64,000 bases of DNA from positions 363,382,001-363,446,000 of the forward strand of contig OZ024742.1 in the NCBI GenBank assembly GCA_964016885.1, given 5' to 3'. Source of the DNA: Eledone cirrhosa (Eukaryota). Both the position numbers and the translations under genes were made by a program. Shown here piece after piece: positions 1 to 64,000 of this stretch. The notes beneath the pieces were generated by a model that did not search any database, was not told where the DNA came from, and saw nothing but the letters and a program-made list of their open reading frames with translations. Position 1 is the first letter of the stretch; every line of letters starts with the position of its first letter.

Positions 1-117
1 TTGCTTAAACTTTAATCTGTTATTTTAATAAATATTTGCTCTACGGTTCTTATATATTTGATATATATTTTCCTTATCGAGCCCTCTTTGGATTTTAGTC
101 TTCAATTTTATTATTAT

Positions 118-121
<4 letters not shown>
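1..121 (+). repeat. Terminal fragment of a dispersed short element ending in (TA)n (Penelope pLTR-like); other copies at 18434-18472, 47725-47880, 55528-55680
   Basis: Near-identical sequence (ctctttggattttagtcttcaa...ttattattattac then (TA)n) is found four times in both orientations. Confidence 0.7.
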
Positions 122-182
<61 letters not shown>

Positions 183-1049
183 GATATACATACATTCGTA
201 CACATACACACTCATGCGTTCACACATATATTTATATATACGTATATACGTAATGAGTTGGCCAGTTTCCCAACGCTGCTGGTGAAAGTTACTTCACTTA
301 ATGAAGCAAATGTTGATGCCTGAAGCAACACTTAACAACCAGAAGCATCATCTCACAAACTTTAGATGACTAGATTTCCTAGTTTAGCATTAATATTAAG
401 ATTTAGCAATAAGGCAGGCAATATTCCCCCGCCCACACTACATCGATATATCGAGAAATATAAATACTTAATGTAGGAATAGCTTCAGATTAGTAAACGA
501 GAGATGGTAGCATGCAAAGCCTGCGATCCATGCTCGATTACCCGTTAAAGCATTCCGTTCGTTATTAAATCATTGTTAATGATATAAGTACTATATTCTC
601 GATTTCAAACTCGTTAAAACTTCACGATATTTCCGTTTAAAATCTTTATGGATTAATAATACACAGACACAGCATTAAGAGTAAAGAACTTAGCTAAGTA
701 GTTAGGATGTTAAGCTTACCATTGTTAGGCCGTGAAATCGATTTCCGACGGTATTTCTTGAACAAAATATTTTATTTCACGTTTCTCAAGTCAAAATTGC
801 TAGCAAATTGGTTTTTACCTTCAAACTCAAATGATCAGCCTTGTTAAAACTTATATCACATTGAATCTTCACATTGTCTCTCACTGAGAATTACGTTACG
901 TGTACACGTGTCTGTGGAAAGCTCAGCCATTTCTACGTTGATTACAGGAGGAGGCTGTACCATTAAACCAATATACTGACATACTCGACGTAGTAACCGG
1001 CTTAAGTCCTACTGGCACATGTTATGTTTGTATACACATCTATAAATTT

Positions 1050-1220
1050 CGTCAAACCGGAGGTTTCCAATTGCTAATACTATCTATCGCAAATCCAGGT
1101 AGAAGGAGCAACGTGAAATAAAGTGTCTTGCTCAAGGACATAACGCATCACCCAGTCCAGGAATCGAACTTATAAGCCCACGATTGCGAATCTAATTCTC
1201 TAACCACTTAGCCACGCCTT
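1050..1220 (-). mobile_element. tRNA-derived SINE (family A)
   Basis: Reverse complement matches 22219-22430: A box, B box GTTCGATTCC, then ttatgtccttgagcaagacactttatttcacgttgctcc. Confidence 0.8.
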
Positions 1221-1596
1221 CCCCAACATATATATACTAATCACATACACGCACACAAATTCACACACACACATATATATAAACTCCTCTAAATTTATGT
1301 CTGTATGTAAACAGTGTGACAAGACTTCCCCGCCAAACCAATAGAATCCAAACTACAGAAACGTTTGCCACACAATATTGAGTTTTTGTCCAAACGCTGC
1401 TTCCAAGTAAGACAAACACCTACATTCGATATCTAAACAGTTGAGAATTACTATCGATTTATTCGAGAAGAGAGCTACAATCATTTGTATTTTATAAGGA
1501 TAGGAATCCACGACTAATGCGGTAATAAATATCTCTTCTCTGTTGGCATTAAAGTACTTTATCACTCTCTTTCCTCTTTCATTTCCATACTCTGAA

Positions 1597-1702
<106 letters not shown>

Positions 1703-1845
1703 ACACACCCATGCTCTCAATCATTCATACTATATCGATTTTGCTTATCTTTACTTGTTTTATGTCTCTATTTGTATTTCTCATTCACAAATTTACTGGT
1801 TGTACACAGCGTCATTTTTTAACTGTTATTATTACAATTTTACTG

Positions 1846-1931
<86 letters not shown>

Positions 1932-2100
1932 AAGGTAATGTCACACAGATGTACGGTCAGAATAGAGAGCGTGTATCCTATATATAGAAGGCCAAGCGAT
2001 GTCTTTGATTATTTGCTTTTCAGTATGAGAACTTGAATGGAAAAGGAGTGACTGTAATAGAGAACAAAAGGTAGAGGAGGCAAAGAGATACAATGCGGAC

Positions 2101-2826
2101 ATAACCTACCTAACTATCTACCTTTCTACATTTCTACTTACCTACCTACCTATCTAACTATCTGCCTACCCACCTACCTACCTATCTCCATACCTAGCTC
2201 CCTACCTATATACCTACCTACCTACCTATCTAACTATCTGCCTGCCTACCCACCTACCTACCTATCTCCATACCTAGCTCCCTACCTATATACTTACCTA
2301 CCTACCTATCTAACTATCTGCCTGCCTACCCACCTACCTACCTATCTCCATACCTAGCTCCCTACCTATATACTTACCTACCTACCTATCTAACTATCTG
2401 CCTGCCTACCCACCTACATACCTATCTCCATACCTAGCTCCCTACCTATATACTTACCTACCTACCTATCTAACTATCTGCCTGCCTACCCACCTACCTA
2501 CCTATCTCCATACCTAGCTCCCTACCTATATACTTATCTACCTACCTATCTAACTATCTGCCTGCCTACCCACCTACCTACCTATCTCCATACCTAGCTC
2601 CCTACCTATATACTTATCTACCTACCTGCCTGCCTACCTACCTATCTACCTACCTACCTACCTATCTAATTACCTACTCATCTACCTATCTATCTACATA
2701 TCTATCTACCTGCCTACTTACCTACCCACCTACCTACCTATATCCCTACCTCCCTACCTACCTATCTCCCTACCTACCTACTTATCTACCTACCTGCCTG
2801 CCTACCTACTTATATACATACCTACC
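2101..2826. repeat. (CCTA/CTAT)n compound microsatellite with an internal 60-bp higher-order repeat (~2222-2620)
   Basis: Consecutive 60-nt lines 2281-2580 are nearly identical. Confidence 0.9.
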
Positions 2827-2827
2827 A

Positions 2828-4565
2828 CTCGGAGCAGTTCCATATCACGCGATCCATCCGACAGGGATGCCCTCTCTCCTCCCTTCTGTACGTACTGACT
2901 CTCGAGGCGCTACTGCGGAAGTTGGAGCTATTGCAGAGCATCCCTTTGGAACCGGAACTTCGAAAAGCGGCATCGGCCTACGCCGACGACGTGACAGTAA
3001 TGGTGTCGAGCACCTCTCAAATGGGGGAGATCGGCACCTTACTGGAGGAATACGAAAGGTTCACAGGAGCGAAGCTGAACCGGGACAAATCCGTCGGTTT
3101 GCAACTCGGAACGCGGAGAGGCAAACCGATGCCTTCCGATGAAGACGTCGGACGCTGGACGGAAGGACCGGTAAAGCCGCTCGGGGTCTAGTTTGGTCCT
3201 GACCTGCAGGTGGAGAAGAACTGGAACGAGGTGACGGCCAAGGTGTTTGCGCTCACACAGAAATGGGCCGAGTGCAAACTATCCTTGAAAGGTCGAGCGG
3301 AGGTGGCGAACACCTTTATAGCATCCTTCATCTACTACTGCTTGACCATTGTGCCGTGTCCAGCCAAAACGCTCACCAAACTGGAGCGCGCGCTCTTCCA
3401 ATTCCTTTGGAAGAAACGGGCTCCTTTGGTGAGAAGATCCATCTGCTGCCAACACCCTTCAAACGTAGGTATGGGGATGTCGTGGCTGGTGATGCGCAAA
3501 CACGCTCAGGCTGCGGCACCTCCACGTATTCCTCACCAGACAACCGGTGTGGGCCCCGTTCTTAAGGCGAGCCTTCCCACGACTCGTCTCGCTGACCTAA
3601 TTGCAGACCTGGGTCAAGCAAAGACTGAGGAAAATGGGCGACGGGCATATCGAATGTGCTAAGGCGCTCACAGTCCTCTGGCAAACGGACTCGGCGATAA
3701 GTGGAGACTCCACTTCGACATTCTATAGAGGGTTGGTCCGCAGCAAGTGCGACGACACGCTCGGAGAAACTCTAGGCGTAGAGGAGGACGAACTGGCCAG
3801 TCTGTTCTGTAGGACCTTCCGCCCGGCACCAATGGACAACTTCCAAAAGTCCCTGGCCTGGCAGTGCTACCGAGGAGCTCTAGCAGTTCGAGACAAGCTC
3901 TACAGACACGGGCGCCCGGGTAGGGACCCTTCGAAAAAGATCTGTCCGAGATGCGTGCGCGACGAGGAAACCGTCGCACACGCATTTGTACACTGCGCGA
4001 GCGTTACCGAACTGTGGGGCTATGTAGAACGATTATTGTTGCGGGTGGGACCAATCCAGTTGACCACCGAGTCCATTGTCATGATCAAACCGCCACCCTC
4101 CTTCAAAAACGAGAGAGAGGCGTTTTTTCTATGTGTTATGGCTATGGTGAAAGAGGTTATATGGTGGACGAGGTTAAATGGGCTGAGGTCAGACATCTTT
4201 CTCTCCGGCGAGCAACTGATTCGTTTTTTCAAATATCATTTTGGAAGAAGAATCAGGATGGAGAGAGAGGTGCTGTACCCCAGCAAATTTTATAAAAGGT
4301 GGGTGAATGTGGCAAGAATGGCCCGAGTGGTTGGGCCTTCTCTCTATATAAGCCTGTAGGTTGAGGAAAAAGAGGAAGAGAGGAAGGGAGTACTCACTCT
4401 TGGTGCTCCTGGAGATGAGGGTTGTACATTTTTGGGGGGTGTGTATTGGGGATTTCAAATGTTATTTGTTGTTTTATTAATAGTTTTATTTTCATATACT
4501 TGTATGTAAACTCCCCATTTGTATTTGTCCCCTTCTTTTGTGCCCTTGTGGCTAATAAAGAAATT
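2828..4565 (+). mobile_element. L1/Tx1-group non-LTR retrotransposon copy 1, 5'-truncated and defective
   Basis: RT motifs IRQGCPLS and AYADD, LSLKGRAEV, C-terminal CPRC..ETVAHAFVHC; stop at 3189 and a frameshift near 3505; 3' UTR ends AATAAAGAAA; (TACC)n on both sides. Confidence 0.95.
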
Positions 4566-4785
4566 TATCTACCTACCTACCTGCCTACCTACCTACCTCC
4601 CTACCTACCTACATACCCACCTACCTACCTACCCACCTACCTACCTACCTGCCTCCCTACCTCCCTACCTCCCTACCTACCCACCTTCCTACCGGCCTAC
4701 CTACATCCTACCTACCTACCCACCTACCTACCCACCTACCTACCTACCTACCTACCTACCTACCTACCTACCTACCTACCTACCA
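4566..4785. repeat. (TACC)n microsatellite, 3' flank of retrotransposon copy 1
   Basis: Direct reading. Confidence 0.95.
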
Positions 4786-4949
4786 ATGCTTTAGGCTAAT
4801 TAATCCAACTGAAAACGTTAACAATTCACATCTTCATCAGATATTTAAGATTTTCCAAGGTTTACGGCTCATGAAAGGGATATTAGGTGTCCCATTGATA
4901 AGGGCACCTGACGTATCTTGTAATACAATGTGAAAGGTAGCGTCTTAAT

Positions 4950-5050
4950 AATTGTTTCTACTTTTGGCACAAGGCCAGCAATCATCCCAGTGCATTACTG
5001 GTACTTTATTTTATCGACCCCGTAAGGATGAAAGGCAAAGTTAACCTCAA
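4950..5050 (-). mobile_element. SINE family B fragment (other copies 5540-5735 -, 21190-21378 -, 39690-39890 +, 40160-40345 +)
   Basis: Shared core tactggtactttattttatcgaccccgtaaggatgaaaggcaaagttaacctc. Confidence 0.75.
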
Positions 5051-5055
5051 TAATG

Positions 5056-5345
5056 ATAGGGTTCTTTGTTTGCCAGAATGGCGCATAAGGAAAGGGACAT
5101 TACAAGACATGTTACGGCGGAGGTTTTACATGGAAGCGTGTAAATAAATTTCAGAAGCGGTGAACCTAACTGCGGGGTTGTTTTACATCCGGTAGATAGA
5201 ACAACCCTCAACCCCAAGAGCATGTCTTGTAAGTGCTCTCGTCTTCTATCTTTTCTTCGGCCTACATGTTTATATAGAGAGTAGGCCCATTCCCTCGGGC
5301 TATTTCACCCACTTTTCAGCGAATTTACTGGGATGCAACATCTAT
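5056..5345 (-). mobile_element. Short, older 3' fragment of the same L1/Tx1 family (copy 6), antisense
   Basis: Reverse complement encodes LHPSKFAEKWVK..ARGNGPTLYINM* (the ORF2 end) and a 3' UTR like copy 3 (gttgagggttgttctatc...aaacaaccc...ggcaaacaaagaa). Confidence 0.8.
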
Positions 5346-7402
5346 CCCTCCACCACCACCACCTTCCTTTTAAAATGGTAGTTGAAGAAAGGGAGGAGTT
5401 GTTGTCCGGAGATGATAATGAGCCAACAGATAAACACTAGCCCATAGTATTTGTCAGTGAATATAAAGTAAAGAGAAAACTCTTCTAATTTCAACAATAA
5501 TATAATTTCATTGTATAACTGATGCAAGTGTATTAATGTTTTTTTTTATTTAGTCATAAGGCCATCAATTTTGTGGAGGGTAAAGTCGATTAAATAGACC
5601 TCACTGCATGACTGGTACTTTATTTCATCGGCCCTGTAAGGACGAAAGGCAAAACTAACTTCGGTGGGATTTTAAATCAGAACGTAAATGGCTGTAGCTC
5701 TATGTCGCGAAGCCTCGTGTCTGACGCTCTGCCGCTATTAATATTAGTTAATATTGAATTGTATTCTTAATTATTAAAACCTATGCCCCTCCCCAGAAGT
5801 GTATTTCAGTACTAAACTATTAGAACTATATTTCGGTGTAGCTAATGGTAGATTCTGGTGTATAAACACTGTTCGTTATATTTCACATTTATTAGGTGCG
5901 TTTAAAATTTACAGTGAGGTGATTAGAGAATTGACGAGTCTATTATGACACGTAATATAAATGTCAGACTATTAGTTTGAGTAAGACAATCACCTTGAAA
6001 TAGTTAAACTATTATACCTACAGCCTAACTCTTAATACACATATATTTTCTTACATATCTTATTAGATTCAGAACACAATAGATACCACCTCTAAAGCAG
6101 AAAAGGTTACAATTCTCTTAAAATCGCTTCACACTGTATATACCATTTAGTAAATAATTTAATAAAATACACTAGTATAGGTTAAACAAGTATTATTTCC
6201 GAGTATATCGTCTTCAAACACAGCGGCACATTATTGTAATAACGAGTCGAAAAGCAGTGGCTCTCGGGATAAGATTGATTACATGAATATTAATTTAAAT
6301 ATATGGAAAAATAGAGAAAATATAATCTCGTTTCTTTCAAGTTACATTGAGGCCTAATGATAGTACAACTATTTGTAAATATAGAAAACATACATTTAAG
6401 ATTTTTAATAAAAACTACGTTAAATTAAGTATCCGGAGTATACATAATTTTTCTACGAAAAATAGCAAATATTATTAACAAAATTTTTAAACGGCTATCG
6501 ACGAGCAATTTAGATATTTTGTAAGAATAATACTTAGTAACTGTAGTACACGTAGCTTTGCTATAAAAATATCAAACGTTAATATAAAAAAATATTAAAA
6601 AGCTAGCATCTATTAATTCTTCTCTTTTGTGCAACGATGTAAGCTCTTAAATTATGTTATATGTCAAAGTACATACAGCTAATAATACATATTTGAAACA
6701 CATCTGGTGCTGAAGTTATAAATATATCAGAAACTATAATATATTTTAGAAGATATTACAACATGTTTGATTTTAAAAGCAGGTTAGCAATGGTTGTAAT
6801 ATTCATGAACAATGAACATATTTTTCCATTAAAAAATCACTCATTCAATGTGAACATACATTTCTAACGCCATAAATGTTGAAGTATTTCAAACAACATA
6901 GTGTCTCACGCCATAATGGTAAACACTGTGAACAAAGAAAAAGTATTGATTATGTTAACACGTATTTCATATTGTCCGATATTGTAGTCAAATATGGGAA
7001 ATGTTGAAATATTTCAAACTACCTAACGGTTGAGCACAAATAATACACATAATTTTAGGATCATAGGATATTCGGATCATAAGATCCGAATAAAGAATAT
7101 CGAAAATAAATCAGAAAAGTTACTATTGTTTATGTGCATCTCATATATCACAGATTGACATTTTCTCCATAAAATCTACGGCAAAATATGAAAACTAGGG
7201 TCGTAATATTCCTTGAACTATTTATTATATTATCCTGAATCCTTGAATTAAGTTTATTTTTTCTAAATTCTTTACAGAGTTGCATACAAATTTCTAAATA
7301 CAGCGATGAAACTAACTCAACTTGTCTTTTCAGTATATATATATATTTGTCTCTCTTTCTCTCTCCTTTTCCTCCTGGCCTTTTTATTAATAAAAGGCCT
7401 CA

Positions 7403-7477
7403 GGCGCACCCGACCTCCACCGATGTCCTGTATTTCAGCGCCGAAACATCGGATCGGGAAACATTTTCAGCTGACGA
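7403..7477 (+). ncRNA. Candidate non-circularly permuted hammerhead ribozyme (family 3)
   Basis: GGCGC a CCCGA cctcca CCGATG-TC-CTG tatttca GCGCC GAAA CATCGG a TCGGG ... CAG CTGACGA: four Watson-Crick helices and a complete core in reversed strand order. Confidence 0.7.
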
Positions 7478-7609
7478 TGGAAACTCCTTTCTTCCTTCCT
7501 CCTCTTGTTCCGTCCTAACCACCATCCTAAAACTTGATTTTAGTAACCACACAGCTCCTTTCGTTTTATATCATTTTAAATATATATACTTACGTATTTA
7601 TATCATATA

Positions 7610-7900
7610 TTCATTGTTATACTTTGGGAGGGTCATGTTGCCAATACAAACACACGCACCCGTGGGTTTCACTTCAATTTATTAAAAAGGTTTCCGGTGT
7701 TGGTTGATTGATTCGATAACCGGAAGGTTGTTTATATATTGTCAAAGATCTTTCGTCACACATTCTGTGACCTCCTCAGTGACTAGGTTTTTATTTTGTG
7801 TGTCTCTCCTTTGTTCTGTCTTACACCATCTTGTTTTTGTGTGTTGTGTGTCACAACATCAAGTAACCGCAATTTAATAACTTAAATAACACAAATACAC
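7610..7900 (-). mobile_element. Penelope-like element 3' terminal (pLTR) fragment
   Basis: Homologous to 14400-14722 and 56830-57103 (atgaccctcccaaagtataacaa terminus); contains a hammerhead. Confidence 0.75.
7741..7783 (-). ncRNA. Minimal type I hammerhead ribozyme (PLE type)
   Basis: rc: GTCA CTGAGGA GGTCACA gaatg TGTGAC GAAA GATC TT TGAC; palindromic stem III AGATCT. Confidence 0.8.
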
Positions 7901-8066
7901 ACAGAGGCACACATGCAGGGGCACACACAGAGGCACAAACACAAAGGCACACACGCAGAAGCACACACACAGAGGCACATACACACACATACACACAGAG
8001 GCACACACGCAGAGGCACACACGCATAGGCACACACAGAGACGCACACACACACACAGACACACAG

Positions 8067-8106
<40 letters not shown>

Positions 8107-8673
8107 TATATACAGTATATACAGTATATACAGTATATATATATATATATATCAGATAGAGTGTGATAAAAACTAGCTAGACCATAACCCATTTGAGTAC
8201 TCGATACTTGGGGTAGTAGAGTGTGTACTATGAAAAGATTCAGGACCCTGACTGCTGAGCTCCGGGCGTTTCGCGAGCTTGATCCGAACAGTTTCCACCC
8301 CGATCTACTTCCTCGTCTGTTTTTCCCCTTTCGCCTACCCCGATGCAGCCCTTCGGGCTTCTGTAGCCTCAGTACCCGCACCCCTGTAATTTTAAGATAG
8401 AATTGGCCGAATACGCTTTACTAACAATTTATAGCAGATGTGTTAGACCCCTGTAATTTTGTATCATTTTGTTACTACTCCAATTCTACAATTTCAAAAT
8501 TTCTTATTTAGTATTTTCTATTCTCAACTTATTAATCTGTAATTGTAAGATAGCATTCGCGGAATACGCTTTACTAACTATCTATAGCAGCTGTGTTAGA
8601 GCCCTGAAAAGTTTGCTTTATATTTTTTCACTACCCACTTCTACAATTTCTTACTTAGAATTTTCCATTCTCA

Positions 8674-11600
8674 ATCTGGGTCTCGCAACACAGATGGTAC
8701 ATTTGGACCCGGAGGGTCGACTAGTGGTTCTGGACCTTGGCAGTGGTAAAGGCGGAGCGTTTAGGTTGGTAGCCGCCTACGGCCCTTTCGGGTCAATGCG
8801 GCCGGACTTCTTCCATCGTCTGGAGACTTTTCTAGGGACGTCCCGCTCCTTGCTATTAGTGGGGGACTGGAATGGTATCCTAGATGCACGCTGGGACTAC
8901 GTAGGGGCCTGTCCCGATAGAGAGGGGTGTAATAGCCTCAAGGGTTAATCGGTCGATTTGACCTGGCCGATAGATATCGACTAGATTTTCCGACTGCGCC
9001 AACCTGGACTTGGGCAAATCGTAGCGGATCATCTAGGTCGTACCTAGATAGGTTCTTAGTTAGAATTAAGGATAAGGACTGTTTAAGTTGTCCAAAAATG
9101 CGCATGGTTGGCTATTCAGACCACAAATTAGTGACCTGCATGGTCAACCTTGACAGAACTCATAGACAGGGACCCGGTTACTGGAAGCTCAACTTGTCCT
9201 TACCGGCAAGTAAGGCTTACAGGGACCGGATTAGCACTTTAGTTAAGGAGCGGTTGACGGGCGCCATCGTCAACAGCAGGTGGTGGGGATCTCTCAAAAG
9301 AGAGATTAGAGTAGTCTCTATAGAATTTAGTAAGGAGTTAGCCTCCAATAGAAATAGGAAGGAAAGGGAGTTGGTAGATAGTGTAGAAGAGGCAATTAGA
9401 AGCGGCTACGTGGCTAGAGTGCTAGCGTCGAGAACGGCCCTGGGCCAGTTCTTCGACGCGAAACACGAAGGCTGCATCGTCCGAAGCAAAATACGTGCTC
9501 TGGGAAACGAGGGGACCAAAGCTGTTAGCTGGGCCCGCGTGACAGAAGCCAAAAGAGGGAGCAGATCGACTATCCGGTCTTTGCGAGACCAGGATGGACA
9601 GGTGATCCTTGAACCTAAGCAGATGTGCGAGGCTTTTCAAAAGCACTTTGCCGAATTGTTCGGAAGGGGCGGGGAGCCGGTTGGGGACGTGGACTTCGGT
9701 CCATACCACGACGGCCTGCCGCGTCTCTCGGACAGGGAGGCAAAGTCCTGCGAGGAGCCGATTTCAGCTGCTGAGATAGAGGACGTGCTGAGCCAATGCG
9801 GCAAACGCAAATCCCCGGGTCTCGATGGTCTTCCATGCGAACTATATCTAGCTATGCCGGACTTGTTCCCCTATCTCCTCGAGGCGGTCTACTGCAACTG
9901 GCAACAGAACGGGAGAATTCCCTGTGCTGTGACCAAGGGCGTAGTCACGCTAGTGAGGAAGGACGAGAACAAGGGGGACGATATAAATAATTTCAGGCCC
10001 ATAACTCTGCTAAATACAGAGTTACAGATTTTGGCCAAGGTGCTAGCAAAGAGGTTGGCGCTTGTCGTGGGCAACCTGGTGGGAGATGCGCAGACATGTG
10101 CTATCCCGTCCAGGTCCATCCACGATAACCTCCACCTCATGCGATACATCATAGAGAGGGTTGGAAACGAACCCGGCTTTGGTGGGGCCCTGATCAACTT
10201 GGATCAATCTAAGGCATTCGATAGGGTCGACCATGGTTACCTGGATGCGGTGCTAGCGGCGGCAGGCTTCGGACCCGTTTTCAGGGGCTGGATCAATGCC
10301 ATGCACAGCAGCCGCATCTGCTCTAGGGTCAAGGTGAACGGCTACCTTTCGGAGCCGTTCGAAATCGCGCGGTCCATCCGACAGGGGTGCCCTCTCACCT
10401 CCCTTCTATATGTAGTGACTCTAGAGCCACTGCTGCGGAAGTTGGAGTTGTTGCAGGGCATCCCGTTGGAACCGGGATTGCGGAAAGCGGTGTCAGCCTA
10501 CGCCGATGACGTAACAGTAATGGTGTCGACGGCCTCGGAAATCGGGGCGATCGGCACCTTACTGGAGGAGTACGAAGGGTTTACAGGGGCTAAGCTGAAC
10601 CGGGACAAGTCGATCGGTCTGCAACTCGGCACGTGGAGGGGCAGATCGATGCCCTCCGATGGCATCGTCGGGCGCTGGACGGAGGGCCCGGTGAAGTTGC
10701 TCGGGGTCTGGTTCGGACCAGACCTCCAGGTGGAGAGGAACTGGGGTGAGGTGACGAGCAGGGTGTTTGCACTGATCCAGAAGTGGGGAGAGTGCAAACT
10801 GTCCCTGAAAGGTCGGGCGGAGGTGGCGAACACTTATATAGCGTCCGTCATCTACTACCGCCTGACCGTGGTGCCTTGCCCAAGGGAAACGCTCGCCAAA
10901 ATGGAGCGCGCACTCTTCCAATTCCTTTGGAAGAAGCGGGCTCCTATGGTGAGGAGATCCAGCTGCTGTCAACACCCTTCGAAAGGAGGGCAGGGGATGC
11001 CGTGGCTGATGATACGTAAACACGCATTAAGGCTACGGCACCTTCAGGTATTCCTCTCCCGTAAACCGGTGTGGGCCCCGTTTGTGAGGCGAGCCTTTCC
11101 CAGACTCGTCTCACTCACCGAGCTGCAATCCTGGGTCAAGCAAAGACCGAGAAAACCGGGCGTCTGGCACACCGAGTGTGCCCAGGCGCTCACGGCTTTC
11201 TGGCAGGCGGACCCGGCTTTCAGTGGAGAATCCACCTTGTAATTCTATAGAGGGCTGGTGGTTAGCAGGTGCGACGACGCCCTCGGAGAAGCCCTAGGCA
11301 TGGAGGAAGACGAACTGGCCAACCTGTTCGATAGGACATTCAGCCCGGGACCCATGGATAACTTCCAGAGGTCCCTGGCCTGGCAATGCTACAGAAGGGC
11401 TCTGCCCGTTCGAGAAAGGCTCTACAGACACGGGCGCCCGGGTAGGGACCCATCGAAAAAGGTCTGTCCCAGATGCGTGTGTGACGAGGAAACCGTTGCA
11501 CACGCATTGGTACACTGCTCGGGCATTGCCGATCTGTGGGGCTATGTCGAACAACTGCTGTCAAGGGTGGGACCGATCCGGTTGACCACCGAGTCTATTG

Positions 11601-12145
11601 TAACGATCAAGCCGCCTCCCCTCTTCAAAAACGAAGGAGGGGCGGTGTTTCTGTGCGTAATAGCCATGGCGAAAGAGGTTGTATGGTGGACGCGTCTGAA
11701 AGGACTGAGGTCAGACACCTTTCTCTCTGGCCAACAATTGGTCCGTTTCTTCCGATATCATTTCGGAAGAAGGATCAGGATGGAGAGAGAGGTGCTGCAC
11801 CCCAGCCGTTTCTATGAAAGATGGGTGAAAGTGGCGAGAATGGCCCGTGTGAATGGGCCTTCACTCTACATCAGACTATAGGTGAGGAAGATGAAAGACC
11901 AAGGGAGCACCCCTTCTCTGTGCTCCTGAGGAGAAGGATTGCACACTTTTTTCGGGGGTGTGTGCGACCCCCCAAGGCGCCTCCTCTCTATTGAGGACTT
12001 TGTTATAAATTTTAATTTTTGTTATATTTTATTTTATTTTTATATTTTGTTATTGCCTCCTCCTTATTGAGGACGCCTTGTTTTGTAAACTCCCCCCATT
12101 GTACTTGTCCCACTTTTGATGCCCTGGTGGCAAATAAAAGAAACA
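8674..12145 (+). mobile_element. L1/Tx1-group retrotransposon copy 2, truncated within the APE domain
   Basis: APE motifs GDWN, YLDR, SDH; RT PGLDG, FRPITLLN, DQSKAFDRV, QGCPL, YADD; CCHC; frameshift ~8942, TAA at 11240; ends AATAAAAGAAACA then TATC repeats. Confidence 0.97.
9098..11242 (+). pseudogene. ORF2 segment (end of APE plus reverse transcriptase) of copy 2
   Basis: 714-aa open frame with all non-LTR RT motifs; the CCHC domain follows the stop in the same frame (11258-11881). Confidence 0.9.
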
Positions 12146-12165
12146 TATCTATCTATCTACCTCTC

Positions 12166-12206
<41 letters not shown>

Positions 12207-12215
12207 CATATGCGC

Positions 12216-12260
<45 letters not shown>

Positions 12261-13374
12261 GGTATGTGTGTGTGTGAATAAAATCCCTTGGCATATTGTT
12301 ATCTCGAATGTGTTTTGTGTGAATAATGTAGAGAGAGAAGATTTATCAACAACAAACCTGAGACAAACGTTTACCAGTTGAATTTTATATTCTTTTCCCA
12401 GAAAGCTGGGGAAATAGTTATATCGAACCGTCATGTACAAATATATATTTTCATATAATGTTTCTGGTAAAAAATACCACACTCAAACGAAATGTATATT
12501 TTTTCATAAGATTAAGAATACAATGTTTTTATGAACACATTTTTCATTTTAGTAAACATTTCTTTTGAAATACGCACCAAATATCCAAATATACCCAATA
12601 AATTTGCTTTCTGAAATTACGGAAAGGAATACGTTTCGTTTAGGCTGGAAAACTCCTGAAAATGTGCTTCAATTTAGGAGTATAAATATATGAAATAATA
12701 TTTCTAATTATAGATTCATGCTTAACTATTTTAGTGCTATGGATGTTGTATTACTGTGCGAAAACTGCTATAAGTTATTTATCAAATAGAAAATAAAAGG
12801 TTATGCAAATATTGGAGAAAAGTATCGATCTGTGATTTATAAATATAGTATTCATCCGTGCAAAATTAAAAAAAGCAACTTTATATAATGTTATATGTAA
12901 ATATGAAAATATTTTCATTGAAAAACAACATCAATATTTAGTCAACTTAGAAATATTTATTTAAAGACAAAACTTTATTAATGGAATAAAACATTGTCAA
13001 TTTCAGAAATATTTATCTCGAGTAGATAATATAATCATGGAAGAGGCAACATTTATTAATCTCCGGTATTTACATAACAGAATCAGAAAAAAATGCTTTC
13101 CTTAAAAAAAGATCGTGAAATAAAAAAACTAATGATAAAGGCGAATATATAAAGATGGGAATTGTAGCTACATTTATATTAAATGATATTGCAGACAGAC
13201 GCTTATATAATAAACTACTTAGGTTAGATATTTATGGAAGTATATTAATGTTTCAAACTACAACATTCTCGTTGAAATAAATGCCACATAGACATATTAC
13301 TGTTATATTATTGATTTATAATATAGACATACTTAGAAAGACACGCCTATGTATAAATATATATATATATATTC

Positions 13375-13427
<53 letters not shown>

Positions 13428-13437
13428 CCCAACAGAA

Positions 13438-14226
13438 ATGGAAAGACACATCCAACACTTCATCAACCGCATGCAGTTCTCTGGCTACAACCAAAGAGGC
13501 AGAGTCAGAGTATACGAAGGAGCCATGGAGAGGTATAAGACCCTCATAGAACTGGACATGAAAGGAATTTGCCTATTATACAGGAGCAAATCATGGAATA
13601 GCTTAGATAGGGCTAGACATAAGATAGGGAAAGCCACCTCATGGTACGACAACCAGAGATACCAGAGTGTCATGTTTGTGGACGCTACCCCTGGAGGCAA
13701 ATTAGCTAACCAGTGTAGAAAGGCCCTGAGAAAGACCCACTTAAAAATTAAGGTGGTAGAAAAGCCAGGAACCACCATAAAATCCCTGATCAGCAAAACC
13801 TACCCTTTTAAGAAAACCCACTGTACCAATAGGAAATGTATCATATGTAAGGTAAACCCCCGGATAAACTGTAAAACTAGAAACGTAGTCTATAGCATAA
13901 GATGTACAGAGGGTACTTTCAGAAACATGACAACAACATACATAGGTGAGACAGCTCGTAGCATAGTTGAAAGGATAGACCAACACTGGGGGGAACTAAA
14001 AGGACGAAAAAACGGGTCAGTACTATACGAACATGCTAGACAACAACATGACGGTAACATAGACAACATAGAAATTAGAATAATATCTAAACATAAAAAT
14101 GACCCAGCAGATAGGCAAATCAGAGAGCCAAGTGAAATAGAAATTAGAAGACCAAGACTAAACAGAAAGAATGAATGGAATAACAACAACACCCAAACAA
14201 ACAACACTGACCTAAGAGAAGTATAA
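13438..14226 (+). pseudogene. PLE C-terminal region: RT thumb/linker, Cys motif and GIY-YIG endonuclease
   Basis: CTNRKCIIC linker (Neptune-like Cx4Cx2C), CKTRNVVYSIRC, YIGETARS..R..QH, HARQQH, RQIRE..EI....P.LN. Confidence 0.85.
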
Positions 14227-14477
14227 ATAAGTAAATAAAATAAAATAAATAAATAAATAAATAAATAAATAAATACATACACAAGCACAATAACAACAAG
14301 CACATAAACACACACTAGTCACCCATCACACAGTAAACAAAACACTATACACACACGCAAACGCATGCGCAAAGAAGACAAAATAAAATAAACAAACAAG
14401 CAAATAAATAAATAAATATATAGACAGACTGAATAAAAATGGCGTAGACATACAATACAACAGGAGGAAACGATAGC

Positions 14478-14519
14478 ACCACTGACGATGTTGCAGATGT
14501 GCAACGAAAGATTTATGAT
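14478..14519 (+). ncRNA. Minimal hammerhead ribozyme, partly degenerate
   Basis: CTGACGA T GTTGCA gatg TGCAAC GAAA GATT TA TGAT. Confidence 0.65.
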
Positions 14520-14715
14520 AAACTATATATATGTGTTTGTGTCTATATTGTATCTGTATTATTTTTGACCGTCGGTCAGTCAATGGCAACATTGAGGACC
14601 GAGTAAGTTACCGATATAAAAGACACAGAAGCGAGAATCGAAAACCAACCAAACAGTGAGTGTGTTCTGTTATTAATTCTGGCAATATTACACAAATATG
14701 ACCCTCCCCAAGTAT

Positions 14716-14767
<52 letters not shown>

Positions 14768-14899
14768 GACTAGACTCCTTCTTCCTCCTGTTTGACCTGT
14801 GCGGAATTCCTTCCTTGCTCACAATTTCGACTAGCTTTGATGGTCTTTATTCTCTCTCGTTCACGATTTCACCGAACTTATATTCATGGAAATCTGGGA

Positions 14900-15060
14900 C
14901 TTGACTTTTACTTCCTCACTTTTCGTTACATTACCATCTTTGTTTGTTTAGTCTCGCTCGTTCCTTTTATTTACGTGTCCCAACCAATTTCTTTAGCCGT
15001 TGCTCGCACCAACCGGAGATATATGGTCTTTAAAGCGATGAAATACCAATGAAATACCAA
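14900..15060 (+). repeat. Truncated copy of the 44-45 kb permuted-hammerhead element
   Basis: accatctttgtttgttta...tgctcgcaccaaccggagatatatggtctttaaagcgatgaaatacc matches 44836-44956. Confidence 0.7.
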
Positions 15061-15208
15061 TATATATATATATATATATATATATTTATCTGATCAGGTC
15101 AGGACAATGGTTCCGTGAAATCACGTGGCCAATGTCACCTTTGAAATATGTATCACTGCCTTATCAATAAAGGACTTTAACATATACTACTACTTCGCAT
15201 TTTCTTAT

Positions 15209-15280
<72 letters not shown>

Positions 15281-15481
15281 TGTGTGTGTATGTACATGGA
15301 CATATGCATTTATCACATAACGAATGTGGTAGTTCTCTATATATAGTTTTGCTGCCACGACATCCCGGCATTGTCCAGTGAACAACTTCTTATTCAATGT
15401 AACATCACAACTAATGAATGATGGGATGTCTCTTGATACTTCATTTCATTTACAGAAAACTCATTTTGTTGCTACACCGTA

Positions 15482-15537
<56 letters not shown>

Positions 15538-15569
15538 ACACACACACACACAGACAGACAGACACACAC

Positions 15570-15604
<35 letters not shown>

Positions 15605-15942
15605 CATGTGTGTGTGCGTTTCTATGTATATATGTACGCATGTCAAAGATAGCGAACACCTGCAATGACAGAGTAGTTTGATGACAGTGTGGGACGATAG
15701 ACTTATACGATAGACAAGAAGACGTCAAGTGAGAATATGATGAAATAATGATGTTTTCTGATGGAACTGATATATTGAATCAATCAATGTTATATCTCAT
15801 TTTTACACTTACATACACATCGGTTCCGACTCTCATGATTAATAGCTACGTATCAAATTCGATATAAGATACATGGATATAATACTTGATATCAACAGGG
15901 AAACCATAACTATATTCATAATTATTATTATACATACACACA

Positions 15943-15981
<39 letters not shown>

Positions 15982-16363
15982 GGAAAAAATGAAACGAAAT
16001 TTCATTTCCCACTCTTAGTACAGCTGTTACTTAAATATAAGTATGTACACGTACATACATATATGTATACAGACGTACAGTAGTATGTATATATATATAT
16101 ACATACATGCACACATATATATATGTACGTATGGATTCACCGAACATTTATTATAATGCTCGGTGGTTTGTAATCAAAGATCCCGTATTAAGCCGTACAG
16201 TGTCCAGCAACCATCGCTGCTCGTTTTATCGTTTATTTATCGTTCCGTTTATCGTTTTCGGTGCACCCGGCCGATTAACCCACTCGATATGCAAATTGGG
16301 CTACTCAGCCGTTAATATGCATAAGGTAAGTATATACGTTCAACAATCTGGGAGGAAGGTATA

Positions 16364-16404
16364 CGTTGCTGACGATAGCTAATAAGCTTGAAACTAGTAC
16401 AGCG
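16364..16404 (+). ncRNA. Minimal type I hammerhead ribozyme
   Basis: CGTTG CTGACGA T AGCT aata AGCT T GAAA CTAG TA CAGCG; GUA cleavage site, palindromic ACTAGT. Confidence 0.85.
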
Positions 16405-16787
16405 TTCCTTTGTCAGTGTTGAACAAACGAGCAACGATGGTTGCTGGACACAACGGCTTAATACGGGATGTTTGTATACAAACACACCGAGCATTATAAT
16501 AAATGTTCGGTGAATCCATACGTACATATATATATGTGTGCATGAATGTATATATATATATATACATACTATTGTACGTCTGTATACATATATGTATGTA
16601 CGTGTACATACATATATTTAAGTAACAGCCGTACTAAGAGTGGGAAATGAAATTTCGTTTCATTTTTTCCGTTTATCGTTTTCGGTGCACCCGGCCAATT
16701 AACCCACTCGATATGCAAATTGGGCTACTCAGCGGTTAATATGCATAAGATAAGTATATACGTTCAACAATCTGGCAAGAAGGTATA

Positions 16788-16828
16788 CGTTGCTGACGAT
16801 AGCTAATAAGGTTGAAACTAGTACGGCG
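16788..16828 (+). ncRNA. Minimal type I hammerhead ribozyme (second tandem copy)
   Basis: CGTTG CTGACGA TAGCTAATAAGGTT GAAA CTAG TA CGGCG. Confidence 0.75.
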
Positions 16829-17101
16829 TTCCTTTGTCAGTGTTGAACAAACGAGCAACGATGGTTGCTGGACACTACGGCTTAATTCGGGATGTTTGTT
16901 TACAAACACACCGAGCATTATCATAAATGTTCGGTGAATCCATACGTACATATATATATGTGTGCATGTATGAATATATATATACATACTACTGTATCTC
17001 TGTATACATATATGTATGTACGTGTACATACTTATATATATATGTGAATATATATTTATTATATATACACACTACACACGCGCACATATATGTGTGTGTG
17101 A

Positions 17102-17135
<34 letters not shown>

Positions 17136-17613
17136 ATATATACATATCTATATATATAGACTCACTCGATATGCAAATTAGGCTGCTCAGCCGTTAATAT
17201 GCATAAGGAAAATATATACTTTCAAACGTTCAATCGACTGACAGGAAGGAATACGATGCTGATGATAGCTAATAAGAAAGAAACTAGTTCATGGTTCCTT
17301 AGTCAATGTTGAACAAAAGGGTAACGATGGTTGCCGAACCCTGTACGGCTTAATTCGGGCTGTTTTTTTACAAACAAACCGAGCATTGTAGTGAATGTTC
17401 GGTAAACCCATACGTACATATATATATATATGTGTGCATGTATGAATATATATATACATACTACTGTACGTCTGTATACATACATGTATGTACGTATACA
17501 TACTTACATTTAAGTATCAGCCGTACTAAGAGTGAGAAAGGAAATTTCATTTTTTACATTTATATATACAGACATATACATATATACATATATATATACA
17601 TGTATATATACAT

Positions 17614-17718
<105 letters not shown>

Positions 17719-18469
17719 TGTAATGTATACATATATGTGTGTACGTTTGTGCGTCTGTTTGTTTAGGTGTGTGTGTCTGAGTTCATAAATGTGCGTGTAT
17801 GTTTGTATGCATTAATGCACATATGTATATATGTAGGTATGTCTCCTTATATGGGAAGATTGCCATAGAAATAAGAAAGATTAAGAGAAAGTGTGGGGAG
17901 ATGGGGATGAAAGTGTGAGTGAGAGGGAGAAGAAGGTGTTACATTTCTCAGTCTGGCAAGGGAGATAACTGCATATTACCATGACATGTCAACCAGTGAA
18001 TTTATTCTCAACAGAACATCAGGTCTCCCAGTGTATAATAACACAGCTAAGAGGATTGATTAATGAGTTATTGCAGTCATTCTGAGAGAATTGCTACTGT
18101 ATCATCTTCATAGTATTGATGATCAGTTACTTGTAATAGACACACACACATACATACACACAAACACTCATACACACGCACATACACACATGCACACAAA
18201 CTCTCATGCACACACACTCACATATATATATAGAGAGAGAGATAGAGATATAATATGTAGATTACCGTGTCTTATCGAGGGGTAAAGCCAGTTACAAAGG
18301 TATTGAGTACGTAGCTAGAATATAGGCATATCATTATATATAGACGTCTACCGTACTATAACTGTTTAAACCCGGAGAAGTTCTACACCTGTAGATATCA
18401 AGTCTATATAAAATAGAGTGTGTATATATATAGACCTCTTTGGATTTTAGTCTTCAAATTTATTATTAT

Positions 18470-18516
<47 letters not shown>

Positions 18517-18647
18517 GATAAATCTACCAAAAGTTTACGGTTGTGTCCAATCCGTATGAAGAACTCAATGTAATCCGGATATCATGGAAAGAAGAGATGC
18601 ATTCAAAAATCACTTTCGGTGAAAGATAAACGGAATACAGAGTCAAG

Positions 18648-19722
18648 ATAAAATATTTAAAAAATAATGAATAAAACAATGAAACAGTTCCTTATATTAA
18701 ACAAAAAAAGTTCATTACTTAACGATCGTTTCTAGGACATATATGTGTTAGAATTGGCATGCATATTCAACAGATCTATGTACAAAATTATACAAAATTA
18801 TACAAACTATCAAATAGAATATACATACCAACACATACATATGCCGTCTTCAGAAATAATGAAATATATTTATTGATAATAACAACAATTCAAAATTACA
18901 GGTCTGTTTGGGAACAGAGTTCAAATAGACCAATGAAATACACAAAAAATATATAGAAATGGATTGCAGAATATCATGTAATCATAAACTGAGAAAAACT
19001 TTTAAATATATACCTAATTAATATATTCTTTACAAATAAATATATAGATTAATTTTAATTTTTGTTAACCTATAATTATATTCTACTATAGTTAAAATAC
19101 AAAATCTGCTTTAATTATTATAAACCTAATTAACATATACTATAGAAATTAATATATAATTTTTAGTTTAGTTAACATATAATTTATATTCTACTACCGA
19201 TGAAAAACTTGATTTGGTTTTCCCTATTACTAAATTCATTTCCTAAAATTGATACCATAATGTTAATATTTTTAATTTAGTTATGCTATAATTAATACTC
19301 TACTACTGTTTAACTTCAAAATTCCGCTTTAAATATTATAAACCTAAGTAGTATACACCTTAGAAATCAATATATTAACTATTTTTAATTCAGTTAACCT
19401 ATAATTAATAGTCTACTTATATTAAAATGCATAATTTTGCCTTCTTTCTTACATTTCCTAATACTGAAACTACTATGTAAACACATATTATGATCTAATT
19501 GCAGATTAATATTCTATGTTCCTTGAAACCTATATTTACTATTTCCCACTAATAATTTGAATCCCCCCCCCCTATAATTATTCGTATTTGTAAGCGTGGA
19601 TGTATGTATGTGTATGTAAGTATGTATGTATGTTTGGGTGTTTGTATGTGAGTATAAAAATACATATGTGCGCATGTAAATATGTGTGTATGATTGTATA
19701 TATATATATATATGTATGTATG

Positions 19723-19753
<31 letters not shown>

Positions 19754-19847
19754 GTGTGTGTATGTATGTGTATATGTATATATATTTGTAGAGATGTGTG
19801 TATGTATGTGTATATATGTGCATAATTGTCTGACTGTGTGTATTTAT

Positions 19848-19893
<46 letters not shown>

Positions 19894-20230
19894 ATGTATA
19901 TCTCTATATTTATGTATGTCTGAGTTGTGTGTGAGCGTGTGGTTGTATGTGTATATATATACATGGATATGTGTATGTGTATGTATATATACGTATATGT
20001 ATGTGTGTGTGTGTGTATATATATGTGCGTGTATGTATATATATATGTGTGTATATATATATGTATATATATGTGTGTATATATATATATGTATGTGTAT
20101 GTATGTGTGTATGTGTGTGTACATATATGTGTATATATATGTGTGTTGTGAGTATATGTATATATATATGTGTGTATGTATGTGTATGTGTATGTGTATG
20201 TTTATATATGTATATGTATATGTCTCTATA

Positions 20231-20278
<48 letters not shown>

Positions 20279-21118
20279 GATCGGTGTGTATTTTATGTAT
20301 GAGTATATATTTTACTTGTTTATTTCTTTTAATATATTTCTTTTTATTTCTAAATTTATAGATACATTTTCATAAATAGGCTGTGTCTGACACCCTTAGT
20401 AATTACTGACTCCCTTTACCTACTTTAGTTCTGCATCTAGATGTAAGTATATGTGGCAGTGTTTATGTGTGCGCCTCAATATCCATATAGTTATAATAAT
20501 AATATATACGTATGTGTGTGTGTGTGTGTGTATGTATGTGTGTGTGTATGTTCGTGGGTATGTGTATGTTTATGTGTATATGCGTGTGTGTGTATGAATG
20601 TATGTATATGTGTGTATATATGAGTGTATATATGTATGTATACGTATGTGTATTTTATCTGTAGATTATAAACATACAGAGACATTAGCCCTGAATTTTT
20701 GTATTTACATACATTTTTTCGACATGCTTATGCATGTGAACATACATTTTTATGCATATCTGTGAACGAAGTTACTTACATATATACACACACCTAACTG
20801 TATTTTCTTGATATATTTTGTGTATTTCATTGGTCTATTTGAACTCTGTTCCCAAACAGACCTGTAATTTTGAATTGTTGTTATTATCAATAAATATATT
20901 TCATTATTTCTGAAGACGGCATATGTATGTGTTGGTATGTATATTCTATTTGATAGTTTGTATAATTTTGTATAATTTTGTACATAGATCTGTTGAATAT
21001 GCATGCCAATTCTAACACATATATGTCCTAGAAACGATCGTTAAATAATGAACTTGTTTTGTTTAATATAAGGAACTGTTTCATTGTTTTATTCATTATT
21101 TTTTAAATATTTTATATA
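18648..21118. mobile_element. Non-coding element bounded by ~305-bp inverted repeats (18648-18955 / 20810-21118), each carrying a long-stem-II hammerhead
   Basis: Arms are near-perfect reverse complements; the interior is AT-rich and microsatellite DNA. Confidence 0.8.
20902..21050 (+). ncRNA. Type I hammerhead with a 114-nt stem II insert (inverted copy at 18713-18861, - strand)
   Basis: CATTATTT CTGAAGA [GGCATATGTATGTGTTGG...CTAACACATATATGTCC] GAAA CGATCG TT AAATAATG; perfect 8-bp stem I. Confidence 0.8.
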
Positions 21119-21480
21119 TATATATATATATAAATAAATGAAAGGTATAGAATATATATATATATATATATATATATTTCGAATATTAATAATTGTTTCT
21201 GCTTTTGACACAAGCGCAGCAATTATTCCAGTGTATTACTGGTACTTTATTTTGTCGACTCCGTAAGGCGTAAGGATGAAAGGCAAAGTTAACCTCGGAG
21301 GGATTTGAACCCAGAATGGCAAGGGCCGTAACTCTTTGCTACAAAGCATGGCGTCAGACCCTCTACCGATACTGCCATACCATTCGATTCGTTTGCAATT
21401 GTGCAAACGCCTCAATTTTATAGCCATGTCAGTAGAATGAATCTTTTATTCTTGCTCTTGTGTTGGCATGTGAACAGAAC

Positions 21481-21521
21481 TGCAGACACTAATGTTTCTG
21501 CGTATCACCCCTCATCAGTAC
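21481..21521 (-). ncRNA. Degenerate minimal hammerhead inside a fold-back element (arms ~21380-21472 / 21605-21700)
   Basis: rc: GTA CTGATGA GGGGT gat ACGCA GAAA CA ttag TG TC TGC. Confidence 0.5.
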
Positions 21522-21874
21522 AGCTCATGGTTCCCCTGCCAAACTGCTATTTTCAAAAATACTCAGTGACTGATCGGCCTGATTTGCATATTAGGAGACT
21601 GACTTCGCATGCCAACATAAGAGCAAGAATGAAGTGTTAATTCTACTGACATGGCTATAAAATTGAGGCTTGTTTGCATAATTGCAAATGAATCGATTGT
21701 TATTATTAATATTCGAAAAACTCAGATTACATTTATTGTATTCAGCCATGTAGACTGAAATTTTCTTAACCCCCTCCCCTCCATCGCTTTTCCTCCCTTT
21801 TCTCTCCCCTCTTTTTTCTAAATGCCTCCACCACTCCCCCACACACCCTCAGAACTCTCTTCCTACCCACTATT

Positions 21875-21910
21875 CTCCTGATGAACGGCTTATGCCCGAA
21901 ACGTCGTTCC
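21875..21910 (+). ncRNA. Degenerate PLE-type hammerhead
   Basis: CTGATGA ACGG cttatg CCC GAAA CGTCG TT; stem I not evident. Confidence 0.5.
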
Positions 21911-21988
21911 CCACCCTCCACTCTCAAAAGCATGAACCTAATAAACTCTTATTTGTACTGCCTCTCTGTTTTTGTTCCCGTCCAAGTT

Positions 21989-22474
<486 letters not shown>

Positions 22475-23300
22475 TGGGGCGAGTTCGTTATTGGGCACAA
22501 AGAGGAATCATATGGTAAGCATGTTTCTGCATTTAACACAATTGCTTTATATCTGTGTAGTCGTTTTCTATTTCACTAAGCGACCCCATGTAGTAGCGTC
22601 TTTATTACGAGTGCTTTGACCAAAAATTGTCAAAAGTTGTCAATAAAAGGAAATTGTTTGGAAACCCCATCAAGGCCTATTTTGTCCAGGGTGTGTTATT
22701 AATAAGGCTTATCATACTGAATCACAAGGATTAGGTACCCTTCATATTGTAATGGGGTGATCGATATGCTGGAATAGGCCAGAAACACTTCTAAGCTGAG
22801 GGTCGATAGACATGTGTGAATAAGTCTGTACATTAATATACATGGTTGGTTGACTTAATCTGGAAAAGTGTTATTTGTGCTCTAGTTCCTCCACTGCCTA
22901 TATTAAACACATGCATCTCTAATGTATTTCCTCAATGTTGGTTTGGCACGAAACCATCGCCTTCTTCTTCACCGTGAAAAGGCAACCCCATTCAATAAGT
23001 AAAACGCAGTACATATCAAGTAATGTTTTATTTATTTTTTATCTTTGATATTTTATAGATTTGAAGATGTTGGTATTTGATGTAGAACTGAAGATCGTGC
23101 AACATCGGATAAATGACATTGTAGTGTAGGAAATATGGAAGATGTATCTATTCAGTGTAATATATGTTTGGATATATGCATTATTGTAATGCATGCAGCT
23201 AAATATCACAGTAATCTCTTTATCTATCTATTGGTGTAACTATCCGTATAGTTGTCTCTTTCACTCTCTCTCTCTATCTCTCTCTCTTTCCTCCTCACCA

Positions 23301-23419
<119 letters not shown>

Positions 23420-23630
23420 GTCTGTCTCTATATCTATCTGTTTTACTATGTATCTGTCTGCCTATCTACATATCTCTGTCTGTCTGTCTCTCTCTCATTC
23501 TCTCTCTCTCTCTCTATCTCTCTCTATCTATTTATCTATCTATATGATTCTCTGTCTATCTCCCTATCACACTATCTCTCTATCTCTATATCGCACCCTC
23601 TCTCTATCTCGCTATCTCTTTATCTATCCA

Positions 23631-25727
23631 CTCAACACAGAGTTAAATATTTTGGCCAAGGTGCTAGCGAGGTTGGCGCTTGTCGTCGAGAACCTGATAG
23701 GGAAAGCGCAAACGTGTGCAATCCCGACCAAGTCCATACACGACAACCTCCACCCCATGCGATACATCATAGAGACGGTGGGGAGTAAACCTAGCTTCGG
23801 TGGGGCTCTGATCCATTTATATCAGTCTAAGGCATTCGATAGGGTCGACCATCGAAACTTGGAAGCGGTCCACAAGGCAGTCGGTTTCGATCCCGTTTTC
23901 AGAGGCTGGATCAAGGCGATGCACACCAGCATCTGCTCGAGGGTCAAGGTGAACGGCTACCTATCGGAGCCGTTCGCAATCACGCGTTCCATTCAACAGG
24001 ATGTTCTCTCTCCTCCATTATGTACGTATTAACTTTAGAGCCACTATTGCGGAAGTTAGAGCTTTGCAGGGCATCCCTTTAGAACCGGGACTGCGAAAAG
24101 CGGCGTCAGCTTATGCCGACGACGTTACGGTAATGGTGTCGAATATCTCGGAAATCAAGGTAATCGGCAACCTACTACAGGAATACGAAACATTAACAGG
24201 AGCAAAACTGAACCCGGACAAGTCTGTCGGTTTGCAACTCGGAACGTGGAGAGGCAAACCGATACCGTCCGACAGCGTCGTCGGACGCTGGATGGAAGGA
24301 CCGATGAAATTACTCGGGGTCTGGTTCGGTCCAGACCTGCGGGTGGAAAAAGACTGGAGGTCATGGCCAAGGTATTTGCGCTCACCCAGAAGTGGGCAGA
24401 GTGCAAACTGTCTTTGAAAGGTCGAGCGGAGGTGGCGAACACTTTCATAGCGTCCGTCATCTACTACCGATTGACTGTCGGGCCTTGTCCCCGATAATAC
24501 CTCAACAAGATGGAATGCATGCTCTTCCAGTTCCTGTGGAAGAAGCAGGCTCCACTGGTGAGGAGATCCGTTTGCTGTCAGCACCCTTCCAACGGAGGGC
24601 TGGGCATGCCGTGGCTAATGATTCGCAAACATGCGCTGAGGCTACGGCATCTCCAGGTATTCCTCACCGACCAACCGGTGTGGGCACCGTTTGTGAGACA
24701 GGCCTTCCAACAACTTGTCTCGCTGACGGAGCTGCAGTCCTGGGTGAAGCGAAGACCGAAGAAGATGGGCACCAGGCACATTGAATGCGCCCAGGCGCTC
24801 ACAGTCCTCTGTCAAGCGGGCACAGCAATCAGTGGAGACTCCACTTCGACATTCTATAGAGGGTTAGTACTTTACAAGTTTGACGATGTGCTCGGGGAGA
24901 CACTAGGCGTCGAAGACGACGAGCTCACCAGTCTGTTTGGTAGGACTTTCCACCAGGGACCTATGGATAACTTCCAGAGGTCCCTGGCCTGGCAGTGCTA
25001 CCGAGGAGCTCTACCCGTTCGAGATAAGATCTACAGGCACGGACGCCTCGGCAGGGATCCTTCCAAGAAGACGTGTCCAAGATGCGAGCAGGACATTGAA
25101 ACCGTCTTGCACGCAAGTGTATGCTGCCCGGGCGTAAGCGACCTGTGGAACTATGCAGAACAACTGCTGTCACGTATGGGACAAATCCAGTTGACTGCCG
25201 AGTCCATAGTAAGGATCAAACAACCAGCCTCTTTCAAAAACGAAAGAGAGGCGGTTACACTCTGTACAGTGTCTATGGTGAAAGAGGTTATATGGTGGAC
25301 GAGATTGAGCGGACTGAGGACAGATGCCTTTCGCTCCAGACAACAATTGATTCCCTTCTTTAAGTATCATTTTAGAAGGAGAATAAGAGTGGGGAGAGAG
25401 GTACTGCACCCCAGTAAATTTACTGAAAGGTGGGGGAATGAAGCGAAAATGGCCCGAGTGATTGGGCCTTCTCTGTTTATAAAGCTGTAAGTTAAAGAAG
25501 AGAGCAAAAGGAAGAAAGGAGCACTTGCACAACACGCTCCTGGAGTTGAGGGTTGTTCTATCGACGGGGTATTAAACAACCCATTTGTGGCGCCTCTCCT
25601 CTATTCGGGATTTCGATTGTTATAATTGTTTGTTTCAATATTTTTACACGAATGTATGTAAAATCCCCGGCATGTGTCTTTGTATTGTCCCCTTTTATTG
25701 TGCGCCCTTGTGGCAAATAAAGAAATA
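23631..25727 (+). mobile_element. L1/Tx1-group retrotransposon copy 3, 5'-truncated and more diverged
   Basis: LNTEL.ILAK, QSKAFDRV, AYADD, CPRC..ETVLH; several frameshifts and stops; 5' junction in tatctatc, 3' end AATAAAGAAATATATCTAT. Confidence 0.95.
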
Positions 25728-25884
25728 TATCTATATGACTCTCTGTCTATATACCAACCAAAATATATTGCAGCTCTTGTAAAAAAAAATTGCCATTTTT
25801 ATTTCGGTTGCCAAAATTATGCTGATACTGATACTGATGTTGCTGCTGCTGCTTCTGCTTCTGCTTCTGCTGCTGCTGCTGCCG

Positions 25885-25930
<46 letters not shown>

Positions 25931-26638
25931 AGGAATATTCTATAGTTTTTGCTATCTCCACGTCGTATTAGTATTTTCCTTTGACTGTTCAATGCGATTT
26001 CTTGTGCATTAGGAAAGTACAGAATAACCTAATTTGAAACACACAGAGACACATACACACATATACACATATACACATGCACATACACACATAGACAGAC
26101 ACACATACACACATACATATACATACAGATGCACATACACATACACAGATACACAAACACACATACACACATACATATACAGATGCACATACACATACAC
26201 AGATGCACAGACACACATACACACATACATATACATATGCACAGACACATACACAGATGTACACACACACACAAACACACATATACAGATGCACAGACAC
26301 ATACACAGATGTACACACACATACACAAACACACATTTATACACGGGCACAATCACACACAGGCAACCCCTCCACACAACACCGTCGAGATTTTACTACT
26401 CTACCTGTCTGTATGTATGTTTGCCTGCCCCCCCCCCCCTCTCTCTCTCTTACTATATATATATATATAACAAGGTTAAAACTTTGAAATATCCTGTAGT
26501 GTTTTCTGTATTCCCCCATGCAGGAACCGGTGTAAGATGTATAAAACGTCTGATATTTTTCAGTGTTGCGTTATAGTATTATACATGTGGAGCCTGTGTG
26601 TATATAGGTCTATATCTATCTATCTATCTATCTATCTA

Positions 26639-29600
26639 ATTTTAAAGAGGACGTGGGTCCCCCCTGCGTCGGGCGCATTAACCGCGTCCTCCTAAAAAAC
26701 TACCCCTCCCCAAACACCCACACAACTCCAAACTCCCCAACCACACAACACACTGATGCCCCTACACTTCCACAAACCACCACCCCACCCAACAACCCAT
26801 CCCCCACCCTAATGGAAATTGTGCAGCCCGATACCCGGGACGCAGAGAGGTAAGTGCCTTTTCTCTTCACCACCAACATGGCTATGCTAAGAGTAGGCTG
26901 TTTGAATGCGCGTGGCCTGGGCTCAACTTGGAAGCAAGCAATGCTTCTAAATGACCTCAGGTCACAACGTATACATGTGATGGTTATTTGCGAGGCCCGG
27001 ATCAGCAACGTGCGACAGCTGGCCCCCACTTTTGATGACTTTGAGGTGCACGCATCTCTCTGTCAGCCTGGAGGTGGGGGTGGAGTTGTCGTTCTGCTGC
27101 AAAAACATCTGGGTCTCGCAACACAGATGGTACATTTGGACCCGGAGGGTCGACTAGTGGTTCTGGACCTTGGCAGTGGTAAAGGCGGAGCGTTTAGGTT
27201 GGTAGCCGCCTACGGCCCTTTCGGGTCAATGCGGCCTGACTTCTTCCATCGTCTGGAGACTTTTCTAGGGACGTCCCGCTCCTTGCTATTAGTGGGGGAC
27301 TGGAATGGTATCCTAGATGCACGCTGGGACTACGTAGGGGCCTGTCCCGATAGAGAGGGGTGTAATAGCCTCAAAGGGTTAATCGTTCGATTTGACTTGG
27401 CCGATAGATATCGACTAGATTTTCCGACTGCGCCAACCTGGACTTGGGCAAATCGTAGCGGATCATCTAGGTCGTACCTAGATAGGTTCTTAGTTAGAAT
27501 TAAGGATAAGGACTGTTTAAGTTGTCCAAAAATGCGCATGGTTGGCTATTCAGACCACAAATTAGTGACCTGCATGGTCAACCTTGACAGAACTCATAGA
27601 CAGGGACCCGGTTACTGGAAGCTCAACTTGTCCTTACCGGCAAGTAAGGCTTACAGGGACCGGATTAGCACTTTAGTTAAGGAGCGGTTGACGGGCGCCA
27701 TCGTCAACAGCAGGTGGTGGGGATCTCTCAAAAGAGAGATTAGAGTAGTCTCTATAGAATTTAGTAAGGAGTTAGCCTCCAATAGAAATAGGAAGGAAAG
27801 GGAGTTGGTAGATAGTGTAGAAGAGGCAATTAGAAGCGGCGACGTGGCCAGAGTGCTAGCGTCGAGAACGGCCCTGGGCCAGTTCTTCGACGCGAAACAC
27901 GAAGGCTGCATCGTCCGAAGCAAAATACGTGCTCTGGGAAACGAGGGGACCAAAGCTGTTAGCTGGGCCCGCGTGACAGAAGCCAAAAGAGGGAGCAGAT
28001 CCACTATCTGGTCTTTGCGAGATCAGGATGGACGGGTGATCCTTGAACCAAGGCAGATGTGCGAGGCTTTTCAAAAGCACTTTGCCGGATTGTTCGGAAG
28101 GGGCGGGGAGCCGGTTGGGGATGTGGACTTCGGTCCATACCTCGACGGCCTGTCGCGTCTCTCGGACAGGGAGGCGAAGTCCTGCGAGAGCCGATTTCAG
28201 CCGCTGAGATAGAGGACGTGCTGAGCCAATGCGGCAAACGCAAATCCCCGGGTCTCGATGGTCTTCCATACGAACTATATCTAGCTATGCCGGACTTGTT
28301 CCCCGATCTCCTCGAGGCGGTCTACTGCAACTGGCAACAGAACGGGAGAATTCCCTGTGCTGTAACCAAGGGCGTAGTCACGCTAGTGAGGAAGGACGAG
28401 AACAAGGGGGACGATATAAATAACTTCAGGCCCATAACTCTGCTAAACACAGAGTTACAGATTTTGGCCAAGGTGCTAGCAAAGAGGTTGGCGCTTGTCG
28501 TGGGCAACCTGGTGGGAGATGCGCAGACATGTGCTATCCCGTCCAGGTCCATCCACGACAACCTCCACCTCATGCGATACATCACAGAGAGGGTTGGGAA
28601 CGAACTCGGCTTTGGTGGGGCCCTGATCAACTTGGATCAATCTAAGGCATTCGGTAGGGTCGACCATGGTTACCTGGATGCGGTGCTAGCGGCGGCAGGC
28701 TTCGGACCCGTTTTCAGGGGCTGGATCAATGCCATGCACAGCAGCCGCATCTGCTCTAGGGTCAAGGTGAACGGCTACCTCCCGGAGCCGTTCGAAATCG
28801 CGCGGTCCATCCGACAGGGGTGCCCTCTCTCCTCCCTTCTGTATGTAATGACTCTAGAGCCACTGCTGCGGAAGTTGTAGTTGTTGCAGGGCATCCCGTT
28901 GGAACCGGGATTGCGGAAAGCGGTGTCAGTCTACGCCGATGACGTAACAGTAATGGTGTCAACGGCCTCGGAAATCGGGGCGATCGGCACCTTACTGGAG
29001 GAGTACGAAAGGTTTACAGGGGCTAAGCTGAACCGGGACAAGTCGATCGGTTTGCAACTCGGCACGTGGAGGGGCAGATCGATGCCCTCCGATGGCGTTG
29101 TCGGGCGCTGGACGGAGGGCCCGGTGAAGTTGCTCGGGGTCTTGTTCGGACCAGACCTCCAGGTGGAGAAGAACTGGGGTGAGGTAACGAACAGGGTGTT
29201 TGCACTGACCCAGAAGTGGGCCGAGTGCAAACTGTCCCTGAAAGGTCGGGCGGAGGTGGCGAACACTTATATAGCGTCCGTCATCTACTACCGCCTGACC
29301 GTTGTGCCTTGCCCAAGGGAAACGCTCGCCAAAATGGAGCGCGCACTCTTCCAATTCCTTTGGAAGAAGCGGGCTCCTATGGTGAGGAGATCCAGCTGCT
29401 GTCAACACCCTTCGAAAGGAGGGCTGGGGATGCCGTGGCTAATGATACGTAAACACGCATTAAGGCTACGGCACCTTCAGGTATTCCTCTCCGGTCAACC
29501 GGTGTGGGCCCTGTTTGTGAGACGAGCCTTTCCCAGACTCGTCTCACTCACCGAGCTGCAATCCTGGGTCAAGCAAAGACCGAGAAAACTGGGCGCCTGG

Positions 29601-30577
29601 CACACCGAGTGTGCCCAGGCGCTCACGGCTCTCTGGCTGGCGGATCCGGCTGTCAGTGGAGAATCCACCTTGTAATTCTATAGAGGGCTGGTGGTTAGCA
29701 GGTGCGACGACGCTCTCGGAGAAGCCCTAGGCATGGAGGAAGACGAACTGGCTAACCTGTTCGGTAGGACATTCAGCCCGGGACCCATGGATAACTTCCA
29801 GAGGTCCCTGGCCTGGCAATGCTACAGAAGGGCTCTGCCCGTTCGAGAAAGGCTCTACAGACACGGGCGCCCGGGTAGGGACCCCTCGAAAAAGATCTGT
29901 CCCAGATGCGTGTGCGACGAGGAAACCGTTGCACACGCATTGGTACACTGCTCGGGCATTGCCGATCTGTGGGGCTATGTCGAACAACTGCTGTCAAGGA
30001 TGGGACCGATCTGGTTGACCACCGAGTCTATTGTAACGATCAAGCCGCCTCCCCACTTCAAAAACGAAGAAGAGGCGGTGTTTCTGTGCGTAATAGCCAT
30101 GGCGAAAGAGGTTGTATGGTGGACGCGTCTGAAAGGACTGAGGTCACACACCTTTCTCTCTGGCCAACAACTGGTCCGTTCTTCTGATATCATTTCGGAA
30201 GAAGGATCAGGATGGAGAGAGAGGTGCTGCACCCCAGCCGTTTTTATGAAAGATGGGTGAAAGTGGCGAGAATGGCCCGTGTGAATGGGCCTTCACTCTA
30301 CATCAGACTATAGGTGAGGAAGATGAAAGACCAAGGGAGCACCCCTTCTCTGTGCTCCTGAGGAGAAGGGTTGCACACTTTTTTCGGGAGTGTGTGCGAC
30401 CCCCCAAGGCGCCTCCTCTCTATTGAGGATTTTGTTATAAATTTTATTTTTTGTTATATCTTATTTTATTTTTATATTTTGTTATTGCCTCCTCCTTATT
30501 GAGGACGCCTTTTTGTGTAAACTCCCCCCTTTGTACTTGTCCCACTTTTGATGCCCTAGTGGCAAATAAAAGAAACA
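26639..30577 (+). mobile_element. L1/Tx1-group retrotransposon copy 4 (end of ORF1 plus full ORF2), close relative of copy 2
   Basis: ORF1 tail 26653-26853; ORF2 ATG 26878 (CLNARGL, ICEAR, GDWN, SDH, YADD, CCHC); frameshift ~28187, stops 28878 and 29673; (TATC)n on both sides. Confidence 0.97.
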
Positions 30578-30614
<37 letters not shown>

Positions 30615-30878
30615 CTCTATCAGACGTGTGTAACTTCGCGGAGAAGTTTCCGTTTATTTATGTAAGAAAAAAACGTGATTTTTTAGTTAAATTTTATATT
30701 ATTGTGTAACTTGACCCCCCGTCTAGATCTTCAGGTGGTGGATCAACTCATTTTCGCCCCTACAGGGGCGAAATATCCATTTGTAAAAAAGATTTTCTCC
30801 AACGATAATGGTGGTCGAAAGGCGGTAAGACTACAAAGCTCGCACTCAACAACGTCTTCTTCACTAGATACTATAGAG

Positions 30879-32697
30879 ATGGAAAGACGAAATGAAAATG
30901 TAAAAACGAATTCATATCCAAACAACACAAATGACACCAAACAGTTCAATGACAACAAAAATAACAGCAACACCAATAATGATGATAAAAGCAACAATGA
31001 TAACAACAACAAAGAAAAAAATAAAGACAACACCAATAACACCAGCACCAAAGACAACAACAACACCAAGGAAAATACGAATAATATCAACATCGGTGAC
31101 AACAAGAATAACAACAACTATAACAACAATGATGACAACACCACCAACACAGATTCCACAAAGAAACCAAAATCTCCTTTGCAGAGAAAGTTCAAAAAAA
31201 TGAGGAACTGATATATCTCGACATAACAAATGCTGAACAACTTTTAAAGGACGCTAGGAGATATGTCACTTTCGAAAAAAATGGTGCTTTCAGCATCAAT
31301 TCTCCGGTAGAAATTCGCAAAGAAACTGCTCTGAAAACGATAGTTTTTAGGACAGTTTCCAATTCTACCTGAAAACCAGTCCAATTGTCACAGAAAGAAA
31401 TTGAATGGTATTCAAAAATTCAATGAATGATATTGCATTCATTCAAAGAAGGAAACTTTTTGGGAGTATTTCGGTACTCATGAAGGATCAATTGGCGGCC
31501 CAAAATTACTCTCTGTCGCCAATTGTATCCAACCTGTACACCTTTTTCCCTACATACATGGAAAAAAAGGACACAAAAGATCAAAATCACGAGTGTCACA
31601 CCAAAGGTGAACATATGGTGGATACTGTGCGGCTTCATCAATTTTGATGAAGACAGAATACTGTCAGTAGGAAAGTCCCCCAGAGATGTATTAAATGGGT
31701 CTAGCATTGAGGTTCTGGTGCAAATGAGCCCAGAGCGAATAACTATGATCCCACAACGTGTACTCCTGGACGGACTCACCTACATAAACTTTTCGGTTGA
31801 GGGTAGGCGGCCTTCATGTTACCATTGCTTTAGCAGGGGTCACCTGAGGGCTTCCTGTCCTAAATTAATGAATAAAAAAAAGGCTCTTCTGCCGACACCC
31901 ATCAAAACAACACAACCACCAACACCACCACCACAACAACACCAACACACAAAAATAACCACAACAAACACAGTCCCACCCAACCCCACTCCACCTAAAA
32001 CCACTGCAAAATCACATACAGACACAACAGCTCCCCAAGACATACCCCTCCCCAATCGCACAGACGATACAACAGATGAGGCTATCTCGCCATCACCCAG
32101 TGAAGACGAGGGAGAACCCCATCGCTCGAAAAGAAAGAAAAGACATCACAAAAGCAAAAAACCAGCAAACACTACCACAAACATACAACCACCAATACAA
32201 ACAACAAAAACATCACAAACAAAACCCTCACCTCCTGAAAACAAAATACCTACAACAAAACGAAAGCACACACAAGAACTACAGACAAAAACAAACACAA
32301 CACAAGAAAATTACACTTACACTTACATAAACACTGAAAACAAAACACTAATGGAGACCATCACGAACGACCCTTCGGTTTTCACCGAAGGGAAAACTTT
32401 CGCCCACTCTATTAAAAATAGCAAAAACTGAACCTAAAACTGATTAGGGTCCCTATACAAATGTATAGGTCCCTAAAAGAAACATTTGAGAAGGATGTGG
32501 GGAATTCCTGCGTGAAACCACTCAACCGCGCCCTTCTCAAATGTCTGCCCACCCCAGATATCCCCTTCCCACCAGACCCCACCCCACCAAACATCTCCGT
32601 CCCCACCCCGCCGGAAACCACCACCCATCCAGACAACCCCTCCAACACCAACATGGAAATCGTGCGGCCTGGTCCCCAGGAGACGAAGGGTAAGTGA
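30879..32697 (+). pseudogene. ORF1 (gag-like nucleic-acid-binding protein) with a CCHC zinc knuckle, frameshifted
   Basis: Asn-rich N-terminus, VEGRRPSCYHCFSRGHLRASCP (31817-31858), Pro/Thr-rich tail homologous to the copy 4 ORF1 end (MEIV.P); some breaks fall at A-runs. Confidence 0.8.
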
Positions 32698-32730
32698 TCT
32701 CTTTTCCTCTTTTAACTTTTCAGCACCAAC

Positions 32731-35276
32731 ATGGCCAATATAAGAGTTGGATGTGTGAACGTACGCGGCCTGGGCATGCCCTGGAAACAAGGCAAACTCT
32801 TAAACGACCTCAGGTCGCACAGTATGGATGTGGTAGCCATTTGCGAGTCCAGGATCCACAGCGAGCGACAGCTGGCCCCAATCTTCGATGAATGTGTGAT
32901 CTACGCATCTCTCTGTCAACCGGGGGGTGGGGGCGGAGTTGCCGTTTTGCTGCGGAAAAACCAGGGCCTCGTAACACAGACGATACATCTGGACCCGGAG
33001 GGTCGACTGGTGGTCCTAGACGTTGACGGTAGAGAAGGTGGAGCCTTCAGGCTGGTAGCCGCATATGCCCCATCCGGGACACCGCGGCCAGACTTCTTCA
33101 AACGTCTAGAGACTTTTCTGGGAACGTCCCGCTCCTTGCTTTTAGTGGGGGACTGGAATGGAATCCTAGATGCACGTTGGGACTATGTGGGAGCATGTCC
33201 CGATAAAGGGGGGGGAGGGGTGTAACAGCCTCAAACAGTTAATCGACCGATTTGACCTGGCCGATAGATATCGACTAGATTTTCCGACTGCGCCACTGTG
33301 GACGTGGAGTAATCGTAGCGGAACATCTAGATCGTACCTAGATAGGGTTCTAGTTAGAAATAAGGATAGGGACATGTTAAGCTGTCCACAAATGTTCATG
33401 GTTGCCTATTCAGATCACAAACTAGTGACCTGCATGGCCAACCTTGATAGAACCCATAGACAAGGACCCGGCTACTGGAAGCTGAACTTGTCGTTACCGA
33501 CAAGCAAAGCCTACAGTAGACGGATTAGCACTTTAGTTAAACAGCACTTGACAGGGGCCATTGTCAACAACAGATGGTGGTACTCTCTCAAGAGGGCAAT
33601 TAGATTAGACTCAATAGTTTTTAGTAAAGAATTAGCGTTAGATAGAAATAGAACCGAGAAGGAACTGGTAGATAAAGTAGAAGAGGCAATTAGAAGTGGC
33701 AACGTAGCCAGCGTGCTAGCAACGAGAACGGCCTTGGACCAGTTCTTCGACGCAAAGCACGAGGGCTGCGTTGTCAGAAGCAAAATACGTGCTCTGGGAA
33801 ACGAGGGAGCCAAAGCTGTTAGCTGGGCCCGAGTGACGGAGGCAAAAAGTGGCAACAAGTCCACGATTCGGTCTTTGAAGGACCAAAACGGACGCGTGAT
33901 ACGTGAGCCGAAGCAGATGTGTGCGGCTTTTCAGCGGCACTTTGCTCAACTGTTCGGGAGGGGCGGCGCGCCGGGAGAGGCTATGGATTTCGGTCCATAC
34001 CTCGACGGCCTACCGCGACTCTCGGACAGCGAGGCAAAGTTCTGCGAAAAGTCGATTTCAGCGGCTGAGACAGAGGACGCGCTGAGTCAATGCGGCAAAC
34101 GCAAATCTCCAGATCTCGACGGTCTACCCTACGAATTTTACGTAGCAATGCCGAACTTATTCTCCGGTCTCCTGGAAGCGGTCTACTGCAACTGGCAACA
34201 GAACGGGAGAATTCCCAGTTCTGTAACCGGGGGCGTGGTCACACTAATCAAGAAGGACGAGAATAAGGGGGATGACATAGGCAACTTCCGGCCCATAACT
34301 CTGCTAAACACAGAGTTACAGATTTTGGCCAAGGTGTTGGCAAAGAGGCTGGCGCTTGTCGTCGAGAACCTGGTGGGAGAAGCGCAGACATGCGCAATCC
34401 CGACCAGGTCTATACACGACAACCTCCACCTCATGCGATACAACATAGAGAGGGTAGGGTGTAAAACCGCCTTCGGTGGGGCCCTGATCAACTTGGATCA
34501 GTCCAAGGCTTTCGATAGGGTTGACCATCGTTACCTGGATGCGGTGCTCGAGGCGGCAGGCTTCGGACCCGTGTTCAGGGGCTGGATTGCTGCAATGCAC
34601 AACAGCAACATCTGCTCAAGGGTCAAGGTGAACGGCTACCTCTCGGAGCCGTTCCATATTACGCGATCCATTCGACAGGGATGCCCTCTCTCCTCCCTTC
34701 TGTACGTACTGACTCTCGAGCCACTATTGCGGAAGCTGGAGCTACTGCAGGGCATCCCTCTGGAACAAGGACTGCGGAAAGCGACGTCGGCCTACGCCGA
34801 CGACGTGACAGTAATGGTGTCGAGCGCCTCGCAAATCGAGGAAGTCGGTACCTTACTGAAGGAATACGAAAATTTCACAGGAGCGAAGCTGAACCGGGAC
34901 AAGTCCATCGGTTTGCAACTCGGATCGTGGAGAGGAAAACCGATGCCTTCCGATGGCGTCGTCGGACGCTGAGCGGAAGGACTGGTAAAGCTGCTCGGGG
35001 TCTGGTTTGGTCCGGACCTGCAGGTGGAGAAGAACTGGAACGAAGTGACGGCCAAGGTGTTTGCACTCACCCAGAAGTGGGCCGAGTGCAAACTATACTT
35101 GAAAGGTCGAGCGGAGGTGGCGAACACTTTCATAGCGTCCGCCATCTACTACCGCTTGACCGTCGTGCCTTGTCCAGCCAAAACGCTCGCCAAAATGGAG
35201 CGCGCGCTCTTCCGATTCCTTTGGAAGAGGCGGGCTCCTTTGGTGAGAAGATCCATCTGCTGCCAACACTCTTCTA
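32731..35276 (+). pseudogene. ORF2 APE endonuclease plus reverse transcriptase of copy 5
   Basis: CVNVRGL, ICESR, AYAP, GDWN, SDH, YADD; frameshift in the G-run ~33210; TGA at 34970. Confidence 0.92.
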
Positions 35277-36477
35277 ACAGAAATAATCACACAAATGTCC
35301 ACTGAAAAATATGTTATGTCGTTACAATTTAGGTGGGTCATGCTACAAATTAAAACTTGGGGACTTGTCGAGTTTCACTTCAAAGTTTTTAATATTATTA
35401 TTATTATTATTAAACTTATTCCGCGTGGGAGCGCCTGGCTTAGTGGTAAGGGGGTTTGGACTTACGACCATAAAGTCGGAGGTTTGATTCCTGAACTGGG
35501 TGGTGTTTTGTAGTTTTGAACAACCCACTTCATTTCAGTTTGTTCCCATATACTCAGCTGAAAATGAGTATTACTTGCGATGGACTGGTGTCAGGTCCAG
35601 GGTGGAGTATTGTACTCTTAGACACTTTATGCCACTTAAACTGGGATAACCAGCGGCCTTCACGCTCGAGACAGGCGTTAGACTTATTCCAGTTATCAGA
35701 TGACTAACTAACCGGTTATATTTCTAATTGTCGAAGCTATTTCCTCAAAATAAAAGATCTTTGATACTCTAAATAATATTTTACACCGGCTTTTCTCGCC
35801 GCCATTTATTAGTTTCAACTCTTTTAATTAATTTAACATTATTATGGTTTTTAAATAAAAGTTAACATTTTGTTTTGGATTATTTGACTAACCTAAGTAA
35901 CGTTCTATGCAATATTGTCTTTTCTATGAGCGTCAGTATATTTGGTTATTGTGGATTCTTGTGCTGCTCCGATCATAAACTATATTTCAATTACTGAAAA
36001 GTTAAGTATTGGAATAAATATATGAAATATTTTGACATTGCTGTCTAGGCTAATATATAGATAAATATAGACAATGAATTGGGAGAGTTGTTAGAGTATC
36101 GGGCAACACGAACTGGTAGAAGACCAAGGGGTAGACTCCAAGCAAGATGGCTGTATAACATCCACCAGCTTGTCTGGTCTCACTTGGAGATCCAGCCAAA
36201 TAAGTTGCAGACAGTTGCTTCTGACAGGACCCACCCATTTGAAAGTGTGTTTGAGGACTCTGCCCCCACAACCCTCTCAGGATTAAGTGGGAAAACAATA
36301 AGAAGAGTAGAGAGTAGCTAGAGTATCTGATAAACTGTTGTAGTATTTGTTCTGGCTTACTAAACTCTCCGTTCAAATCAGACCGAGGTCAACTTTACTG
36401 TTCCTCCTTGAGAAGTCGATACATAGAACTCCAGTTTACTACTGAGGGTGATTCTTCGTTTCTCTGGAAGAATTTTG
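35277..36477 (+). repeat. 1.2-kb near-identical duplicate of 58113-59319
   Basis: Direct sequence match; both regions yield essentially the same spurious ORFs. Confidence 0.95.
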
Positions 36478-37420
36478 AGGTTCTTTAGTGTATATAAAAA
36501 AGATCTGTCCTAGGTGCGTGCGAGACAAAGAAACCGTCGCGCATGTATTCATACAGTGCCCGGGCGTCACTGACCTGTGGGGCTATGTAGAACGACTATT
36601 CTCGCGGGTGGGACCAATCCGGTTGACCACCGGGTCCATTGTCATGATCAAACCGCCACCCTCCTTCAAAAACGAAGGAGAGGCGGTTTTCCTTTGTGTG
36701 ATAGCTATGGCGAAAGAGGTTGTATGGTGGACAAGGTTGAAAGGGCTGAGGTCAGACACCTTTTTCTCCGGCCAACAACTGATTCTTTTTTTCAAATACC
36801 ACTTTGGAAGAAGAATCAGGATGGAGAGAGAGGTGTTGTACCCCAGCAAGTTTTATGAAAGGTGGGTGAAAGTGGCGAGAATGGCCCGAGTGAATGGGCC
36901 TTCTCTCTATATCAGCCTGTAGGTTGAGGAAAAGGAGGAGGAGAGGAAAGGAGTACAAACTCTTCGTACTCCTGGAGATGAGGGTTGCACATTTTTTCGG
37001 GGGTATGTGTTACCCATATAAACTGTCTCCCTCTATTGGGGAAAATCGACTAACTTTTTAAATTCCATTTGTGATAACATTTTACACGTTTTTATTGTAT
37101 GTAAACTTCCCCCTTTGTATTTGTCCCCTTCTTTTGTGCCCCTGTGGCTAATAAAGAAACATATCTATCTATCTATCTATCTATATATGAATACATATAT
37201 ATATGTGTGTGTGTGTGTCTGTGTTTGGTGTGTGTGCGTGTGTGTGTCTGTGTGTGTGTGTGTGTGGTGTGTATGTGTATATGTGTGTGTGTGAAATCCT
37301 TGGTACAGTTAGGTATATTTGAAAAAAGGAAAAGAATGACTTCACATTTAGTTCTAAACAATTTAATTTAATTTCATAATATTATGATTTGGTAGATCAT
37401 ATATATATATATATATATAT

Positions 37421-37714
37421 ATATCAGTAATATTAATAAATGGAAACTATCTTTATGAAACCATATTTATTTTATTATATATATTTCATGGGTACCAAAA
37501 GTTGTTTTACAGATAGTGACATATCTAAAAACAAGAACTTATCGTATTAAGTTCTGTTTGAACAGCGTTCTATTCAAACAGAACTTAAAACGATAAGTTC
37601 TTGTTTTGGGATATGTCACTATCTGTAAAACAACTTTTGGTACCCATGAAATATATATAATAAAATAAATATGGTTTCATAAAGATAGTTTCCATTTATT
37701 AATATTATTGATAT
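37421..37714. repeat. ~145-bp-arm near-perfect palindrome (fold-back element related to the 41.6-42.0 kb family)
   Basis: Arms reverse complementary around ~37567; shares the GGTACCC..GAAATATATATAATAAAATAAATATGG tail with 41844-41880. Confidence 0.9.
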
Positions 37715-38046
37715 TATACTCCAGAAAAACTGCAGAGTGCTTCTAATATGTTATAAATAATTTTGATGTATAACCAACAAATTAAATAACTCTTTGCTTA
37801 TATATATATATATAGTAATAATAATAATTATAATAATAGTAATAATAATAATAATGATAAAAACGACGATTTGTTATGTCTTCATGACCCTTCTTAAGTA
37901 GTGACGCGCATATCGCTATCGATCAGGTCAACGCTCGATCTGTATCGATCTAGCTCGACTTTGGGATCAAAAGTACTACAACTCTATGCTTACTGGAAAC
38001 TACGCATCGTGAATCTGCTGAATCTACAGTAAATGGACATTAAAAT

Positions 38047-38153
<107 letters not shown>

Positions 38154-38217
38154 TGTCCCAAGGCTCTGATACCATCAACAGTATAAACACAGAGCTGGCG
38201 TATCTAAGAACTGACTA

Positions 38218-38273
38218 ACTGCATGATGAGGTCATAGCCATTCAATGGCTATCATCGAAATATATATAGCAGT
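38218..38273 (+). ncRNA. Type I hammerhead with a C3-to-A change
   Basis: ACTGC ATGATGA GGTCATAGCCAT tca ATGGCTATCATC GAAA TATATA TA GCAGT. Confidence 0.65.
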
Positions 38274-38307
38274 AAATAAAGGATTATGAGTTCATGCCAT
38301 TGTTTCG

Positions 38308-38363
<56 letters not shown>

Positions 38364-38555
38364 TATATATATATGTAAATAAGTATACATATATATATAT
38401 GGAGGAAGTTATAGTTCACTTGAATCATTGTGTAATGAGGTATAAACGTTTGTATTTTTAAAGCCAAAACAATGCAGGTATGGACATAGAATATAAATGC
38501 AGATGCAAAAGATATTGTTGACAATTAGTCTTTTACCTTAAATTTATTTAAATGT

Positions 38556-38590
38556 CCTTAATTTTCGAGATAATATCTCTTCTTCGGAGG
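38556..38590 (-). ncRNA. Minimal hammerhead with a CCGAAGA core variant
   Basis: rc: CCT CCGAAGA A GAGAT att ATCTC GAAA AT TA AGG. Confidence 0.6.
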
Positions 38591-38785
38591 GAAGAAAAGC
38601 GGTTAAACCAGTGTTCTAAATAGCTTGCCAAGTTGGCAAGCTGTTTAGAACAGTATTTAGAACAAGCTCAGCCGTCGGGGTCCTACTTGTTCCTATTAGC
38701 CACTCTACTACCCTAAGTATTGAGTACTTTGGTGCGTTATGGTCCATCTGGTTTCTTACCACATTTCCTTCGTTATATATATATA

Positions 38786-38837
<52 letters not shown>

Positions 38838-38872
38838 CATGCATACATATATATATATATGCACATATACAC

Positions 38873-38936
<64 letters not shown>

Positions 38937-39306
38937 CATTATGTGTGACTATATTCACTGGAATAGTGTTCGTGTAATTTCACGACACGTCAGATATGAG
39001 ATCGATACACATGTGGGGATGTTATCAGTCATTAAATTCCTTCAAGCCGGTGACCCTATCAGAGACAAACGATAGAAACCAGTAAAAAGATATATATATA
39101 TATTATTTTGTTTGACCTGTTTAGCTTGATTTGTTTTTGGGGTTAGGTGGTTTTTGCCTTCTTAACCATCTTTTCAGTTTGTATGGCGTTATAACATATT
39201 GTTTAGCTCTAGTTTTCTTAACTATTGGAGCGCTTGCCACCATTTCTACGACTTCGCGTTTCGTTTCGCTTTTTCTACCAGCCGAAATACGATTCTCACT
39301 GAATTA

Positions 39307-39395
<89 letters not shown>

Positions 39396-40159
39396 ATGAG
39401 TGGATATATATTTCTATATATACATACACAGACATACATACGCCCACAGATATATGTATCTATCTATCTCTCTCTATATATATATATATGTGTGTGTGTG
39501 TGTTAATGTGTTTGTATGTGTATGTGTGTGTGTATGACAGTATACGACACGAACTGACATTGATGTTTCACTGGAAGATCTTATCAATAAATCTCCAGAC
39601 AGAACTGGACATCAAATGTCAGTAATGTCGCTGGAAGCTTCCAAATATCAACAAGTTTTATTTTATTTTTTTTATTGAGAAGGTTGGAATATTGGCAGAG
39701 TCGGTAGAGCATCGGACATGATTTGTATTACGGAGTTCTGTAAATCTACATTGTGATGCCACCGAGGTTAACTTGACCTTTCATCCTTAATGGGGCGATA
39801 AGATAATGTACCAGTAACAAATTGGGCTTAATGTTATCGACTCGCGGATCTTCCAAAATTATTCGCCTTCTGCCTACACCAGAAGCTATTATTGAGTAGG
39901 GTGGTGGATTGACGGAGTCTGTGGAGCGTCGGACACCAGGATTTTCAGCCTAGTGTTGCGTCCCTATATATTCTCAGTTCTAAACCAGCCGAGCTTATCT
40001 TTACCATTCAGCCTTACCAGTAACTGACTGTGGTCCATTTAACCGATTTTCCATTTCCCTTCCAGTTTTGGAGAGACATATTAAGATGTGGCAAGTGAGA
40101 GGCTGACAGACTCTATACCAATGATTGGGCTACGGCTAATAAGTATTTTTTCTGATATT

Positions 40160-40345
40160 GGATTGGCAGTATCGGGAGAGGGTCGGACGCCATGCTTTGA
40201 CGCATAGAGTTACGGCCCTTGCTATTCTGAGTTCAAATCCCGCCGAGGTTAACTTTGCTTTCATCCTTACGGGGTCGATAAAATAAAGTACCAGTAATGT
40301 ACTGGGCTATTGTTGGCCTTGTGCCAAAATTAGACACAATTATTA
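40160..40345 (+). mobile_element. tRNA-derived SINE (family B)
   Basis: A box TGGCAGTATCGG, B box GTTCAAATCC, conserved core ctttcatccttacggggtcgataaaataaagtaccag. Confidence 0.8.
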
Positions 40346-40621
40346 AATGAATGTTCAGCATATTATAGCAAATCACGTCCAACATTAAATGGATGTATAA
40401 CTTTGGATGATGTCGGGTTAGAGCAGATGCTTATGGGATTGGAAAGTTCTTATTTTAACATAACTGAGACAGGAAATACATTAGGTGTATATGTGTCTCT
40501 TTGTATATATTTGTATGTTTGAGTGTATATATTTTAAAGAGTTACATCCTCACTACTCACACACAAATAAATACATATTTATTTATACACACATATACAG
40601 ATATGTACATATATATATGTA

Positions 40622-40683
<62 letters not shown>

Positions 40684-40728
40684 TAAATGGAAACTATATT
40701 TATAAAACCATATTTATTTTATTATATA

Positions 40729-41617
40729 CAGGCAGTGGTACCCGGCGTGGCACGGGATAAGGTATTTTGGAACGCGGGCCGCCAGCAGACGTAATCGTGG
40801 AAAAACTGCATGCCTGAACAATATGTAAGGAAAATAAACCGAATACTCTGATGGCTGGATAATCTTTAAGATTTTCTTCGATGAAGCAGGAAAATGCAGG
40901 TGTTCACCTAATGCGGGCCCTAGGAGATCAAGAAAATGAATTTTTTTATGTGCATAATATGCTTGGAAATTTCGGAAAAATCGGCTAGACGTAACGCCTC
41001 CAAAAAGCCCTAAAAGGCTGAAAAAATGAATTCTTTCACCTAATGGTCCTAGGCCAGAAAAAGTTGGATTTTCTTTGCTCACGGTATGAAGCAGAGACTG
41101 GCTAATACATAGTTACAATTTCAAGGAAATCGGTCTGATGTAACACCTCAAAAAACCCTAAAAAGCTTTAAAAACGCAGCTTTTCACCTAATGCGGGCCC
41201 TAGGAGATCAAAATGTTGAATTCCCTGAAAGATAAGAAATATACATGTAAAGTTTGAAAGAAATCGGTTGGGTACTTCTCGAGTTTGGGGATTCAAACTC
41301 ACAGACACGTACACACAGACAGACATCCTCAGGGAAGTGACGTAATGCAGACAGCTAGACATACAGACAGATATTATAAGGGCGCGTCGTTATATGTATG
41401 TATCTATCTAAAAAGAGAAAGACTAAGAATTATAGAGAGAGATCGCTAAATCGCCTAATGCGGTCCCTAGGGCATTGAACATTTGAAATTTTCTGTGCTC
41501 AGAATACTCCCTGAAACATAAGTATTACATGTGTAAGGTTTGAAAACTGTCGGTTGGGCGGTTCTCGAGTTTTAGGGATTCAAACTCACACACACACAGA
41601 CAGACATCCTCAGTTTT
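40729..41617 (+). mobile_element. Non-autonomous Helitron/Helentron-like element with internal subrepeats
   Basis: 5' hairpin cccggcgtggcacggg; repeated cacctaatgcgggccctagg; 3' aaatcggttgg...ttctcgagtt...acagacagacatcctcagttttatata; splits the left arm of a palindrome at a TA tract. Confidence 0.6.
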
Positions 41618-41809
41618 ATATATATATATATATATATATATTTCAAGGGTATCAAAACACTTTGGTACGCTTTCTTCAGATAAAATACAAACTTTGTTTT
41701 ATAAATAGATTCATACCCAGGAAAATCATACCTTATCAGTTGGATGGGAATATCCAACTGATAAGGTATGATTTTCCTGGGTATGACTCTATTTATAAAA
41801 CAAACTTTG

Positions 41810-41872
41810 TATTTTATCTGAAGAAAGCGTACCAAAGTGTTTTGGTACCCTTGAAATATATATAATAAAATA
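41810..41872 (+). ncRNA. Type I hammerhead ribozyme (inverted copy ~41630-41688)
   Basis: TATTTTAT CTGAAGA AAGCGTACCAAA gtgt TTTGGTACCCTT GAAA TATATA TA ATAAAATA; 8-bp stem I. Confidence 0.85.
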
Positions 41873-42037
41873 AATATGGTTTTATAAATATAGTTTCCAT
41901 TTATTTAATATCATTGAATGTTTACTCCAGGAAACTGTTGAGTGCTCTAAATCAGTTATAAACATTTATATTTATATTCGTCGGATTTCCAACAAATTAA
42001 ATATCCCTTCTCCTTATATATATCTATATATATATAT

Positions 42038-42222
42038 AACAAAGGAAATGTGGTAAGGAACCAGGTGGACCATAACGCACCAAAGTACTCAATACTTAGG
42101 GTAGTAGAGTGGGTAATAGGAACGAGTAGGACTCCGACGGCTGAGCTCAAGCCGTTTCGACGGCTAAATCCAGAATTAGCCGTCGAAACGGCTTGAGCTC
42201 AGCCGTCGGGGTCCTACTCGTT

Positions 42223-42227
<5 letters not shown>
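42038..42227 (-). mobile_element. Short fold-back element carrying a hammerhead 3' half (family also at ~8185-8330, 38665-38775, 47520-47710)
   Basis: GAAA CGGCT tgagctc AGCCG TC GGGG; hairpin 42116-42227; shared tail ccctaagtattgagtactttggtgcgttatg. Confidence 0.75.
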
Positions 42228-42261
<34 letters not shown>

Positions 42262-42548
42262 AGAAGAGATATTTAATTTTTTCGCGGCATTTTCTAACAT
42301 GAATGTAGTTTGACCTTTACACTACACTTCTTTCTCCCTTTCTTTCTTTCTTCCCCTTCTTCTTTGACGGAGTGGTGGTAGTACGTTATAAGCCTTTGCC
42401 AGATATTCACCGGTAGTTTTCAGTTGCCAACACTTTGAGGGCGGCTGGCTGCGAAGCTAGTTGGTCAGCCGTCCTATCTGTCTCTGGTTTCTCGGACCCA
42501 TGGTTTTTCGGACCCATAGCTTTTTATATATTCCTTTGTTATATTTTA

Positions 42549-42606
42549 ATACCTGATGATATCACCGGATTCATATGGAACCCGGTCATTGAAATGATCA
42601 TAGTAT
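42549..42606 (+). ncRNA. Type I hammerhead ribozyme
   Basis: ATAC CTGATGA TATC ACCGG attcatatggaac CCGGT CATT GAAA TGATCA TA GTAT. Confidence 0.8.
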
Positions 42607-42738
42607 AATAAACCTTTCAAGGATTTACACCAGTCCAGCCTCCTGTTATTTCATTTATATATATATATATAAATATATATATAAATCAGGAAAGAAGGTT
42701 TACATGGTTTGCTATACAAAAAAGTTTTTAATCACATA

Positions 42739-42844
42739 GCTTACATTTGTTTCACTGAACTGGTATGTCTAGAGATCGCTATCCGCTTAATTTTGCGTTA
42801 CTCGATCGCCAATACAGAATTATAACCAGTCAGATCTTCGGAGC
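42739..42844 (-). ncRNA. Type I hammerhead with an 81-nt stem II insert and a CCGAAGA core
   Basis: rc: GCT CCGAAGA T CTGACTGGT...ACCAGTTCAG T GAAA CAAATG TA AGC. Confidence 0.65.
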
Positions 42845-43802
42845 ATGCGAGAATGAAGAAAATACACAGGCAAGAAAAGAAAAGAAAATATGGAGTAGTT
42901 ATGGCATTCAATTAGAACAATAACAACAATTACAACAATGCTATCAATAAACTATTTAAGGAGACCCTGACATTACTTAGGTGGGGGGTATATAATGTAT
43001 CTAATGTTACGGCGTGAAAACCAGCTGTCATAAGGCAAAAAGTATCGTAGTGTGTATCAATTTTAAATTATAAAGATAAGCTAGTTTTTACAGTCTTTCT
43101 CTTCATCTTCAACAGTATACATGAGTGGGACCACTGTCAAAGCTCAATAGTTGTAGAGTTAATACAGAGGTTAACGAATTAATATACTCATATATCTACG
43201 CACACACACACACATACACACACACACACACATATGTGTATATATATTTATATATATATATGTGTACATAGACACATACATACACATCAATATACACTCG
43301 TACAAAAATATACATACATGCAAAGAGAAAAGCGTGCTAATTGTAATTATGGCAAAAAGAAGGTAAAGTAACATTGTAGTAGTGAAATGAGAAAAACTAG
43401 GATCTAGGATCAAATGATTGCAGCAGCTGAGAAGGAGTAAGATTGTTGGTAGATGAGGTACTTACAGACAATTGTGTGGTATAGACTTGTGAAGGAAATA
43501 GTATACTTGATGAATATATTTCTGTGGGTAGTAGGTATCCTAATTTAAAGCTATGTTATGTTGGTTCGATTCACGGAGGTTTGAATCTTATGAATTTAGT
43601 GGCTATTCTATGTCTGCAGAAGATAGATCTTTCTAACTTCTTATTAAGTAGCCTTTTAACATTTCTAAGGATATACAATAGCTCAAGATCACACATATAC
43701 ATACATACTTACATACATATATATATATACAATATATATATGCAATATATATATACAATATATATATACAATAGCTCAAGATCACACATATACATACATA
43801 CT

Positions 43803-43889
<87 letters not shown>

Positions 43890-44249
43890 CTCATGTAAGT
43901 ATGTATGTATATGTTCTATATATATATACACATATACATGTGTCCTCAACTCACTATCTTATAAAATGTATTAGTACCCTATACTATAATCAAATGTATA
44001 TGTACATATCAACTCTATCTATACTCTACTATCATCTCTATCTAACTCACTCTCTATATAATGTACTGTCAGTATGTATGTACTAGTACTCTATCTCACT
44101 ATATACACATCTCCATGTGCCTCTCTCATCTCTATCCAATGTACTCTGTACATCTAATATCTCTCACACTCACTATATACTCTATCTATCTCATATATAA
44201 ATGAAATAAACACTATATATAAATATAAGACACATGGACTGCTGTGCTG

Positions 44250-45501
44250 TTGCACATGGGTTACATATGAATAAAATTAGTCCTTCATCAGTGATCTTCC
44301 AACCTTCATTGGTATTTCATCGCTTTAAAAATCATATACCTCTGATTGGTGCGAGCAATAACTAAATAAAGTTATTGGGACACGTAAAATAGCGTGAGAC
44401 GAGCGAGACATGTAAACAAACAAAGATGGTATTGCAACGGAAAGATAGGAAGAGACATGATATCTGTTAGCTTAAGCTTGGTGAAATCATTGACGAGAGA
44501 TACAGACTATCCGACAGGGTGAGATGTGAGCGAGAAAAGGATTTCACACAGGTCAAACGGGAGGAAGTGAGAGACGGGAAGAAGCAGAGAGTGAGTGAGT
44601 GGAAGTATGAGGAAGAGGCTAGCCGAGAGAGAGTGTGACTGGCAGAGGGGGCAAAAAGAAGGTGAGATATACAGAGAGAGGGGAAGCAGTAAGAAAGAAA
44701 CAGAATCGCAGCTGAGGAAAAAATATAAATATAAGAAAAATGGGTTACATATGAATAAAATGAGTCCTTCATCGGTGATCTTGCAACCTTCATTGGTAAT
44801 CATGTACTTCTCTCTTCCTATCTTTCCGTTGCAATACCATCTTTGTTTGTTTACATATCTCGCTCGCTTCACACTATTTTACTTGTCCCAATAACGTTAT
44901 ATTTAGTTATTGCTCGCACCAACCAGAGGTATATGATTTTAAAACGATGAAATACCAATGAAGGTTGGAAGATCACTGATGAAGGACTAATTTTATTCAT
45001 ATGTAACCCATGTGCAACCACGCAGCACTCCATTTTTCTTATATTTATATTTTTTCCTCAGCTGCGATTGTCTGTTTCTTTCTTACTGCTTCCCCTCTCT
45101 CTGTATCTCTCACCTTCTTTTTACCCTCTCTGCCAGTCACACTCTACTCGGCTGGCCTCTTCCTCGCACTTCTACTCACTCACTCTCTGCTTCTTCCCGT
45201 CTTTCACTTCCTCCCGTTTGACCTGTGTGAAATCCTTTTCTCGCTCACATCTCACCCATGTCTGATGGTCTGTATCTCTCGTCCATGAATTCACCAAGCT
45301 TAAGCTTATAGATATCATGTACCTATCTCTTCCTATCTTTCCGCTGCAATACCATCTTTGTTTGTTTACATGTCTCGCTCGCTTCACGCTATTTTACTTG
45401 TCCCAATAACTTTATTTAGTTATTGCTCGCACCAACCAGAGGTATATGATTTTTAAAGCGATCAAATAACAATGAAGTTTGGAAGATCACTGATGAAGAA
45501 C

Positions 45502-45510
<9 letters not shown>
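44250..45510. mobile_element. Tandem plus inverted ~513-bp non-coding repeat with permuted-hammerhead motifs (family 1)
   Basis: Motif at 44281-44356 (-), 44914-44982 (+), 45427-45496 (+, degenerate); pyrimidine-rich spacer; 44250-44800 is inverted relative to 44950-45510. Confidence 0.8.
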
Positions 45511-45539
<29 letters not shown>

Positions 45540-46256
45540 AGGAACGATCGACTCTCGTCGAATCGGACCGAGGGAACAATGTTTCCGTTGGTCTTTCCAA
45601 TTGCTAATACTATCTATCGGTCGCAACTCCAGGTAGAAGGAGCAACGTGAAATAAAGTGTCTTGCTCAAGGACATAACGCATCGCCTGGTCCAGGAATCG
45701 AACTCACAACCTTACGATTGCGAATCCAATTCTCTATCCACTCCGCCACACGCCTATATATATATATATAGATATAGATATATATATATATATATATATA
45801 CAAACAGACATGGCGTTATTATAATTGATGTGTGAGATATGAAGGCAAACATAAACACCTACTCCTCGTCTGTTTAGAAGTTGGACGTGGTAAAGGTAGA
45901 CATAGAGAGGCTATTTCTTTTATTTTTCTTATCATCGTTATAATGTCGTTGCTGATGATGGAGGTGTATGTGTTTGGAAATCATTCAGAAAAAAGGCTGA
46001 TAATTTGAAAGAAAGCCTCTCCCTTTCTCCATCTAGGGATAGTAAAAAAAATGTAAAATATTGAGATTTATTTCAAATATTGTCGTACTTAATCATCATC
46101 AAAGAAAATTTTCACAAAGCATATGGTAAAAAAATGGAAGAAATATTTTAAATTATATGAATCATAAAAAATTATATCTCAATGAACCGGAGTGAGAGCC
46201 AGTTAGAGTAAAATGTTATACAAACACACAGTCAAACACATACATATATATATATG

Positions 46257-46361
<105 letters not shown>

Positions 46362-46664
46362 CTGTGTGTGTGTCTCTGTGTGTGTGTGTGTGTGTATCTG
46401 TGTGTGTGTCTGTGTGTGTGTCTGTGTGTACGTGTATTATATTCTGGAATAAATAGCTCGGTAATAATATTGATAAGGATGAGAGAATATAAAAATAATT
46501 TATATTTAACTTAATCACCTATATCAAGGTTGAGATTAAAGGTTGAACGACAAACTTTGATGTATAGTAATATAGGCAGGATAATTCAATCTGTATTTAT
46601 ATATTTATACACACATTATATATATATATATGTTTATATGTATATATATATATATGTATATATG

Positions 46665-46720
<56 letters not shown>

Positions 46721-46749
46721 TATGTATGTATATATATATGTATATATAT

Positions 46750-47352
46750 GTCAGGTCACCAGTTGGTGCTACTGGTAACATGTATCCCAGTACAACCTGT
46801 CTCATGGTCGAGTCGTTGGCGACTAAACTGGCAACCCCACCAAGGTTTCTTGGTGAGGAGGGTGACTTTGGACATCCTGCAGGACTAAAAACAAAACCTG
46901 TCAAAGGGCAAAGGAGCTCTTAAGAGTCAATGGCCATCCAAAATCACCGGGAGAGATGACCCCTTAGCCTTTGTCAAGGCAGAATTCTAGGAGAAGGAAA
47001 ACTCTGATATAACACCTGCAACCCTGATGGTATCCAATGATGTTGACTTGTTCTTCTTTTTGGTAAATATCATCTTGGTTAAGAGAGTGGGACTAGCTTT
47101 GTGCAGTGCCTTTCCACACTATAAAAGTTTCACGGCACAGGCATTGCTTATATCTGGAGATCTCTCTGCACTTGTCAGCACATGGTACCATGCACCCAGC
47201 ACTATGTGTCAATAATTGTCACAAGTGTAGCGTTTGTACCAGAGTTTTCAAGTCGCTGGCTGGACTAAAAATTCACACTCGTTCAGCGTATCGGTAGGGG
47301 TTCTCCTACATATAAAGTAGTCGCTGTACTCGAAAACGAGTTGGCAGCCACC
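46750..47352 (+). mobile_element. RTE-like internally deleted non-autonomous element
   Basis: RTE-type 5' motifs (ggcgactaaactggcaacccc; ggagaaggaaaactctgat) and a 3' C2H2 remnant [17 protein letters not shown], stem-loop actcgaaaacgagt, then a TA tail. Confidence 0.55.
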
Positions 47353-47986
47353 ATATATATATATACATATATGTATATATATATATATGTATATATATAT
47401 ATGTATGTATATATGTATATATATATATACATATATGTATATATATATATGTATATATATATATGTGTATATATGTATATATATATGTATACATGTATAT
47501 GTATATATATATATGTATATAACGAAGCAGTTGTGGTAAGGAACCAAGTGGCTCATAACGCACCAGAGTACTCAATACTTAGGGTAGTAGAGTGGGTAAT
47601 AGGAAAATGTATGACCCCGATGGCAGAGCTCAAGCCGTTTCGACGGCTATTTCTGGAGAAATACCCGTCGAAATGCTTGAGCTCTGCCGTCGGGGTCATA
47701 CTTTTTCTAATATATATATAATACATAGTAATAATAATAAATTTGAAGACTAAAATCCAAAGAGGGGTCGATAAGCAGAAATATATATCAAATATATAAG
47801 AACCGTAGAGCAAATCGAGTTTCAGAAGATCCCGTTAAGCGATTCTTTGCTTAAACTTTAATCTGTTATTTTAATAAATATATATATAATATAAATATAT
47901 ATATATATATATATATAATATAGTGAAAAATGGAACGGGAACAAAACATATGTATATATATGTAATATATATATATAATATATATG

Positions 47987-48037
<51 letters not shown>

Positions 48038-48048
48038 TAATATATATG

Positions 48049-48264
<216 letters not shown>

Positions 48265-48361
48265 CATATATATATATATATATATACATATATATATACA
48301 TATATATATATACATATATATATACATATATATATATATAAATATATACATAAATATATAC

Positions 48362-48434
<73 letters not shown>

Positions 48435-48903
48435 TAGATAGATAATTTAATATATCAACTAACATAAGCGCACAGATGCACGCCCATGCTAGCAAATACA
48501 CAGGTTATGTCATAGGACCTAGGTGGTTCAATGCAGGAGAATGCAGAACAACCTGTGTATTTGCTAGCATGGGCGTGCATCTGTGAGCTTATGTTAGTTG
48601 ATATATTAAATTATCTATATTTATCTCCAAATCACTGATTTGTCGAGCAAACTTGCCAAAACCACTTTTAAAAAAATTTTTTTTGGGGTGTTAGTAGGCG
48701 TCAGTCATCTTACCATCCCATTCCTTCTAACTAGCCTCTGTGTCACGTGATTGATTCTTTAGAATCGGCCATTTGACTTGAAGCAGTGAGAATTTCGGTA
48801 CATAGAATCCAGTCCTCGCAAGCTGTTCGATCTACCGAATTATTATTATTTTTATATGAGCCGCCAGTGTCCGCGCATTGCCTGGAGACTTAACTGAGAA
48901 TAG

Positions 48904-48985
48904 ACTCCCTGATGACGCAATGAATTCTCGACAGTTGGACTACGTAACTGTCTTTATCCCATTGCAGAAACTAATTAGTTGGAGT
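48904..48985 (+). ncRNA. Type I hammerhead with an extended two-part stem II, in a fold-back element (48437-49056)
   Basis: ACTCC CTGATGA C GCAATG..GACAGTT..AACTGTC..CATTGC A GAAA CTAATTAG TT GGAGT. Confidence 0.85.
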
Positions 48986-49053
48986 GAAAATTTATGTAAG
49001 TCAAAAATATTAAAAAAAAATTTTTTTTAAAAGATATTTTCTTATTTTACGTC

Positions 49054-49120
<67 letters not shown>

Positions 49121-49911
49121 CGTGTGTGTGTGTGTGTGTGTGCGTGTGTACATGAATATATATATATGTATATATATATATATATGTGTGTCTGTGTGTT
49201 TGTGTGTATGAGGAGGCAGAGATAGCGATGGAGAAATAGATAGACAGATATGATAAAGCAAAAAAGATTGGTAATCTATTTAATGGAGATTTAATTCTTA
49301 TTTCTAGCAAATGAACGATCATTGTAAAACTCCTAATATTTTAAATTATTTCTCCTCACAGAGCATGTCGATACATACAGATCGATGAAATATTTACTTT
49401 GATCTGTATGTATCGACTTAAGCAATTTGATTTTACCCCATGATGGAAGCGGTAGAGTCATTGAAACCAGGAGAATATTTAAGAATACATGATAATGCTT
49501 TCCGTCAGTTCTGACGAGGAGTATTCCAGTGCAATAAATGGAAGATCATTCCTGGGAGTTGAAAAGTTCCTGGTTTTGTGTAAAAGAAAAGAGAGGAGGA
49601 TCAGTTAATTCTGATTGTTTTCAACATATTCCCCTCTCAGATTAACAGACTTTAGCGGTCCTCCCATGTAAACATAACGACTCTACCCGAAATATCCTTA
49701 AGACAGGAACATTCTTGTAAATGCCGAGCATTCCACGAACACGTGTATTTTTAATTAATTTCTCAGTAGCGTACAGATTGATACAGAGTATCGCAAAGCT
49801 GGTAATATTACAGGTACAACTTATTTCATTTTCTACCTGAATAAATAGCAGCATCGGGAAATATATTGTCTTTGTGAAGGACCTGAAGCTTCGCCGGGCG
49901 TCTCAATCACA

Positions 49912-52413
49912 TCTGTATGATTGTAAGTAGAACGCCAATCGCAACTGTATGATAGTATGTAGAACACCAATCACAACTGTATGATAGTATGTAGAACAAT
50001 CATAACTGTGTCATAGTAAGTAGAACACCAATAACATCTGTATGATATTATGTAGAACACCAATCATAACTGTGTCATAGTAAGTAGAACACCAATCATA
50101 ACTGTGTGATTGTAAGTAGAACACCCAACACAACTGTATGATAGTAAGTAGAAAACCAATCATAACTGTATGATAGTAAGTAGAACACCAATTATAACTG
50201 TATGATTGTAAGTATAACACCAATCACAACTGTATGATAGTAAGTAGAACACCAATCACAACTGTATGATAGTAAGTAGAACACCATTTATAACTGTATG
50301 ATAGTAAGTAGAACACCAATCACAACTGTATGATAGTAAGTAGAACACCAATCACAACTGTATGATAGTAAGTAGAACACCAATTACAACTGTGTCATAG
50401 TAAGTAGAACACCAATCATAACTGTATGACAGTAAGTAGAACACCAATCATAACTGTATGATAGTAAGTAGAACACCAATCACAACTGTGTCATAGTAAG
50501 TAGAGCACCAATCATAACTGTATGACAGTAAGTAAAACACCAATCATAACTGTATGATAGTAAGTAGAACACCATTTATAACTGTGTCATAGTAAGTAGA
50601 ACACATATCATAACGGTGTCATAGTATGTAGAACACCAATCACATCTGTGTCATAGTAAGTAGAACAGCATTCATAACTGTGTCATAGTAAGTAGAACAC
50701 CAATCATAACTGTGTCATAGTAAGTAGAACGCCAATCATAACTGTATGACAGTAAGTAGAACACCAATCATAACTGTATGATAGTAAGTAGAACACCATT
50801 TATAACTGTGTCATAGTAAGTAGAACACCAATCATAACTGTATGATAGTAACTAGAAAACCATTTATAACTGTGTCATAGTAAGTAGAACACCAATAACA
50901 TCTGTATGATATTATGTAGAACACCAATCATAACTGTGTCATAGTAAGTAGAACACCAATCATAACTGTATGATAGTAAGTAGAACACCAATAATAACTG
51001 TATGATAGTAAGTAGAACACCAATCACAACTGTATGATAGTAAGTAGAACACCATTTATAACTGTCATAGTAAGTAGAACACATATCATAACTGTGTCAT
51101 AGTAAGTAGAACACCAATCATAACTGTGTCATAGTAAGTAGAACACCAATCATAACTGTGTCATAATAAGTAGAACACCAATCATAACAGTATGATAGTA
51201 AGTAGAACACCAATCATAACTGTGTCATAGTATGTAGAACACCATAACAACTGTGTCATAGTAAGTAGAACACCATTTATAACTGTGTCATAGTAAGTAG
51301 AACATCAATCATAACTGTGTCATAGTATGTAGAACACCAATCATAACTGTGTCATAGTATGTAGAACACCAATCATAACTGTGTCATAGTATGTAGAACA
51401 CCAATCATAACTGTGTCATAGTATGTAGAACACCATCACAACTGTGTCATAGTAAGTAGAACACCATCACAACTGTGTCATAGTATGTAGAACACCAATC
51501 ATAACTGTGTCATAGTATGTAGAACACCATCACAACTGTGTCATAGTATGTAGAACACCAATCATAACTGTGTCATAGTATGTAGAACACCAATCATAAC
51601 TGTGTCATAGTATGTAGAACACCATCACAACTGTGTCATAGTATGTAGAACACCAATCATAACTGTGTCATAGTATGTAGAACACCATCACAACTGTGTC
51701 ATAGTAAGTAGAACACCATCACAACTGCGTCATAGTATGTAGAACACCAATCATAACTGTGTCATAGTATGTAGAACACCATCACAACTGTGTCATAGTA
51801 TGTAGAACACCAATCATAACTGTGTCATAGTATGTAGAACACCATCACAACTGTGTCATAGTAAGTAGAACACCATTTATAACTGTGTCATAGTAAGTAG
51901 AACACCAATCATAACTGTGTCATAGTATGTAGAACACCAATCATAACTGTGTCATAGTATGTAGAACACCATCACAACTGTGTCATAGTAAGTAGAACAC
52001 CAATCATAACTGTGTCATAGTATGTAGAACACCAATCATAACTGTGTCATAGTATGTAGAACACCATCACAACTGTGTCATAGTATGTAGAACACCATTT
52101 ATAACTGTGTCATAGTATGTAGAACACCATCACAACTGTGTCATAGTATGTAGAACACCAATCATAACTGTGTCATAGTATGTAGAACACCATCACAACT
52201 GTGTCATAGTATGTAGAACACCAATCATAACTGTGTCATAGTATGTAGAACACCATCACAACTGTGTCATAGTAAGTAGAACACCATTTATAACTGTGTC
52301 ATAGTAAGTAGAACACCAATCATAACTGTGTCATAGTATGTAGAACACCAATCATAACTGTGTCATAGTAAGTAGAACACCATCACAACTGTGTCATAGT
52401 AAGTAGAACACCA
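49912..52413. repeat. 31-32-bp minisatellite array
   Basis: Unit AGTAAGTAGAACACCAATCATAACTGTGTCAT and variants, head to tail with no spacers. Confidence 0.97.
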
Positions 52414-52579
52414 AGATACTGAGAAGTTATTGAAATCAGAAAGGAATGTTGTTGAAATGAATATTCTCAAAACACCAACTAAACGGCTGTCAACACCGCA
52501 CTTCTAGTATTATTATAATCAATTCTTCATGTGTGTATATATGTAAGCATATATGTGTTTTTGTGAGTATATATATATA

Positions 52580-53310
<731 letters not shown>

Positions 53311-53344
53311 ATATATATGCGTTTGCCAGTATATAAATAAATAA

Positions 53345-53454
<110 letters not shown>

Positions 53455-54174
53455 ATAATAGCTTTCACCGTATTTTTTGACTAAAGAAATCACATCATGT
53501 GATGTGTTGGTGTAAATGGTAGCACAGTGGTCTGGATAACCAAAGATGTGGGTTCGTCTCCCATGTACGTTAATACTCATCTTTTTCCATTTATCTGAGG
53601 GTTCTAAACCCCATTATCAGACTAAAATTTCTTTAGTAAAAAAATACGGTGAAAGCTATTCTATTTTCTAATTTCAAACCTGCTCACTGTTTTAAAACAT
53701 ATTTACTAGTCATATATATATATATATATATATATTTTACAAAGCGAAACTGATCAGTAAGGGCCACTAGGAGAGGTAAATATTTATATTATATTTTTTA
53801 ATGTATTTTAAAGAATTGATTGGATTTTACTTGCTCTGCTTATCTTAATATTAAAGTTCTGGTGTATCAAATTAATACCATTGAACAACCTTGAATCATA
53901 GACAACCTATGTATTTCTAGGGGTACCTAGTATCCTTGGACATATTAACTTCATTCATTATACTCCTCCATTATGTTGAGAACAAATCTGTTGTTCTATT
54001 TAGCTGCTATTTTTTTTAGTAGTAATTGTAGACAGCAAGTCTTTGATTTTCCCGCTTTTACTTCGGTCCAGTTTACATACGGGTCACTTTTACGACCTTT
54101 CAGACCTTTATTTGCTGGCAGGGGGTCATATATTTTGTCGTTCTTGGGACGTTTAGCTCTAGGAAAGGAAAATG

Positions 54175-54255
54175 CTTCTCTGATGAGCTTTGGTTTTCCA
54201 TCAGAAATCCATCGGATTTATGAGGTTTTACAAAGCGAAACTGATGAGTAAGGGC
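54175..54255 (+). ncRNA. Type I hammerhead with a long stem II; partial direct repeat at 53736-53850
   Basis: CTTCT CTGATGA GCTTTG...AAATCC atc GGATTT...CAAAGC GAAA CTGAT(G/C)AG TA AGGG. Confidence 0.75.
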
Positions 54256-54631
54256 CACTAGGAGAGGTAAATATTTATATTATATTTTTTAATGTATTTT
54301 AAAGAATTGATTGAATTTTACTTGTTCTGCTTATCTTAATATATATATATATTAATATAGAAAAGCTTCTACAGGACTAGATCTGTTTCATTCGTGAGAA
54401 ATCATATATTTAAGAGATAAACAAGGATTTATATTCCAATTTGAACCTGTTTACAGTATTCTTTCTGCCTTTGTCATTCTTAATATAAATTATAGCTTTA
54501 AAGAATTAGCTTGTAATGAATGAACTCCCTTTTCTTTAAATCCATCAATCAATGACCTCCACTCTTCCCAATCTCCACCCTCTTCTACCACCAGAAAAGA
54601 TATAAATACCACCACATTTACTTGGACAATC

Positions 54632-54682
54632 AGCTTCCTGATGATTTCTCCCGAATGAAACAGTTCTAGACCTGCGGAAGCT
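54632..54682 (+). ncRNA. Type I hammerhead with a mutated cleavage triplet; the inverted partial copy at 54364-54404 retains GTA
   Basis: AGCTTC CTGATGA TTTCTCCCGAAT GAAA CAG ttctagac CTG CG GAAGCT. Confidence 0.65.
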
Positions 54683-54761
54683 TTTCTATATTAAAACACT
54701 TATACTCTGCTATGTATTGAGTACCTTACTTTCTGTGGTTATATATATATATATATATATA

Positions 54762-55451
54762 TTGTATCGCGCTACCTTGAGGTATATGGTCTGTAATGCG
54801 AAGAAATACCTATGATGGCTAGTAGACCACTGATGACGGATCTTCCTGGCTTCTATTTCTAATTCTTCATTTATTATATATATATCCTATTTGCATCAAC
54901 ACAGCTCGCCATTTTTCATTCATATATGCTTTCACCTTCGCTGTGACCTGTCTTTTACTCTTCCCTTACTGCTATCCTCTTTCTCTCTCCCCTTTCTCTC
55001 TCCTTCTCCCTCTTACTTTCACTCACCCCCTTTTTCTAGTCACCCTCTCTCGGCTAGCCTCTTCCTCACACATTCACTCGTTCACTCTCTGCTACTCACC
55101 CTCTCTCTCACTTCCTCCATCGTGTCACACCGTACGAGATTCTTTCCTCACTCACATCCGCACGGCCAAGATGTGCCTTTGTCTTCTCGTCAGTATTCGC
55201 AAGTTCTTATGTTCAAAATGAATTATTGACTTGATTTTCTCATTGTTTCCTCTCTTTACGTTGCCTCATCATTCATGTTTGTTTACCTGTCTCACTTACT
55301 CCACCCAACTCTTTTTATCCCACTAATTTAATTTAGTTATTGTATCGACCTAGCTTGAGGTGTATGGTCTGTAATGCGAAGAAATACCTGTGATGGCTAG
55401 TAGATCACTGATGACGGATATTCCTGGCTTCTATTTCTAATTCTTCATTTG

Positions 55452-55452
<1 letters not shown>
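54762..55452 (+). mobile_element. 578-bp tandem non-coding element with two permuted-hammerhead motifs (family 2)
   Basis: Motifs at 54767-54836 and 55345-55414; spacer shares ctctctcggctagcctcttcctca with family 1; (TA)n on both sides. Confidence 0.8.
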
Positions 55453-55531
<79 letters not shown>

Positions 55532-55929
55532 ATAATAATAAATTTGAAGACTAAAGTCCAAAGAGGGCTCGATAAGGATAAATATATATCAAATATATAC
55601 GAACCCTAGAGCAAATATTTATTAAAATAACAGATTAAAGTTTAAGCAAAGAATCGTTGCTTTCACCCTTAACGGGATCTGTATGTAAAAGGTAAATATA
55701 AATAACAACACAATCGGTACAGAATATGGAAGGGATATATTAGGTTAACGTTTGATATAGCAGGAATAAGGTCTTAACGTTTCGGACGCTAGTCGTTCAC
55801 CAGAAGAAAGAAAGAGAAATAAGATAGATTGAGAGGAATTGAAAAAAACGTCTGTTGATAAAAATAACAGGTCCATTCATGTTGACGTGCGTTTGCCTGT
55901 ATATAAATAAATAAATAAATAAATAATAA

Positions 55930-55975
<46 letters not shown>

Positions 55976-56150
55976 TCTAGTGATGCGGCTGGACTGCCGA
56001 CCGCTATATCTGATTTGCTAAGCTGTCTGAACGTAATGCTATTACTCTGGGGTCTTTCCTCATCTGAGTGCTCAAGCTACAGACCGATTATGCATATACG
56101 CTAGCTTGGCCGTATTCTAAAGCTTCGTCAATGCTGTACTAAAATTTATA

Positions 56151-56197
<47 letters not shown>

Positions 56198-56346
56198 ATT
56201 AATAAAAGGAAATCAAGATAACGAACGAAAACAAGACAAAATGAAAAACAAATTTTTAAAGGGGATTCATTAAAAAATTACTTTTTGAAAATAAAAATAC
56301 AAACGAAAGACGCAGTTTTCTCTCTCTTTCTCTCTCTCTGTCTCCT

Positions 56347-56414
<68 letters not shown>

Positions 56415-56431
56415 AGAATATATATGTAAGA

Positions 56432-57103
56432 ATATAGTGTACATAGGTAAGACAGCTCGTAGTATAGGAAAACGGATAAATGAACACTGGCGAGAGCTTC
56501 AAGATAGTACAAAATCATCTCTACCTACCAACATGCTAAAATATAACATAAGGGTAAATTAAAGAGCATAAAAATAAAAATAGAATCTATACACAGAAAA
56601 GACGCAATGTTTAGACAAATCACAGAGGCAATAAACTTAAATGAACTCCAACCAAAATTAAATAGAAAGTATGAATGGAATAGCAACATCACAACTTACA
56701 ATTAAGGACAAAATGAAAACACACACACACACATAGAACAAACAACCAACCAGTAACATGTAAATAAACAAATAAATAAACAAATATAAACACACACAGA
56801 CACCCGGATGTAACACATGCGCAATCTAAGCACACAGCACACACAAAAACAAGATGGCGTAGGACAGAACAAAGGAGAGGCACAAAAACAAAGAAACGAA
56901 TCCCCAGTCACTGAAGAGGTCACAGAATGTGTGACGAAAGAACTTTGACAATATATGAACAATCGTCTGGTTGTGGAACCAACCAACCAACCGGAAATTT
57001 ATAAATTCCTAAATTTATAAATTTAATTTATAATAAATTGAAGTGAAACAATTTGTGCGTGTGTTTCTTATTAGCAATATGACCCTCCCAAAGTATAACA
57101 ATA
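56432..57103 (+). mobile_element. Degenerate Penelope-like 3' fragment (GIY-YIG remnant and pLTR with hammerhead at 56907-56949)
   Basis: tacataggtaagacagctcgt (YIGKTAR), aaattaaatagaaagtatgaatgg (KLNRKYEW); GTCA CTGAAGA GGTCACA gaatg TGTGAC GAAA GAAC TT TGAC. Confidence 0.8.
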
Positions 57104-57158
57104 ACGGTTTCAACACACGTTTTCAGATAAAGAATCTTGCTAAACAAATTCAGAAACG

Positions 57159-57221
<63 letters not shown>

Positions 57222-59789
57222 TACATGTGTGTGTACGTATATATATGTGTGTGTATGTGAATGTGTGTTTATAAAAAAAATAATTCTAAATTGTAAAACA
57301 CTAATACAATGATAAAAAGTCAAACATTCTCTTTAAAATTTAGTTATGATTATCGACCAAATAGTTGAAGAATTTGAAGAAGGTTTATTAAGGTAGGCAG
57401 CGGAGGCTGGGACTGAATGTTAATGGGATGAGGAAGGGGGTGGTTATAGAGGAGAATAAAATATAAATTAGTAACAAATCGAAGAATTATAAATTTGGAT
57501 GGAAAAAATTAAGAATAATGTATAAACTAATGGAAAAAACTAATTGAGAGTAGAAAGAAAAATGTGTTTCAAAATATGGAAGATGGATGAAAGACGGAAG
57601 AACTGAAAGAAAAGTAACTGTGGAGAAATAAATAATGAAAACGGATAGGAAAAGAAAGAAAGAAAGTAAGAAAGAAGGAAATAAAGAAAGGAAGAAGGAA
57701 AGAAAAAGAAAACAGGATGGAAGCAGAAGAAACGACGAGAATATTGATATAACTGTCAGGTATGAACAAATGAATTCACAAAAGATGAGAGGAATCGCTT
57801 GAGAGAATGAAGGAATTTCTAGCTGATTTTGGCGTTCAAAGAGCAAATATTTCACTGGTGATTATTGGCTTGTAATCAGTGAACTTGACACGACCAGATT
57901 TAGTAAAACATAAGCTAATGACACAATAACAACGAATTAGGGATAATTTTCTTCAAACGATGGAATATCTTAAATTTTATTATTTGAATATGTATTCATT
58001 GAATTTGAATAGTAAAACACATCTATCGACTATATTTCTACTAATAAACCGGCTAAACTAGCTGGGAGACTTTATAAGCAGCCGGTAAACTGAAATAAAA
58101 GGAAGAAAAGTCACAGATATGATCACACAAATGTCCACTGAAAAATATGTTATCTCGTTACAATTTAGGTGGGTCATGCTACAAATTAAAACTTGGGCAC
58201 TTGTCGGGTTTCACTTCAAAGTTTTTAATATTATTATTATTATTATTATTATTAAACTTATTCCGCGTGGGAGCGCCTGGCTTAGTGGTAAGGGGGTTTG
58301 GACTTACGACCATAAAGTCGGAGGTTTGATTCCTGAACTGGGTGGTGTTTTGTAGTTTTGAACAACCCACTTCATTTCAGTTTGTTCCCATATACTCAGC
58401 TGAAAATGAGTATTACTTGCGATGGACTGGTGTCAGGTCCAGGGTGGAGTATTGTACTCTTAGACACTTTATGCCACTTAAACTGGGATAACCAGCGGCC
58501 TTCACGCTCGAGACAGGCGTTAGACTTATTCCAGTTATCAGATGACTAACTAACCGGTTATATTTCTAATTGTCGAAGCTATTTCCTCAAAATAAAAGAT
58601 CTTTGATACTCTAAATAATATTTTACACCGGCTTTTCTCGCCGCCATTTATTAGTTTCAACTCTTTTAATTAATTTAACATTATTATGGTTTTTAAATAA
58701 AAGTTAACATTTTGTTTTGGATTATTTGACTAACCTAAGTAACGTTCTATGCAATGTTGTCTTTTCTATGAGCGTCAGTATATTTGGTTATTGTGGATTC
58801 TTGTGCTGCTCCGATCATAAACTATATTTCAATTACTGAAAAGTTAAGTATTGGAATAAATATATGAAATATTTTGACATTGCTGTCTAGGCTAATATAT
58901 AGATAAATATAGACAATGAATTGGGAGAGTTGTTAGAGTATCGGGCAACACGAACTGGTAGAAGACCAAGGGGTAGACTCCAAGCAAGATGGCTGTATAA
59001 CATCCACCAGCTTGTCTGGTCTCACTTGGAGATCCAGCCAAATAAGTTGCAGACAGTTGCTTCTGACAGGACCCACCCATTTGAAAGTGTGTTTGAGAAC
59101 TCTGCCCCCACAACCCTCTCAGGATTAAGTGGGAAAACAATAAGAAGAGTAGAGAGTAGCTAGAGTATCTGATAAACTGTTGTAGTATTTGTTCTGGCTT
59201 ACTAAACTCTCCGTTCAAATCAGACCGAGGTCAACTTTACTGTTCCTCCTTGAGAAGTCGATACATAGAACTCCAGTTTACTACTGAGGGTTATTCTTCG
59301 TTTCTCTGGAAGAATTTTGTTATTTTCAGACAAGGAAAGCGATGTGCTCCACCGGGTTTAAATGCTGGCCATGACATGCCCTGTGTCAGGATAGGGACCC
59401 TGCGATTCCAACAGAAGTTATGTTCTCTTATTTCCTTCTATAGACAAATATAGAGACTTACTTACTTACAGAGATGTCGATCAAGACAGAATCAATTAAA
59501 GAGGGAGATCAATGAATAAACGAAGTGAGAAGCATTGCTATAGTATTCATAAAACTGACAAAACTGAAACCCAGATAACCGGCACATTTTGTATTTTATT
59601 TATTTTAAATTATTTATTACTATTATATTTTTGCTGTATTAGAGTGACAGACTGAGGTTGTTTAGTGTATGTTGTGTGAAGGGGGGAGCCTGGCCATGGG
59701 ATAAGAAGTCCCAGCTTATCTACCTTCTTCTGTATAACTTGTATTACACTGTGTTATTATTAATTCTAATACTACAAAAACAACAACAA

Positions 59790-62700
59790 CTACTACTACT
59801 ACTTCTACTGTTACTACAACTACTGCTAACACTACCACCTCCACTACTACTACTGTTACTACAACTACTGCTAACACTACCACCTCCACTACTACTACTG
59901 TAACTACAACTACTGCTAATACTACCACCTCCACTACTACTACTGTTACTACAACTACTGCTAACACTACCACCTCCACTACTACTACTGTTACTACAAC
60001 TACTGCTAACACTACCACCTCCACTACTACTACTGTTACTACAACTACTGCTAACACTACCACCTCCACTACTACTACTGTTACTACAACTACTGCTAAC
60101 ACTACCACCTCCACTACTACTACTACTGTTACTACAACTACTGCTAACACTACCACCTCCACTACTACTACTACTGTTACTACAACTACTGCTAACACTA
60201 CCACCTCCACTACTACTACTACTGTTACTACAACTACTGCTAACACTACCACCTCCACTACTACTACTACTGTTACTACAACTACTGCTAACACTACCAC
60301 CTCCACTACTACTGCTGTTACTACAACTACTGCTAACACTACCACCTCCACTACTACTACTGTTACTACAACTACTGCTAACACTACCACCTCCACTACT
60401 ACTGCTGTTACTACAACTACTGCTAACACTACCACCTCCACTACTACTACTGTTACTACAACTACTGCTAACACTACCACCTCCACTACTACTACTACTG
60501 TTACTACAACTACTGCTAACACTACCACCTCCACTACTACTACTACTGTTACTACAATTACTGCTAACACTACCACCTCCACTACTACTACTGTTACTAC
60601 AACTACTGCTAACACTACCACCTCCACTACTACTACTGCTGTTACTACAACTACTGCTAACACTACCACCTCCACTACTACTGCTGTTACTACAACTACT
60701 GCTAACACTACCACCTCCACTACTACTACTGTTACTACAACTACTGCTAACACTACCACCTCCACTACTACTACTACTGTTACTACAACTACTGCTAACA
60801 CTACCACCTCCACTACTACTACTGTTACTACAACTACTGCTAACACTACCACCTCCACTACTACTACTACTGTTACTACAACTACTGCTAACACTACCAC
60901 CTCCACTACTACTACTGTTACTACAACTACTGCTAACACTACCACCTCCACTACTACTACTACTGTTACTACAACTACTGCTAACACTACCACCTCCACT
61001 ACTACTACTACTGTTACTACAACTACTGCTAACACTACCACCTCCACTACTACTACTGTTACTACAACTACTGCTAACACTACCACCTCCACTACTACTA
61101 CTACTGTTACTACAACTACTGCTAACACTACCACCTCCACTACTACTACTGTTACTACAACTACTGCTAACACTACCACCTCCACTACTACTACTACTGT
61201 TACTACAACTACTGCTAACACTACCACCTCCACTACTACTACTGTTACTACAACTACTGCTAACACTACCACCTCCACTACTACTACTACTGTTACTACA
61301 ACTACTGCTAACACTACCACCTCCACTACTACTACTGTTACTACAACTACTGCTAACACTACCACCTCCACTACTACTACTACTGTTACTACAACTACTG
61401 CTAACACTACCACCTCCACTACTACTACTACTGTTACTACAACTACTGCTAACACTACCACCTCCACTACTACTACTGTTACTACAACTACTGCTAACAC
61501 TACCACCTCCACTACTACTACTGTTACTACAACTACTGCTAACACTACCACCTCCACTACTACTACTGTTACTACAACTACTGCTAACACTACCACCTCC
61601 ACTACTACTACTACTGTTACTACAACTACTGCTAACACTACCACCTCCACTACTACTACTGTTACTACAACTACTGCTAACACTACCACCTCCACTACTA
61701 CTACTACTGTTACTACAACTACTGCTAACACTACCACCTCCACTACTACTACTGTTACTACAACTACTGTTACTACAACTACTGCTAACACTACCACCTC
61801 CACTACTACTACTACTGTTACTACAACTACTGCTAACACTACCACCTCCACTACTACTACTGTTACTACAACTACTGCTAACACTACCACCTCCACTACT
61901 ACTACTGTTACTACAACTACTGCTAACACTACCACCTCCACTACTACTACTGTTACTACAACTACTGCTAACACTACCACCTCCACTACTACTACTGTTA
62001 CTACAACTACTGCTAACACTACCACCTCCACTACTACTACTGTTACTACAACTACTGCTAACACTACCACCTCCACTACTACTACTGTTACTACAACTAC
62101 TGCTAACACTACCACCTCCACTACTACTACTACTGTTACTACAACTACTGCTAACACTACCACCTCCACTACTACTACTGTTACTACAACTACTGCTAAC
62201 ACTACCACCTCCACTACTACTACTGTTACTACAACTACTGCTAACACTACCACCTCCACTACTACTACTGTTACCACAAATACTGCTAACACTACCACCT
62301 CCACTACTACTACTGTTACCACAACTACTGCTAACACTACCACCTCCACTACTACTAGTGTTACTACAACTACTGCTAACACTACCACCTCCACTACTAC
62401 TACTACTGTTACTACAACTACTGCTAACACTACCACCTCCACTACTACTACTGTTACTACAACTACTGCTAACACTACCACCTCCACTACTACTACTACT
62501 ACTGTTACTACAACTACTGCTAACACTACCACCTCCACTACTACTACTGTTACCACAACTACTGCTAACACTACCACCTCCACTACTACTACTGTTACTA
62601 CAACTACTGCTAACACTACCACCTCCACTACTACTACTGTTACCACAACTACTGCTAACACTACCACCTCCACTACTACTACTGTTACTACAACTACTGC

Positions 62701-64000
62701 TAACACTACCACCTCCACTACTACTACTGTTACTACAACTACTGCTAACACTACCACCTCCACTACTACTACTGTTACTACAACTACTGCTAACACTACC
62801 ACCTCCACTACTACTACTGTTACTACAACTACTGCTAACACTACCATCTCCACTACTACTACTGTTACTACAACTACTGCTAACACTACCACCTCCACTA
62901 CTACTACTGTTACTACAACTACTGCTAACACTACCACCTCCACTACTACTACTACTGTTACTACAACTACTGCTAACACTACCACCTCCACTACTACTAC
63001 TGTTACTACAACTACTGCTAACACTACCACCTCCACTACTACTACTACTGTTACTACAACTACTGCTAACAATACCACCTCCACTACTACTACTGTTACT
63101 ACAACTACTGCTAACACTACCACCTCCACTACTACTACTGTTACTACAACTACTGCTAACACTACCACCTCCACTACTACTACTGTTACTACAACTACTG
63201 CTAACACTACCACCTCCACTACTACTACTGTTACCACAACTACTGCTAACACTACCACCTCCACTACTACTACTGTTACTACAACTACTGCTAACACTAC
63301 CACCTCCACTACTACTACTGTTACTACAACTACTGCTAACACTACCACCTCCACTACTACTACTGTTACTACAACTACTGCTAACACTACCACCTCCACT
63401 ACTACTACTGTTACTACAACTACTGCTAACACTACCACCTCCACTACTACTACTGTTACCACAACTACTGCTAACACTACCACCTCCACTACTACTACTG
63501 TTACTACAACTACTGCTAACACTACCACCTCCACTACTACTACTGTTACCACAACTACTGCTAACACTACCACCTCCACTACTACTACTGTTACTACAAC
63601 TACTGCTAACACTACCACCTCCACTACTACTACTGTTACTACAACTACTGCTAACACTACCACCTCCACTACTACTACTGTTACCACAACTACTGCTAAC
63701 ACTACCACCTCCACTACTACTACTGTTACTACAACTACTGCTAACACTACCACCTCCACTACTACTACTGTTACTACAACTACTGCTAACACTACCACCT
63801 CCACTACTACTACTGTTACTACAACTACTGCTAACACTACCACCTCCACTACTACTACTACTGTTACTACAACTACTGGTAACACTACCACCTCCACTAC
63901 TACTACTACTGTTACTACAACTACTGCTAACACTACCACCTCCACTACTACTACTGTTACTACAACTACTGCTAACACTACCACCTCCACTACTACTACT
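59790..64000. repeat. 42/45-bp (ACT)-derived minisatellite running off the window end
   Basis: Unit ACTACTACTACTGTTACTACAACTACTGCTAACACTACCACCTCC with one ACT more or fewer. Confidence 0.97.

Follow-up and report, generated by a model that had tools for sequence, protein, structure and literature searches.

The hammerhead class closest to the element described here is type SGC (Eckert et al. 2023), whose order of cleavage site, GAAA and CUGANGA has been published from metatranscriptomes, its only source in that account, and which was validated in vitro as a cleaving ribozyme (PMC10085705). The same work defined six permutations of three uninterrupted blocks, with block C assumed to be uninterruptible; its SGC descriptor requires CUGAUGA(U)G together with a stem II, and the rearranged hammerheads it reports came almost only from virus-like RNAs of unknown hosts (PMC10085705). 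Activity without a continuous helix II has been described for the PK hammerhead, which cleaves fast with a single 10.1-11.1 pair and a remote helix (PMC11300833), and engineered minizymes and miniribozymes cleave as well (PMC544870). Animal retrozymes have been reported as non-autonomous derivatives of Penelope-like elements (bioRxiv 10.64898/2026.07.22.740005). Penelope-like elements themselves insert as partial tandems and as inverted, 5'-truncated copies, with insertion into (TA)n, and the Naiad group among them targets (TA)n and is described there as being without canonical hammerheads (PMC8557442).

The DNA analyzed here (the window) is a stretch of 64,000 nucleotides from Eledone cirrhosa, taken from contig OZ024742.1 (363,382,001-363,446,000), and the surrounding 3.0-Gb assembly is rich in (TA)n and in LINE-like and Penelope-like coding remnants. 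A motif was delimited at 7368-7483 on the forward strand, longer than first described. Our reading of it, to which a probability of roughly 0.7 was assigned, is a self-cleaving hammerhead with the order site-GAAA-CUGANGA, in which stem II would be rebuilt by an upstream bridging strand, carried by Penelope-dependent retrozyme repeats in about 20,000 copies. From 5' to 3', the elements follow one another as the P0 strand, hairpin H, the P2 strand, 1 base, the PX strand, a linker, the stem III strand, UH and the stem I strand; then 4-5 nt, the P2 partner, (N), GAAA, the stem III partner and the PX partner; and finally the stem I partner, CUGANGA, N and the P0 partner. In the window copy, they lie as follows.

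7368-7373 (+): P0 5' strand, start of the bridging strand; predicted partner is the tail after CUGACGA, with 5/6 pairs in the window copy and 6/6 in 29/34 copies; double changes U-A/C-G and U-A/A-U
7377-7399 (+): hairpin H, 8 bp, on the bridging strand; same-branch double changes 3.0 against a null of 0.28, p 0.001 (B/C/D group)
7403-7407 (+): P2 5' strand GGCGC, predicted to take the place of the stem II strand normally 3' of CUGANGA; partner GCGCC at 7438-7442
7409-7413 (+): PX 5' strand CCCGA, putative equivalent of the stem I-stem II interaction helix of type SGC; double changes 9.4 against a null of 1.6, p<0.001
7420-7427 (+): stem III strand CCGATG (7420-7425) and TC (7426-7427), completing a GUC triplet; predicted cut between 7427 and 7428
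7428-7433 (+): stem I strand (CTG at 7428-7430); partner at 7465-7470, with 4/6 pairs in the window copy and 6/6 in 31/34 copies
7438-7452 (+): block G, made up of the P2 3' strand GCGCC (7438-7442), core GAAA (7443-7446) and stem III strand CATCGG (7447-7452)
7454-7458 (+): PX 3' strand TCGGG; partner CCCGA at 7409-7413
7465-7477 (+): block C, made up of the stem I strand (CAG at 7468-7470) and core CUGACGA (7471-7477)
7478-7483 (+): tail N-GGAAA, P0 3' strand; no normal stem II to 7438-7442, at most 2 bp with a bulged U

All strands named in the initial annotation between 7403 and 7477 were present in the sequence. Its four-helix topology was correct for the helices it named and incomplete, as P0 (7368-7373/7478-7483) and hairpin H (7377-7399) had been overlooked; the construct it proposed, 7395-7485, excludes the P0 5' strand and half of H. 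The hammerhead core was present (CUGANGA, GAAA and NUH with A15.1-U16.1), and its claimed departure from circular permutation was borne out. A descriptor for the site-GAAA-CUGANGA order, with a stem III of at least 4 bp and a stem I of at least 3 bp, matched the window five times (7426+, 44932+, 44336-, 54785+ and 55363+), against a mean of 0.017 and a maximum of 1 in 60 dinucleotide shuffles. The order found is that of type SGC, in which stems I and III cross, and not the circularly permuted order of hammerhead types I-III. A comparison with Rfam had also been proposed: hammerhead families were absent from the best 150 of 166 window matches and from the 5 matches at E<=10 in 7250-7900.

The genome-wide pattern search suggested by the initial annotation was productive. 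The pattern GCG-NN-GAAA-N21-26-CTGANGA-N-GG, which covers the 3' half of the motif, gave 16,485 matches in the 3.0-Gb genome against 4 for the reversed control, and a lineage with GCAA for GCGA (TTGC/GCAA) added 3,033 further matches against 0. Patterns leaving out the families of the window returned 4,097 matches against 3 (the pattern without all three window families, A, B and C), 69 against 2 and 237 against 1, and revealed lineages D and A'. Sister A-type families gave 123 matches, some of them overlapping, with a pattern gap that excluded family A proper. These are counts of exact matches, which leave out copies decayed at the fixed positions and include some matches without the 5' half; the total is roughly 20,000 copies in the genome, a superfamily of retroelement copies of which the first description held nothing. 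For the flagged 121 bases, there were 744 first-look candidates, 40 of which were scored (the window and 39 others at ~ 93-94%), and the other two window motifs had 780 and 2,088 first-look candidates. Viral contigs gave 0 matches for the full pattern and 88 for the half pattern, and metagenomes gave 4; with lineage-specific patterns, likeness to the motif was found in none of these 92, two of which had 3-4 bp in both stems.

The recurrences noted before at 44.3-45.5 kb and 54.8-55.4 kb are real. The copies in the window and the features attached to the first of them are as follows.

7346-7610 (+): 5'-truncated copy, ~ 265 bp, of a non-coding repeat of family A (full unit 768-778 nt elsewhere), flanked by TA/CT microsatellite; homology to 29 other family loci confined to L001 1467-1731
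7542-7555 (+): short downstream motif (14 nt) common to the families, possibly a retrotransposition signal; 73/90 occurrences in the examined loci lie 27-63 nt behind a motif copy
44280-44381 (-): family B copy with core and all six helices, in an inverted/tandem insertion
44885-44987 (+): family B copy with one substitution in the P2 3' strand
45400-45501 (+): family B tandem copy 515 nt downstream of the 44885 copy; core G12 changed, predicted inactive
54762-54842 (+): family C copy, 5'-truncated in (TA)n, without the P0 5' strand and most of H
55316-55420 (+): family C copy, complete, 578 nt downstream of the 54762 copy

The initial annotation had singled out the first copy as the cleanest example, which is mistaken: among 34 gap-free family A copies, the copy at 7368-7483 has the weakest stem I (4/6 pairs), and PX and P0 each have 5/6. 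It is probably a silent, weakened relic within a truncated and decaying insertion.

Other hammerhead-like and repetitive sequences also occur in the window. Two related motifs, each with CUGANGA, a short hairpin and GAAA in conventional order as in minimal type I hammerheads, lie at 7735-7779 (-) and 56911-56955 (+), and a very high-copy repeat directly adjoins the 7368-7483 motif. A truncated Penelope-like ORF with a GIY-YIG-like end (no Pfam match at E<=0.001) occupies 13357-14226 (+), and 3' of it, at 14482-14512 (+), there is a conventional-order hammerhead-like motif with a 6-bp stem II, a probable pLTR. Repeats at 16369, 16793 and 17259 (+), in tandem 424-466 nt apart, and at 52875 (-) carry minimal hammerhead-like cores of conventional order and form a second, ordinary retrozyme-like family; more CUGANGA...GAAA motifs, of Penelope type and partly in inverted pairs, lie at 21878, 41679/41818, 42553, 54180-54241 and 54638. 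Several broken copies of a LINE-type retrotransposon with endonuclease and reverse transcriptase domains were seen at 2.5-4.4, 8.5-11.9, 23.6-25.5, 26.9-30.3 and 32.7-35.3 kb (+), a 45-bp satellite with at least 91 copies and strong strand skew at 59798-64000, and a tRNA-like match at 53501-53572 (+), which at 40.9 bits is over the Rfam cut-off and may be a SINE head.

The conservation of the core was examined across copies from the genome. From 200 distinct motif rows, 43 were dropped (truncated, inverted or with an upstream part too unlike the rest) by a filter on sequence likeness rather than pairing, which left 157. The search patterns set letters of the 3' half only and left the upstream partners free, so that GCG, GAAA, CUGANGA and GG are bound to be invariant in rows found by pattern. 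U16.1 was present in 152/157 copies and a base other than G at position 17 in 156/157, neither being set by the search pattern, and N7 was variable (T 112, C 38, A 6, G 1). Family A has CUGACGA and GUC in 31/34 copies; the triplet in most families is AUA, not GUC. Core positions are given in conventional hammerhead numbering, also where this goes beyond what the cited papers give.

A canonical stem II, between the strand after CUGANGA and the strand before GAAA, was 38% and 31% paired in its two registers. Its longest version per copy was 0 bp in 29 copies, 1 bp in 81, 2 bp in 46 and 3 bp in 1 (n = 157), and a G-C pair with at least 2 further bp directly after CUGANGA(U), the published SGC rule, was found in 0/157. 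Canonical stem II was thus excluded in both registers. P2, by comparison, was 97% paired, with U-A, A-U and G-C at the core-proximal position across lineages, and the GG of the tail was 96-100% complementary to an upstream CC, without pairing to the G-block strand in B/C/D. A register for P2 in family B that had been chosen by eye at the outset (the ATTG strand) was dropped, since that strand belongs to hairpin H. As an out-of-sample check on P2, a pattern excluding GCG was used and led to the lineage with TTGC/GCAA, in which the compensating T, at a position left free in the pattern, was present in 92 of the first 100 listed matches and in 57/65 outside one 35-copy array; further paired swaps in PX and stem III were seen by eye in the listed matches. 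This upholds the earlier proposal that the GGCGC/GCGCC helix stands in place of stem II. Note that the change to TTGC/GCAA amounts to two CpG transitions, in essence a single evolutionary event, and that few independent changes underlie P0 and P2.

The two stem II strands are therefore both predicted, from these complementarities, to pair with a single upstream bridging strand that carries a hairpin. In B/C/D, the gaps from P0 to H and from H to P2 are 0-2 nt, and the 10.1-11.1 pair was kept in 41/55 rows and broken in 14/55; because P0, H and P2 abut so closely and the single 10.1-11.1 pair is usually kept, a four-way junction atop the core is suggested for these lineages. A-type copies have no 10.1-11.1 pair left: the base that follows A9 is paired within P0, and the one that precedes G12 within P2. 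Modeled in this way, the motif is likely a type SGC hammerhead in which the module of stem II strand and interaction strand, otherwise at the 3' end, has come to lie at the 5' end and makes up a fourth movable block, with the break between A9 and 10.1.

It could be that the motif is instead an ordinary type SGC hammerhead in which the tail after CUGANGA makes a minimal stem II of 1-2 bp; the helices upstream would then be only peripheral clamps or part of an alternative inactive fold. Family A reads CUGACGA-U-GG and CC-GAAA like the published SGC core and permits 2 bp, the 10.1-11.1 pair forms in those 41/55 B/C/D rows, and ribozymes with a single-pair stem II are described as working (PMC544870, PMC11300833). 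However, this would leave unexplained why P2 is 97% paired, shows three pair types at a single position and is compensated in one more lineage, and why the tail GG is complementary to the upstream CC rather than to the G-block strand; moreover, no canonical pair is possible in 29/157 copies. The minimal stem II was consequently judged unlikely, and the bridged stem II is preferred.

The evidence for the remaining helices came from two alignments. The 157 rows were reduced to 56 representatives. Of these, the 45 B/C/D rows went into an alignment based on sequence only, without the 10 A rows and the one chimeric row; in this alignment, the six helices and the 10.1-11.1 pair were 90.9% paired. 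A second sequence-only alignment contained 55 copies, 39 of the earlier rows and 16 further ones, chosen by eye because their 5' half was intact. Here 94.5% of cells paired, against 29-43% in slid controls, and 22 of the 34 pairs had changed on both sides. In 14 A-type copies, 92.3% were paired, with P0 swaps U-A/C-G and U-A/A-U. Stems I and III, both of which flank the predicted cleavage site, were 96-97% paired in the 55-copy alignment with several pair types, and neither beat a tree-aware null. PX was 95% paired with a tree-aware p<0.001; this additional helix links the stem I side to the stem II side, and its 5' strand lies upstream and not at the 3' end.

The tree-aware tests were custom scripts, not R-scape, from which A-type rows and the TTGC/GCAA lineage were left out. 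Same-branch double changes exceeded the matched-column null for PX (9.4 vs 1.6, p<0.001) and H (3.0 vs 0.28, p 0.001); there was no excess for P0 (p 0.16), P2 (p 0.22), stem I (p 0.22), stem III (p 1.0) or the 10.1-11.1 pair (p 0.24). In a tree-aware G-test, 5/36 structure pairs reached E<0.05 (three in PX, one in H and one in P2), and over all 6,216 column pairs none did so (best E 0.9). The natural covariation claimed for the motif thus held among relatives, but it was significant on the tree for PX and H only. P0 is the least secure helix of the six, because its 5' strand sits in a pyrimidine-rich stretch, in which GGA readily finds a partner. RNAfold, run blind and drawing no pseudoknots, returned P0, H, PX and stem III together in 2/8 copies (L059 and L091), P0, H and stem I in L009 and parts of the model in the others. 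The z-scores were -0.7 to -2.5, the centroid of the window copy held H and P2 only, and the family A GUC site can mispair with the core, as in the minimum-energy fold of L009. Taken as a whole, the predicted six-helix fold is regarded as very likely correct.

One could also read these data as a neutral DNA repeat in which the pairings are inherited accidents of a single ancestral sequence. The copies do fall in few deep lineages, and several helices are not significant once the tree is considered. Against this, PX and H are significant under the tree-aware null, compensated lineages have been amplified to thousands of copies, and chance is far from explaining a complete hammerhead core in which stems I and III are in register (5 matches against a mean of 0.017 in shuffles). 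We therefore regard an accidental origin of the pairings as highly improbable, and a hammerhead fold remains the preferred reading.

The repeat that carries the motif was then considered. Motifs recur on one strand every 470-806 nt, in assemblies ranging from partial dimers to arrays of 9 and at least 35 units: at C1:43.918-43.924 Mb there are 9 units of 721-806 nt, and at C1:81.547-81.567 Mb at least 35 head-to-tail units of ~ 515 nt. The units are 67-71% pyrimidine. Their longest ATG frames measure 18-195 aa, and nothing resembling Penelope or L1 was found inside them. As in retrozymes, they are non-coding tandem units with one hammerhead each and many dispersed copies; as in Penelope-style insertion, they occur as partial tandem or inverted insertions at microsatellites with 5' truncation. 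Their 3' ends run into (TA)n at a variable distance behind the ribozyme, and their 5' ends are truncated or inverted. The hammerhead is of SGC order and not of type I, the type carried by non-LTR retrozymes. Among ~ 240 loci of 1.6-6.5 kb, no autonomous element carrying the motif was found, and the Penelope-like ORFs in the flanks resemble unrelated neighbors or insertion targets. An RNA-polymerase-III B-box was not matched in 6 units, and circular folding was clearly better than in shuffles in 2/6 units only. By analogy with the described elements, the carrier repeats are likely Penelope-dependent retrozymes.

The positions of 5' ends relative to the predicted cut were counted in 100 copies chosen by a downstream anchor (21 short regions): ~ 7 fell in -75..-7, 10 in -6..+18, 6 in +19..+46 and 7 in +47..+50, and in this sample there was no sharp pile-up at the predicted cleavage site. 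A hot spot of 5' ends lies just before GAAA (802 vs 51 in the control), which (TA)n microhomology and ordinary early truncation explain equally well. Across the genome, many copies start no more than a few bases before GAAA beside (TA)n, and such starts also occur in the upstream partial copy of dimers (e.g., L350, L352, L363, L374, L381 and L382).

A different interpretation is that the structure derives from a hammerhead but has lost cleavage, or depends for it on a protein or on dimer formation, and that the retroelement RNA retains it for recognition or stability. The absence of a sharp excess of 5' ends at the site is in keeping with this, and complete copies read straight across the predicted cut, so that their templates would have been uncut or religated. 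There are precedents among retrozymes, in the reports that 1/9 tested dimers cleaved (bioRxiv 10.64898/2026.07.22.740005) and that some vertebrate retrozyme hammerheads work best as dimers (PMC7229834). However, reading across the site is explained by a circular template, and across lineages whose stems have been rewritten the core follows the catalytic pattern: N7 varies freely, U16.1 is kept and H17 is not G. Loss of autonomous cleavage was thus considered improbable, and we expect with good confidence that intact members of the predicted ribozyme cleave.

For such a ribozyme, the following course is proposed. In the transcript, the strand before GAAA would pair with the bridge to form P2 and the tail after CUGANGA with the bridge further upstream to form P0, with H between them; PX would hold the stem I and stem II sides together, and folding would be complete once the tail has paired back to P0. 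Tandem units would be transcribed and then cut after the NUH site (C7427 in the window copy) by standard hammerhead chemistry, with G12 as the base and the 2'-OH of G8 as the acid (PMC11300833). The resulting monomers, with 2',3'-cyclic phosphate and 5'-OH ends, would be kept together by P0, P2, PX and stem III and could be ligated to circles by the host ligase RtcB, reported as the circularizing ligase of type I retrozymes (PMC7229834), or by the ribozyme itself. A Penelope-like reverse transcriptase/GIY-YIG nuclease would prime at a (TA)n nick and copy around the circle, and copies reading across the cut site and carrying terminal repeats would therefore arise. This cycle of circle and Penelope machinery, proposed by analogy, is considered fairly likely.

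With somewhat less assurance, at rather better than even odds, we would go further and propose a natural, active hammerhead in a four-block permutation beyond the six thought possible, in which the core is broken after A9, ahead of 10.1, and a bridged four-way junction closes it again. No ribozyme of non-circularly permuted order would have been described from a cellular genome before, and this one would drive a retrozyme superfamily of about 20,000 copies, with four helices clamping the cut ends for circularization. It might even be the missing 'non-canonical' ribozyme of those Penelope-like elements that target (TA)n. If this is true, a fourth block, naturally covarying and present tens of thousands of times in the genome, would widen the fold space of the hammerhead and go beyond the three unbreakable blocks assumed when non-circular permutations were discovered in 2023 (PMC10085705). 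It would also explain why standard descriptors and Rfam miss the motif, and would supply a large, assayable set of variants for the origin of non-circular permutations. A topology that keeps both cut ends paired could serve RNA circularization, and the findings suggest that 'ribozyme-less' retroelements may hide rewired ribozymes.

Compared with type SGC (HRIMA-1 and the SGC variants), the motif has the same block order of site, GAAA and CUGANGA; stem I and block G are likewise joined by a short linker, which reads UUCA in family A and in many HRIMA-1 rows, an interaction helix begins 0-6 nt after stem III, and the module of stem II strand, 1 nt and interaction strand is shared (PMC10085705). 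The difference lies in where this module stands: in 52 SGC and 33 variant rows, inspected by eye, it is directly 3' of CUGANGA(U) with the interaction strand last (PMC10085705), whereas here it is upstream of the cleavage site, tied by P0 and H. The motif is set apart from type SGC despite the common order because the defining stem II feature fails. The PK hammerhead (Zhan et al. 2024, PDB 8YDC) is alike in that helix II is down to the 10.1-11.1 pair and is functionally replaced by a helix with a remote strand; there, however, the short stem II loop pairs with the helix IV loop in a pistol-like connectivity (PMC11300833). That connectivity is not seen here, as the pairing strands are not a loop closed between A9 and G12; A9 and G12 instead lie on strands in reversed order, each flank paired to a different part of one bridge.

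The carrier units resemble the non-LTR retrozymes of animals (Cervera and de la Pena 2020; Li et al. 2026) as non-coding tandem units with one hammerhead per unit, in monomers, dimers and long arrays and in thousands of copies, in a Penelope-rich genome (PMC7229834; bioRxiv 10.64898/2026.07.22.740005). Those retrozymes carry type I hammerheads, and by its own description the 2026 survey sought type I motifs only (bioRxiv 10.64898/2026.07.22.740005). Their units are 170-400 nt (PMC7229834) or 51-972 nt (bioRxiv 10.64898/2026.07.22.740005) long, as compared with 470-806 nt here, and they occur as linear and circular monomer RNA, a form predicted for the present units by the proposed cycle. Unlike Penelope-like elements and their pLTRs (Craig et al. 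2021), the units hold no reverse transcriptase or GIY-YIG coding; with them they share partial tandems, inverted 5'-truncated copies and (TA)n insertion (PMC8557442). A search of the full-text literature, with most subscription journals outside its reach, returned no second primary report of SGC, no case in a genome and no example of a bridged stem II. The order described in the initial annotation is that of the published type SGC, and the split stem II is not part of that description (PMC10085705). As far as searched, then, what is new here is the split stem II with its bridging strand and the occurrence in a cellular genome, the block order itself having already been published.

Follow-up and report, generated by a model that had tools for sequence, protein, structure and literature searches.

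The hammerhead ribozyme has been divided into 3 blocks, C, G, and S, each assumed to be uninterruptible, which leaves 6 permutations, of which SGC and CSG were validated (Eckert et al. 2023; PMC10085705). Its types SGC and CSG come from metatranscriptomes or metagenomes only, bar one GCS candidate, and type CSG is represented by 2 metagenomic sequences. In animals, the non-LTR retrozymes carry type I hammerheads in units of 170 to 400 nt and give rise to demonstrated circRNAs (PMC7229834; bioRxiv 10.64898/2026.07.22.740005). Among the Penelope-like elements (PLEs), the Naiads have been described as being without a canonical hammerhead, and an "HHR_half_core" was flagged in 8 families (Craig et al. 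2021; PMC8557442). The PLE signature given there consists of partial tandems, an inverted 5' copy, a tail of 30 to 40 nt, and (TA)n targets, and the end pattern has been explained by 2 internal start sites of the reverse transcriptase (PMC11167929).

We analyzed a window of 64,000 nt from Eledone cirrhosa (GCA_964016885.1, contig OZ024742.1, positions 363,382,001 to 363,446,000, forward strand), taken from a genome of 3.0 Gb that is rich in microsatellites. An earlier note on this DNA had proposed a permuted hammerhead at 44250..45510 within a tandem and inverted element resembling PLEs or retrozymes, and all of the motif parts that it named were found in the sequence. The insertion is based on a non-coding Penelope-like unit of about 515 nt, with TA-rich DNA on both sides. 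Its features, in window coordinates, are as follows:

~44217..45510, no strand assigned: whole insertion, an inverted arm plus a direct partial tandem (from self-BLAST, family comparison, and boundaries)
44217..44798, minus strand: inverted arm, with half motif D, a deletion of ~22 nt, the remaining unit, motif A, and the long 3' end
44228..44266, minus strand: PLE "tail" of ~40 nt (2 family 3' ends ~40 nt apart; compare PMC8557442 and PMC11167929)
44799..45510, plus strand: direct arm, beginning with a 5'-truncated piece, then motif B, a single full unit, and motif C, and ending with the short 3' end joined to (TA)n
44934..45446, plus strand: unit between the predicted cuts, 513 nt, pyrimidine-rich, longest ATG ORF 92 aa
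45509..45536, no strand assigned: (TA)n target microsatellite at the short 3' end
44280..44381, minus strand: copy A, 6 helices, intact core, one U.G wobble in helix X
44885..44987, plus strand: copy B, intact core, predicted cut after 44933 (H17)
45400..45501, plus strand: copy C, GAAA changed to CAAA, mismatches in stem III, helix X, and the closing helix
44740..44798, minus strand: copy D, 3' half only, starting in the 3' strand of stem III, core U4 changed to C, no cut site

The tail was present only at the end of the inverted arm and not in the direct arm, and the left boundary of the tail and insertion is ambiguous (44217-44228) owing to TA microhomology. The predicted cut in copy A lies between 44335 and 44334. 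Those on the plus strand, after 44933 and 45446, are indeed 513 nt apart, as the earlier note had calculated, and its remark that the second plus-strand motif had lost GAAA was also correct; absent from its list were copy D and 2 of the helices, namely the closing helix and the 5' hairpin. In copy B, the outer pair of stem II is lost through a private change to A from the G that is the family majority. The defects of copy C are private to that copy, according to the family alignments and contigs from sequencing runs, and copy C is predicted to be a dead ribozyme. Thousands of run contigs, possibly from the same sample as the assembly, aligned to the unit and restored the family letters. Because copy C is dead and copy D has no cut site, the insertion itself would yield no ~510-nt monomer or circle, which could come only from intact tandems elsewhere in the genome.

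Judged from its sequence, the motif contains a hammerhead core that is permuted in a non-circular way and pseudoknotted, with the cut site first, then GAAA, and then CUGAUGA. From 5' to 3', it consists of the closing helix, a hairpin, the 5' strand of stem II, helix X, the 5' strand of stem III, and the UH cut; after the cut follow the 3' strand of stem I, a linker of 4 to 5 nt, the 3' strand of stem II, GAAA, and the 3' strand of stem III; at the end come X', the 5' strand of stem I, CUGANGA, and the closing helix. Stem II thus has its 5' strand upstream of the cut site and not after CUGAUGA. The closing helix joins the trailer to an upstream strand, and the hairpin lies directly 5' of stem II. 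In copy B (plus strand), the predicted pairings and the core letters are located as follows:

44885-88/44984-87: closing helix
44889-95/44906-12: hairpin
44913-17/44944-48: stem II
44919-24/44963-68: helix X
44927-32/44952-57 (3' strand at least 44953-56): stem III
44934-39/44970-75: stem I
44949-52 and 44976-82: core letters GAAA and CUGAUGA, from the sequence

We refer to the element at 44217-45510 as F1, to a relative near 54.8 kb as F2, and to the motif at 7403 as F3; the latter had been said to have the same order as the motif at 44914-44982, which we could confirm. The relatives in the window are all on the plus strand:

54750..55481, plus strand: F2, unit of 578 nt, 65% identical to the F1 unit, 2 motifs
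7360..7492, plus strand: F3 (the "7403" motif), which shares the topology, without a BLASTN match to F1
14781..15094, plus strand: decayed relative that stops before CUGAUGA

The F2 motifs showed compensatory changes relative to F1 in stem I, helix X, and the closing helix.

To assess the helices, we used a sequence-only MAFFT alignment of 18 subfamily representatives from 25 clusters, leaving out 1 spurious cluster, 3 truncated ones, 2 with internal deletions, and 1 near-duplicate. In helices II, X, III, and I taken together, 89.8% of the cells were paired and 17 of the 22 pairs showed two-sided changes, while 0 of 500 shuffles reached this pairing and slid partners gave 32% to 42%. The descriptor by which the representatives were chosen required stems I and III, so the covariation of these 2 stems is partly circular and the informative helices are II and X. 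Stem II made with the upstream (leader) strand was 85.2% paired, with 0 of 500 shuffles reaching its pairing or its score; two-sided changes in 3 of its 5 pairs were not significant (153/500). The main change in stem II (G-C/U-A) tracks the 2 main clades and may be a single event within the genome. The 10.1-11.1 pair was open in 7 of the 16 scored representatives, including F1, which has C.U as its stem II junction pair. The partner of U11.1 in F1 may instead be the A that directly follows CUGAUGA (after A9), and the break would then lie at 10.1/10.2. Helix X was 77% paired with two-sided changes in 5 of its 6 pairs, and by analogy with type SGC would be a tertiary tie between stems I and II that replaces the contact between loops I and II.

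The closing helix and the 5' hairpin were assessed in 19 hand-picked F1-type copies, with F3-type copies excluded. Here, 94.3% of the cells were paired and 6 of 11 pairs showed two-sided changes, and the 2 helices would hold A9 beside stem II. A 2-bp helix between leader and trailer within the hairpin was dropped as a candidate because the hairpin and closing helix covaried. A stem II made from the trailer, in 2 registers, was 43% and 39% paired, no better than slid controls. Nested RNAfold structures of F1 copies recovered the closing helix, the hairpin, helix X, and stem III, by a method that cannot show pseudoknots, and the z-scores of the nested minimum free energies were weak (-0.3 to -1.9).

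All 11 core letters were retained while the stems changed, and the CUGANGA and GAAA core was present in copies A and B and in the family majority but not in copy C. In 51 related copies picked by the 3' half and stem III, the cut dinucleotide was UA in 23, UC in 19, UU in 6, another in 3, and UG in 0, such that UH was found at 48 of 51 cut sites, consistent with the NUH rule. In unselected loci, conservation was 79/88 in the core vs 667/792 in the rest, a comparison of 8 copies that is underpowered. No hammerhead was found in the 64-kb window with Rfam at the gathering threshold, the sole match being a tRNA-like sequence at 53501-53572 (plus strand, 40.9 bits), perhaps derived from a SINE. By eye, canonical or minimal type I hammerhead-like cores were seen in other PLE-type repeats of the window, at 7779 (minus), 56911 (plus), 14482 (plus), 16369, 16793, 17259, 52875 (minus), 21878, 54241, and 54638, all below the Rfam score. 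The permuted hammerhead of the earlier note was borne out by the covariation of the helices, with cleavage itself being a prediction.

First-look searches of the genome DNA gave 1,305 candidates for F1, 2,182 for F2, and 843 for F3. The pattern GAAA-N18-32-CUGAYGA-N-GG had 26,000 matches genome-wide vs 3,172 for the reversed control, and the matches revealed many subfamilies. A descriptor of the S-G-C order had 101 matches, 74 of them strict, in 346 kb of family loci together with the window and none in 3 shuffles; in 600 kb of unselected genome it matched 3 times (2 strict), compared with 0 to 2 in 10 shuffles (strict: 1 match in 1 of the 10) and 0 in the reversed sequence. The F1 copies form 5'-truncated arrays of 1 to 2.2 units, frequently with inverted arms. 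Their unit is non-coding, the motifs are spaced by 500 to 518 nt, and units across the subfamilies span 470 to 800 nt. The 3' ends of F1 fall at 2 sites ~40 nt apart, each joined to (TA)n; by eye, ~30 rows had the long and ~15 the short end, a ratio biased by the query. Inverted F1 pairs, including 44217-45510, typically have one long and one short 3' end. With a mean difference of 1.8% from the majority in the best 49 copies by score, F1 looks young.

Loci L225, L226, L265, and L266 represent further subfamilies that have diverged strongly and have other letters in stem II while keeping the topology. Another group, F4, consists of tandems of ~540 nt (L159, L191:1986-2122, L203, L206, L270) and has kept the closing helix, the hairpin, a 3-bp upstream stem II, GAAA, and CUGACGA, while a convincing stem I or cut block is absent. 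F4 is possibly a deleted, dead, or differently wired variant.

The copies also contain traces at the predicted cut. A pattern that forces a gap at this position identified 19 copies, 8 of which had non-duplicative inserts of 2 to 7 nt that were mostly A- or purine-rich, the remainder being 2 single A, 6 TA expansions, and 3 duplications. A control gap 13 nt downstream gave 8 matches at 7 places, all of them local duplications (non-duplicative 0/8). The difference of 8 vs 0 corresponds to p ~0.004 for equal rates, as calculated by hand with one control site. One F3 copy, L331, contains a 5-nt A-rich insert at the predicted cut. We infer that the RNA broke at the cut prior to reverse transcription and that its ends were in some cases tailed and joined again, or that a template jump spanned the break. 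The F3 and F1-type copies L330, G000:C1543:41652, and G000:C1:97499879 had lost a single base at the predicted cut junction. In L328 (the L328:1521 region, minus strand), a 75-nt unit that starts at N1.1, the predicted cut of F3, is repeated ~2.6 times and is possibly a copy of a mini-circle.

A pile-up of 5' truncations at the cut was not seen for F3, in which 30 of the 38 matches were analyzed (12 intact, 1 broken far upstream); of 3,489 F1-type matches, 100 were read by eye. No peak was present in F3, with 4 of the 17 junctions located within 1 nt of the cut (-15/-16). These 4 junctions near the cut were among the few that were not joined to (TA)n.

The same wiring was seen at the tails of several published Naiads. 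We read by eye 38 of the 54 Naiad 3' ends in the supplement of PMC8557442, assigned by file order and not computed. The split topology, with the 5' strand of stem II upstream, was seen in 7 of the 38 (Obim, Ovul, Esco with a degenerate stem II, Amil, Bfor with a 2-bp stem I, Plae, and Movir-2), from 2 Octopus hosts, Euprymna, Acropora, Beroe, Pomphorhynchus, and Morbakka-2. The letters of stem II differ among these Naiads and are still supplied from upstream, and most of the 7 also show the closing helix and the hairpin, both by eye. The octopus Naiad consensus also has the upstream hairpin region of F1. Another 6 of the 38 ends, likewise by eye, carried type-CSG hammerheads (Naiad-1/2/3_Nbra, Hcon, Hpol, Smim), with hosts being Nippostrongylus for 3 elements, Haemonchus, Heligmosomoides, and Stegodyphus mimosarum; in the motif of S. 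mimosarum there is a 1-nt insert between A9 and 10.1. Among the other ends, 4 were ambiguous (Dst-2, Dst-3, Ppla, Lpol) and in 21 the stretch shown contained no motif or one of another kind. At the same position, CGi, Sglo, Olur, Tgra, Skow-1, Pfla-1, Pfla-2, and possibly Chem-2 have a conserved structured motif that is different and lacks the hammerhead core. Since the wiring is the same at the tails of several published Naiads, the motif is likely the missing ribozyme of these elements, with cutting predicted.

A Naiad ORF or RT, or any autonomous partner combining an N-terminal GIY-YIG with CxC and DKA, was not found in the Eledone genome in shallow searches with GIY-YIG, DKA, and Naiad-like motif patterns and with Pfam. 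The Naiad-like pattern gave 2 decayed relatives without an ORF, the DKA pattern gave 11 matches that were all non-RT, and Pfam on 19 ORFs gave LINE domains only. Among the best 150 of the 10,597 candidates in the GIY-YIG search, the endonuclease was C-terminal in 30 by translation and in 20 more by ORF position. None of the Neptune-type ORFs examined had the permuted motif at its 3' end. ORFs of 844 to 1096 aa ending in GIY-YIG were observed at L277:1775-5062, L278:4809-7622, and L279:2488-5019, and are candidate near-intact PLEs of the Eledone genome. Within the window, LINE-type ORFs with RVT_1 or Exo_endo_phos domains at 8936-11242, 26854-28880, and 33170-34972 (plus strand) are unrelated to the element.

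Taken together, we consider it likely, with good confidence, that the motif is a conserved fold of 6 helices whose hammerhead core is complete and newly permuted, that it self-cleaves after AUA, and that non-autonomous PLEs, probably derived from Naiads, use it as their 3' pseudo-LTR ribozyme. Among the points against this reading, a Poseidon PLE used uncleaved RNA as a template in vitro (PMC11167929), and a break between A9 and stem II conflicts with the block contiguity assumed in PMC10085705. A fold that is real and yet non-catalytic or negligibly slow, such as a hammerhead-derived binding or priming signal for the PLE protein, would agree with that break, with the 10.1-11.1 mismatch in many subfamilies, with the lack of a truncation peak at the cut, and with the finding that Poseidon insertion in vitro was not impaired when the hammerhead was mutated (PMC11167929). 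We regard it as improbable, since the 11 core letters and the NUH rule have been kept while the stems were rewritten, across several phyla by eye, and since inserts are found exactly at the predicted cut. That the sequence is an ordinary type-SGC hammerhead, with a stem II of 1 to 2 bp made from the letters after CUGAUGA and an upstream pairing that is alternative or regulatory, seems very unlikely. The A after A9 in F1 can pair with U11.1, the GG of F3-type copies can pair with CC after a 1-nt insert, and a 1-bp stem II was active in PMC3088659, but the trailer-made stem II paired no better than its slid controls and the trailer GG covaries with an upstream strand instead.

A further alternative concerns the partner only and overlaps with the preferred reading, namely that the same ribozyme is mobilized by Neptune-type PLEs or another PLE clade rather than by Naiads. 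The GIY-YIG matches read in Eledone have a C-terminal endonuclease and no Naiad RT was found in the searches above, the copies are young whereas cephalopod Naiads are described as long inactive (PMC8557442), and microsatellites are also favored by Neptune. Against this, the 3' ends of Naiad consensus sequences agree by eye with the motif together with its upstream hairpin, the motif was not seen at the ends of the Neptune-type ORFs, and Naiads could have been missed with only the best 150 candidates scored; we consider a partner of this kind possible but rather unlikely. A chance motif or an assembly artefact in a repeat might be expected in AT-rich, repeat-rich DNA with short helices, but is refuted by the covariation and by the descriptor and genome counts, as well as by the run contigs, possibly of the same sample, that restored the family letters, and its probability is negligible.

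Under the preferred reading of a self-cleaving ribozyme, read-through or tandem transcripts would be cut after AUA into monomers of ~515 nt, the monomers and circles being postulated by analogy with retrozymes (PMC7229834). Some monomers would be re-ligated, leaving occasional A-rich scars, or circularized. A PLE RT/GIY-YIG protein acting in trans would then prime internally on a (TA)n target, at either of 2 sites ~25 and ~65 nt past C3, and reverse-transcribe through the cut site, so that the products are partial tandems with 5' truncations and inverted arms. Any copy that spans the cut requires a template that was uncut, religated, or circular. The sequence, the covariation, the architecture, and the scars are observed in the DNA, from which catalysis, circles, and the identity of the mobilizer are inferred.

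A broader proposal, which we hold to be fairly probable, is that the motif is an active seventh-permutation hammerhead, opened inside the CUGANGA-stem II block, that is the ribozyme of many Naiads, in hosts ranging between ctenophores and cephalopods, interconverts with the CSG form of nematodes and a spider through circular permutation, drives tens of thousands of retrozyme-like copies, and leaves scars of cleavage and religation in the DNA. If true, there is a hammerhead permutation beyond the 6 thought possible, and non-circularly permuted hammerheads, so far metagenomic with unnamed hosts, occur at high copy number in animal chromosomes. Within one clade of tandem-repeat retroelements, the CSG form, seen in nematodes and a spider, and the split form, seen in ctenophore, cnidarian, acanthocephalan, and cephalopod hosts, would be circular permutations of each other, and the pair would offer a natural system for how permutations arise. 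The view that Naiads proliferate without hammerheads would also be revised, as many of them appear to have ribozymes that were invisible to descriptors.

With types SGC and CSG, the Eledone motif shares the cyclic order S-G-C, the short linker leading from the strand of stem I to that of stem II, the extra helix that ties the far ends of stems I and II, and the 2 core pseudoknots. It differs from them in being opened between A9 and N10.1(-10.2), inside block C, in carrying 2 added helices, the closing helix and the hairpin, at the opening, and in residing in a retroelement of a cellular genome. A viroid hammerhead reportedly tolerates an additional base between A9 and G10.1, and it is therefore plausible that the motif could be opened at A9/10.1. 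With the SGC connections kept and block C broken, the motif would therefore work like types SGC and CSG without being a member of either. The Rfam types I to III are nested three-way junctions, whereas the Eledone motif is not nested, has the order S-G-C, and gave no Rfam match. A literature search, mostly of open-access papers, found no description of a topology opened between A9 and stem II and no permuted hammerheads in Naiads.

At the level of the element, F1 shares with the Naiad PLEs the 5' truncation, partial tandems, inverted arm, tail of ~40 nt, and (TA)n targets, and differs in being without an ORF. Minimal type I hammerheads of PLE pseudo-LTRs reportedly lie near the 3' end of the element, upstream of the tail, and the Eledone motif has the same position, although it is permuted and they have the nested CGS order. 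Like the animal non-LTR retrozymes, F1 consists, at the family level, of non-coding, PLE-derived tandem units that bear a ribozyme motif; unlike them, it has a permuted motif, units of 500 to 518 nt (470 to 800 nt overall), and short arrays of 1 to 2.2 units, and is known from DNA. The architecture of the insertion thus upheld the tandem and inverted PLE- or retrozyme-like element of the earlier note, but not a classical non-LTR retrozyme, as there is no type I hammerhead and the unit is ~515 nt. What appears to be new is a hammerhead permutation opened in the CUGANGA-stem II block, while the hammerhead class and the SGC and CSG orders are known.
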